Position numbers and translations under genes: made by a program | DNA from: Sarea resinae | Taxonomy: Eukaryota | Direction of reading: 5' to 3' | Assembly: GCA_026026165.1 (NCBI GenBank) | Contig: JAPEUD010000011.1 | Location: forward strand, 124,001 to 188,000 | Length of the DNA stretch: 64,000 nt | Notes under the pieces: model-generated | Database searches by the model: none | The model's input: only the letters and a program-made list of their open reading frames with translations | What the model was told of the DNA's origin: nothing | In this document: positions 1 to 64,000 of the stretch, piece by piece | How positions within the stretch are numbered: the first letter of the stretch is position 1 | Layout: each line of letters opens with the position of its first letter

Positions 1-368
1 GAATCCCAAGGCTTTGTCGACATTCAAGAAGAGATCATCCAGATTCCTCTCAATGCGTGGCCCGCAGACCCTCAACAAAAGATTGTGGGTAGATGGTATA
101 ACCTAGGCCTAACGGAAGGTCTCGAGGCATATAGCTTAGGGCCTCTGACGAGGGTGTATAATTGGCCTGTTGGTGATGTACGGAGGCTTTGTGCAGAAGT
201 AAAGGCGCAAATGTGCAAAAAGAGTGTGCATGCGTACAACAACATGTGAGTCAACGTTCTGCCCCAAATCTCAGCTGCTACTTGATAGTATTTTTAAGAA
301 CAATGAACAAGAGAGCTAACGCTGACCCCTGAAAAAGTCATATCTGGACCGCAAGGCGACCTCAGTGA
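1..368 (+). CDS. laeA: 3' end of a LaeA-type SAM-dependent methyltransferase (partial; begins upstream of the window)
   Basis: Frame 1 reads ESQGFVDIQEEIIQIPLNAWPADPQQKIVGRWYNLGLTEGLEAYSLGPLTRVYNWP...HAYNN. A GT-AG intron lies at 246-337 (branch GCTAAC), then IHIWTARRPQ* (TGA 366-368). This matches the recalled LaeA C-terminus (WP..P..K.V.RWYNL...E..SL.P..R...W...HAYN..HIW.AR.P). Orthologue versus paralogue is not resolved. Confidence 0.75.
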
Positions 369-1386
369 TGTGCAGGTCCCGATGAATCCTGCGAGCGGTA
401 GTTAGATTGAAAAGAACCTTTGCATTGGGCGGTTTCAGTCGATTTATCATTTCGCAATTACTATTCCAAAATGCCGCAGCTACTTTCGATCGCAGCGACA
501 ACAGCGATTCCCTTCCATGCACAGAGGAGACTACCTCGAGCCCTAATCAATGATTGCGGCAGAGCGACCTTCTCAAAGAATGAGGATGAAGACAGAGGCT
601 TTGAGGCTGGAGCCGAAGACTGAGGGCCGCTTTACCAGACTCGTGCGGCTGCATCAGCATTCAACTCGAGCAGGCAATTGCTATCGGGGTAGCATATCCG
701 GACAGGCGGGGTGGAGGGGGTTTGGTGTGGTATGACATGGCGACTGTGGTTATGTGGTCGAAGGATACGGACAGTCGGGTGATCTCGACAATGAATTTAC
801 GGGTTAGGCTTGCGTTCTTGAACTTTCTTCCATGCACTCTAGCGACGGCGTTTTTCACAGGGGAGGTACAGGGGCCTTGTGTCCATACCCTGATAGAACC
901 TAATGTTTTAGACTGCGTGGGGGAGGGAGTAGGTGTTAGAGAATCTCGCAAAGCGCTGCGTTCAGCATGGCCGAAAATCATAAGCTTGCTTGGCGACTGG
1001 CTCGTGTTTAGCCTGTTGACGTAGTGACTGCATGTGGGCCTGCAGATGCTCCAGCCCCTCTCCTTAATATAGGATATCTTCATGATGCTTTCCTTCCCAA
1101 TATAAGAGGTCCGCAGGTACACTAAAGAACTCGGAATGGCTGCCGCTGGCGTTGGCGGGGGCGTCAATTGTAAAGCTCTACACTGGATGCTTCCATCTGT
1201 TGCGCACTGGACGCTGTTCTCTCCATGGAAGCCTTCGAGAATTCCGAGAGTAGAGGGCAAAAGCAGAAATTAAGCTCGCCGGGCGCTAAGCCGATACGAG
1301 ATTAGAGCTCCCACAATCGAAGGACTGGGATCAATATGGATTCCCATCTATCCGAAGTAGCTTCGTACTTCATGCCTCTTCATGCC

Positions 1387-1449
1387 TCTCCAACTCTCCA
1401 ACTCTCCAATACTCCAAGACTCCAAGACTCCAAGACTCCAAAACTCCAG
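1387..1449. repeat. Short tandem repeat of a 7-8 bp unit (ACTCCAAG-like, ~8 copies)
   Basis: ctccaactctccaactctccaatactccaagactccaagactccaagactccaaaactccag, upstream of the Trk gene. Confidence 0.8.
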
Positions 1450-1715
1450 CTGTGCTTGACCCCTTAGCAATTCCGCTCTGTCCATCCCTTTAGCCCTGTG
1501 ACCTGGCTATCGCAGCAAGGGACCTCAACCGCCCATCGCAAAGAAAACCCTGAAGGCTGGCGCGTGTCCGGGTCCTTTGTGTCCTCTCCCCGCTTGACAA
1601 TCCAGTCAACAACCCTGGCTCATTCGCATAAGCAGCCGGCCGTCTCCCCGACCGTCAAAGTGCATTCTTCAAAGAGCTGGTCTCAAGTACCTCGTCCCCA
1701 TTTCAAAGCCCGGGG

Positions 1716-4180
1716 ATGGTGGGTTCGTAGCATTGAAGCGCTTCGAATGATGGGATGCGAGCTAATCACAGTATACAGTCACACACTTGCGAGTCCGACC
1801 CCCCTTGCGCGTTCGTCAGTCATGCCGCGCTCTCTGCTCGCTCCTTCCACCCTTGAACTTCATCACTCTTCACTATGCTTATTTTATCACATTATGTCTC
1901 CTTGCGAGTGTCATATTTTGGGGAAGCTCGACACCGGCCCGCAGCGTCACCTATATCGACTCATTGTTCTTGACCGTAAGTGCCATGACAGGAACGGGCC
2001 TGAACACGATTAACCTGTCGACTCTGAACACATTCCAACAAATCATTCTCTTCTTTCTGATAATGATGGGTTCCGCCATACTCGTCTCTTCTATTGTGGT
2101 ACAAGTACGCCGGATGGCCTTCGAGGCCAAATTTCGCAAGGTTGTAGAAGATGAACGAGCACGAAAGAAGGCGAATTCTGGCCCAGGCTTGCAGATGTCG
2201 ATTCGAAACGTATTTTCCAGAGGCCAATCGCAATCTCGAGACCGTGTATCTAGTGCCGACGTCGCGCGACGTGGTTCTACGAATGGCGCTGAACGCCTGG
2301 AGGGGAGACTGTCTATCCAGCAGCTAGACGAGGTGGCCTCGAAAGAGACAGGGGCACCAGGCTCTCTTTATGTGAATTCCGAGGGTACTATGCCACCTTT
2401 AGACAGAGGACAGCAGACCTTTGGGGACCGCCGTGGAGATTTCTCCAATAGTATATCTCGAGCTGATGATCACATTGCGTTCTCTGAAGATACGCAATTC
2501 AAAATATTGCCTGAGAAGGGCTCTCACTCACACCGTCACTCTAGGGTCTTGTCTATGCAGGGTGTTGGTGCTAATCCGGACGCCACCAATACTAAGTTTA
2601 TGATTCGACCACCCAGTATCCGTCCAACAGATCCTTCTGATGAGGATACCGCCGAAAAATCACCATTCTTCATGGGAAGACTGTTCCCACAGTCTTACGT
2701 CGTGGGGCGGAATTCGCAATTCCATAATCTGACCCTCGCCGAGCGTGAAAGACTGGGCGGTGTTGAATATCGTGCCGTCACCCTTCTTGCCTATCTGGTT
2801 CCGGCTTATTTTGTTCTTTGGCAACTCCTGAGCTGTATTGGCTTGGGTGCTTTTATCGCGCATAACAGAGCCAGCACAACAAGGACAAACGGACTAAATC
2901 CATGGTAACGACAGGTGGCATTCTGTTTCAGCAAATGGACATTAACAGCCGACTATAGGTGGGTCGGCGCCTTTAACGCGATATCGGCATTCAACAATTC
3001 TGGCATGAGTCTGCTAGATGCGAATATGGTGAGGATCGAGCTTGTTTACACGTGTTCATGCTGTCATGCTAAGGTTTCGCAGATCGCTTTCCATAACGCT
3101 ATTTACATGCTGATTACTATGGGACTACTGATCTTGGCTGGCAACACTTGGTAAGAATACTGACCCAATGCCCTTTCTCTGCGGCTGATCCTCAAAGCTA
3201 TCCAATATTCTTGCGCCTGATCATCTGGACTTTACGCTCAATGTTGCCTCGTAACAAGAGCTGGTCCAGACGTCGAGAAACACTGCAATTCTTACTTGAC
3301 TACCCGAGGCGCTGCTATACCAACCTATTCCCTTCGGTGCATACATGGTGGCTACTCTGCTCGGTCGTAACGCTCAACTCGATAGATTGGGTCGCATTTG
3401 AGATCCTGAATGTACAGTCACCATCCTGACTGGCGTACTTGGCTAATCTCGCCATCATAGATTGGGAATAAAGCTGTCACAAGCCTTCCGGCCGGTATAC
3501 GCACAATCGACGGTCTATTTCAGGCGATAGCAGTCCGCTCCGGAGGTTTCTACGTGATTAACATCAGCTCTCTTCGCATCTCGTTGCAGGTCCTCTATGT
3601 CATCATGATGTACATTTCTGTATATCCAGTCGTCATAACGATGCGGAATTCAAATGTCTATGAGGAACGCAGTCTAGGAATCTACGCGGACGATCCCGTT
3701 CCGGAGAAGAGAAGCGATGATCAAGGGTCATTCTTCGGAATTTTGAAGAGTCGATGGTCGGGTCGCACCGTTGAAGAGACAAAGAGATATTTTGTGCGGC
3801 AGCAATTGCGCGCACAGCTTGCACATGACCTGTGGTGGATCGTCTTTGCCATCTTTCTGATCTGCATCGTTGAAGGCGGCCAATTCGAGCGGGATCCGGC
3901 TGTGTATTCGGTTTTTAATGTCATCTTCGAAACCGTTTCAGCGTACGGCTGTGTTGGCATCAGTGTGGGCCTTCCAAGTGAGAGCTACAGTTTTTGCGGA
4001 GGCTGGCATGTCCTGAGCAAACTTATTCTCTGCGCCGTCATGCTCAGGGGAAGGCATAGGGGTCTACCGGTTGCGATTGATAGGGCTATCTTATTGCCAG
4101 GAGACCATACAGAGGAGGCAGAGGAAGAGGATGCTCAGATTAGGAGGGAGAGGACACTGAGCAGAGGAACATTGGTATAG
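1716..4180 (+). CDS. Trk/HKT-family potassium transporter (multi-exon)
   Basis: Motifs LNFITLHYAYF, YIDSLFLTVSAMTGTGLNT, VGRNSQFHNLT..ERE.LGGVEYRA, SAFNNSGMSLLD, RSGGFYV, FETVSAYGCVGISVG, SKLILCAVMLRGRHRGLP. Inferred start ATG 1716-1718 followed by intron 1719-1771; further introns near 2905, 3029, 3151 and 3412. Confidence 0.93.
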
Positions 4181-4766
4181 AATGTCTGCAGGAGAGGGAC
4201 TAGCCATTATGGTCCAATAGCTAGAGTTTCAAAGAAGAGGATTCTCAAAGACGTCCCCTCATAGATATCCAAATCCTTAGAAGGCGGTAGAATCAACAAT
4301 ACTTGGCTCTGGAAAGTTCGATGCCCCTCGTACGAAGTACGTACTTCGCTTTTCGTGCATTACTGCGGTAAACTGTTGCACTTGTTGTGCTCGTCGCGCG
4401 GTGCCTGTGACGTAAGCGAATCAGGACATATTCCGAGCCACTCCGTGAACCTCACTGACCGTGACCTACCTTACCCACCCACCTTTCCTTATGATCAATT
4501 GTACCTTGGCTTGTACTTCAGTAGAAGGTCTACTTCTCTGACAATCTTTCACCAACGATTCAAGGATAGATCGGATTAGGCGCGGGCACACCTGTCCGAT
4601 AAATCAACACAGCCTTCCAGCGCAGACGCCTACGATCAGCCAGAAGCATATCACGCCTTGACGAAAAGAAGGCCTCCTCCTCTGTCTTCAATACGACCAC
4701 ACTCTCCCAACTACGCGGTTATCGACCGACCCACCTATCGCCGCACGCCGCCTCATCTTTGCCGCG

Positions 4767-5592
4767 ATGAGTCGTGAGAGACCGTTACGGGGGAGTTGCT
4801 CCTGCGGCAGAAACAGATACATCATAGAGATGCCGCAACAGTCGACCCAGGTGGCTCAAATATTTTTCGACAGCAGCAGCGCAAACCGTAAGTCTGAATG
4901 CCCCGGCTTTCCACCTATACGCCGTCTATCACTAAGAGCAATTTTACGCTGACAGCCGTCTTTTTCCCATAGGCCGTCACCAGGCCGCACCGCTGACCGC
5001 TTGGCTGCGTGTGCCTCTTGATTGGTATCATAGCTCCACGTACTCCTATTTCCCAGACGAGACGCACACCTCCATTCGCCGCGCCTACACGCCTCCTTCC
5101 TCCCCCAGTACCAAGCGGCAGTTCTGCGGGTACTGCGGTACCCCGCTCAGCTTCTGGACCGAGTCGTCGCGTGAGGAGGCCGACTACATTTCTCTGACGC
5201 TCGGCTCCCTGATTGGTGAGGATCTGAGAGAGTTGGAAGATATGGGGTTGCTGCCATTCGAGTCCGAAACAGAGTCTACAAGCTCGTCCATCGAGGGGAA
5301 GCGAGAAGCGGAGTTGGGAAGCGGCTCTGCTTCACCACGAGATGACACCACTGAAGCTTTGCCGTGGTTCGAGACCTTGATCGAGGGAAGTAGGTTGGGA
5401 AGGCTGGAGAAAAGAAGAGTTCGGAAGGTGGGGTTGCCTGGTGGGAGGTTGAGCGTTGAGTGGGAGATAATCGAGTGGGATGATGGTATCAACGAGGGGG
5501 GTGTGGATTCTGGAACGACGAAGAGGAAGATTGGCGACGTCGAGGGTGATGATGCCGACAAGGGAGATGTCGTTATGAGTGGAGGGCTGTGA
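4767..5592 (+). CDS. Conserved fungal protein with GFA/CENP-V (Mss4-like) Zn-binding fold
   Basis: LRGSCSCGRNRY in exon 1, intron 4888-4972, then RRHQAAPLTAWLRVP...KRQFCGYCGTPLSFW. The CxC...FCxxCGTPL pattern is typical of GFA-like domains. Confidence 0.75.
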
Positions 5593-6295
5593 GAGGGAAG
5601 AGGGAGACGGGCGTATTGGGTGGGATTCGAGGAAAAGGAATGCGTGATTCTGGCATCGTTGGATGGTGCGCGTATACGCGTATTGTGCTGTGTAGAGATT
5701 TCCTTGAAGTCGAGACGTGAAATATGATACTACAGCAAACATGCTATGTCAATAATATCATTCATCATGCGTTGCCAGCCTCATGAGTGAATCTGGTCTG
5801 GAGAACATTCTGCCGAAATATTGGGAGCCTAGGTAATAGACGTTTGGGACGCGTGGATGTGCTTACCAATTGATATTCGCTGGTTCACGTTGGATGAATG
5901 CGACGATATTCCTATTGATCAATGGAGCTGCTGAGTCACGATGCTGATGTTGTGCTACCATAACCCCGCAGCCGAGAGATACTTTCCTCATTCGGACTCT
6001 CGTGGAGATATGTTCAGTAATCAGCAACCATATAATCAGGAAGACATTACGCCGCCATGCTGACAGGCTGACAGGCTGACAGGCTGACATCTTTCGGGAG
6101 CAGCTCTTGAGCAATTTGTCAGAAACCATTGCAGAGATTAGACCCAGTAGAGTCACACTCATCGCTTTCTGGTTATGCCAGAGATTATTCGACCATTTCT
6201 ACGAGTCTTGGGACTTACGAGATAGCTTCGAATCAACTACCTGCTCTACTCACTACCTGAGTCCTTCTTTCTTGAGCTAAACCCTCACCAGCACC

Positions 6296-8165
6296 ATGAC
6301 ATCGGATTTGAGCATCTTGAGCGCTGAAATGTACGATGATAGCCATATAATCAAACAGCGCGAATTTTTCGCCGAGCGAGCGAGCAAAATGAATCTCTAC
6401 GGTGGCTTCGTCCTCGAAGAGAGCCCTCGAACGGGATCAGACTCGAGTGCCAAGCACAATCCTGAAACCACGTCGCGGAAAAGAGCACACCTTGAAGAAG
6501 ACGATGACACGTCTAGCAAGAAACAGAGGGGTAGGCCACGACTTGGGGACAAGGACGAGACTGCTGCCGAGGTACGTCTCTCATAAACATGCTTGCTGTC
6601 ATATTCGTGCTAACATGATGCCCTCGCAGCGACGACGGACGCAGATCCGAATAGCGCAGCGTGCATATCGTCAACGTAAAGAGACTACTATCTCGTCCTT
6701 GAATAATAAAGTCGAGAACCTCGAGAACATCATCGCGGAGATGAACGTGGCGTTTATGAAGTTCAATGATGCGGCGATGGCGTCAGATATTTTCCAGCTT
6801 AGGCCGCAGCTCGCTCGCACGCTCAAGGAGACGACCCAGAAGTTCATCTCCCTTATCCCAGCTTCTGGATTAGAATCCGAAACGAGTGATGATAGCCATG
6901 AGAGCTCACGAAGGAGCTCGAGTGGTTCGAAGGATGCGGAGGACGCGACGAGGACTCGAAGACGGAGTAGGAAGTCGAAAAATTCCCCTGAGCTCGAGCC
7001 AGAGTCAAATGTTCTTGCAACCGTGGACTCCTATGAAAAGTCACAGAAAAAGCAGTCGCGGGAGCGTGGTGTTCGTGCAGGTTCAGAGATACTCGCCTTT
7101 GACGGTTCACAGTTCACCTCGCCCGAGTTCAACCTTGTTAACCCCGACCCCGACGCCGTCTTCCAATCGGCAGAATATACCTGGCCCACCAACGCATACG
7201 GCCAAGCACTCATACCCTCTCCCAAGAAGACTTCTCTCCCGGGGCCCTACACTTTCTCCTTTCAGGAGACGACCTTTGCACGCCGTCTCCACCGTGCAAC
7301 CATAGAAACAGGCTACCATCTACTCTCGAATTCGGCAACTCCGCCCGAATTAATTGATCGGATTTTCAAGGTCGCGCTGCTTCGGTTTCCGCGCGACCAG
7401 ATCCTTGATTGTCTGCGCAACGCATTGCTGAAGTCCAACGAGGAGTCTTTTGGTAAAGGCTTAAACTGGCCTTGCGTTGGTGGTGCTGGAGCTGGAAACC
7501 ACTTCCCACGTCATCCGCAAACCGCGGCATGGGCGAATGGCAAGCCCAATTCTATAGGTCCCGTGGCTCGCAAGCAGCTGGAAATTGCAGCCGCGAATGG
7601 TATTGCCGACATCCCCGAGACTGAAGGCGAATGGTTTGATGCCGAGGACGTGGAGGGCTATCTTCGACATCGAGGGATCTTTCTCGATGGGCGCTCGTCG
7701 TTTGTAGAAGCTAGGATGCGGGACTCTGAGGACCCGGCGTCCGTTTACCACCCTCTGACCAGCGATAGCATTGTTTCCTCGGGGTCTCCATCCTCGACGT
7801 CGTCTCTATCTGATAGGCCTCGTTCTACAGGCCTCGAAGACCTCGACCCAATTTCCGAAGATGTGTCCTCGGCCAACGCCACGCCACCACTCTCTCATTC
7901 ACTTCCGTATTCCCCACATCAAACGACCGGCACAACAATGTCCATCGACTCCTTCAATTCCTCGTTCTCGGGCTCAGTGCCATTCTCCCAACAAGATCAT
8001 CTCCCTGTCACCATCTCCTCCTCCATGGCCTCGGCTCTCTCCTCGCTCTCGCCATTATCCTCACTCTCCGACCTTTCCAACCCCTGGGCCCTGAGCGACT
8101 TCGACCTCGGGGGCCTCGATATGGCTTTCGCAGCGTCCTCACCACTAGCAGCAGCGGCAGCAGCA

Positions 8166-8196
<31 letters not shown>

Positions 8197-8402
8197 AAAC
8201 GGCGCAGCCAGGGACCAAGCGCATTGCACACACGACCGCGAACGCAGCCGCCAGTCCGACGAGCAGGAGCACCAACATCCTCCTCGACGTCGACCGTCTC
8301 GTCAAGGAAATCATCCACGGGTCCGTCTGTCTGGGCGGCACGCCGGGCTACCGGCGCCGAGACGTCGATCGCGCGCTCGCTGTCGCCGTCGTCGGCTTCT
8401 AG
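6296..8402 (+). CDS. Fungal bZIP transcription factor
   Basis: KKQRGRPRL..DETAAE, intron ~6572-6629, then RRRTQIRIAQRAYRQRKETTISSL plus heptad leucines. Also the conserved TFSFQETTFARRLHR, EGEWFD..DVEGYL and C-terminal VCLG.TPG.RR.DVD motifs. Confidence 0.88.
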
Positions 8403-8634
8403 CCGAGCCATCTTGGGGCTTGGATTCGGGGTCTGGCGCGTTTGCTTTTGCCGTGGCGCGTGATTTTTGTGATGGTGTATGGGCGTTCTCACGGGGCTGC
8501 GTATGTGGGTTTTCTTTTTCTGGTTGGTTGGGGGATGCGTGGGTGTGGAGGTTTGGGTTTGAATGTTCACGACTATCACGTCTGCCTTGTACACGCCGAA
8601 AACAACGAGCGGAAAGAAAGGGGGGGAAAATGCG

Positions 8635-8690
8635 AAGGCAAAGGCAAAGGCAAAGGCAAAGGCAAAGAAAAAGTAAAAGTAAAGTTAAAA
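8635..8690. repeat. (AAGGCA)n microsatellite grading into (AAAAGT)n
   Basis: aaggcaaaggcaaaggcaaaggcaaaggcaaagaaaaagtaaaagtaaagttaaaa. Confidence 0.85.
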
Positions 8691-9139
8691 GGTTGATGTT
8701 GAATACTGACGGGCAGCGAAAAGTTGGCATGCTTCGTGTCTTCTTCATTCTTCTTTGTTTTTCTTTGATTTTCTTTGGGCTGCCTGCTGCTCCTCAATTG
8801 GGACCAGCCAGCCAGCCATCGAGCCAGCGAGCGATCGAGCAAGCGAGCTAGCTAGTGATCGAGAAAGAGAGTATGGGAGAATTATATATTCCATCTATCC
8901 TATTTCTATTTCTATTTCTATTTCTATTTCTTTCCTATCCATTCCCGCCATTCCCGCTATAGTATCAGGTTGGGTAGGATATGATGAGTTCGGGGGCCTC
9001 TGTGATACAAAACAATATCCCAATGAATGCTCGAGCCGGGATACAGGGACCGCCCTAAAAACCAGGTGCATAGTAAAAGGGATACACACACCACATTGTA
9101 CAATTACAAAACAATACAACACGGGCACAGTACCATGCC

Positions 9140-9140
<1 letters not shown>

Positions 9141-9173
<33 letters not shown>
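9141..9173. repeat. Poly-C/poly-G tract (33 nt)
   Basis: Uninterrupted C run in the convergent spacer between the bZIP and PAF-AH genes. Confidence 0.9.
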
Positions 9174-9302
9174 TTTTTCCGCCCCTGGTATTATGCCTCC
9201 CTCCTATCTCCTCGCTCCTATTCCTAGATTTCCTGGAATTTTCCAGAACTCCAGAATTTCTAGAACCTCTGGATTGGAGAAATGGAGAAATGGAGAAATA
9301 CC

Positions 9303-11300
9303 CTAACCACGCACCTCGTTGGCGACCACGACGTCGCTGGGCGGGAGATATGCCGTCTCGTTGTCGTCGTTGTCTTGACTCGGGCTCACGCTCGCGCTCG
9401 TGTTCGTGTGGAAGTTGGTATCTTCGGCGACAGCGGCGTCTGTGGGGCTGTGAGACGGAGATGGAGATGCGGATGGAGATGGAGAGGTGGTGGAAGAAAG
9501 GGGGATGGGCACCGGGATCCAGCCTCGGATTGTTTTGGGCGAGAGGGAGAGGATGGTGTGGTCGTGTTGGTTGTGGTGGTGGTGGAGCGATGATGATGAT
9601 GATGATGATGGTAGGGGTGTGTTCTGGGATGGGTCTGGAGGGGGAGGAGAAGGCTTGACGAGCACGAAGTCGGTTTCGGTCTCGGTTTCGGTTTCTTTTT
9701 CGTCTGCTGTTGTTGGTGTCGTTGATGCTAGGACAGCAGCGGCTTCAGCCTCACTCCTATGCTGTGTATCGTTTTCCTTTTTCTCGACTTCGACTCCGAC
9801 TTCGACGTCGACGTCGATGTCCACCACCCGGTCAGCCTCGACATCTACGTCGACGTCGGCAACGCGCATGCCGGACAGCCGGAGGACTTGCAGGATGGCG
9901 CGGGTGTTGAGCCAGAGCGTGCGTTCGGGTTCGTCGGCGTGGAAGAAGCGTTTCGTGGCCCAGGGGAAGAGGACGCCAAAGTCGGACTGCGAGAGGTGCG
10001 CGCTGGTGGCTGGGTAGAAGATGTGTGGAGGGTTGAAGGAGTGGGATGGGGAAGAGGTGGCGGAGGTGGTGGTGGACGAGGATGAGGATGAGGACGAGGG
10101 GGGTGAGAGGACGCGTTGGGTATATTTTAGATTTTGTGTCCATTTGTAGAAGGCTTCTGAGAGGATGGCGAGGAGCACGTCACCGCCTGGTTGCTGCTGT
10201 TTTTGCTGTTGTTGTTGTTGGTATTGCTGTCCCAAGGATGGTGGGGTGGAGTAGCACGGCATGGGTTTCTTCCAGAGATGTTTCGTGCTGGGCGCTAGGA
10301 GAGGGAGACACCATAGGTCTAGCAGGATGACGGGAGTGGTGCATGTGATCTGCTTCGTCAAAGGCGAAGCGGGTGGTGGCTTGTAGAGCGTCGTAGTCTC
10401 GTTGTTGTCGTTGCTGCTGGACGCAGCAGTCCCAGCGGCACTGTAAAAGACGGATTTGACGAATTGCACCATTGTCGCTGCGCCGAAGCTGTGGCCCGCC
10501 CAAGCTATACTGCCCGGCTCGCGGACCACCAGGGAGTCACGAAATCGCGCCAGGACAGCCGCAGCATCTTTGAGAGATTTGGGTGAAGCCCCACCGGAAG
10601 GAAGGAGCTCCTCGGTCGGGAATTCGCCGGAGTCCAATTTGAGTAATGCGGCGTGCACAAGGCCCAATTCCCACAGCCTGACCTCTAATTGCTCGTTCCG
10701 GCCATCCTCGACCTCCTTTGTGCGTGCATGCGCTAGGTGTCTGTAATCTACCGTTCGCGCTGGCGAGGATGCCGTCGCCGAGATGTGCGTGACTGGACAG
10801 CTGCCGTCGCGGTGTTCGGGCGCGAGGACCACGAGTCCGTGACTGGCGAGTGAGCCGCAGAGGTGCGAGTAGGCGTTTCGGGAGCCGCCTAGGCCATGGG
10901 AGAAGACGAGGACGGGCCAGCGACTTTGAGTCTCGGGGGGCTGAAGCAGGGGTGCCGAGTTCGACACCGGGATCGTGATGTACTGCAGTATATTGGGAAG
11001 ATAGGAAGATAGTTGGGCGAGAGTCGGACTGGCGCCTAGGAAGCGTGCGTAGGCGCTTAGATAGGACCGTTGAGGAGATGGAATCCAGTAGACGGCGGTT
11101 GATTTCGGGGGTTTCTTTTCGCAGGGGTAGAAGACGCGGAACTGCAGAGTTGTGATGTTGGCATCTGGACTTGGCGGCGTAGTTGATGGAGATGCCAGAT
11201 CCGAAACTGGAATTTCGACCTCGATGCTTCCGACGCTGTATGGGCCTCTGTAGGGGGGGAAAGCATGAACTGGGTTTAAGCGCGAGAAGAAGGATGCCAT
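9303..11300 (-). CDS. Platelet-activating factor acetylhydrolase-like alpha/beta hydrolase
   Basis: Long ORF with GPYSVGSIEVEIP, RVFYPC, PVLVFSHGLGGSRNAYS, PEHRDGS, nucleophile AGHSFGAAT, LDLWCLPL, HLSQSDF. Likely start MASFFSRLNP (ATG at 11300). Low-complexity C-terminus. Confidence 0.92.
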   Translation of the reverse strand: MASFFSRLNPVHAFPPYRGPYSVGSIEVEIPVSDLASPSTTPPSPDANITTLQFRVFYPCEKKPPKSTAVYWIPSPQRSYLSAYARFLGASPTLAQLSSYLPNILQYITIPVSNSAPLLQPPETQSRWPVLVFSHGLGGSRNAYSHLCGSLASHGLVVLAPEHRDGSCPVTHISATASSPARTVDYRHLAHARTKEVEDGRNEQLEVRLWELGLVHAALLKLDSGEFPTEELLPSGGASPKSLKDAAAVLARFRDSLVVREPGSIAWAGHSFGAATMVQFVKSVFYSAAGTAASSSNDNNETTTLYKPPPASPLTKQITCTTPVILLDLWCLPLLAPSTKHLWKKPMPCYSTPPSLGQQYQQQQQQKQQQPGGDVLLAILSEAFYKWTQNLKYTQRVLSPPSSSSSSSSTTTSATSSPSHSFNPPHIFYPATSAHLSQSDFGVLFPWATKRFFHADEPERTLWLNTRAILQVLRLSGMRVADVDVDVEADRVVDIDVDVEVGVEVEKKENDTQHRSEAEAAAVLASTTPTTADEKETETETETDFVLVKPSPPPPDPSQNTPLPSSSSSSSLHHHHNQHDHTILSLSPKTIRGWIPVPIPLSSTTSPSPSASPSPSHSPTDAAVAEDTNFHTNTSASVSPSQDNDDNETAYLPPSDVVVANEVRG

Positions 11301-14300
11301 TTTGAATGGGTTCAAATTGTACTGGAATCTCCGCCGATTTCGACTGGCTCAGATGATGGCCGCGAAGAGGATGATTGAAAAGATGCGATATGATCCGGAG
11401 CTCCCGCTGGCAACCAAGGGTATCCAATTAAGGAGATAAAACGCGCTATGATATGCAGTGCTCTAGAAGGACAGAAATCAAGACCAATCTCAATTGAAGA
11501 GGCCGTAAAGTGTGATGTGACGTGAAGTATTGGCAGTCGAAAGAGAAATCGTGAGGTTTGAAACTGAAATCTGCGGGAAAGACAACTCTCCGACGCAATT
11601 CTTCAAAGCAAAACTCCAATGATGCGCAACTCCAATATCACTCTCCCACTCGCAGAGGAGGCGTTTGGGTCTCTCACACGGATTCTCTCCTGAACTCGTC
11701 TAAAACCCGCACTCTTGTTGTCTACTTCGATCTTGCTGTTCTCTTCTCTTCTACTTTCTTCAACGCTCTCTTCTCGCACAGTATGGCAGTATCTATATAT
11801 TGATGGAACGAAAGAAAATGTCAGGATGCCTTTTCTCGCGTCTTGCAGTCCCTGGGTGTTGAAACGTGGTTGAAGGCCGAAAGGTGAGAGATGATGTGGC
11901 GTGGCGGCCTCCAGAAAAAAGGAAACAGCAATAAAAATGAGCACGCGAGCAAATCCAAGTTTGAGATGCCGCGTGGCAATAAACGTGAATGCGACGAATG
12001 AGCCGAGATCAATGAAACATCGAGAGGGTTCGGCATTCGCCCGGGCCGGTCAGGAACAGGAAAGAGGATGCGAATGAGAGACGTCATCAGTACGGGTAGA
12101 GGTACAGTTTGAATGCCCTTACCTAAGCGTACTCGGTGACGTTGATTTTGCCCCGTGAATCCCACAAGAGGCTCCCAATGGACTGGTGAATCTCGACCTG
12201 GAGCTATATAGACCCCCATCTCTCCTCGGGAATGATCATCTACCTTCTTCAGTCATCAAACCATCGAGTGTCCGACAACGATGGTCTCTGAATTCGCCCT
12301 TATGCAGGTCAATAAGAAGGCGCAGAGAAATCGATTTGGAGAGATTGAGTGGGCGAGTAAAAGGATAAACCTGCTGAGCAAGGCCTTACAGAGCTTTGAC
12401 AAGATACAGTTGACAAGGAGAGAGGTAACAGTCAATCTATTTAAGATGAATCGAAGGCCATCACTTTATGAGATGGTTGACCCAGATGAGTCATGCTCTG
12501 AGAGTCTGCCACCAAGAAATAAATCGAAACCAACATGCCTGGTAGGGCAAACCTGTGCAATTGTGGTGCTGATAAGAGGATTATAGGGAAGTGCACTCAT
12601 GGAAATAATCAATAGCAAGACTCTTCAGCTCTTGCCTCGAGGAGAGATACATATTAAGCGTGCAACCAAAAAAAAAAGAACACTTGGATCCGGACTAGAA
12701 CTGAGAAACGGAAGCTCATGAAAATCTTGAACTGCAATAGAGCATCACGACGTGGATTCTTAAGACGATGGACACCGCTTGCAGATCATGGTCACAAGAG
12801 CATGGAACGACCCGCGGAGGGATTTATTACTGCCGCTAAACGCTGTGCCTGGCTTGCTTCACAGACAAATATGAAGATTTAGGCGCGAGAATTAACTATT
12901 CCGGATAAAGTATACTTGGACGATTTATATGTTGACGAATGTGGCGTGTAATTTGTATGCCTGAGCCAGAGACTCTCATGTGCTGCCATAGAATGAACGA
13001 GATGGCCTTGAAATATATATCAAAAAGAGTCGCGACGTCTCCTTACCTGGGTCGTATACTTATAATCTCACCGGAAAGCTGCCAAAGGGAGGCTCCAAGA
13101 AAGGAGCAATTACACCATTACGCGAGACCTGTTTTAAGCAACACGACAGGAAATAATCTGAAACATCAGGAGAACAGCGAAGCTTGACGCGAAAACGAAC
13201 AAACGATGGGAGCAGAACGAATATGCTTTTCATTGGAAGAGGACTTTACCTCTCCTCAATGGCTTTTACATTTCCTACTAATCAGCCTTTAGAAATTATC
13301 TGTGCTTAGGAGTCAGTCTTTTCGAGATATCTTGTCCCCTCTGCCATCTTCTGTGATGCAGGAACGCACTGTATGGATCAGCAAGTAAGAAGCTTACTAA
13401 GCAGACAAGGAGCTGAAATCCCTGACGCGCCAGCATCTTCAAAGTAGGCACTGGCCGCTATTATTCAGTCACTACCACGGGGAAGATGCATCGGCACTGC
13501 GGCTAGTTGTTGCAAGTCCCAGCTGCAGCAAGGCTTTTAGAAATCGCCCTTGATATGCGATCAGGAGGCATGAGGCGGATGGCAGTGAACATAGCACATC
13601 CAGAGGCCAATTTGAGGGGCAAGATCTATCTTACCATGAAATCAGATCGTGTCACAATACTGTTCGTCACAATGGCAGGCGTGCAAACTGGCAAGTAGTC
13701 GGAATGCCAATTCACTGGGCTGACTCCACCAGACTGAAACATTCACTGGACCCTTCGAGTTCGCCATTGGATCCCAAAGATCACGTATGGGGAGCTATGT
13801 CTGCTGCAAAGCTCAAGGAGCAAAATTGCTAGACATATTTACGACAGCGCTTGGCTGTCTTGGTCCAAGTCATACATTGGCGTGTCAATTTCTCAGGCTT
13901 TGGTGCTATTCATTTTCAGTCCTGGAGACCATCCTCGCGTCCTCATCAAGAAAGAAAACACCATCTTTAGATGGACTCATCATGAAATCTGCTTGTGCGG
14001 AAGAGGACGAGCACCAAAGTTGTGCTCGACGCTAGTAAGGCAGAGGCTGCAACGCCAACGATGCCAACGACGTCTGTTCCTGGCGCGAGCCTACAAGCAT
14101 GGGTCCTTACCAAGGAATGTGTTAATACTGCCACCCGTCACAACCATGTCTGGCCAACTAGCAACCCAACTGAGAGCTTTGTTGTATACCGATGGGAAGT
14201 CTTTTGTCAATCTTTGCGGCCATCGGTGACAAGATCAGACTGCCTTATGGACCCCCACCAGAGAGACCAGTGAAAGAAGCAATGGATGCATTTTGCTAAG

Positions 14301-16752
14301 CTTCAATGCGGTAAAGCCATGGACAGCGTCGCCGCGAAAAGATACACCACTAGCAGGGACCGTCGCGTCGGACGAACGGTTTGCATTAGACTCACACCCG
14401 GTTCAACCAGAAAGCTTTACGACCTCATTGCGAGCGACAGCGCCACCATCGCAATCCCCGATATTTGTTTCTGCAAAGATGGGAAAATTTGGGTTTCAGC
14501 TTCCAAGTTGAGAACTCACGTCAACAAACACCTGAAGACTTGACAGAATGATTATGAAGTACAATCTGCCCAAACAGCTTGTCCTTTTACATATCGAATC
14601 CCTGTGGCATACCGAACGTAACCAATACTCCAAGGAGACCCTTAGGGACCCTTGGCAAAGAGTGGCAAGGCTGACACTTTCAGCGGTCAAAGGGTTCTCA
14701 CGATCCCGAATTACTCTTGTGCCAGTTTGCTGCACAAACTAACATCATCATCGAGCGCAGCTTAGAAGCGACTACTATAGCAGCCCACGATGCTCCTAGT
14801 AAGAGTGGCAGTCGTGCAGGGCAAACCAGAGACTAGCAAGACAACCACGACAACATTTGTTGCTTTGAGCCCGAGCATCTCGAACCCAAACATTATGATA
14901 CTGTACGCTGTGATCACAAATACAGCCGTGAACAAACAGCGTGGAAAAATGCAATGAAGGTGACAAGCACTTCAATGCTTTGGTCAGGGCATGCCGCAAA
15001 TACTTCTACAGGCGCTACGGCCACGCGTCGGCAGCCCGGCCGGCCTGACGGAATTGATCGTGAATATCCTCACGCTCTACGACCGTTGCAGCCGTAGACA
15101 GGATCCACCCGAGCCAATCCATGGACCAGACGCGTTGGCTAATTTGACTGGATCGGGAAACCCAGCGGACGCCCTTGACGCTTACCTTTCGAGTCCAATC
15201 CCAGCCCTTGAACCGTTCGCCGCGTGCATCCGCCCCTTCCTCCTGACTAAATTCAGGGCGTCCCTCGCCAGGCTGGATCCACCGGTGCACACCTGGAATG
15301 AGAGTACGACTGGCTACTTGTTCAATCAGATTGGTCGCAATTGCCTGACTTATACAATGTCGTCTAATCTATAGAGTCGTCCAAACGACCTCGACAGCCG
15401 ACGGCTTGCAATTGCATCTCGGAATCCAGTGCCTATCACGAAGGTCTTGAGTAGATCAACAAGTATAAGTCCACTTTAGACGACATGTTCTGGGAATTTT
15501 TAGAGGACACTAAACCGTCAGAAACTGCAATCATAACTAGTTACAGTGCATCTTGCCTGCAGCTTCTCTTTTCTATCTCAGAACTAGCGAATAGATTTAA
15601 TCAAGATCTCTCCTAACTAGAAGTAAGACGATTAATAGTTTCTAGGGTGGCAAACACAAGTATGTAATATTTAAGATCACTAACACAGCAAATATAGGTG
15701 TCCTAAAAGATCCTCATTGTATATGTGTTGTATCTTCCTATGCGAAAATCCTCCTTGTGCACGCAGGAAATGTTAAGGGTCTTCTTGCTAAAAGCCCTAG
15801 CCAGATTAGAGAAATTATGAGAAAGATCTCTAATTATTATAAGAAGAGGCATAACTTTTACTGTATTAATGCGACCTTTTATACCAGATATGGAATGCCT
15901 TGACTCCATCCGGCTATAAATCAGGGACAAGAACAGAAACTATGCTATCGCGCTCGCGCAGATACAAAGGATATAATACCGTATCGACGACTAGCACGAT
16001 ACAGGGCAGCTTAAGAGGGAAACAGGAGTTGGCTACAGAAGACCTCGTGCAGCCGCCAGCACGAACGAAATAGGAGAAGCCAAGGCGCCTGCATTATCGA
16101 GACAATCACAATCTATGCTTCTAGATGCAGGTAGAACTACGTGAATCAGCGGACCATCTCCGATACCGTTCCCCACGCATTACAACTTCCTTGTGCTGAA
16201 TGAAGATCAATTAGTCCCGATGCCTATCGGTCCCAGAACATTGGAGGGGAGTATTCTACTTAAAGAGACCGCAAATGGAGGATTACATATATATGCTATG
16301 CAGCTAAGTACAACGTCTAAGCCCGCCGCGCAGGCTAAATCCCACTATAACGACGCTAGCCACATTCAAAGACAGGTAGAAGAGAGTTTAACACTTTAGA
16401 GATCTCTCTAGCGCTAATCTATTCTGGCCTACAGGCTGTAAAGCCTCGGACGAACGTTATGCTGTCGCAAATACTTTCTGTCTAGGCTAGGTTTCCCTAG
16501 ACCTTACGTACAGCAAATAGGATGACCGCTATAGAGAGGTCTAAACCTTGAATCATCCCTTCAGATTTCGTGTCTTAGTTAGAAAAACTACATCTTCTCT
16601 CATCTAACAATAAAATGACATAACCAAAAGCACGGATCAAAGAGAACGATTCTACTCTGGGAATAGGCTTGCAATCGAATAATGCCAGGCCATTCTTTGT
16701 TGTGGCCGAAGCCATGCAAATTGTCTAGAAAGAGGCCGCAGAATATCACAAA

Positions 16753-16935
16753 TTCCACCGTTTAGTTCGTGAAGTTATAGAAGACATGTTATTTAGCTCT
16801 ATTAGTGGCAAATCCCTACATATGCAGTCATCCGCACTTGATAGTATTCAGGAGGCCACTGAAAATTACATAACATCTTACTTTAAAAGTAAGTCTACCG
16901 CGGTGATATGGAAAAGGGCTGCTATTCGTTCTAGG
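16753..16935 (+). pseudogene. Degenerate histone H3-like (histone-fold) gene fragment
   Basis: FHRLVREVIEDMLFSSISGKSLHMQSSALDSIQEATENYITSYFK aligns to H3 [39 protein letters not shown] (18 identities in 39 aligned positions by manual count). In-frame TAG upstream at 16726, GTAAGT donor at 16889, and an AAIRSR remnant resembling CAIHAKR. Confidence 0.7.
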
Positions 16936-17759
16936 ATGTTGTTTGGAATGGGGAGACGGATGCCTATAGCCGCTGTCCTGACAATGAGGTTGTCCCTCCA
17001 AACAGCAATGAAAAATGGAGGAAGCTCAAGAATAACGAGCTTATGGCTGGGCGTCTCGCCGGCTACAGACCGGTGATAATCTTGGTTCTGGCAAGGTTAT
17101 GGGAGTCTTCACATGCCTCGTCGCCCAGAAAGGCGCTCATGCTGCAGCAGAGAAGTCCGCTTATGTCGATAGTGGCATCTAGCTTGGAAGCTGTGCCTAT
17201 CCAGGGAGTCTGATGCGAATTGAATGCCCTGTCTCTGCAGAGGATTTTGCGTTTGTAGCCTACCTGCCCGCAGACATGATCTATTGGAAAATCTCCTCGA
17301 TTCAAAGTCTTCCTCTTCCCCGGCCACCACAAGCTGGCACCGAGTCCCCTTTTTGTTTTCGTACCTCCGTGACTGCGGTACAAGCGGCCCGGCCAAGGCC
17401 CGGCCAAATGTCCACAGCACCCCGAACAAGGCCGAACGGTCGACCTTCTAGAAAGTGTCCCGGTGCTTATGGAATGCTTCCATCTGAGGTCTTTCTCAAC
17501 GCTTAGTCCTTCGACATTCGCCTCTTCTCAAGCCTCCGACCCTTCTCGATAGCCTTTGGGGATTGGAACCATATGACTTGGTCATAACTCTCGCCTAAGG
17601 CAGAGAACCATTCCTCCCGAATGTCGCTGAGCACCTTCTCTGTTTTCGTCCTTCTGTCGTTTTCCTCCAGAAACAATCTTTCCAGGAGCTTTCTGTCTTT
17701 GCTGAGCTGCTTGTCCAGCGATTGCCATTCGCATCCGTCGATGAGCCTTTCGACGCTAT

Positions 17760-18280
17760 TGTGGCATGTCTTGTTGCCTCATCGATGAAGATCACGGCGG
17801 CTAAGTTCTTGGTGGCATCTTGGAACAGCGCCTTGATCACTATGGGATGCGTGTAAGCGGATGTGTAGTCCAATGATGGGAAATTACTCACTTCTCACTT
17901 CGCCATGCCACTTTCGCGTCAAGTCGCCTGCTGTGACCCATTAGAAAGTGCAATTGGCGTCGCGGGCAACACTCTCGGCCAGTAGTGTTTTCCCGGTACT
18001 GGGAGGTCCAAAGAGCATGATGCCGCTGTAGTCAATACTTATGGCATGGGCCACGGGTAGACATCAGAAGCGGAATGGTAACTTGATCGCGTCTGTTACG
18101 AAGTAGAGCCTCCTTGGCTTTCTTATGTCCAACCACGTTTGGTGATGGGGTAGCTTTGCTATCGTCCACCTTGAGCCTTTCAATGAACGACGATATATCG
18201 GAATCGAATGCTTGCAGAGAGCCCTTGACTGCATCTTGGTCCTCGAAATCCTTCGTGAATCTGGTTTTATCCACCCTGTT
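17760..18280 (-). pseudogene. Disrupted AAA+ ATPase of the Vps4/spastin/katanin (meiotic) clade
   Basis: Minus strand reads NVVGHKKAKEALL...VTIPLLM, frameshift, YSGIMLFGPPSTGKTLLAESVARDANCTF*WVTAGDLTRKWHGE, intron-like gap, IKALFQDATKNLAAVIFIDE. Walker A at 17986-18009, Walker B at 17778-17795, internal stop at 17941-17943. Confidence 0.82.
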
Positions 18281-20904
18281 ATCAATCTTCTGACTGAAAT
18301 ACAGACGAGAATTCGCAGCAATATCAAAGGGCTATATATCTTCGTTCGCATTTCGCTATAATGCATCAGACCTTGAAGGAGCTGTTGGAGGAAGTAGCAG
18401 TGAATACTGCTGGGTTGAAGTCAGTGGCCGAATCTTCAAGCACTGCTAGAGAGGCCCGCTCTGCGTAGGTGTCGATCTCGAATATGATCTGGTCACTGGT
18501 CAGACCAAGTATAGCCGCTGCTTTCTCCACATCGTTCAGCCACGGAACTGGGGTGTTTCCCTTTGGTCCGGTCGAAGCGTTGCTGTCCCTCTTCTATCGC
18601 CTTCTCTATCCCAATCTCGTATGCAATGTCTTGCCATGTCAAAACCTTCTCCCCAGCCCACCCCATCTCAGCGAATTGACCCCCCTTTAATCCAGCAAGG
18701 CGGACTGCAAAGTAATCTCCATATTCAAGGAGAAAGCGAGTATCCACGAAATCTTTCATGTTTTCCACTAATGCTTCGCACCGCCCGTCTAGCCCATGGA
18801 GCTTGTCTCAGTGGGATTGGAGGATTCCGTCATTTGCTGTAATATCCATTTCCAACTTCTCCTTTCTCTCCTCTGTCAAGTCCTCTGAATGGAGGAGCTC
18901 CGCGCATTTCTTCCTGATCACAGCGAAAGGCATTAGCACAATACGAGAATCCCCTTGGCCGGGTTCCCCAACGGCACGCTGAATGACGATGGGATCAAGA
19001 AGTGCCTTGGCTGCGTTGAAAGGCTCTCGAAGATGAAACCGGTTTCGCCACGAATGCGGACCTTTTTTGAGATACAGAAATTACCTGGGAGTCGCGAATG
19101 GGATTTTTGATGGCGGTTTATCGGATTGGCGAGGGACAGCTAGTTGCGGCAGAGATCCAAACGCTTGAGCTCAGAGCGGATGCTTCGTTTAGCAAAGGAG
19201 GAAAACGCCTGAGGAGGACTGGTCTACGGAGAAAGGAAGGCGGAGCCCAGGAGGGGGCTGAAAAGCTTCCGAGAACCGCAACGGCGCTACGACTTTCTGT
19301 TCTTCACTACCTACATTGGGCGATCATATCCATCACACACTACACTTCTCTGGGCGAGTTTCTTCTCATTACGAGACTCAAGATGAGTCCAAAGTCTCAC
19401 GGGCAATGACGGGGAGCTTGGGTTGACAGGGCTGAGCGACGCCTGGACGGGTAGTGCCGAAAACGGAAATTCTGAAGCTAATCGAAATGGTGGTATCTAT
19501 ATTCTCCCCAGACAGGTAAACAATACTTTTTCGCGTCCACTATGGATGTAATCATTAAGACAGAATGCGTCACTCACTTGAATTAATCCGAATTGCGCAG
19601 TATTACAGAACCCAGTCTGGACTCTGAACTCCCACAGTGTAAAGAGGCCGGATCGGACTGGAGGGCGCGTGCGTAGGATGATTGAAGAGTCAAAAACAAA
19701 ACGATGAGAGAAGCCGAATGCCACTCCATTTCATGAACGCCGAGTTTGATGCCCCATCAAGACAAAAACAACCACGAACGTTGAATGTCCTGTTACTCTC
19801 CCTCACGGTCGTACTCCGAACTAGTCAAGCTATCGCCATGTCCGATTTTGCTGTCTCTTTAAGCATACCTGAATTAATGGATCGCTTACCAGACTGCTCT
19901 AGGGTCGGCGCGCAGGTACGAGAAAAGACGTCGCCCGCGATATCAAACGGATTGGTGCGTAAGGTACGAAGTACCTATTAGAGTATGTCTACCCAGCTCG
20001 AGGTCAATTGGGGGTTCGAGATCCAGGGCTCGGAAGCCCCATTTCCGGCATTGCAGAGTATGTGATGCCTTTCGCACTTCGAATTATCTTTTGATGCCTT
20101 TCTCCGTCATCCTTGAGACGATGATTTGCCTTCTGCGCCCAGTATGTAATGGTGTTTGCTTTCTCTATGCCTCGCACCCCAACGTACAAAGAAACAATAC
20201 CGAACCTTGAAGTGAGACCGTGCAGTCTGCAATAGGCAATACAGATGGAAAGATGCCGTAGTCAAGAAACGTAAAAAGGATTTCTGTAGAAAGACCACTC
20301 AATATGTTCAAAAGGCCAACACCATATCTGGGTGACATCTCGTATCAAGAACTTTGGCCTCGGGCTTTCGTACGTCGGTGACTCGCGACTCGGCGTTACA
20401 TTACAACCGAAGGTCCCTACCTACACTAGGTAATGAGGCCAGGGACGCTTGCCTGACAACTGGCTTAATGAGAAGAAACAAAGTATCTGTGAGAATCCAT
20501 ATTGGCTATTCGAATCACCTGAATGATTCCATTCCATGTCAATCGACCAGCAAAGGCTCGTTTCAGGGCCAAAAAAGATTGACAAGTCGTGTGAAGAGCA
20601 CTGATCAGTAGGTAGGAAGCTAACGGTCTGACCGGATCGACTGCTGGGCCTTGAATGCGACTCATCTTCACCCATTTGATTCAATTCGGAGACTGGATTA
20701 ATGCATGAAGGAACCCCCATCGCCGATCGGTACGTACCGATGCCGTCATCTACGGCCTTGAAGTAAGTACGACGTCCAATTCTGAGCTTTCCTTCCTTCC
20801 AACTCCTAACAACATCACTCTCCATCGAGTCGAGCAATCTTCATCATTTCTTGAATTTCTCGCCGCATTGATTTCTTCCTCATCTCCACTCACTGTCTTT
20901 CATC

Positions 20905-22104
20905 ATGTTTGCACGCAATGCTTTCCGGTCGGTGCAATCCGTCAAGACTGTACGTGTGTCCTTTACTCGGTGCAAGAGCTATGAGCTTTGTCGCTTAGAG
21001 ACCGGCTGTTGAACTTGACCCCCGCTGACACCCCGCAGAGCGTCCGCCATTATGCCACCGAGCCAGCGAAGACAAGCTCGAATACGGCGCTCTACCTTGG
21101 ACTTGCTGCCGCAGCAGGAGCTGGAGGATACTACTACCTTAACTCCGGGAAAGGTGCAGCCGCACCTGCTTCAAAGGATGAGGCGAAGAGCATCCCGAAG
21201 CAGGCCGGAGAAAAGAGTCTCGCTTTCAAGGGAGGAGATCAGGGCTTCATTGACCTGAAGCTTGCCAGTGTTGAGGAGATCAACCATAATACGAAGCGTT
21301 TCAAGTTTGCATTGCCGAACGAGGATGACATCTCGGGCATGGTAGTCTGCTGTAAGCGCTACACTTCTAAGCCAAAGATCTTACTGACGTTTGTAGCTGC
21401 ACTTTTGACGAAGTTCCAGGGTCCTGGAATGGAGAAGCCCGTCATCCGTCCGTACACCCCCACTAGTGATCCGGGTAAGTCAACAATACTTCTGTCTGCA
21501 CCCTCTGGGGCCTCTAATCTAATTCCCATTCTCAGATACCAAGGGATACCTAGAGCTTATCGTCAAGAGGTACCCCAATGGGCCTATGTCGGAACACTTT
21601 CATGATTTGAAGCCCGACCAGCGCCTGGAATTCAAAGGACCAATTCCCAAGTATGCTTGGACCCCGAACAAGCACGATCACATTGCCCTAATTGCGGGTG
21701 GGACCGGTATCACGCCGATGTGGCAGCTCGCACAAGCTATCTTCAAGAACCCCGAGGACAAGACCAAAGTCACTCTAGTCTTCGGAAATATCTCCGAGCA
21801 GGATATCCTGCTGAAGAAGGAATTCGAGGCGCTAGAGAACACCTACCCCAACCGCTTTAAAGCATTCTACGTCCTCGATAATCCTCCAAAGGAATGGGCC
21901 GGTGGCAAGGGCTTCATCACCAAGGATCTCTTGAAGACTGTCCTTCCAGAGCCAAAGTCGGAGAACATCAAGCTCTTTGTTTGTGGACCACCACCGCTGT
22001 ACAAGGCTCTCAGTGGCGTGAAGAAGAGCCCTACCGACCAAGGAGATTTTACTGGGGCACTGAAGGAGCTTGGATACAATGCCGACCAGGTTTACAAGTT
22101 CTAA
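20905..22104 (+). CDS. MCR1: Mitochondrial NADH-cytochrome b5 reductase
   Basis: Presequence [17 protein letters not shown] anchor [17 protein letters not shown], then [46 protein letters not shown], ending VYKF*. Introns at ~20950, 21352 and 21475. Confidence 0.93.
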
Positions 22105-22386
22105 GATGTTTGTACCGCCTGACTTTGATAGACCGCCATAACGCTGCCAGTGATGGTGTATCTCCATCGACTTTGTATGTACCTAGGGATAAGAGTGTTT
22201 TCAAGAAGCATGATGTCTTTTAAATGCGTGGAAAAGGTTAAACTTTGTTTTGCATGGAGATATAAAATAAATCGCTCATTTTTTTCAACAACAATTCTTC
22301 CGGTAATATGTCTATGTGCAGTAGAAGCCACCTTTTGACCAAAATGTTGTATCGTAGCTCGATCATGTCTAGTGAGTATCTACTCC

Positions 22387-23418
22387 CGTTGAACATCTGG
22401 GAGAAGGGACCAGTTTGCTTGGACGCCTATGGATTCGGGGAGTAAATGTGGGAAGAAATCTTCTCTACTTGCGGTGACAGCAGTTGGTCCTTTTTTTTAG
22501 AGAGGGGGGCGAAGAGGTCTTTAGAGGAGCATTCTTGGGATTGAATAGCTTGAGTTAGAGGCTATTGTTGTGTTGTATTAATTCTACGGTAGAGATTGCC
22601 CTGTGATTTAAAAAGACTTACAGTATTGATTGAATCGTTGGAACGTCTATTGTAGATATAGGGATTGTAGACGTTCAGCGAAGAAAAAAAAGGGGGGCTT
22701 TGGCCCTTACTAATTGCTGGTCTTACAGATATAGAGGAATATTACCATACAGTCTGTAAGGATGGATCGTCGATGGGGCTGCGAGTCCTGGGCGGATCCA
22801 ATTTGGGGGATGACCTCTGGGCGGGTGGGGGGAGAGGGGGGCTGCCAGTTCTGGGCACCGACCGACGGGTTGGTCGTGAAGTGGTTGCGCAAACTATTGC
22901 AGAGCTGAGTGAGACGTTCGACGATAAAAGGACGAAAACCCGCCCGCCATTGACTGCGTCTCTCGAAAAGTAAGGTGACTGCGTACCCAGGCGATCCAGA
23001 GAATTTTTGGGCATTTATCGTTGAACGTCTAAGAAGTTTTTGGAGGATAAATCGCTAGGATCGTCTATCCTCCATCCATCTACTACTGCGTATCGACGAG
23101 GGGCAATACCTGAGACGTTCAACGATAAATTGCTCCAAAACTCGCCAAGACAGAAGAGACGTTCGATGATAAATGCCCAGACTACTAAGGTACGATGGTA
23201 CCAAGTACCAAGCAGCACGTACTTAGTCCCTCAGTCCCTCGCCTCGGTCAGGTCAGCCAGCCAATGAAGGAGTTTCCGACCATTAATCGTCGAACGTCTC
23301 TGGCATTTGGAAGGTTCTAGGACGACGACGGGGCCGAAGGGCGTTGGTTTTTTTTTTTTCGTCGAACGCCTCAGCAGGGTTTTTGGCGATTTTTCGTCAA
23401 ACGTCTCAGGTTTTGCCA
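22387..23418. repeat. Non-coding array of ~10 copies of an 18-bp motif (GAGACGTTCGACGATAAA) in both orientations, with nested inverted repeats
   Basis: Copies at 22387(-, degenerate), 22633(-), 22669(+), 22911(+), 23014(-), 23112(+), 23156(+), 23283(-), 23355(-) and 23390(-). Confidence 0.85.
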
Positions 23419-23916
23419 CGTCCAGCCAGCCAAGGCCCGCCCGCCTGCCTGCCGCGGCGCCCCCGTGAATTGCGGTTGTCCTTCTGAGAAACACACGCGC
23501 GGGTCGTACGTAATCTTGAAGCCACCCACCACCCCTTTGGAAATGCGCTCTTCCATTTCGGCACTGATCGACTAACTACCTCGATCGATATCAAAGGAGC
23601 TCGCTAGCTACCTTATCTTATCCAAGTTTGCGTTCAATATGTCAATGCCTAGGTAGGTACTATGTAAACCTCTTGAAACCAGAGATTCTAGACCTAATAA
23701 TGTCTCCGCTGTCATCGGACATGATATAGGTACTTACAGAAACCACAAGCACATAGTAGGCTAAATAGCTTAATATAGACCTTTGATCGCTCATGAGTTT
23801 TATTTTCCGCACTGATCTATTTATTGGTGTATATATTGAATTCTCGAAATGTGCTTCCTTCTTTTCCAATCCTCTTTTCCAATCCTCTTTTCCACTCCTC
23901 GGCCCTACCGCACCAA

Positions 23917-25957
23917 CTACGCAACGGCATACTTGCTCCACCCCCTAATCTTCGGTCCCCAAATCATAAACGCAACAGGAACTGGTACCATCAACGCACT
24001 GATGCAGCCCAACACAGTGAGAGCCCAATGTACGCCCAAATTCTTATACATCGGTATGGCCACCTCGATCATGCCGCCGGCAGCAGCGTAGCGGATCAGC
24101 GTCATGGAGGCGAGGGCCGAGGCGGCCCAGCTTTCGTAGGAGTCGATGATGTATTGATAGCAGCAGATGAAGACGCAGAGAATGCCATGGCCGAAAAGCA
24201 CGGTAGCTGCGAGTGGGGACCAGCAGGAGATAGAGGGGTAGGCCGTCCAGCCCATCCAGAAGAGGGATATGGGAATTGCGGGGGCCTTGTTTCGTGTCAG
24301 ATGAAGCGCACCCAAAATTGTCAAGGAGGACAGGACAATTGATATGGATGGTAGGGAAAAATGAGCGAGAGAAACTTACGCCGAAGATGCCATACCAGAG
24401 ACGGAATTCTGGAGGCAATCTCGTACCGCCCTGCTCTTGGACTTTCTCTAGATCGTGCTTCGCCCACCGATAAATGAGCGGGACAAGCGCTGAAGCTCCA
24501 CAGAGCCCAATCGCGATACCCAAGAATGACAAGCCGGTGAGGCCTTGAGAAAAGCCATAGGTGTCGGTAAAGATGAAGGTGAAGCCGTTTAGGAAAGTGA
24601 AAAGGATTATGTAGATGACGGTGAGGTAAAGGGCGAAGAGCATGATGATAGGCTCTGAGAAGGTAAGTAAGAATGGTCGATACAGGGCTGTTCCGAGACG
24701 ATGTAGAAAGCTGCTTTCGCGGATTTCCATTGGGGCGCGGTAGCGGTCATCGCCTGAAATCGCGCGGAGGTGCTGCGCCTTCCATTTGAGAAGAGTTGGT
24801 GCGTATGTTTCGGGTTGGAACAGCAAGACGAGGCCGAGGACAAGGCCCGACATGATGAGAGTGATCCATTCGGTCCAGCGCCAGCTAATCAAGTGGCTTT
24901 GCCCAATAAAGCCACCAACGACAGGACCTATTACCGGTCCCATGAATCTGGGGATTGTCAGCCCGGGCCTTGCGTTCAAACGGAGAGAGTGGGACTCACG
25001 CCGCGTTGGCGAAGACTGGGAAAGCGAACACTCTCTCTAGCGGACGCCAGAGGTCCGATATCGAACCTCCTGCGCACACAAGGGGGGTTGCAGCGAAACA
25101 TCCCGCAATAAAGCGGAACGCAAGTTGCGCGCCGATATTTGGTGATAAACCAGCCGCCATGATGAATATCATATACAACGTCAGAGTGGCAATATACACT
25201 GGATTTCGTCCAATGGTCTCGGATATGGGGCCCGCGAATAGTGATCCACATCCAAATCCGATCAGAAAGAGTCCTGCAACATTGTCAGCATGGCTGCTGC
25301 GCGGCGACATACCCAGAAGACCGACCAGTTGCCAAGGATTCGGTCACTTCACTAACACCGAATTCCTTCGCTGCTTGTGGCAGCGCCGCAGAGTCAACGG
25401 ACGAGGCAAATCCGACGACGAAACCGATACTGGCTATAAGCATGCTGAACGATAGGTCAGTACTGGAAATTGAATGTTCAAAGTGTACTATCTCACGTAG
25501 CCCTTATTCGAACGAACGTGCTCCAATTATGAGGGTTCAAGCTGTCCTCGTCGCCGTGGTAGCCCACGACGAAAACTTTCCCCGATTGGCCCTCGTGCGT
25601 CGTCCGGTCCCGAACATCAATACCCGTGAGAGTGTTTCCCAGCGCCGTCCCGAAGGAATTTCGTGTGGTAGCCCTGCGCATCAGCGAATGCGGAAGATCG
25701 TCGACCGCAGCGGGTCTGTCGTCGTCCAGTGCTTCATCGGCGCTTTCGCCCTTCTCGAGGTCGCGGGTATCTTCATATTTTTCTGGATCTCGCGATGGCG
25801 ACGACCGTTCAGACGTGGATGTCGGATCGGACAGAGCTTCTAGTCGAGGGTCGATTGGTTTGTTGCTATGCGCCGTCGGAAGGTCTCGGCCTTTGGCATC
25901 CTCAAATTGTCGAGTTGCGTGCTTCTTGAAGCGACGATACTGTAAGAAGCTCTGCAT
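23917..25957 (-). CDS. MFS transporter, DHA1 (drug:H+ antiporter / polyamine transporter-like) family
   Basis: D..NPHNWS, GPISETIGRNPVY, GAQLAFRFIAG, GGSISDLW, GPVIGPVVGGFI, SWRWTEWI, QPETYAP, PPEFRL, YIIDSYE.WAASALA. Several GT-AG introns. Confidence 0.93.
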
Positions 25958-27836
25958 TGCAACTGCAATAAGATGTTACGATGCTGGGCTTCTCATTGAT
26001 GGGATGATCACAAACATCTGCTCCGAAGTAGCAGTGAACGAGGCGATGAACTCTGATATACAGGGAGCACCAAGAGATGGATTGATCGTCTTTTGCCCCC
26101 CAGAATGACCTGTGGATCACAATGCCTGATGCGCAGTGATTACAAACATCCATAGTTGGGGTCTCCGGCATCAATTTCCGCTGGCCACCTGCCATATTTT
26201 CCCTTCGCCGCTTTGGGCCCCGCACCATTGCCAGGGCCGAGGGCTTCTAGTTCATGAATGGCTGACGTCAAGTATCCGAGCCAGACTTTTTAGGCATGCT
26301 TGTCGATCTCCAGCTGCCCTACCTACCTTAGTAGTCCAGAGCCGACCCGTAGAACACCTCACTCACCTCGCTGTACTACTTGGGCCGTCGTAACAAACAG
26401 ACTCCACTGCAACCGGTGTCATGGAGAAAGTCAATCGGCCAACTTGGCATAGAAAGACGCGAATATGGATATAGAGCTGTTCTTCTCACGGTTGCGATTG
26501 TCGATCTTCAGATGTCTGAGGTGACTTCCACGTTGGATGATTCCACTGACCCTGAAGAGATGGGATCTGCTGATGTCATCACCACGATGCAATCTCCATC
26601 GAGCCGATGATCGTCGTCGCCTCTACCCCATAGTAGAACCGGTTGAGAGTCTGCACCTAAAGCATCTCTTTAAAGGGAAATCTCTTTAAAGGGAAGATCA
26701 ACTAGTATTGTTCACTACGGTTCTGCTTGCTTAAGGTGATCAAACCAGACATTGAGAATAATCCATAGACTACCTACGTAGATTCGCCATTGGCAGATAT
26801 CAGCCAGCTCCGGAATTATGATAAGGGATCTAAATCTTATCGCCGTCAGCCCGTGTCGCTTATCCCAGGCATCCCGAGCTGGCGATAGTCTGACTACCTT
26901 AGATCTTGACAAGAGACTAGTGAATTACTCTTCGCAATTTGATGCGACAGGCGGTTGTTCCATTGTGGTACGAGTGCCGCTTAGGCTTCAAGTCGAAATG
27001 TTCTTGATCATCTTTTGAAAACATATGTCTTCGTACGGTCCGGATGAGGCTTTCGACGGCCAAAATCGGCGCCCGCTACTTGACTGTTAAGGTCCATTCT
27101 TGTAGATGATGACGACGTTCCTCTGCTCTCTGTGTAGACGCGTTGGTAAAATACTCACAGTTTCTTCATTCCAGCATTTACATAACTACGGTATGCTATA
27201 ATGCCTAATCAGGCGAGGCATAAAGTATGTAGCCAATCGCTTAGCTAGAAAAAAACAAGTCATTCTTTCATTAATGCACGCATAATTCCACAGAGAGCGT
27301 TCTGGAGACTTGAGTTCAATTGTCGGACAGTATGCTTATGGTAGATATCTAAGCAGTTGCTACTTGCATTCCAGGCCAAGGCAAGGCTATGGAACTCAAG
27401 GTCAAACAAACGCCCAGTCAGGTGTGGGGTACATGATTTGACATGCGAGGTGCATACCCCGTACCAGTATCTTTCGATCTCTGCTACCTTCTTCCCTTTA
27501 GACGAGAAAACGAAACGGTTTTCCGACTCTTTTCTTGCTGCCAGTGCCCGGGGGGATCAACGGGGGAGGAAGCGACCACCTTACCTCCACTGTACTGTAC
27601 GAAGCACGAATGCTATTGTACATGAGTACTTGTGTACGAAGTGTACCGAGTGCACCTTCGAGGAGACTCTCTCTCCCGCAGTACTAACGATACCTAGGTA
27701 CCTAGGTAGTTGAAGTAGATGCCTCTCTGCCTACGGTGAGTACATAGTAGGTACCTACCTTACCTACCTACCTAGGTCCCGAGGAGCATTCCAGTTCCAT
27801 GCCGTCGCCGTCATTCTTCCCTTAGGGTCCCCCAGC

Positions 27837-27841
27837 CTTCT

Positions 27842-27873
<32 letters not shown>
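27837..27873. repeat. (CTT)n microsatellite
   Basis: Nine perfect CTT units, then degenerate. Confidence 0.85.
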
Positions 27874-28636
27874 CTGGGGGGCGTGTGACCGGTCGCTTTT
27901 CCTCCAACTTGGCTGACGCTAAGGCTCTAATTCCCAGGATGGAGTGGTTGGAGGGGCATGGAGGGCACGAAGAGCATGGTGGGCATGGAGGGCATTGAGA
28001 TCAATTGCAGAGATCAGTAGTGGGCATGTGGCCGATGCTTCCGGCGGTGGTCTGGTCAAATTGCAAACGTTAGGCTGGACCTTGTGCCTAAGGTGTGGTG
28101 AAGACATCGCAAGAACGGCAGCCCAGGCCTGCCCGGAATTAACAATGTGCTACCCAAGAGGTCTCCGTCCCCGACCCCCCCCTTCATCCAGATTGTGATT
28201 TAGTGATATCTTAGTACCTTAGGTAGGTAAGGTAGGTAGTGATATCGAGTGATCTAAGGCAGGTAGAGAGCCAGTGAGCCACCTGGGCTGTGAGCCAGTG
28301 AGCCCTTGGGCCCCCCCATAAAGTGGGTATATCCATAATCCCCCTCCGGCAAAGGAAGGATTGCTCTTCCCACATACCTCGCACTAAATCTTTGTGAGGG
28401 AACGCTCTCGCTGCGCTGCCCCCGTTGCGCTCTTCCATTCTGCGAACAGCTACCCCAAGGCTCCCTCGGTCCTCTGTTAGGTACCTGGCTTAGGTACTGG
28501 CGCAAGAAACACGTCGCTTAAGCCAACCATCTCTACCTACTACGCTCACACCTCTCGCGGTCGCCACTCCTCGCATTTCTCAACCAATCCATCTCATCTT
28601 CTGCCAGCTTTCACCCTATCCACAGGTGAGCTCGTC

Positions 28637-29981
28637 ATGGCGCGTCCAAAGAAATCCGACGTTCAGGAAAAGGAGAAGGCGAAGGAGCCAGAGCTTCCAA
28701 AGGAGTCTGCCCTGCTTCATATTCCCGTGGATGAATTCATTCGTAGTCGCGACTCGGTAAGTCTCTTTTCGCTTTGTGTACGCGTTCCTAGGCTCGCTCT
28801 TTTGCGCTCCAAAACACCGTCATCACAAACATGAGCTGCCTATGCGCCACGCAAATCTTCAGCTGCGCGGCTCATTTACTACATTGTCGTGGTCGCAATC
28901 CTTACGCGACTTCACTGTCATTTCGATATTGGTCTTTGAACTCGTTCGTCAATCTCTTGTTTTGATTCTTTCCTTTCGCATTCGAGGCAAGGCGTCGCGC
29001 CAAAGACGCGATTATTATATCTTATCCAGCCGCATTTCGTCTAACAGCTGAACAGGTCGTCACATCTCTAGCGACTTTACAGTCAGCAGTGCAAGATATT
29101 TCGCGTGCCTATATCAACCATACCAATGGCTTGCTGGGCCGTCCTGTCATGGGCAACCCGCTCGAGATTTTTTCCCTTTCCGCCAATGCTGTTACCAATG
29201 CTGCTACCAGTCTTTTGGCCAACCCAGCAGCGACTCCCGCAGCCGAGAATGGAGTACTTGCTCAGCGCAGCGCGACGCCTGGAGGTCTAGACGATCCGGA
29301 CAGCAAGAAGAGGAAGAGGAAGCCGCACGACCCTAACGCACCTAAGCGTCCCTTGACGCCTTATTTCCTCTTCATGCACCACGCCCGCAAGAACATCACC
29401 AAAGATCTAGGGGAATCGGCGAAGCCAGGAGATATCAGTGCGGAAGGAACCAGACAGTGGTCCGCGATGAGTGAAGAGCAAAAAGACGTGAGTTTGCCAT
29501 CCTAAAACACGTGTAGTACTTTACTAATTTATTATAATAGTTATGGAAGGCTTACTACAAGAGGAATCTGGCTTTGTATCAAGAACAGGTCAATGCTTAC
29601 AAGGAGACCGGCGCCTTTGAACCTACCGATGACAGGCTTGCCGAAACTTCCGCCGAACACAAATCAGCAATGACCACTACATCAGCGGCGGACAATGCCG
29701 AGCCCGCAGCCAAAACTCCCGAATCAAAACGTCGCAAGACTACCAAGGCCGCTGCGGCGTCCAAGGCTTCTGCTGACGCTTCGGCATCCAAGCCGTCAGC
29801 TCCCCTTCCGGCAGCCGCTTCGGACGCCCCAACCCCATCAGAGGCGAAGAAGAAGCGGAGTCGAAAGTCAAAGGGTGGCGACGAAGCAGAGAAAGAGGTA
29901 GAGACCCCTGCTAAAGCCGATGGCGACGATAAACAAAAGCGCTCCAGGCGTAAGCGGAAGAGCGAAGCTACTGAGGCTTAG
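28637..29981 (+). CDS. HMG-box chromatin protein (Hmo1-like architecture)
   Basis: MARPKK start, introns 28757-29055 and ~29488-29540, HMG box KKRKRKPHDPNAPKRPLTPYFLFMHHAR...W..MSEEQK..W...Y, basic Lys/Arg-rich tail. Confidence 0.88.
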
Positions 29982-30647
29982 AGTTTTGTCTTGACCGATT
30001 CCGGTTCTGGAAGGCAAGGAGATCGAGTCCTGGATACTGTTGGTGATATTGGAAAGTGGTTGTTGGGCAGGATCAGCCTTGCGAGGTACATTCGGTGTCT
30101 TCGGACATTCTTGATTATGGCTTTCGTTGTTCACGCCCAGAGTGTCAGGAGCACGGTTTATGGGGAGCTGGCTCGCGGTATTTGTTATCGTGCTCTGAGA
30201 CCCTTTCATGTCTTTTTATGCTCATAATGTCTCTTGGAGCGCGACGGTGTTTATTAGTAGTAGAAATCGAGTTCCACCTGCTGGCTCAATCCCTTTCCCT
30301 CAACCGAGTGGGGTGTGATTTACGTCTCCTGTGTACTCCTCGTCGTAGATTAGGCGCGGCCTTGGGCCAGACCGTTACCAGTAGGTCCATTAGAGGGGTG
30401 GCACGCAGCAGTGCGGTAGTGCGGGGACCAAGGACCCTCGGACCGGGATAAGAGCTGTTGTGGTCGCGATGTGTACACAATCCAATCTACCGCCCCCTCC
30501 CTCGCCCTCAACGTACCACCCGCGCCAGAACTGTCCCTCTGGATCAGCATCTCACCGGCACCTTGATTTGCCGATTGAAGATCTTCTGCTGCGGTGAGCG
30601 TGTAGTCGTAGCATCAACCAGAGCCTTACTTTGCAGATCGTGTCCCA

Positions 30648-33600
30648 ATGCATCTTGTACCACGAGAGGTGCGCTTCAGGGCTTCCCCGATACCCCACAC
30701 GTTGGACTATCTGATAAGGTCAATAGCTGGACAAGCTGGTCATCTCGCAGCTGGGTCTGCTCGCCCAACGACGCCTTGCTCGAGGCGTCAAGTTGAATCA
30801 TGCCGAAGCAACTGCAAGTCTTCCTATCCATCAAGTCGATCTCAATCTAATGCGCTTAGGCTTTGATCGCAAATAACCTTCAAGAAGTGTGTCAACTCCA
30901 CCGCGACTCAACTCAGCATCCTCTCCCACAATGCTGATGCTCTTGTATAGTTGGTCCGCGATGGAAACCATTCCGTGGCAGATCTCATGTCCATTGGCAA
31001 GACGATGCTCGGCCGACGACATGTTCAACCCTCGGTGGTTTCCACCCTGACCGAACTACAGATTGAGGGGACCTTTCCATCGGGCACATATCTAGTCACT
31101 GTTCACCATCCAATAAGCAGTGATGATGGCGACCTCGCAAAAGCCTTGTATGGAAGCTTTTTGCCAATTCCATCTCAAGAAACGTTTCCTCTTCCCGCTG
31201 CGTCAGAATATGAGCCAAAAAGTGCTCCTGGTGCGATTATACCTGTCAAGGAGGCGCGGGTTGTCCTAAACGGAGGACGCAAGAGAATAAGATTGAGGGT
31301 CACAAGCAAAGGAGACCGACCGATACAGGTGTGTTTATAAGATCGTTATTGCCTGACTGAGTTAACATGACCATCGAAGGTCGGCTCTCACTACCATTTT
31401 ATTGAAACGAACCCACAATTGGAATTTGATCGCCTCCAAGCGTATGGCTACCGTCTTGATATCGCCGCCGGTACCTCTGTTAGGTTTGAACCGGGCGACA
31501 GCAAGACCGTCACGCTTGTCGAAATCGGTGGACACAGGGTCATTCGTGGGGGCAATAGCATTGCTTCTGGACCGATCGACATCTCTCGCGCGGATGAGAT
31601 TGTGCAGCGTCTGGAGGAAGGAGGCTTTGCCCACGTATCAAGTCCAAGACTGGATAGCGAATATATCGATATTGCTTCCATGGATAGGTCGGCATACTGC
31701 GGAATGTTCGGCCCAACAACCGGGGACTTGGTGCGACTTGGATTAACAGGTTTGTGGGTGAAGGTGGAAAAGGATTTTACATATTACGGCGACGAGTGCA
31801 CATTTGGTGGAGGAAAATCTTTGAGAGAGGGAATGGGGCAAGCTAGTGGACGAGCAGATGCTGAGGTCTTGGATTCGGTTATCACGAATGCGCTCATCAT
31901 TGATTGGAGTGGTATCTTCAAGGCTGATATCGGAATCAAGGACGGGGTGATCGTTGGCATTGGGAAGGCTGGCAATCCCGATGTCATGGAAGGAGTCAAT
32001 CCGGCCATGGTAGTTGGATCATGCACCGATGTCATCGCAGGAGAAGGAAAGATAATCACAGCTGGAGGCTTCGATACCCACATCCATACCATCTGCCCCC
32101 AACAGGCTTACGAATCTATCTCCGCCGGTATTACAACCATGCTTGGGGGAGGAACTGGTCCAAGGTATGCCTTCTGCAACACAATTCCAACAGCTTGCTA
32201 AAATTCAAATAGTACTGGCACCAACGCAACAACATGCACTCCAGGAAACTTCTTCATCCGGAACATGCTACAAGCCTGTGACGAATTGCCTATCAATTTT
32301 GGTATTACAGGAAAGGGTAACGATAGCGACAAGCGGGCCTTACAGGAACAATGTGCTGCCGGTGCTGCCGGTCTCAAATTGCACGAGGATTGGGGAACGA
32401 CGCCAGCAGCTATCGACACATGTCTGAGGTAGGACCTAATTGAAGTTGGGGTATCAAGAGACTAACGGCTTCAGCGTGTGCGACGAATACGATGTCCAAT
32501 GCCTCATCCATACAGACACTCTCAATGAGTCTGGATTCGTCGAGCAAACCATCGCAGCCTTTAAAAACCGCGCCATCCACACCTATCACACTGAAGGTGC
32601 CGGAGGCGGCCATGCCCCTGACATCATTTCAGTAGTAGAGCATGACAACGTGCTCCCCAGTTCTACCAATCCAACTCGACCCTACACTCGTAATACTCTC
32701 GACGAGCACCTCGACATGCTCATGGTATGCCATCACCTCTCCAAGAACATCCCGGAAGACGTCGCTTTCGCCGAAAGCCGCATCCGCGCCGAAACCATCG
32801 CAGCGGAGGATGTCCTCCACGATCTCGGTGCTATCAGCATGATGTCCTCCGATTCGCAAGCCATGGGTCGCTGCGGCGAAGTCATCCTACGCACATGGCA
32901 CACGGCGCACAAGAACAAGGTACAGCGCGGTCAATTGAAAGAGGACGAAGGTACCGGTGCGGATAATTTCAGGGTCAAAAGGTATATCAGTAAGTATACG
33001 ATTAACCCGGCCATTGTTCAGGGGATGAGTCACATTATCGGAAGTGTGGAAGTGGGGAAATTGGCAGATCTGGTGGTGTGGACGCCGGCGAATTTTGGGA
33101 CAAAGCCCGAGATGGTTGTAAAGAGTGGGATGATTTCGTACGCTCAGATGGTAAGTCTTCTCACTTGCTGAAGATGTTAGAGAAGCCTGCTAATGTGCTG
33201 ACTCAGGGTGATCCAAACGCATCGTAAGTGCCCGTCCATCGTAATGCTGGAACCTCTCCAGGTCCTGTCGGGTGCCAACTAAGATTCTCGTAGTATCCCA
33301 ACCGTCGAACCTATAATCATGCGTCCCATGTTCGCAGTAAGTGTTTTCAACCCTCCCTTTCCAATCCTCCGGACCTCCCTCCGCCCCCTTTCCCAAGCAG
33401 CCACTAACACACTACTACGCCAAAGTCGCTCGTACCCAGCACCAGCATAACATTTGTATCTGGCTCCTCGATCGCCAGCGGCCGAGTCGCGGCCTACAAC
33501 CTTCGACACCGCGTCGAAGCCGTCAAGAACTGCCGCAGCGTCAAGAAACAGCATCTGAAATACAACGACAAGACGCCTAGGATGAAAGTCGACGCTGAGA

Positions 33601-33974
33601 GTTATGTACGTGCTGTACTGTTTCTTTTCCAACGCTCTCTTTCTTTCTTTCTTTCCCACTCTGAGGGTTTCTTGTTCCTTAATGTCCTACACAATAATCT
33701 TTTCGCCAGCTCACGTTTTCGTGGTGCCATGTGGTTGTGGTTTTTGGATCTCCATTGTGTAGCAGATCAGCTGGTCCTGAGCGTGTATTTCCTCGATGTC
33801 TTTCTCTAAAGAGACATAATCGGGAGGATGGCCTCTCTTGGTTCACTACTTCCCGCGCATTCATCACTAACCTCGGTTTTTCCGGCAATACAGACAGTCG
33901 AAGCGGACGGTGTAATCTGCACGGCCGAACCGGCCGATACCCTGCCGATGACTCAGGCGTATTTTGTCTATTAG
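30648..33974 (+). CDS. ure1: Urease (fused gamma-beta-alpha eukaryotic form), about 11 exons
   Basis: MHLVPRE/LDKL...[106 protein letters not shown]. Last exon [22 protein letters not shown]. Confidence 0.97.
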
Positions 33975-34229
33975 GTCCATTGCTATCTCCTCGAAGGACT
34001 TTGATGCAAGGTCGGAGACGAGAAGAGATGGGAGGGTAATCGGAGAACATGAGGGGATTCGAAACCAGGTTGGGCTATGCTCCGCAAGTCAAAAGCGAAA
34101 TTGAAGGCGCAAGTGAAAATTAAGGTCAAGGAGAAAGCCAATGGCTCACTCTCTGGAGTCGGGAGAGCGGGTTATCGGAGGAGCAGCGGCGGCCTTGAGA
34201 GAGTACGCACAACGGAGGCGGTCGCGGTG

Positions 34230-34230
<1 letters not shown>

Positions 34231-34290
<60 letters not shown>
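34231..34290. repeat. (GAT)20 microsatellite
   Basis: 20 perfect GAT units. Confidence 0.95.
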
Positions 34291-34291
<1 letters not shown>

Positions 34292-34925
34292 GTGGGATCA
34301 AGAGATGATCCCAATGGTCCTCGTTTCCCCACCCCCCCTCAAATCTCTTTCCTCATTTCTTGTCTCCCTTCTCTCTTCTCTCTCTTCTTTCTCTTATTTC
34401 TCTCCGTTCCCCCTTTATCCGTCATTTCCCCGAGATCGTATCTTTCTCCTACGATAAGAACGGTATGAATGGTATGCGATACGATCGTCTTCGACAAGCT
34501 GTATACAGACCTAGCTCGCTTCATCCAACCTGATCCAACTATTCTATACTATCAATCTTCTCGACTCCGTAGCTCTACACTCACTTTTGTCTATGACAGG
34601 CCGAGGAGGAAAGTGCAGCCAGAAAGCTATAAGAAACGAAAGGAGAAAAGGGAGAAGATAGGAGAAGTCGGGAGAAGTTGGGAGAAGTTTGTGAATAGCT
34701 AGGTAAATAGATCGATTACATATGTCACAGTCACAGTCACAGAAATCGAAATCGAAATCCGTGGAAGAATCAAAGGTCAAAACGAAACGCCAGATATATG
34801 CCGGTTTGGATCGTGTCCCGCATCCCACATGCCGTGTTCCACATCTCTGTCTCTCTCACCCTCTTTTCTTCCTCTCCTGCAATATACAAAACCACCCAGC
34901 CCCCCTCCCCCCCTCTTTCCCCCCA

Positions 34926-35584
34926 CTACTTCCCCAACAAATACGCCCCCCACCCCTTCTCCTTCCTCTCCGCCTCCTTTCGCCGCCTCTCCTCCTCCCA
35001 CTTCCGCTTGATCTCGGCCTCCTCCTCGGCGGACGGCAGGTTCCACCACTCGCGATGGAACTTTTCCTGCTCGACGCGCTTCTTCTCCTTCTCCTCGCGC
35101 TGGCGCGCCCGCTCGCCCCGCTGCGCGAACCAGTCCTCGCGCGCCTGGTCCCGCTCCGCCGGCGTCGCGTGCACCACGATGCACTTGTTCATGGCGAGGC
35201 GCTGCGGGCGGCACGCCCACGTGGCGCTGATGGTGCGGTTAAGCGCGCAGGCGGCGAAGGCTGTTGGGAGAAAAGGTTAGTTGGAGGAGAGAAAAGAAGG
35301 GCGGGATGGGCTGGTGGGGCGGTGAGGGGTGGAGAGAAGGAGGGGCGAGAGGCGCTGGAAAGGCTGCGGGTGGGGGAGCTGGGAATCGGCGCACCTTTGA
35401 TCTCTTCGCCGCACTTTGCTCGCACGCGCGAATGGTACAGTTCGTGGACTTGCGCTTCTTGGGCGGCGGAGAGCGGCATTGGGTTTCGGGTTGGGAAGGG
35501 GTGGGGATTTGCTGGCCGTGCTGCATCGGAGGTCGTGTTTGTTGCCGCTGGCGGCGAGCTTGACGATGGTGGTGGGGAGGCCAT
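34926..35584 (-). CDS. CMC1: Cmc1-like twin-CX9C cytochrome c oxidase assembly protein
   Basis: NPMPLSAAQEAQVHELYHSRVRAKCGEEIK, intron, AFAACALNRTISATWACRPQRLAMNKCIV...AREDWF; the cysteines show CX9C...CX9C spacing. Confidence 0.82.
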
Positions 35585-36559
35585 TTTGAGAGGAGAGAGA
35601 GAAAGAGAGAAAGAGGGGACTAAAGTCCGGCGTGGAGTCGGTGAGCTCGGGCGTTGAGGGACGGGTGGAAGACGAAAGCCGTGGTTTGGGATGGGAGGCA
35701 GTGATTGCAATTGGAGATGTGACTATGTATTGTGGTGTCGGAGGTTGTAGGGACCTTCCGGGAGTAATGAGCGCCAATGGGTGGTGAGAATTGGCGTCCA
35801 AAGTCGCAAGCTGCGTTGCAGGCGGAGAGAAGAGCAGCCAAAGACGTATGTACGATGGAGCTCTTGGATCGAGTTCGATTGATGGGGTGAACCGTCCACG
35901 AGATCTTGTGCTCTGCTTTTGCAATATCGCTGCCCACGGGTCCTCTCCAACTATCGTCTCTAGTCGCGAGTATAGGGAAATAGTGGGCAACCCGGTCGAA
36001 TTGTGGTGTTTTGCCCTCTTCTGCCGGCTTTGGAGCTGCGTGGAACTGACGAGGTCGCAGTCGTACGAACTTGGGGTGAGCGATCGCCGTCTTTCGCGCT
36101 AGGCTCCTTTGGTTGGGGTTGGCTCACGATGAGTGTCTATGATGCAAGTAAATAAACCGAAAACCAAAAGAAATACTCCTCTGCGATTACTGTCATTGGA
36201 CGGCATCATGATTAGATGATTGTGATGGTTTTATCTTATTTGTTACATTGACCGCAAGATAAGAAAAGAGATCACGGCTTGGCCGCCGTGGCTGGTTGCA
36301 TGTGTTGCATGCCTTCAAACAGAGACAAAAGCCACCGTCGGCTTCGAAGCTGGTGAATATCCAGCTCAAATATAAACTGAGATCCGCGCACGGCGATGGG
36401 ACCGTTCAACCAGATAAGCCCGAAAACTGGAGTTGCGTAATTCTCCAACGACATAAATACACCGCTGGTCGCGACAGTCGCGGACGCATTGCCACCATCC
36501 CCCAAAACAAAATCTCGCGCGAAAATCCTCCACTCCACCACAAAGCTCGATACATTCCC

Positions 36560-37395
36560 TTACGCCTTCCACACCTTCTTGACCGCCTCGGTCACACCGA
36601 CATCGTTCGTCTCGAACTCGTAGAATCCGACGGCGACGACGACCGTAGCGAGCCTCAGTCCCCACCAGAAGAGGAGGTGGGCCTTGGGGAAATTTCTCTT
36701 CGGAACGTAGTCGGTGACGATGGACCTATTCGCTGTCAGTACAGGACCGCCTGTGAAAGAAGGGGGCAAGCGTACTCAAAGCCGATGTGGGTATGGATGA
36801 TGATGGTGCCGCAGAGGATCGCATCTGTCAGAGGGTTCAAGGATCCTGCCGCGAATGGCGCAATGGTGAGAGGAATAAGAGCGGCGGACAACAGCCTAGA
36901 TCCTTGATCAGCAACAGCGATATGAAACTTTCGAGCGATCTAACCTCTCAAACGTCCAGTGGTAGTTGCCGTGCGAGGCATCGCTCGGAGGAACTGGGAC
37001 CGCATCGTTTGCTAAGAGGCCATGAGCAAATTGTCTCGGTCTCAATGTACAGATCAAGGTTCTCACCAGTTCCTTCAACGACCTCTGTGAATATTGTTAG
37101 TGAGACAGTTCAACGAGTGATACGCATTCGGAATGTACGCACGAGGTCCTGGAGACAGCAATTCTTGTTTCCGGGAAGCATGGAAAGCGGCCACCCTCAC
37201 GGAGCTTGGAAGAGCATCCCGCACGAAAGCCGACTGAAAGGCCCGTGGCTTGGAGAGCAGAGTCGAAGGCCTCACGGCAGCCGAGGTCGGCTTGAAAGCG
37301 ACTGCGACAGCGGCGGCCTTGGACGAGAACACGCGCTTCGCTGGGACTGCGAGGCATGTCTGCCGGAGCAGCGACGGTCTGACGATGGATGCCAT
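36560..37395 (-). CDS. SDH4: Succinate dehydrogenase cytochrome b small subunit (CybS)
   Basis: Mitochondrial presequence, HGNYHWTFER, LIPLTIAPF, IHTHIGFE, DYVP, GFYEFETNDVGVTEAVKKVWKA*. Four introns, including an 18-nt microexon at 37067-37084. Confidence 0.92.
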
Positions 37396-37947
37396 GCTGA
37401 ATGCAGAGTCGCAGTGATACCAGGGACTGCGTTTGGGTGGAGGGAATGGGATTCCTGGTGGGTGAGGATTGGATTGAGGTGGTGGAGGAGGAGGAGGGAA
37501 CGAAGCGGGTCGGAGTGGTAATAATTGCAGAACGAATACAAGACGGGGACGGATGGTGACGCTCGGGAGCAGCGCTGATGGGAGATCAGTCGCGGTACTT
37601 GTCCGCGCACCAGGAGATGGTAGTGAGACGAGGTACCGGGACTTGCCCGACGACTCTGGGGCAGCGGGATCCTCGGCGAGAGACTCATCGGTAAAAGGGT
37701 TGACCCGATTGGCTGCAGAGGCGTGGAGCGGGTGCTGAGGATTACACGCGCCATCGGAAGATTACCGCACTGGTCTTGGAGATCGGTTCACTCTCTCACT
37801 CTCTCTCTCTCACTCTGTCGGCCGTTCGGGAGTCCCTGGAGCTCAAAGTACATTCAGCTTTTCCACCTCGTCCCATCTTCCCATCTGCCATTCTGATCCC
37901 CCCTCCCTCTCCATCTCAGATCATTCTCCACTCTCAATCCTCCCACA

Positions 37948-39594
37948 ATGGCCTCTCGGCGGCTTGCTCTGAACCTCTCGCAGGGCCTGAGAGCCCGCGC
38001 CCCCCTGCGGTCGATGCAGCCACTGAAGAGAGGCTTCGCGACTCCCACCAGCCATGGAGCCAAGACCGAGACCACGACCTTGGGCAATGGCCTGACGGTA
38101 GGCCGCTGTCTCTCGTTGAAAAGCCACGCAGGAGCTGATCCGTCTAGATTGCAACCGAGCACTCCCCGTGGGCTCAAACCTCGACCGTCGGTGTCTGGAT
38201 CGATGCCGGAAGCAGGGCGGAAACCGACAAGACCAATGGCACCGCACACTTCCTGGAGCATCTGGCCTTCAAGGTAGGCATGGAAGTTTGATCAGAAGTC
38301 GAGAGATCGATGCTGAAGCCGTTCATGATTAGGGTACCGCGAACCGGAGCCAACATCAGCTCGAACTCGAGATCGAGAACATGGGCGGCCACCTCAACGC
38401 CTACACTTCCGTGAGTGCTTGACACGCCACATCTCGACACCATTCTAACATCTATAGCGTGAAAACACTGTCTACTACGCCAAGGCTTTCAACTCCGACG
38501 TTCCGAAGACCGTCGACATCCTGTCCGACATCCTCCAAAACTCGAAACTCGAGGCCAGCGCCATCGAGCGTGAACGCGATGTGATTCTCCGCGAGCAGGA
38601 AGAGGTGGACAAGCAACTGGAGGAGGTCGTCTTCGATCACCTGCACGCCACCGCTTTCCAGGGACAGCCTCTGGGACGGACGATCCTGGGACCCAAGGAA
38701 AACATTGCCAGCATCCAAAGAGATGATTTGACGGGATACATCAAGCAAAACTACACTGCCGACCGGATGGTTCTCGTTGGAGCGGGTGGTGTCCCGCATG
38801 AGCAACTGGTCGAATTGGCCGAGAAGCACTTCTCCGGTCTGCCGACCCAACCGCCAACCGCCACCTCCTCCAAGCTGGCAGCCGAGCAGAAGCGTCTGCC
38901 CGACTTTGTTGGTTCCGAGGTGCGAATTCGGGACGATACTATCCCTACGGCCAACATCGCCATCGCTGTGGAGGGTGTCAGCTGGAAGGATGACGACTAC
39001 TTCACGGCGCTTGTCACGCAAGCCATTGTTGGAAACTATGACCGCGCCATGGGCAACGCTCCTTATCTCGGCAGCAAGCTCAGCAGCTTCGTCCACAACA
39101 ACGGTCTCGCGAATAACTTCATGAGCTTTTCCACCAGCTACAGCGACACTGGGTAAGTCAATCGCGATATTGTCTACTGTGCTCCGCTAATACAATCATT
39201 CTGCAGTCTCTGGGGTATCTACTTGGTCACCGACAACATCACCCGCATTGACGATCTTGTCCACTTCTCCCTGCGCGAATGGTCGCGACTATCATACAAC
39301 GTTACCGAAGCCGAGGTCGAGCGGGCCAAGGCCCAGCTCAAAGCCTCGATCCTCCTTTCTCTCGACGGTACCACTGCCGTCGCAGAGGACATTGGCCGTC
39401 AACTCGTCACCACCGGCCGACGCTTGAGCCCCGAGGAGGTCGAGCGAACAGTCAGCGCCATCACCGAGAAGGACGTCATGGACTTTGCGCGGAGAAAGCT
39501 TTGGGATCAGGATATTGCGGTCAGCGCTGTTGGAAGCATCGAGGGTCTGTTGGATTACCAACGTATCCGGAACGACATGAGCCGGAATGCGTAG
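37948..39594 (+). CDS. MAS1: Mitochondrial processing peptidase beta subunit / complex III core protein I
   Basis: [18 protein letters not shown], Zn-binding [13 protein letters not shown] (HxxEH), [38 protein letters not shown]. Confidence 0.95.
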
Positions 39595-40118
39595 AGAAGG
39601 AGGATGTGATGTATCTAGCTAGAAGAGAGGCTGTCCTGGTCGTGATGGTTGGAAGAAGGGGTGTAGTCCATAGACTGTAGGGTCAGCATACTTGCGAGTC
39701 CTGCTGTTATGCTTGTACACTTATAAAACGATCCGATTTCTTGTTGTGTGTTGAGAGAGGTGTTGCTCAAGATCTGCTAGTAGACGTGACTAAAAGTGGA
39801 AGCGCTGCGAGAGTCAAGGTTGCAGTGTTTGATGTGACGGAATTGCCCTCGCTCGACAGCGGAGGGAACCAAAACCAAATCCATCTCGCCTAAATTTCTC
39901 TACGTCGATCTCGACACTTCATATCTTCATGCTCAGCTGCGACATCAAACCCATCAAAACCACCGACCGTCGTCCTCGGCCGCCTTCAGACTTCACCTTT
40001 TGTTTCCTTCGCGAAAGTCATCGGGACATAATTAGCCGCTCTCGTATCAACGCAAAAGGCGTGTCATTCAGCCTCATCGGGCCACTCTATCCCATCCCAC
40101 GAGCCACAAGCCATCATC

Positions 40119-41138
40119 ATGTCCTCGATGCGCAATGCCGTCCAGCGGCGCAACCACCGCGAGCGCGCCCAGCCGCTGGAACGCCAGAAATGGGGCATTC
40201 TCGAGAAACACAAAGTGCGCCGCTCTCCTGCCACCTCTCCGTTCACACTTCTCTTCTCTTCTCGCTCTCCTCCCTCCCCCACCGAGACTTGCCCAGATAA
40301 CCAGCTCAGCTATGATCGATCACACTCGACGCATATTCCCGCCAAGCACAAGCCAAGAAAATCAAAAAATGAGCATCACTGACCTTTTTCCCAACAGGAC
40401 TACTCGGCGCGCGCGCGCGACTACAACCAGAAACGCAAGAAGCTCTCGGCGCTGCGCACGAAAGCGGCCGAGCGCAACCCGGACGAGTTCTCCTTCGGCA
40501 TGATGTCGTCGCACGTCGACAAGGCGGGGCGCAAAGTGGCGGAGCGCGGCAACAAGGCCATGGACCAGGACGTGGTCAAGTTGCTGAAGACGCAGGATGC
40601 GGGCTACTTGCGGACGGTGGGGCAGATGGTCCGGCGGAAGAGGGAGCGCGCTGAGATGGGTGGTGGGGTCTACTTGGGCGAGGGCGGACGGGTCATGGGT
40701 GCTGAAGACGAAGATGAGGCTGAAGACGAGGACGAGGACGGCGGGGACGCTATGGCCTCTGCGGCGCCGCGGAAACCGAATAAAACGGTATTCGTCGACA
40801 ACGTGGCAGAGCAGAAGACATTCCAGCCCCCTTCTTCTTCTGCGGCTGCTGCTATCACATCCACATCTTCCTCTACCTCCGCCCTCCCTTCCACCACACC
40901 ACCAACCACCACAACAACAACAACAACAACAACAACACCAACGGAGCGCCACGCACTCACCCGCCGCCGCCGTCTGCACGACGCCGCAAAAGCACGGCTC
41001 GAGTCGCTCCGCACGCGCGAAAAGCACCTCCGGGCCGCGGAGCAGGAGCTAGAGATGCAGCGCGCGCGGATGACGCACGCGGTCGGCGGCGTCAATAAGA
41101 AGGGCGTCAAATTCAGACCGAGGGAACGGAAGCGCTAG
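40119..41138 (+). CDS. UTP11: U3 snoRNA-associated SSU processome protein Utp11
   Basis: MSSMRNAVQRRNHRERAQPLERQKWGILEKHK, intron ~40215-40398, DYSARARDY...RNPDEFSFGM, LLKTQDAGYL, ending FRPRERKR*. Confidence 0.94.
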
Positions 41139-41139
41139 A

Positions 41140-42420
41140 TCTGGATGGATGGATGGGTAGATAGATGGATGGACGGATGTGGCGGGTGGCGTACGGTAGA
41201 GAGAGAGAGAGGGGGGGGTGGGGGGAAAGGAAACGAAAAGACAGGGGAGAAGAAAAAAGAGAGAGGCCAAGAAAAAGGGGACCCATACGGATGGATGCAG
41301 AGGCGTCCAGGCGTTTTTTTTCTTTTCCATTCTTTTTTTTTTTTCCTTCATCAAGCGACTATCCGATTTCGCTACTAGAGTTTGTTCACCCACCTGGTTA
41401 GCTGGCTGGCATAAGGAGTTTTAGGGGAGGGGGGTTTTTCTCTTTTGTTGCTGTTGCTGTTGCTATTGCTGTTGCTGCTACTGTAGTGATCACATCTTGC
41501 ATACCACCACCGTGTATACTCTACAACGAGATAGATAGCAAAGTAAAACAAAACAAATTGAACCAAACCAAAGCCAAACCATGCCAAAGCCATAGCTACT
41601 ATACCTGCTATACCGACTATAAATAGCTAAAATAGCTGTTATAACTAGCTGAGCTGAGCTAGGCTAGGCTAGGCTATGCCAGGCTATTAATATTCGGTAT
41701 CAAAAGATGATGATGATGACGATGATGATAATGATAATGATGATGATAGTGGCAAACCCACATGTCACATTTTCTATGCAGTTTTTATTCTCTATTCTTT
41801 GAGTATCAGTACTAGTAGATAGTTGGTTTCTTAGTTTGTTTGCTTGTTTAGAGGCCCTAAATACCTGTCTGGCTGGCTGGCTAGCTGGCTGGCTGACTCC
41901 CTGGCTAGGTATCTAGCTATCTAGCTATCTAGCTATCTAGCTATTGGTAAGTTATATCTGCCATCCTCTCTCTCTCTCTCCCCCCCCTTCTACCTCTTCT
42001 GTCTCCTCTCTTCTCTCCCCTTCTCCCCTGTCTCTCTTCTCTCCCCTTCTCCCCTGTCTCTCTTCTCTCCCCTTCTCCCCTCTCTTCTTCTCTTCCCACG
42101 CTTATCTCCCGGCCCCCGACCCCTCCTGATAAATCCATCCCCTAAAACCCCTTTCCCACATAGTACTACCACCGCGGTGCATACAGATAAGCGAACGGAG
42201 AAGAGAAAAAGAAAAAAAAAAAGAAAAGAAAAGAAAAGGAGAGATGAAAGATGAAAAAGGGACCGAGACCAGGCCGGAAGCCGGACCAAGATGCCTGCTG
42301 ATGATGTATTTTGAAGTGGTTGGATGTGGTTGGATGTGGTGAGTGTAGGGTGATGTAGTGTGTGGGTGGCTGTGGATAGGTTGGGTAGTGTAGGTGGTGA
42401 AGAAGTGAATGCAAACCAAA
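41140..42420. repeat. Microsatellite/low-complexity-rich spacer between convergent UTP11 and TAF9
   Basis: (GGAT)n, (GA)n, (TTGCTG)n, (GAT)n, (GGCT)n, (TATCTAGC)n, and a polypyrimidine tandem repeat (~23-bp unit ctctcttctctccccttctcccctgt-like) at ~41965-42095. Confidence 0.8.
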
Positions 42421-42721
42421 CGCCCCCCCCCCAGCCGTATGTTTTCCAAGGATGAAAGAAGGAGAAAAGAAAACACGCCCATCGCCCCCATCCCCCTTTA
42501 CTTCGGCGCAAGATCCCTCAGTAGATTCCTTAGTAGATTCCTCACTGGTGAAGGTGGACGGAAAGATGCTCCTGAGAGCCCCTTGCGGAATCCCAAACGT
42601 TGAATGTCAATGTGACGGACTGACTGACGGGCTTGACGCCTTGGTTTTTTGTTTTCCCCTTTTTCCCCCTTGATTCTTTTTTCCCTCCAGGGCATCTGAT
42701 CTTTGACGCGGCGCGAGACCA

Positions 42722-43615
42722 TCACGCATCAGCCATATCTCTATCGGCGCTCTCGCCGTCCCCATCGCCACCGCCAGCGCCCGTATCCTCACCAAAGACA
42801 TCTTCCATCCTAGCGTCGCCCTCATCGCCCTCGCCCTCGCCCTCGTCCTCGGCGGCCTCCTCGTCCATCTCATCCCCTTCCTCACCCTCACTCTCCCACT
42901 CGTCCTTGATCCCCCACCCCACGCCCGTGAGACAATACCGTTCATGCGGCAATCGCACGCCCCACTCCTTGCCCGGAACCGCAGGCAGCATGACCCGATT
43001 GCGCTCCTGCGCCATCTCGAGCAAGACCTCCTTCGGCAGCGACGGATTGAACTGGTAGGTCAGCCGACTGGCGATGGCCAACCGTAGCGCGTTGAGCTGT
43101 ACGCTGTCGCCCGCGCCGCCTCCTGCCCCCGCTGTGCCACCGGCCCCCGCGCCACCGGCACCGCGAGAGGAAGAAGGCCCGCTGGAACTGCCGCTCGAGT
43201 AGCCTTCCAGCGAGAGGTGCAGCGCATCCTGTAGCGTCGACGATGTGTACCGGTAGGCGAAATCGAGTAGTTGGAGCGGGACGCGGTCTTGGTAGCTGGA
43301 GAGGCCGAGGGAGGCCAGCACCATGTGGATGAGTCGGGCGTCGCGGGGGCGTTTGGAGGTGCCGGGGTCATGGAGCGAGGTTGTTGGATAGGCGGGGAGG
43401 GTCGGCGTAGCAGCTGCATTATTGCTGGTTGCGTTGGTGTTGTTGGAGGCGGATGACGGCGCTTGTGCTTGTGGTATGCTTGTGGAGGCGGGCGCGGGTG
43501 AGCGCGTTGCTGCTGTTGCTGGAGCTGCTGGAGCTGCTGTGGAGGCGGTTTGGGGCTGAGGAGATGATGTCGAGGGAGCGGGTGCTTGTGAGGAGACGCC
43601 GTTTGATTCGGCCAT
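42722..43615 (-). CDS. TAF9: TFIID/SAGA subunit Taf9 (histone-fold)
   Basis: KRPRDARLIHMVLASLG...YQDRVPLQLLDFAYRYT...LQDA, LRLAIASR..YQF, LLEMAQERN...LP, GVRLPHERYCLTG..W. Confidence 0.94.
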   Translation of the reverse strand: MAESNGVSSQAPAPSTSSPQPQTASTAAPAAPATAATRSPAPASTSIPQAQAPSSASNNTNATSNNAAATPTLPAYPTTSLHDPGTSKRPRDARLIHMVLASLGLSSYQDRVPLQLLDFAYRYTSSTLQDALHLSLEGYSSGSSSGPSSSRGAGGAGAGGTAGAGGGAGDSVQLNALRLAIASRLTYQFNPSLPKEVLLEMAQERNRVMLPAVPGKEWGVRLPHERYCLTGVGWGIKDEWESEGEEGDEMDEEAAEDEGEGEGDEGDARMEDVFGEDTGAGGGDGDGESADRDMADA

Positions 43616-44406
43616 TGTGGTTGTCGTCGAACCTCACTCACTGAGGCCCAGACGGATATCGAGCAAGATGCGAGACGAGAGCGAGGTAGACCGTATCGAG
43701 AGAAGACCTACTTGATCGATAGATAGATATGATGTCTGATATCGATCCAGCTTGAGAGATGGCCTCTGTCTCTTTCGTAGACTTTTACTCACGTTGGGCG
43801 GATCTTCAAGCTGGTGATGATGAGTATGGATGGTGGGTAAAGTAAGGTAGCTTCCAAGGTTGGAGGACGGTAGACAGTAGGTAGAAGTTGAGCAATACCA
43901 CGCTAAACCCGATATAGCGAATTGCGACTGATGCTACCACCATATAGACACTGTCACAACGCAATCTGCTTGAATCGATTATTCCTAATGCTCCTGTTAT
44001 AGGCTCGATACACGTAGCATCAGCATTTCGAATGGTGAATAGATGATCACAGGTTCAAGGGCTTAGTAGAGGCTTAGTGGAATTGTGTATGGAACAAGTC
44101 TAACCGGATACACGAAACAGTTCGGCCTATGGTGATGAGGAGATGGAAATAGAAACCAAACAATCAAACGCCATGCCACGCCATGCCACGCCCGCGATGT
44201 CCTGCTATGCTATGCCGTACCAAATAATGATCATGGCAGGAGGCCATGTGAACTCCGTCCCATCTCCAAGCCGTCTTCACGATGCCTTATCGTATGCTGT
44301 ATGACCCGCGCGACCTTGTCTTCTGCTTTCTGCTTTCAATAATCCATGACCCAATCCCACAGGGAATAACAACACAGCCGCCTCTTATAATCCATAAGCC
44401 AGTGCT

Positions 44407-47119
44407 CTACTCAGCTTCGTCGAATCTAGGCCCTTTTGTTGTGTCTTGCTCAAGGGTGAGATGCCCAAGATCAGTCACCACAGCACCAAGACTGTCAGCA
44501 CTTCCTGACTTCCGCCCGATCTCCTCATTCGCGACATTTAGCGTACGTCCTGCCGGCGGGGTCTCGTCTTCCAATTCCGTCTCACTGTCTTCTTCATCTC
44601 CTAGATCATCCTGATCCTGCGGATCTGCATCCTCCGGCACGTAGCCTTCGCCTTCGCCTTCGCCTTCGCCTTCGCCTTCACCTTCACCTTCGCCATCGAG
44701 CACTGAGCCCTCAGCAGGGTCATCACCTTCAATGCTTTCCATAATCGAGTCTTCCATATATCCGCCTTCGTCGATCGAGTCTCGTGAAAAATAACTCTCA
44801 CCCAGCTCATCGCCAAGCTCCTCATCCACTTCGCTTCCTTCGTCTTCGCTCCTCAAACTCTCCCTCACGCTCTCAGCATCGCCATTCCCTTCACTCTCAC
44901 CATCACTCTCACTAGCAGAAAAGTCATCCATCTCCAGCGGGGCATCTCTCCAGTAGTTGAAGTCGGTACATTCTTCTCCGCCGCCCTTGACCAAAAGCCC
45001 AGTGGGTGGAAAGAAATGATCAACGAGATCCCTCATGCTAACGTAGCTGCTCTTGTATTTATTCAAGCTGAGCAAGTCTAGTGATACCTCAGCATTTGAA
45101 TTAATGGTAAATATCCGCGTGGATGGAACATTGACGGATCGATAGCTCAGAGCATCCGTGAGTCGATTACCGAAGCCGGCATAGAAGGGATTGTGGATGT
45201 GGCCGAAAAGATAAAGGATATCCCGAAGACATGACATCTTGAATACTTCAGGCTTCCTGAGATAGATCTCTCTCCGTAAAGCGGCAATCGTCCGATCAGG
45301 GCTCATGATTACCGGCCCCCTTGGAAGCTTGAAGCCGTCCTGGACGACTCCATTAAGATATGCTCGTGTTGTGTCGGCTTGTCCAACGGATCTGCTCGTC
45401 AGGTACATGATGTTGTATCCATTAGACACAATATCAGTGTACAATTTTGCCACACCTATATGCGTCCAGTCGCGGCCGATCATGTTCAGGACATGACCAA
45501 GGGCGTCCGATCTGAACAGATGGGTAAGAATATAATCCTCAAGGTCGACGAAAGTCACTTACTTTGTAATTGTACCATCAATATCAGAAATGACGATAGG
45601 TACGTCGTAGGCCCAATAGTACATGCATGCTTGACAGGTAGCCTTGTTGACGCCGAAGCTCATAGAATTCGGACCTGGCTTGAGATTTAGTGCCTTCAGT
45701 TGATCACTCGTCAATCGCAAGGTCTTTGCGTAATTTCGGTTTGGGTCGCCAGCTGTAGCAGAGTCTGGCGGGGTTTTCGGCGGAGTCGCCAGGCCACCGG
45801 CAGCGTTTGTTGTGATTTGTGAATGAGGGATCCCAGAGGAGGCATTAATGTCGGCACTTTCAAGGTCACTCCCATAGCCCGATTCAGAAACATCATCCCC
45901 AGAGAGGATAGGATGGGGAGCAAGCGGATCATGCATGCCAGCCCTCCGACTTGCTGCCTCCTTTGCTTCCTCACTGCTATAAATCCATAAATTCCCTCTC
46001 TCATCCGCACCTATTAAGGCTCCAATATCGTAGTTCCCCTCCAGCTCTTCGGCCAGGATTTTGCGGGCAATGACCTCAGCCCGGAGGGACTCTTCCTCAC
46101 TGCTCTTGTACCCGGTCATGTCAAGCATCACGTCACCGCTCTCTGTTACTTGAGTCGGAATATTCGACCCTGATAGCTTCTTTGACAGTGTTATGGCACG
46201 TTGGACAGCTTCTTGCGGTGGGAGCGGTGGCGGACTATTTGCACGCTCAATCGGACTTTGGCTAGGCGATGGTGGAGCTGGCGTCAAAGGGAATACTGAC
46301 TGGGATTGACCGTCCGACGGTTGAGCCTCTGTTGACGAATCCAGGGTGGCGTTGGTAGGCAACGGAAGGATATCTGCGGAGGCAGCTCGCTGGGGAAAAT
46401 ACTTGGCTGCAGACCATCCCGCAGCTGAATGCGGTGCACTATCATCCAGCGAGTTGGATAACGGCGTAATGTTTCCTATGAAGAATGATTAGTAAATGGC
46501 ATTAGGATGCGAATTTGAAAAAAGCAAACCAAATTCTGTTTGAGCTCTCCGGTCGCGAGAGAGCATTGGCACGTCCAAGGCATCTGGATCACTCGCCCCA
46601 TCCTGTATAGACTTGTCCTCCACGCCAATATCTAGAAAATCTGGCTCTTTCAGCGAAGAGCTGGACGCTATGCCAACCGGCAGACTTTGCGGACTCGTAG
46701 TCGGAGATACCAAAGGCGACGTTTGTAGAGACTCGGGAATGTCATCGGCCGTCTCAAAGACGAAGAATGCCTCGCCACCTTCGCCCAATTTCATAGAATA
46801 GTTCTGCTTGGTACCGTTCACCCGAAATTCGACCTGGAAATAGAATAAGCCTGGGCCAGAGCTTGCGACTGAGAGTTGCGCGCATACCTTTTTCTCATAC
46901 GGCCGAAGGAGGGAGAACTTGCCGAATCGAACGTGGAACGGAGAACATGCTAACGACCCTGAAGGCCAGTCAGGAAGGTGAAGAGAGAGTGGACTGCAAG
47001 CAACGCCTACCGTCCTCTTGTTCCACGACAATGACGTCGATAGCACCACTCAGCGTTGCTGGATTGATTGAATTCCATGTTTTGGACACAGATCCCGATA
47101 TGCTCCTTACGTACTGCAT
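44407..47119 (-). CDS. PAH1: Lipin / phosphatidate phosphatase (Pah1/Ned1/Smp2)
   Basis: N-LIP MQYVRSISGSV...INPATLSGAIDVIVV...CSPFHVRFGKF...MKLGEGGEAFFV. C-LIP KTLRLTSDQLK.LNLKPG, catalytic ISDIDGTITKSD, YLTSRSVGQ, GFGNRLTD. Confidence 0.96.
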
Positions 47120-48374
47120 CGCGATACTCTCCAAGATCTAGCGATCTGATATTCTCTAAATGATGCCGATGATGCCTCGAATCCTTTGTTCGCAGCCGGA
47201 AATCTCTCGGTCGAGCCGTCTCCAGGGACTTGTTGGGGGAGTCAAGGTCCGGTAGCGTCAGCAATTCGCAATGCTCATCGTCAAATGGACGAAAATCGAA
47301 GCGGCACTCGCAAGGAGCTATAAGAACGAACGAACGAACGAACGAAAGATGGAAAGATGGTAGAGGCCGATTTATGTCTGACTATCCTGTAGATGATAGA
47401 GGGGAGGAGTTCTGGTGGGATTCCTCACCCGCCGTGAGATCCGATCGTACGGTATTATGAAGCTTCCCCAGCCAGCCTTAAGTGAGCTTTAGTCCGCCCA
47501 GCTATTGCGTAGTCAGGCAGTTGACCACCTTCAGCGTGCCTAGGGTAGAGTAGTACTCCAACACTCAACCTGAGCAAGTTCGGCAAGTCTGCGGAGAAGA
47601 AGCGAACGATGATCCGGTCGATAATAATCCCCTGTAACATTCAAACACGCTTACTCTTTGAGATGCCTTCAGACCGGGTAGGTCTTCCTAGCGAGAAGCA
47701 GCAAGCACCCTTGGCACCTCATCAACATGAAATCGAGATACAGCTGGAGATGATATTGCTCGGATGGTGCTGCGTATCGTGGCAATCATCCCGATCGAAT
47801 TCGACCAATTCTATGTTGCGGCGGCGAGTGTTTTGAGGCTATTCGCAACGGGACCTCGTCACCCAGCTTGCGCTGCGCATGCTCGATTTCATGCCTTAGC
47901 TCTTCTCTTCTGCGTCTGGCACATGACGACGTCTGGTCAGAAGTTCGTCCGTGGTATTGTTGTGGTATGTCGCACGTACCATCCACGCCTAATCATGTAT
48001 GGAGGTACCTACCATCGACCTTTCCAGTTACTCCGTCCTTCATATAAATATAGAAGGTCGATCTACTCGGAGTACTACGTAGTAGATCGTATCGCCTCAC
48101 TGTTTCTACCCCCATAGCCCCAACATTTTCAGATTGAACTGAAGCTTGTCCAACGTCGCCCTCACAAATAAATAATGCAAAGAAGATATGCTACAGGTGG
48201 GACTGATGAAAAGATCCGCGCGTCTCTCTCGTGAAATCAGGTTCCAATGCAGCAGAAAATATCTTTGGTTCGATGAGCCACCAAGACTGTCAAGAGTCCA
48301 AAGACTGTCGAGAAATTCTAGCTAAGAATTGTCAATCAAAGCGTGAACAATATTTATTTCAAAGTGTAACATTT

Positions 48375-49501
48375 TCAGCCAGCTTTATGGCCATAAATCA
48401 CATGGAGATCCATATAACTATGCAGCTTAGGGTCATTAAATGCCTTCCGAACCTCGGCGAGCTCCAGCTCGACCTTTTCCGGACTCCATCCAAGACCACG
48501 CGTGAAAGGGCCCAAAGTTATTGCCTGCAAAGCTTCCAAGACAACCGGTCGCATGAATCGGCCGACCTGCTTCAGCTTCTCGTCCTTTGCCCAGGGACCC
48601 ATTGGGATCTTATAGATTTCTTCCTTCACGTCAGTAAAGCCCGCTTCTTCAACCCTCTTTCTCAGTGTCGTGGGTGCTCTCATGTCAATCTTCAGATTAT
48701 TCATGGCTTGGTGGAACGAAGTATAGTACTCGAATATGACATTGTCTTCCCTGAGGCTGCCGTCGTCGCTTTTGGGGAAGTAGAGGATCTCTTGCAGCTC
48801 TATCCAGGCACCTGGTTTGAGATGGCTGAGGGATATCGAGCTCCGACGTTATTACACGCTTCTTAAACGAAGAGACTAGGAATTGTAGATGGTCTTTCAT
48901 GTATCATACTCACGTGGAAGTCTGCTTCAAAAGTTTTGGCCAGTCCCTGATTGCCATACAGATGTGTCTCCCGTGAATGTAGTCGAAATGATTTTTAGGA
49001 TAGCCCCAGTCGCTCTCGATATCATCGACGACGAAGGAAACGTTCGGAGGCACCCAGCCTGGCTGTATAGGACTTAGATCTATTCCTGTGATCTGTGCGC
49101 TCGGATATTCATCACCCACTACGTCAACGGTTAGCGGGCAGCCAAGAAGCATAGAGCAATGATTGCAGAGGGAGACGGGAAAGCAGACTTTCGACAGCCC
49201 AGATACCGGTGCCGCATCCAAGATCCAAAATTTGCTGCGGACTGTCCTTGATGGGCGCGACGTGGAGTTTGTCAAGCAAGGCCACAAGCATGGCATGCTT
49301 CAGATCCTCGCGTTCTTGCTCTGACTCGTCATTAGGAAAGGCATATCTTCCTTCACGAAATTTATGATAGCGGCGCCCGTTTTCGAAGCTGTATTGCCTC
49401 ACAGTCGACGCAAGTGATGTCGTTAAGCTACCCGTGCTATCAGTCTCGTAACTCGAATCTTCGACATCCTCGCCGACTTCGATTGGGTTTTGATGCGACA
49501 T
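48375..49501 (-). CDS. SAM-dependent methyltransferase (LaeA-like/TAM, Methyltransf_23 type)
   Basis: YSFENGRRYH..REGRY.FPNDESEQERED.KH, ILDLGCGTGIWA, GIDLSPIQP.WVPPNV.F.VDD, FDYIHGR, PGAWIELQE, GFTDV, PMGPWAKD..LK.VG, ending YGHKAG*. Confidence 0.92.
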
Positions 49502-50989
49502 CTTCAGGAAAGATGTCAATATAGAGCACGATTGATGTTTTCGCGGTATTTAATCCGACTACTTTGAGACTCGGGGCAGCCGTCAAGTATGCATGACTAG
49601 CCTCGGGGCTTCATCGTTGCTCTGCATCTGAGTGCGGCGAAGGAATAGTCAAGGCATGGAAGGCAATCCTGCCGCCATTGCATGCCTGCTCTGTCTTCTG
49701 TCCATCTGTTTCAGCCAATAATAAGCTCTAATCCTTCCGGCTGCCGCCTCGTGCTTCCGGAAATTGGCTGGGAGGACCACTAACGCGAGGCAATTTTGGT
49801 GTAGTTTTGGTGTAAGACACCGGCCATGCCTCCACGATCGATCAAGTACGGCTATCGGCCCGCAGTAACTAGTGCCCATTAGTCTCGCAGCTTGAGAAAT
49901 GATATCCAGTACACGTAAGTCGTAGTACACAGGATTTCGGGAGTAGGAATCAATGCATCGTGTGGAGTATGGTAAGATTTATAGATGCATGTGGCAGACC
50001 ATCTCATTAATTCAGCCATTCAGCTTTTGCGCCATGAAACAGTCAGACCCCGCAGCCTGTGGTCTTCTCCAGACTTTTTGGAAACCCAAAACGGATAGAC
50101 GCAGCTAATCGAACGAGGCAGGTGGTGTTGACCTCCGAACCGAGACCTTGAATACTCCGAACGAAGGTGCTTGCACACAAACATGTCCTCCGATCTGTGA
50201 CGCGGTAACAGCTAACATCTATTTCAGCCTCAATGGCCAATCTGCTCTCTAGAGTGACAGCCCGAGGCATGGACCGTCGTTTCAATGAACCTGAGGGGAT
50301 TCAATGACCGGGACGTTCTGGACCGCAAAGAGATGGAAGATCCGGACCTACGGCGTGAAGAAACCCCACATTGTCGAACTACGAAGTATTACATCAAGTG
50401 ATACTTACATTCATGCATGGGATCAACCTATCCGAGTGGGACTATGCCCCATCGACTTCGTTTAAAGAAATAGTGATCTAATAGTGAAGGCCGTTGATGC
50501 CGAACCTGCATGAACAGAGTATCGAAGCCGTCATGCCTTCTAGCGCAATGGCAATAATGTAGAGGCCATCTCGGTGACTTTGTTATCACTGTGGACGATA
50601 CGTGAAGACTCATCTCCTGCTTGCATTGGTAGGCTTGTGCTGTCAAATAAGGTAAAGGTAGCATACGGAGTGCTCTCTTTGAAGCTCGCCCAGAGAATAT
50701 GGATACTCCAAGCGAGATGTTGACATTCACTGATCTTCATCAATACGTTAATATCATCTTATTCATCCTCCAGCTGTGATTTCGAAGCTGGATATCTCTT
50801 TGTCTCTTTGTTTGGGAACTCACTTTCAGGTTAGTAGTAGCCGCAGCCTCGCCTATATTTGCACTCCGCTTCCTCGCTCCATGTGCGCGCTCGAGGGTCT
50901 CTGGCTGGCTGGCGCACGTGATCCGGTTGGACTTGCCGAATAGAGGAGAATGTCGAAAATGGAAGGGCATCACAGTCATACAGACGCTT

Positions 50990-51022
<33 letters not shown>

Positions 51023-51163
51023 TTAGCAGTAGTATCGACACCAACGACTGCGCAACTCGACAAATTCGACGACAGCGTGGGGCTTTTACATGGTTCACCA
51101 CGTCTATCCTACATGTCCCCGGTAGCATGGCTTTCGGATTTGCTGCCTGAGGTGTCGGAGGAG

Positions 51164-54100
51164 ATGATGGCACTGCTCAACCTTCTGGCCACCATCTCTG
51201 CACTCGGATGGTGCGTTCATACGAAAATCTCTCTCCTCTTGCGATGCTTTAGCGGTGGATCGTCTTCGTGGCTAATTTGACCCATTCTGTCATCTTTAGG
51301 CTTCTCCATCGCGCTTGGCAGATATTCCAGAAGCCGTTGCCGGATCTCATCAACATCCTAGGTCTCGATGTGCCCAGTGCTCCAGATGTTGCTCTGGCAG
51401 GCATCAAGGCGGAATCGATCACTCTCTGGTGGAAACCAACCGAAAACAGGAATTCTGTTGTCAAGCATCTCATACAAGTCAATGGGGTTATAGGTAAATC
51501 GCAATCACAAAGGTGCATGAGCGCAATCTCTAAAACAGTTTGACTTCTAGTTGGAGAGTCGTCGCGACAGGAGACTTCTGTGACGGTCACAGGCCTTAAA
51601 CCAGACCACTTTTACGCCGTTAGAGTCATTGCGACAAACGCGAGCAATTTCCAAACCCCGAGTCGCTTGATACGATTGAAAACCTACACCAAGAAGCCTG
51701 GGTCGACGGATAATCTGGCAAAGGGATCCACAGCAGGGAATGAGTCCAGTGCCAGCGTCTTACGAGATGGAAACGATACCGAAGCCGTCCCATGCGTTCG
51801 CGCACACGAGACACCAGCATCCGCAAATCCGGCGCCGACAATGACCAGGGAGCACAGTGGGAGCCATTCACATCATAAGCGCTTGGGTACAGGAAGACGA
51901 GCGTCACCGGCAAATCTTGGTATCGAGCACGGCATTACGTCGCAGAGTCAGTCTCAGTCCCAAGACCAAAGTACCGACTTGGCCGAAACCGAACAGACCG
52001 TGCAGCAACTTACCGCGATCTTGGAGGGGCTTCGGAAGGAGCAAGAGGAGGTTGACAAACAGATAACTGAGGAGGACGAAGAGTTCGAGAAGAGCAGGAC
52101 TGCATTGATTCAGGAGCGAGATCAACTCAGACAGGCGCTGAAGGAAAGGGAAGATGCGAGTAGCGATCTGAGAAAGCAAGTAGCTGGCTTGGATCGAGCC
52201 AACCGTTCGGCACAAAGCAAAAAAGCATTGAAAGAAAAGCTCTTGCAGCAGAAAATCGAGGAAAGAAGAAAGATGAAGGAGGATGTAGTCCGGTGGGCCG
52301 AAGAGGTAGCCGAAATGCAACAGAATCGTCAAGTCATCGAGAGGGAAAGGCTAGAGTATCTTGAATCAGCAGAGGGGAGGGTGACGGAGATCCGCAAGAC
52401 CATCGGGGATTGTCAAAACACAGTCAAAACGCTTGAAGAAGATATCAGGGTGAAAGGCATACAAATCAAAGAACTCGAGGAAGAGCGTAAGAAATTAGAA
52501 GGTAATGAGGATGATGAAGATCGTACCGAGAGAGATAAGACGGAAAAGGAGCAAGAGGCTCAATGGGAAGCTAAATTACGGGGTCTCCAAACGCAATATG
52601 CGACCGCTTGGAATACTCTCCAGCAAGTAAGCATTTTGAGCATTAGGAGATTTGCGAGTCTGGCGACCCATATACTAATGGCAATCTAGGCCGAGGCCAA
52701 TTATCAACAGGCGCAGGAACGCCTAGCTTGGTTGAACACTCGAAGAGCCAGCAACGCAAGTATCTTCTCAGCTATTCCTCCTGTCGAATTCGACCCTACC
52801 GGCAAGAAGGGCAAGCAGCGGCGAACGCGCTCGCGCAAATCCAGAACAAGCACAATCTCTTCTCCACTCGCAGCTTTTCCGATTACGGAGACAGGATTTC
52901 CCAGCGCAACGGGCATGAACACCATTCCCGGCTTTTCTCCTACTTTCAACTCCACCTCACCTTTCTTCAATATGAGTAATGGAATGGCTGTTCCAGCTAT
53001 TTCAGACCAGCAAGGCCTGTCTCATGCCGAACTTGATTCCATGATTGGAGGAATTCCTATGAGTCCTACTGCCGATGCATTGCTTCCGTCGAATCTACTT
53101 GGTGACGAAGAGCCTCCAAGCCCAAAGACAAGCCCTTCGATTGGCAAGGGCAACGGCTCCAGTACTGTAGGACCTATCTTTCCCGGCCTTCTTCCTGGCT
53201 TCGATGGCATCACGCGCGGTCCGACCTCTCCCGTCTCCTCGAGCAGTCGGTCGCCCAGTGTCTTCTCGAGTCCCCGCGAAAGCTCGAACAACCTTCATAT
53301 GTATCGCAATGGTTCCGATGAGTTGAACGATAACGAGCGGCGCTCCATTCATTCTGTTGGACCTACATTCGGCGCAATTGGCACGCCTAATGCAAATCCC
53401 AGCGGCTCTAGCAGGCTGGCCAGCCTTTTTGGCTTACACCGACAACGCGGGAAAACATTGCCCAATGAGCTTCCTCCATTAGGATCTCTCAAAGCCAGCC
53501 AAAGCCAATCATTCCCGCGGAAGCTGGATGGAGAGCCGGGTAGTCTTGATCCTATTGGAACGCGACGCCGCAGAGGAAGCCATTCAGGTAGCTGGGCTAA
53601 TCCAATGGCGAACTTTCTTCATAGGAATTCAGCCACAACCCCCAATCTTACCCACAGTATTTCTGCTTCTGAACGAAACCCCCAAAATCGACGAAGGCCG
53701 TTCAACATGTTCAGCTCCAAATATGATCCCTTGGAGCCGTCAAAGCTGTTCATGGAGCCGCCTTCTCCTCGTCCCTCATCTACCTATTCCTTCGATCACG
53801 CTTTTCCACAGCCTTCGAGTGATAGTCAACCCTTCGGCTGGCCAGTGTCCGGAGACGCAGGCCACAGGTCCGGTTCTCTAGCTCCTTTGGCGGCGGACTG
53901 GTCGATGCCCGAGTCCTGGTCTCGGCTTCCGTCCCGTCGCGGCTCCGTACAACACGGCTCAAATAGCAATCTTGCATATTCCATGGCTGCGCTAGATGTT
54001 GACGCTTTGCAGCATCGACTCTCGTCACAGACCTCTCCTCCTATGCATCCAGCCCCGATCGGTACGAGACCTGTGTCTTCTCAGCGACCGGCCACGCCCA

Positions 54101-54840
54101 AGCTCAACCCTGCAGCGCCCACTTTCAAGACCACGTTCAGCCGAGATGACTTTAAGGATGGCGAACACGGCGAAAACGACAGTGCTGTTGACGGTCTCGA
54201 TCATAATAGACACAAAGAGCAAGAAGGACAAGAAAAAACCAGCAACACTCATCCCCCCGTCACGCCGGACGATCTATCACCGCCCCATTCGCGCCACTCC
54301 CGCCACTCCCGTGACAGCCATTCTATCCTCACGCAATCCTCCTCGGTCGCAGACTCGCACGACCAAGAATCACTCGACCGCGCCATATCCGAAACCCCCT
54401 CGGAGCTCATGACTTCCTCACTCACGCCCTCGGCCGCCAGCAGCTCTAAGGAGTCGTTCATCGCACGTATTACGCGCAAGAGCAGCTCTGGAAAATTCAT
54501 CCCTTGGACCAAAGAAAAAGGGAGCGGACTTTTCTCATCAAGCTCGGCGTCGAAGGCTAAGGCCGCGGGTATGCCTGACAATCCTCCCGGGTCTGGGGTG
54601 CCGAGTACACCTGACGAGTTGGATGAGGATGAGGCCAACGAGCGACAGTACGGTGGTGGTGCGAGTAGTACGGCTAGCACGCCTAATCCGAATCGCAGTT
54701 CTATATCCTGGAGCTCGTTGATGAGGAAGGGGAAAAGAAGAAATGGAGGTGAAGAGAGAGATAAAGCTGCGAGTGAGGCTAGCGTTGGGGCCAGCGAGAA
54801 TGAGATGGGAGTCAGTGAAGACGGTGGGGAGGATGATTGA
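51164..54840 (+). CDS. Fungal fibronectin type III domain / coiled-coil protein with N-terminal hydrophobic segment
   Basis: LGLDVPSAPDVALAGI....ITLWWKP, IQVNG, VTVTGLKPDHFYAVRVIATN (FN3), long E/K/Q coiled coil, S/P-rich tail with LNPAAPTFK. Introns at ~51211, 51494 and 52627. Start may instead be the in-frame ATG at 51114. Confidence 0.82.
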
Positions 54841-55211
54841 ATCATGTATTTGGTGCACTTCTAGCTAGCTCGTCCTCAAATCCGGGGGACGATTTGTGAG
54901 AAAGAAAGGGTGATCACGTATTTTTCCGCTGCTGCTCTCCAGAGCGTGCAATCTAGTATGCAGAACAACTTTGCAGATGCTTCGCTACGGCATAACGTGA
55001 AAGTCTCGACGAGCCTTTGAGAGACTGCATGAAGCCGACGAGCATAAAGGGCGACCATTGTGGGCGCCGTGTTGATGTGGGGTAGACTTGCTTGAGGAGA
55101 TACCGGAGGGTAAGGTACAGTAGCTACCGCGACCACTACCACCTACTATCGAGGTATGACTTACTGCCGCCGTACCTCAGCAATCCCATAGACAATATCA
55201 AATGTAAAGAA

Positions 55212-56705
55212 ATGGCAAATTCGAAGTGAGTCAGGACAGATGACGATTGACGATTCTGCTCAATCGTGGCTTTGTCGTAGACTGACCGTCAGTGTAGATA
55301 TGAATACGTGCGAAACTTCGAACACTCCGATGCACTTCTGCCAAACACGTGGATCGTCGTGCGCATCGACGGCCGCGGCTTTCACAAGTAATCTCGCCCA
55401 TCTCATCTTGATTGCGGCCAAATGCCAGGACATAGAATGCAGAGGCCAATGAGGATTCTAACGTAATTGCTCAGGTTGACCTCGAAATACGGCTTTGTGA
55501 AACCCAATGACCGCCGAGCATTGGATCTGATGAACGCGGCCGCTACTGCGGTGGTCAAAGACTTGCCCGACATCATCATCGCCTATGGAGTCAGTGATGA
55601 GTTCAGGTAAGCCGTTTATATGTCATGATCTCAAGTTGAGTCTGGTTGGCTTGGACTGCTAATGGAGCGCGCAGTTTCGTCTTTCATCAGTCATGCACGC
55701 TGTTTGAGCGGCGCGAGAGGTATGCAATATATCAAGGCTTCCGGACCTCAAGACTATGAAATGTTGACATTTTGACACAGCAAATTGGTCACGACCATCG
55801 TATCGACCTTTACGGCTTACTACGTCCATCTGTGGCCCTCGTATTTTCCCGAAAGGCCGCTCTCGGCGCCGCTGCCGTCATTTGACGGGCGCGCCGTCTT
55901 GTATCCCAGCGTGCAGAATCTCCGCGATTACCTGAGCTGGAGGCAAGTTGACTGTGCGTCTCGTCCTGCTCCTTCTTATCGATTACTGGGTGGCCAGTAG
56001 TCATCTTGTAGATGGCCCATGTCTGCGTGGTCATCTGCTAACGTGCGGCATGTGGACAGGTCATATTAACAATCTGTATAACACAACCTTCTGGGCTCTG
56101 ATTCAACAGGGCGGCTTAGACGCTAAAGAAGCCGAGAAGGAACTCACGGTATGTCTAACTTGGACTCCCCTCTGCGGAGTTTTGGTCTATCGAAGAGAGA
56201 GGACATCTCCGGAAGAAGAGACAATTGATCCGATTTTCGAATATACAGGGTTCCTATTCTGCCGACAAGAACGAGATTCTCTTCTCCCGCTTTCACATCA
56301 ACTATAATAACGAGCCAGAAATATACAAGAAAGGCAGCGTCGTCTTCAGAGAGGTGCGTCGTAACCCCTCTCGCCATGCGCGTCCCCTGCCTTTCCTCGC
56401 AAGTTAACTTTCGATCGTTCTCACAGTACGAATTGGTCGAACCGTTCACTACCCCCAATACCAAAAATCTACCATCTTTAGAACCCGATAACGCAATTGA
56501 GGCAGATGCTGGAGCCCATGTTTCTGCAGACGCCGCCGCGGCCGACCAGTCGGGGCTCTCGAAGACGCAGCAGGAAAGAGACCGCAAGCGTCGCGCCAAA
56601 GCACACATTGTGGTCCAGCATCTAGATATCATTAGAGATGATTTCTGGGAGCGACGGCCGTGGATTCTGTCGAATCGGCCAGGAAGGATACCCAAGGAGA
56701 CGTAG
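55212..56705 (+). CDS. THG1: tRNA(His) guanylyltransferase
   Basis: MANSKYEYVRNFE...LLPNTWIVVRIDGRGFH, KPND.RALDLMN, AYGVSDEFSF, FDGRAVLYP....[52 protein letters not shown]..RPWIL. Confidence 0.96.
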
Positions 56706-57227
56706 TCGTTTTTGCTCTTGAGGGAATGGATTTGTCTAGAGTGAGAGGAGTTTCTTCAGCTACAGAAGCGTTCAGATTATCAAGTGTGGCGCAAACAATG
56801 TTAAGCTTTCGAGGTCATAGGGCTCTTGGGACTATGCTCTATGATATTTATTTCATCCATGATATCTTTTCGCTCTTCTTGCACGGCTTCACTGGACGGA
56901 GTAGATGAGGCCCTTCGACGTGTATGCGGCTTGGAGCTAGACTACTGCGGTAGGTACTCCGTAGTAGACAGCTCGGCTCGGCAGATCGCTCACCGCCCGC
57001 CGCCAGCCAAAAAAAATCCCAACGACAATATTAACCACAACCACCCACGATCTTTCCCCTCAGCACCATATCTTGCATCCGCAGCGGCGGTCACAGCACC
57101 AGCCCCCACATCATCAACTGCCTCATTCCACACGAACGCAAAGCCATGTGCGCGCCCCATATCCAGCACTGAAATCCTCCCAGTCCTCCCACTCTCACCC
57201 CCCGTAGAGAGAAAACGAGACGACGCA

Positions 57228-58667
57228 ATGGACACGACAGCCTACCTCGTGCGCCACGGCTGGCGCGGGCACGGCCACTCGCTCCATCCCTCGGGCGCCG
57301 GGCTCAAGAAACCGCTGCTGGTATCCGCGAAACCGAATGTGCTAGGCGTGGGCAAGAAGCAGCATTCGCACTCGGACCAGTGGTGGACGCGCGCGTTCGA
57401 CTCGAGTCTGAAGGGGCTAGATGTGTCGCAGACGACGACGACGACGGCGGCGGGAGATGATGATGGGTTCGGCTTGGAGGGGAGTGGTATCACTGTTACG
57501 GCGACCAAGGGCATGTTGGATGCGGTTAGGGGCGGCGGGATGGGGCTGTATGGGTTTTTTGTTCGGGGCGAGGGCTTGCATGGTACGATTGGTGAAGAAC
57601 ACAAGGAGGAGGAGAATGGTGCTGATGCTGGTGTCGGGAAGAAGAGGAAGAGGGGCCAAGATGCTGATGGATGCGATGAGGCTCAGGCCCCGGCTGAGAA
57701 AGCGGCGCGCTCGTCGACGACGACCGATTCGAAACGTCCGCGCAAGCAGAGCCGCACGCAACAGCCGGATCTCTCTACAGCGGCCGAGGTGGCAGAGACA
57801 AAAGAAGAGCGACGCCAGCGGAGGCGAGAGAAAAAGGAAAGAAAGGAGAAAAGGAAGGAGAGACGACAGAAAGCGGATACGCCCACGGTAGGCAAGGATA
57901 AGGATGATGATGGTGACGATTCCGATGCGGATAAGCTCGAGCGCCAGCGCAGACGCAAGCGGAAAGAGGAAAAAAGGGCCAAGAAAATCGCTTCTGCATC
58001 TTCTGCTTCCTCTTCTGCTCTTTCTTCTGCACCGCCGGGGCTATCGCTCTCACTACTGGGCGCCCAGGTCCAAGACCGAGAAGAAGATCCGGACGCCCGG
58101 GGCGAAGAACAGATCTCTAAACCCCGCATCTCACCTGCCGAACCTTCCTTGTCTACCGAATCTGCCGAATCTCCCTCGTTTCTTCCCGTCATCACTGCCC
58201 ACACTACCGACATCGCCTCACATCCCGACTGCAAATCAAAATCAAAATCAAAATCAAAATCAAAATCAAAATCAAAGCCAAAGCCCAAGCCCAAAGACCC
58301 GTCGACATCGGACTCGGGACCGCAAGCAGACCCCAAACCTCCCCTCCCAGGGACCAGCGAGGAGGGGACGGAGAAGCAGGAGAAGGGCTTTGCGTCAGCC
58401 GACCTAATGAACGAGAAAGAGAGCCGAAACGGCGAAAGTGGAGCAGGAAAAGATAAGGAAGCTTCTTCCTCTTCTCCAAAAGCAGAAGAAGAGGAGGAAG
58501 ATGAAGAACAACAACTCCGAGTCGAGAAGAAACGACAGAAACAGCTGAGAAAAAGAGAGAAAGAAGAGAGGAAAGAGACAAAAGAGAAAGAGCGGGAAAA
58601 AAAAGACAAGAAAGACAAGAAGAAGAAGAAGAAAGAGGAGGAGGAGGGAAAAGAGCACGAGGAATAG
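57228..58667 (+). CDS. TMA23: Tma23-like (G-patch-like) nucleolar protein with long charged tail
   Basis: MDTTAYLVRHGWRG...GLKKPLLVS.K....GVG.......QWWTRAFDSSLKGL, LYGFFVRGEGL.GT, K/E-rich C-terminus. The upstream 56826 ORF extension is probably not translated. Confidence 0.78.
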   Translation: MDTTAYLVRHGWRGHGHSLHPSGAGLKKPLLVSAKPNVLGVGKKQHSHSDQWWTRAFDSSLKGLDVSQTTTTTAAGDDDGFGLEGSGITVTATKGMLDAVRGGGMGLYGFFVRGEGLHGTIGEEHKEEENGADAGVGKKRKRGQDADGCDEAQAPAEKAARSSTTTDSKRPRKQSRTQQPDLSTAAEVAETKEERRQRRREKKERKEKRKERRQKADTPTVGKDKDDDGDDSDADKLERQRRRKRKEEKRAKKIASASSASSSALSSAPPGLSLSLLGAQVQDREEDPDARGEEQISKPRISPAEPSLSTESAESPSFLPVITAHTTDIASHPDCKSKSKSKSKSKSKSKPKPKPKDPSTSDSGPQADPKPPLPGTSEEGTEKQEKGFASADLMNEKESRNGESGAGKDKEASSSSPKAEEEEEDEEQQLRVEKKRQKQLRKREKEERKETKEKEREKKDKKDKKKKKKEEEEGKEHEE

Positions 58668-59749
58668 CATGTAGATAGATACCTGATCCCTGATACCTTT
58701 AATTTATTACAAATCCAGAGATATATTGTTGACCTTTCTACTCTCTCTCTCCCTCTTTCTCTCTCGTTTTCTTTCCTCTGAAACAACCTTTATAAGCCTC
58801 TCTCCTCTATCTGTTCCTGCGCACTCTACGGTATCTACTTGCTCTATGAGCTCTACTAGTAGTCCATAAGGCAGGTAGATAGTTTCAGATAAGATAGATT
58901 ATGAGTTCTAGATACAGAGCGCTGTAGCTCTCTTCCCTTCTCTGACACACTATCACAAGTCACTTATTACCACGTAGTAAGCAAATAAGGCATAACGACC
59001 CATCATCGCTCCTTTCTGAATAGTCAAAGCACTGCAGCGACACAAAACACAACCATCACCATGAGTGTCTCAATCGACTGGGAATGATTATATTTCAGTA
59101 AAGGAATTCTTTCTTTTTGTGGATTTTCTGATTATCCTTATTCCCCTTGACCGGCCCCCCCCCCCGGACCGCCCACTCACTCCTCTCCGTCTCTCCTAAT
59201 TTTATTTGATGCAGGCAGGCTCTTGAACCGGAAAAATAGAAATGGAAATCTACAACGCCGCGAGACCGTGCTGCTGCCACTACTAGTGCTGCTGCGCTCG
59301 ATGAGAAAGAAAGTCCTCACCCAATCTTTCAGGGTGAGAGAACGAATCAGACTGATTTTTGAAAAACCCCACGAGAACAACTCGACAATTTTTTGAAGGG
59401 GTGAATATGATGATAGTGCGTGCAAGGGCATTGCGGAGGGCATTGCATTGCAGGGACATGCACATGATGAGGGAGATCTTGAGAGAAAAAGCCATATAAA
59501 AAACACATCTGAAAGAATTCACTGCTGACTTTACCCAAGGCCGATCGCACGCGGAAAAGTCGTAGTGATTATGGAACGCGCGAAAATTGAGAAGGTTGTT
59601 GATACAGGGGAGAGCCCTAAATATACCCCTCTGAAGGGCGAACTCGGGACTGAGGTATGATGAGACTTTGTGTTGATATTAGTAATGGTGAATAACGGCT
59701 TGAGCAATGACTCCTTACAGGATGATCACCTAGTCATAGACATCGTGGG

Positions 59750-62700
59750 CTAATTTCCTCGAGGAGAACTATTTTCGATCAATAACAGTAACACAAGACA
59801 ACATATGCGTAAGACCTACGTGGGGGAGTAAGTGGGAGAGGTACTACGGAAAATTCAGCGAAATGTTTCTTGAAGGCTATCGGTGAACTTACGGAGACCA
59901 CTTCGGCGAGGAGGCAGAATACGGAGCCGCCCCAGGTGAGGTTGGAGAACCACCAAAGTTAGGTGACGATGGTGAGTACCCACCAACAGGGCTTGTAGGA
60001 CTGTACATTGGAGACGTCGGGCTATAACTTGCCGGAGACGTTGGAGAAGTAGGGGAATGCCTAGAAACAATCAGTCTCTGACCTTTAAATCCACTAGAAT
60101 AGACTCACTGTTTGGCGGCCGCCTTGCCGTCAAATTGTGGGCTCGTTGGACTGTACATCGGCGATGTAGGACTATACGTCGGAGAAGTCGGGCTGTACTT
60201 TGGCGACGTAGGACTATAGCTCGGCGACGTTGGAGAGTAATTGGGAGATGTCGGCGAATAACTAGGGGAAGTAGGCGAGTATGATGGTGAAGTAGGAGAA
60301 ATGCCAGCTTGACCATAGGCAGGCGAAGTAGGAGAGTATGTAGGTGAAGTTGGAGTGAAGGCAGGGCTGGCTGGTGAAAAGCGCGGCGACGATGCAAAGT
60401 TCGGACTTGTCATGCTCATGCCCGGAGACGTTGGAGAATAGCCAGGTGAGGTAGGCGAGAATCCCGGCGAAGTTGGGCTGGTGTTGAAAGGGCTACTAGG
60501 TGAGTAACCACCTGGACTTCGCACTGAGTAGGGACTCATGCCACCGAAACCTTGAGGCCCAGAGTAATCGGTGAAGCCACCCGGGGTCTCAGCGCCGGAG
60601 TTGACAACAGGCGAGAAGGAAGCACCATAATCCGGCGAACCGAGATAGCCACCTTCTTGCATAGGTGATCCACTCTCGTACGGGGTTGCTGCACCATCTA
60701 CCATACCACCCTTGACACCAATGCCCGGCATGATGCCAAGTCTGGCATTGTCCGAGATAACGGTATCAAGCATCTTCTGATCAAGGAACACTTCCAGCTC
60801 GCCAGTTCCCATCGGAGCAAGTTGCCCAAGCATGACATTTTCAGAGATGCCGCGGCAATCGTCCAACTCTCCGCAAGCGGCGGCGTCCAACAAAATCTCC
60901 ACAGTCTCTTCGAAGGAACACCTCATCAATGCGCCAGTATCTGCACGGTTGATACCATGACGTGTGATAGCCATGAGATGCCCCCTAGCAGTCATGACAT
61001 CCACAAGTAGAGCTAGATGACGATGGTTGACATAAGAACCATCAAAAGCCAGCACCTGGGTCAATTCTCTCATAAGAGCAGACCTAGTCGCCTCAATTCC
61101 AAAGACTTGGAAGACTTCGATGAAAGAGTTCGAGTAAGTCCGAGTGGAGTCAACGCCCGGTACAGAAAGGACCGCCCCGAGAGCAGTTCCACTCGTGTCG
61201 AGAATCCACTCAATACACTTCGGGTCGGCCGCTTTCTTGATCAGTGCACCGTCTTCGTCCAGTCTCATCTTTGTCTTGCTGTTCATGAAAGCTCGTTCAA
61301 CGCCATTGACGCCACGAAGGGTCAGAGTATCCAGCATATGATTTTCCAGTCTCTTTAGCATCAGATCCTCTTCCAATTCATCTTCATCGTCACCCTTGCT
61401 CTGGTCTTGCATCATGCGAATACGAATAACTTGCTCGTCGGCATTCTGGTCACTGAAAATGACAGACAGATCCTTGCCATAGGCTTCCGTGATCTTTGCT
61501 GCCACTCCGGCCACTGATAAATCTTTATCTAGGAGCTTGCGCCGATCGAGAATAATACGAAGGACCCATTTCGATACTTGTGGTGCGTTTACTTCATCTT
61601 CTGGGAGAGCAGAGTATGCCTCCACAATGTCTTGATCGGTCTCGATCACAGTAGACATGGCGTCAGGATCGTACCAGATCTCCGTAGTTTCCGTTACGGA
61701 ACGCAGCGTAGTGTGCTCTACGGCACTTCTCAATCGCTTGACGCTTTCCTTATCCTCAGCATGCTCTTCATCCTGATAAACCGTCATCGACGGCGTTTTG
61801 ATATTGGTGGCAACGTTGAGAATTTCCTTCAATCGAGGAACACCAAGCGTGACGTTCTTGGACGAGACACCAGCAAAATGGAAGGTATTCAGAGTCATCT
61901 GAGTTGCCGGCTCACCAATTGACTGTGCTGCAAGGACTCCCACCATTTCGCCGGGATTCACTGCCGCTCGGCCGAAGCGGTTCTCGATTTCTCCCAATAC
62001 GTATTGGAAAGCAATCTTGTTAAGGCTGTTCTCTACGACAAGTCTCTTGAAAGCGAGTCGAGATCGTAGATGAGTTTGGAAGAGGCAAGTCGCGTTCTCC
62101 TGAGCTTCTAGAGAGAGGGGATCGTCTCCTCGTACCACAACAAGTCGGCTGATCATGTCTCGGACTTTTGGAATGACGTCGTTAGGGTGTAGGTCACTCT
62201 GCGATCCCTCTCTGATCCTGAAGATTGATTTCGCAGTATCTATAATCCGAATGACGTTGATGGGAAGCGGTATTGTTTCCGAGTCCTCTTTGAGCTTGTG
62301 CTGTCGAAGGAAATTTCGGTCTGCTTTGAGCTGCTCCCACTCCGCGTCGAGATGACGTTGAACATCGATGTCACCTTGGATTTCACGCGCTTGTTCGAGT
62401 AGCTCCGGGGTGATGCCTCCTTTCGGATCCATGACGTCGACACGGAACTTCTTCTCGAACTCTTTATCCGAACAAAAGACGACGTCCAGACGTTGCGATT
62501 CAATGTGAACACCGTCCAATCCATCTTCGCCGTAAACGAACTGCACGATGTCTCCCAGAGAGTTTCTGACAGTACCATCATATTTGGCCATGACATCCTC
62601 GAGAGCCTTGACCAGTCGTCGCTGAATATAACCAGTCTCAGCTGTTTTAACGGCAGTATCGATCAAACCTTCACGACCAGCCATGGCGTGGAAAAAGAAC

Positions 62701-64000
62701 TCGGTTGGAGTCAGACCACGAAGATAAGAATTCTCCACAAACCCTCGTGATTCTGGGGAATAGTCATCCTTGGTGAAATGGGGGAGAGTACGATATTTGA
62801 AGCCGAAAGGAATTCGCTTTCCTTCAACTGACTGTTGACCGACGACAGCAGTCATTTGGGATATGTTGATCGAAGAACCCTTAGAACCAGAACGAGCCAT
62901 TTGGATGGCGTTGTTAAGATCTTTCAAACTCTTCTCTGTCTGATTTCCCGCCTCGTCACGCGCAGTATTGAGAGCCTTCGATACCTTACTTTCGAACGTC
63001 TCTCGGACGTTCATACCAGGCAGGGGTTCCAGAGTGTTCTCAGTGGCCTCTTTTGTGATATCTGCCACTTCAGCTTTCTGCTTGGACACCGCGTCCTGAA
63101 TTTGCTGGATCGTCGCTCGATCAGGAATGGTGTCTCCAATACCGATACTGAAACCATTTTGCAGGAGCCAGTAATTGACGACAGTCTGAGCACCGTTGAA
63201 GAATTTCATCGCTGCTTCAGGTCCGGACTCATTGAAGATAACGTGAATGACACCATTCGAAGCTGCACCCACAATGTTCTTCTTGAACAGACCATACATC
63301 AACTCTCCATTATGAATCCAGATCCCGTCATCATTCAATGGAGTCCAACCTTCGGCACTCGGCCGTATCAGATTCAACCCCTTAGGGAGGACGAGACTGA
63401 TGATCTGCTTGCCCGTCCAGCGGGGTCGCGGCTTCAAGATGGCTGGTTGGGGAATCACACCATCCCAATCTGGTACCCACAGCAGGACATTCATGACATC
63501 TTCCTTCGACAGAAAGACGTCTCGTCGGCACATCTTGTAAACGCCACAAAGGGTATCCTGCACGATACCCATAAGAGGACCGTTTCGTTGGGGCGACACG
63601 ATATTCAACGGGACCATGCAAAGCTGACTGATCTCGGCTCTAGTCTCTTCGCTCTGAGGTACATGCAAGTTCATCTCATCACCGTCGAAGTCAGCGTTGT
63701 ACGGAGAGGTGACGGAAAGATTGAGTCGGAAAGTCGAATATGGCATGACGCGTACGCGATGACCCATCATAGACTCTTTGTGTAGAGACGGCTGCCGATT
63801 GAAGATGATGAAATCTCCATCGATAATATGTCGCTCTACCTTCCATCCATATTGCAGGGATATCTCTCCTGCTCGTTTGTGATACCTCAGATCTATCCGC
63901 TCGCCTGTGTCACGAATCACGTACTTGGCTCCAGGGTGTTCATTCGGTCCATTCTTGACAAGCTGGTGAAGCCTATGGATGTTGTATGGCGTCACAGTCT
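59750..64000 (-). CDS. RPB1: RNA polymerase II largest subunit (partial; 5' part lies beyond the window)
   Basis: FNRQPSLHK, catalytic [51 protein letters not shown] heptads. Terminal introns at 60061-60108, 59844-59892 and 59769-59819 give ...[16 protein letters not shown]. Confidence 0.98.

Follow-up and report, generated by a model that had tools for sequence, protein, structure and literature searches.

A dispersed 18-nt motif clustered between convergent genes of Sarea resinae: a tentative case for nested foldback/MITE-type transposon remnants

In a 64-kb stretch of Sarea resinae DNA (hereafter the window) we found an array of seven near-perfect and two degenerate copies of an 18-nt motif, packed into 773 bp. 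The explanation that we tentatively favour, while holding that it may well prove wrong, is that the array consists of nested DNA-transposon remnants of the foldback/MITE type, with a transposase-binding unit in their ends. The copies are present, they form inverted pairs, the DNA that holds them can fold into a hairpin, and short units with a sharp edge at their GAGACG end are dispersed in the genome. The features of the array and its surroundings are collected in Table 1.

Table 1. Array, candidate elements and neighbouring genes, with positions in the window.
Feature	Position	Strand	Remarks
NADH-cytochrome b5 reductase (MCR1-type), last exon	21523..22104	+	100% identity to NADH-cytochrome b5 reductase of Sarea resinae
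Degenerate copy, 1-nt insertion	22634..22650	-	1 edit from 14-nt core; profile E 5.1
Degenerate copy TAGACGTTCAGCGAAGAA	22668..22685	+	17.2 bits vs null maximum 16.4; 1 substitution in 14-nt core
Subtype A copy, perfect consensus	22911..22928	+	Extended unit to about 22943
Candidate short inverted-repeat element 1, A end ... B end, 121 bp	22911..23031		Pair I4; hairpin z -1.92
Subtype B copy	23014..23031	-	ATAAATGCCCA common to copy 23156
Candidate element C, 316 bp, 32-nt inverted ends	23102..23417		Pair I1; encloses candidate element 2
Subtype C copy	23112..23129	+	Outer hairpin pair, left arm
Candidate element 2, B end ... A end	23155..23301		Pairs I8, I3, I6; inside element C
Subtype B copy	23156..23173	+	Inner hairpin pair, left arm; 44 nt past copy 23112
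Subtype A copy	23283..23300	-	Inner pair, right arm
Motif copy	23355..23372	-	35 nt from copy 23390; without own inverted partner
Subtype C copy	23390..23407	-	Outer pair, right arm
Unannotated spliced transcript, close relative	23477..23754	+	Record 13; intron 23506-23596
MFS transporter, 3' part	23917..25036	-	MFS_1, E 1.9e-12; C-terminal ORF end near 23917

Seven robust copies of the 18-mer GAGACGTTCGACGATAAA lie within 22911-23407, each with 0-2 mismatches (chance 0.02; 0 of 100 shuffles reached seven). On the PWM they score 27.7-31.4 bits, where the best score in 20 shuffles was 16.4, and the profile search gave them E-values of 1e-10 to 5e-7. The two degenerate copies, 22634(-) and ~22669(+), each stand within one edit of a 14-nt degenerate core and, taken singly, score poorly with the profile (E about 5). 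Scanning the window for this core at one edit returned ten matches, nine of them within 22634-23406 and one at 61112, where shuffled sequence gave a mean of 0.38 per 64 kb and a maximum of 2 (60 shuffles). An earlier, sequence-only reading had counted ten copies. The seven robust and two degenerate ones stand, whereas the candidate at 22387 has three mismatches in the 14-nt core and was absent from the mismatch, PWM, profile and 1-edit scans; the orientations given for all ten listed sites are right. Copies lie on both strands at irregular spacings of 35-243 nt; such an excess of one motif, without fixed orientation or spacing, is a feature of UAS-type site clusters. No near-perfect copy was found outside the array in the window by the mismatch, PWM and profile scans, and in the PWM and 1-edit scans every other intergenic region of the window came out with 0 copies. 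The window is otherwise free of repeats and carries housekeeping genes, with the array as its sole complex repeat; the repeat scan, together with the mismatch, PWM and profile scans, bears out the earlier statement that there is no second cluster in the window.

The conserved unit extends beyond the 18-mer. The core is made of two GACGWT half-sites that are 7 nt apart, and a weaker RAAAC box stands 4-6 nt farther on, which together give a unit of about 30 nt; on the AAA side the similarity extends about 12-15 nt past the 18-mer. Pairwise identity is 0.87 in the core against 0.31 and 0.38 in the adjacent 18-nt flanks. Neutral decay of old debris would not give this difference. It suggests that the core is under selection or that the elements were active recently, and activity so recent would be expected to leave target-site duplications. 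The general suggestion that the array may be a multi-site protein-binding platform fits these values, and the description of the spacers as unrelated has to be refined for the 12-15 nt on the AAA side and for the flanks that the partners of three inverted pairs have in common. At about 30 nt, a bipartite recognition unit has the usual length of a transposase site; as the site of a fungal transcription factor it would be unusually long and, with 87% core identity, unusually sharp. To our knowledge the motif has no convincing likeness to the sites of Abf1, AflR-type factors (TCGN5CGA) or GATA/SreA, to the heat-shock element or to the CENP-B box.

The array does not look like a gene. Some frames of the motif translate as ETFDDK; a coding repeat was rejected since the copies differ in frame and strand. 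Local stop-free frames are 66-114 aa long and Pfam gave nothing above cut-off for the 6 local ORFs that were searched (best E 0.056, below cut-off), which makes the earlier remark that there is no credible ORF acceptable. Rfam returned 0 families for 21000-25000 at E up to 1, and the tRNA scan found no tRNA genes in the window.

The copies are related to each other as inverted pairs. Three +/- pairs have pair-specific extended flanks over 21-32 nt with 84-91% identity, namely 22911/23283 (pair I3; 29 nt, 86%), 23014/23156 (pair I6; 23 nt, 91%) and 23112/23390 (pair I1; 32 nt, 84%). Pair I4 forms the ends of 22911-23031 (27 nt, 81%), and pair I8 is among the inverted pairs that involve copy 23156 and the segment 23155..23301. 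The pair 23156/23283 is properly nested inside 23112/23390, with a left arm of 23112(+) and 23156(+), 44 nt apart, and a right arm of 23283(-), 23355(-) and 23390(-), which are 72 and 35 nt apart. Folded as DNA, 23095-23425 gives a nested hairpin of -61.5 kcal/mol vs -42.0 +/- 3.8 for shuffled sequence (z -5.19; 0 of 100 shuffles equally stable), in which the paired arms are short and long unpaired stretches lie between them. The three +/- pairs thus put terminal inverted repeats around short non-coding segments, as in a MITE, and the inverted arms are made of repeated sub-units, as in a foldback element. Candidate elements 1 and 2 each have one A-type and one B-type end and are oppositely oriented; their ends align and their middles gave no alignment. 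Since the A pair (22911...23300) overlaps the C pair (23112...23407) and neither lies inside the other, the nested reading rests on pairing A ends with B ends. At 8 candidate end pairs, including those of elements 1 and C, we found no target-site duplication longer than 3 bp (offsets 0-15 nt, lengths 2-10). An 11-nt direct repeat, CAGCCAGCCAA (23254 and 23423), was considered as such a duplication and rejected; the segment between its copies is without inverted ends, and by our estimate about 0.7 pairs of this type are expected by chance in 2.4 kb. No transposase gene was found in the 64-kb window.

At least eight other contigs of the source genome match array copies over 18-34 nt, and those with a listed depth have 362 and 345.5, against 362.1 for the window. 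The dispersed matches have a sharp edge at the GAGACG end, where they begin 1-4 nt before GAGACG. The majority of the other-contig matches fall on copy 22911, while copy 23283 is matched by record 3 and two more contigs. In three contigs the continuation past the core is alike (agreement 0.71 over 30 nt), and records 2 and 3 are similar beyond the core to the A-type flank; similarity past the core at dispersed loci implies common descent or copying and not independent binding sites. In three contigs the match to the window ends precisely at the end of the 18-mer, and the outer flanks of the core are unrelated on other contigs. One contig carries a - copy about 18 nt ahead of a + copy. Among the contigs of the source genome there was no match longer than about 34 nt and no long co-linear copy with defined ends. 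The sequence-only reading had offered three options for its platform, and that of transposase-binding subterminal repeats comes out best, by virtue of the inverted pairs, the nested hairpin and the dispersed, sharp-edged short copies; the target-site duplications and co-linear copies that would go with it were sought and not found.

Beyond the source genome, searching for relatives in metagenomes with the pattern GAGACGTTCRAYGAWAAA gave at least 118 loci, all of them single matches, which we regard as chance; 1 of the 118 listed loci has a second weak PWM hit (13.3 bits). Two other organisms of the same sequencing study have only short conserved coding matches to the window. Substrings of the motif of 12-13 nt, on either strand, occur once in the literature searched, in a paper on plant-bacteria gene transfer that we judged to be unrelated, and no report of a Sarea genome analysis was found there (titles and abstract openings).

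How would transposition have produced such an array? The ~30-nt unit may be the binding site of the family's transposase, situated at and just inside the element ends. Element 1 would then occupy 22911-23031 with one A-type and one B-type end, and element C, with its 32-nt C-type ends, would occupy 23102-23417; a further A/B copy, reversed, would lie at 23155-23301, nested within element C. Copy 23355 could be an extra subterminal copy, in a 35-nt register with 23390, and the copies at 22634 and 22668, which stand head-to-head with a spacer of ~16 nt, could be a tiny pair of the same kind. These pieces would have arrived by transposition and would by now be immobile debris that perhaps affects local transcription incidentally. 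The copy number, the inverted pairs, their nesting, the flipped ends, the dispersal in the genome, the isolation of the array and the length of the unit speak for this reading. Speaking against it are the missing target-site duplication, the unrelated interiors, the lack of long co-linear copies and of a transposase gene or Pfam domain in what was searched, a core that is far better kept than its flanks, and the un-nested overlap of the A and C pairs.

The array lies in a 1.8-kb gap between two convergent housekeeping genes, and its reported place, with the 3' end of MCR1 on one side and that of the MFS gene on the other, agrees with the exon end at 22104 (+) and the MFS ORF end at ~23917 (-). 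A wood-decay metatranscriptome contains a relative with 96-99% identity in the array flanks. Its MCR1 mRNA contig reaches 22267 (record 9), and record 14 spans 23778-24275 on the MFS 3' side. The RNA contigs of the relative leave 22310-23155 uncovered, and such contig gaps are not evidence of silence. In the array interior, 23190-23322 is about 82% alike in the relative vs 96.3-98.6% in neighbouring non-coding and coding stretches, which indicates that the spacers are free to change; the RNA-library contig that covers this part is of the + strand, has a depth of 3.3, is unspliced and could be DNA carry-over. To the right of the array, record 13 has a splice joint at 23505>23597 with GT..AG borders, taken from one contig of depth 3 in which one side is 29 nt against a caution line of 30, and intron signals GTACGT...GACTAAC...AG can be read by eye in the window sequence. 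This spliced + contig starts at or before 23477, ~70 nt beyond the last copy, where a CT-rich tract has just ended, and it shows no convincing ORF. With a start so close to the array, it is unsafe to say, as was done earlier, that this is no ordinary promoter.

These transcripts and the well-kept core bring in the main rival explanation, possible if rather unlikely, that the array is a homotypic site cluster for a sequence-specific host DNA-binding protein and would, from upstream, activate or insulate the unannotated + transcript. This transcript would be probably non-coding, would start just right of the array and would extend antisense into the MFS 3' end, and the dispersed copies would belong to the same regulon. 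Conservation that is largely limited to the core (0.87 vs 0.31-0.38), both orientations with irregular spacing, unrelated outer flanks on other contigs (three of which stop at the 18-mer end), unrelated spacers without target-site duplications at the 8 end pairs, the rapid change of 23190-23322 in the relative and the spliced contig that begins 70 nt beyond the last copy all fit it. However, the ~30-nt bipartite unit is too long and sharp for the usual site of a fungal factor, the likeness of dispersed copies beyond the core points to copying, copies are missing from all other intergenic DNA of the window in the PWM and 1-edit scans, and the transcript is without a convincing ORF, with a splice joint from a single depth-3 contig with a 29-nt side, next to an interior contig that is possibly DNA. 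We consider it improbable that the array is a structural and not a gene-regulatory element of the chromosome, at which a bound factor would act on transcription as a roadblock or terminator, on replication as a fork barrier, or between the convergent genes as a boundary. If that factor were a domesticated transposase, the anatomy could be transposon-like and the core conserved without contradiction. The position between convergent genes, conservation in the core only and a dispersed unit of transposase-site-like length agree with such a role, as does the end of the MCR1 mRNA contig of the relative at 22267 before the uncovered 22310-23155 (a gap that is not evidence of absence). Yet a + contig crosses 23190-23322 in the relative, which argues that the array is not an absolute block.

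Small RNAs could also arise here, from a long and imperfect hairpin formed by transcripts of the inverted pairs; the nested DNA hairpin (z -5.19) and the low-depth RNA-library contig over 23190-23322 go in this direction. We regard such a hairpin-RNA locus as very improbable: the arms are short (21-32 nt, 84-91%) and far apart through unpaired DNA, the differences between partners are mismatches and not compensatory changes, and the contig, unspliced and of depth 3.3, may be DNA. Least credible of all is a TFIIIC-type boundary cluster (extra-TFIIIC sites, ETC, or B-box), one of the three options mentioned above. GTTCGA/GTTCAA within the core recalls the middle of the Pol III B-box and the array, like ETC sites, is intergenic, but none of the nine copies fits the consensus GGTTCGANTCC or the relaxed GTTCRANNC, and the matches of the window (11 to GTTCRANNC and 1 to GGTTCRANNCC) all lie outside 22387-23418 and are no more than chance. 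The window is also without tRNA genes and the Rfam search was empty. An iteron-type origin, in which direct repeats would keep a regular register beside AT-rich DNA that unwinds, fits poorly with the mixed orientation, the irregular spacing and a GC of 0.46-0.48 with no AT-rich island.

The array can be compared with known systems. CACTA (En/Spm) elements carry, in their terminal 200-300 bp, repeats of a 12-bp TnpA-binding motif that point either way. The array likewise has many motif copies on both strands at irregular spacing over a few hundred bp, with head-to-head and tail-to-tail pairs, but it shows no CACTA...TAGTG termini at its borders (22890-22911 and 23407-23430) and no 3-bp duplication beyond chance; its motif is 18-30 nt and not 12, and in its ~0.5-0.8 kb there is nothing between two 'ends'. 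The yeast GAL1-GAL10 UAS has four 17-bp Gal4 sites. Both arrangements have several sites of 17-18 bp in either orientation, with free spacers, beside a transcription start. The array differs in having no CGG-type zinc-cluster half-sites, in its unit of ~30 nt, in the descent-like similarity of flanks elsewhere and in a downstream transcript for which the one source is a low-depth contig of a relative.

The Arabidopsis Emigrant MITE has terminal inverted repeats and subterminal repeated motifs that are bound cooperatively by pogo-like Lemi1 proteins (PMC1636448). Foldback elements and MITEs with subterminal motifs share with the array short non-coding segments with inverted ends, hairpins, dispersed copies and a protein-site-sized motif at and inside the ends, both direct and inverted. 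In contrast to them, the array has no target-site duplication that we could find, its interiors are unrelated, no homogeneous co-linear family was seen, and no parent transposase gene was found in the window. In Epichloe festucae, 13 EFT families are described as degenerate fungal MITEs (PMC3227409). These are also small, old, non-coding inverted-repeat elements that flank genes in a filamentous ascomycete, with parents mostly lost; the EFT are recognisable as families of whole elements, whereas the Sarea array loci share only the ~30-nt end unit.

A broader proposal, which we hold to be unlikely, is that the ~30-nt unit is a dispersed cis-element for a host protein, perhaps a domesticated transposase, and that clusters of it mark special chromosomal sites in Sareomycetes; here it would drive or insulate the antisense non-coding transcript. 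The core, kept at 87% while its surroundings and the spacer of the relative change, would under this proposal be explained by selection through the host protein.

If the transposon reading is true, the array would be ordinary selfish-DNA debris, of a fungal class that is little studied, and it would be useful as a seed for annotating an undescribed repeat family. If a host protein keeps the core, few known dispersed cis-elements of filamentous fungi would match the unit in length and sharpness, and it could exemplify a transposase-derived DNA-binding system in chromosomal use. With either reading, the array is a defined and readily testable candidate target for a DNA-binding protein in Sarea.

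As the sequence-only reading had placed it, the array of motif copies lies between the convergent 3' ends of an MCR1-type reductase gene and an MFS transporter gene, in DNA that is fungal and nuclear. The last exon of the reductase gene (100% identity over 98% of the exon) matches 'MAG: NADH-cytochrome b5 reductase [Sarea resinae]', and the next best protein matches, at ≤83%, come from Xylariales and other Pezizomycotina. Two small GT..AG introns of this gene (21352-21396, 45 nt; 21474-21534, 61 nt) are confirmed by a relative's mRNA contig, which has a further skip at 20948-21038. Housekeeping genes (TrkH, PAF acetylhydrolase, HMG-box protein, urease, Utp11, TAF9, lipin, and Rpb1) are found across the surrounding 64 kb; they do not form a secondary-metabolite cluster. 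The array region does indeed hold no credible ORF: its stop-free frames are 66-114 aa long and none of the six tested had a Pfam match above the cut-off. No tRNA genes were found in the 64-kb window and no Rfam family matched 21000-25000 at E up to 1.

The 18-nt core, GAGACGTTCGACGATAAA, has seven matches in the window with 0-2 mismatches, where 0.02 are expected by chance and none of 100 shuffles reached seven. A PWM built from these seven strong copies gives them scores of 27.7-31.4 bits; the runner-up, 22668 on the + strand, scores 17.2 bits against a null maximum of 16.4 (20 shuffles), and all remaining sites are within the null range. A 14-nt degenerate core with one edit allowed has ten matches in the 64 kb, nine in 22634-23406 and one at 61112 (null mean 0.38, maximum 2 in 60 shuffles). 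From the mismatch, PWM and one-edit scans against shuffles, nine of the ten copies originally claimed over 22387..23418 are therefore real, in the orientations first given and with no similar cluster elsewhere in the window; the tenth, at 22387, differs from the core at three positions and was absent from every scan. The array is thus slightly tidier than first reported, with nine copies, a ~30-nt unit and three inverted pairs.

Features of the array, its neighbors and its matches in public run X1
Feature	Position	Strand	Remarks
Reductase gene stop codon	22104	+	left neighbor of the array
MFS transporter C-terminal ORF	ends near 23917	-	right neighbor of the array
18-mer copies	22911, 23112, 23156	+	0-2 mismatches
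18-mer copies	23014, 23283, 23355, 23390	-	0-2 mismatches
Degenerate copy	22634	-	1-nt insertion vs 14-nt core
Degenerate copy	22669	+	one substitution vs 14-nt core
Pair A	22911 / 23283	+ / -	29 nt at 86%
Pair B	23014 / 23156	- / +	23 nt at 91%
Pair C	23112 / 23390	+ / -	32 nt at 84%, 10 of them beyond the core
Spliced transcript, unannotated	23477-23754, intron 23506-23596	+	one low-depth contig of close relative (X2)
X1 record 2	matches 22910-22943		5,072 nt, depth 362
X1 record 3	matches 23270-23300		4,684 nt, depth 345.5

The repeat extends beyond the 18-mer: aligned copies carry a weaker box, CCAAAAAC / CGRAAAC, 4-6 nt past the AAA end of the motif; several copies have a similar box 4-6 nt ahead of the other, GAGACG end. 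Some copies are spaced 35 nt (23355 to 23390) or 44 nt (23112 to 23156) apart, and this box-core-box layout would be the expected look of a decayed 35-44-nt tandem unit. By direct reading, the core can be divided into two GACGWT half-sites that stand 7 nt apart. Across the seven strong copies, pairwise identity averages 0.868 within the core, 0.307 over the 18 nt upstream of it and 0.384 over the 18 nt downstream of it. Of the nine differences read from the copy alignment, four are CpG-to-TpG/CpA transitions. CpG is enriched in the array (22898-23421) relative to its surroundings: the observed/expected ratio is 1.31 here, 0.95 in the window and 0.98 in the intergenic gap as a whole.

Each of the three +/- pairs has flank similarity specific to that pair. 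Segments 22911-23031 (A end to B end) and 23156-23300 (B end to A end) have the same two end kinds in flipped orientation; their middles do not align with each other, and the second segment is wholly enclosed by pair C. Folded as DNA, 23095-23425 gives a nested hairpin of -61.5 kcal/mol (shuffles -42.0 +/- 3.8; z -5.19; 0/100 as stable), and the left segment on its own gives a marginal one (z -1.92, 5/200 shuffles). Support for one possible reading, a hairpin-RNA locus, is weak: its arms are short, and the partners differ by mismatches rather than by compensatory changes.

To the left of the array, a G-rich stretch (22775-22856) with several G6-G7 runs contains a 19-nt direct repeat (GGGGCTGCGAGTCCTGGGC / GGGGCTGCCAGTTCTGGGC) 63 nt apart. 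A 13-nt tandem repeat, TCTTTTCCAATCC, is present in 3.2 copies at 23860-23900, shortly after the MFS stop codon and presumably in the MFS 3' UTR, with a fourth copy (26 nt, 77% similar) at 33344-33369. A long (GAT)n microsatellite (34222-34295) and a CT-rich 26-nt tandem repeat in three copies (42006-42085) are low-complexity and unrelated to the array.

Four public sequencing runs were compared with the window at 80% likeness. In X1, which may be the source of the window DNA, cover of the locus is even at depth 362, with excess only in the four array-bearing bins (1001, 520, 669, and 545). Among the pieces and loose ends listed, at least eight other X1 contigs match motif copies over 18-34 nt, and both of those with a listed depth stand at that of the window, so that the matches lie at other loci of the same genome. 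These matches begin 1-4 nt ahead of the GAGACG end and the sequence outside is unrelated. Three contigs diverge from the window exactly at the 18-mer end, yet are alike among themselves beyond it (agreement 0.71), where an AAAAC box recurs, and one has a - copy ~18 nt before a + copy, resembling the 22634/22668 pair. No X1 contig matches the whole array. A metagenome pattern scan gave at least 118 chance matches, each single, and no cluster among the matches listed.

X2, a wood-decay metatranscriptome, contains a close relative. Its spliced reductase mRNA contig (96.3% alike) ends at 22267 and its MFS 3' region (23778-24275) is 98.6% alike, while a 184-nt contig over the array interior (23190-23322) is only ~82% alike, with several indels. 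A further contig, 97.5% alike, joins 23477-23505 to 23597-23754, and in the window the skipped 91 nt on the + strand start with GTACGT, carry GACTAAC 20 nt short of their 3' end and close with AG. By these signals the skipped piece is a canonical fungal intron, although the joint comes from one depth-3 contig, whose 29-nt side is just under the 30-nt caution line. The transcript, which has no convincing ORF, starts at or before 23477, 70 nt past the last motif copy, and would reach into the MFS 3' end as an antisense RNA.

The reading that we place first, at a little under an even chance, is that the array is a transposon-derived inverted-repeat nest. It would consist of foldback/MITE-type DNA-transposon remnants, whose ends would carry the family's putative transposase-binding unit. 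This is suggested because the inverted pairs carry pair-specific flanks, one pair nests properly inside another, the same two end kinds recur flipped, the dispersed copies have a sharp outer edge, other loci show descent-like similarity past the core, and the bipartite ~30-nt length fits a transposase DNA-binding domain, to which such a site is better suited than to a fungal transcription factor. En/Spm carries TnpA sites and foldback elements have arms built from repeats, and the array can be paralleled with both. It also resembles the Emigrant MITE, in which Lemi1 proteins bind repeated subterminal motifs (PMC1636448), and the degenerate EFT MITEs of Epichloe (PMC3227409). Against transposon remnants stand the lack of a target-site duplication >3 bp at eight candidate end pairs, of homologous interiors between the two A/B segments, of long co-linear copies among the X1 contigs and of a parent element in view. 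Moreover, old debris under neutral decay would not be expected to show the sevenfold contrast in divergence between core and flanks that is judged from the aligned copies.

A cis-regulatory cluster of putative sites for a host DNA-binding protein accounts for conservation limited to the core, the free spacers, the fast-changing array interior in the X2 relative and the missing target-site duplications, and is helped by the spliced transcript starting so near the last copy; it explains the flank similarity of dispersed copies and the unit length less well, and we regard it as the main rival, though less likely than the transposon reading. A structural protein-binding cluster is less probable still. 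The TFIIIC (B-box) boundary offered earlier is rejected, as no copy fits GTTCRANNC or GGTTCRANNCC, and the mixed motif orientation, irregular spacing and lack of an AT-rich island make an iteron-type origin a poor fit. A hybrid, in which a domesticated transposase would bind the copies, would accommodate the facts behind both the transposon and the host-protein readings. The array is of a kind already known, but with a core so sharply conserved it may have a more interesting function.
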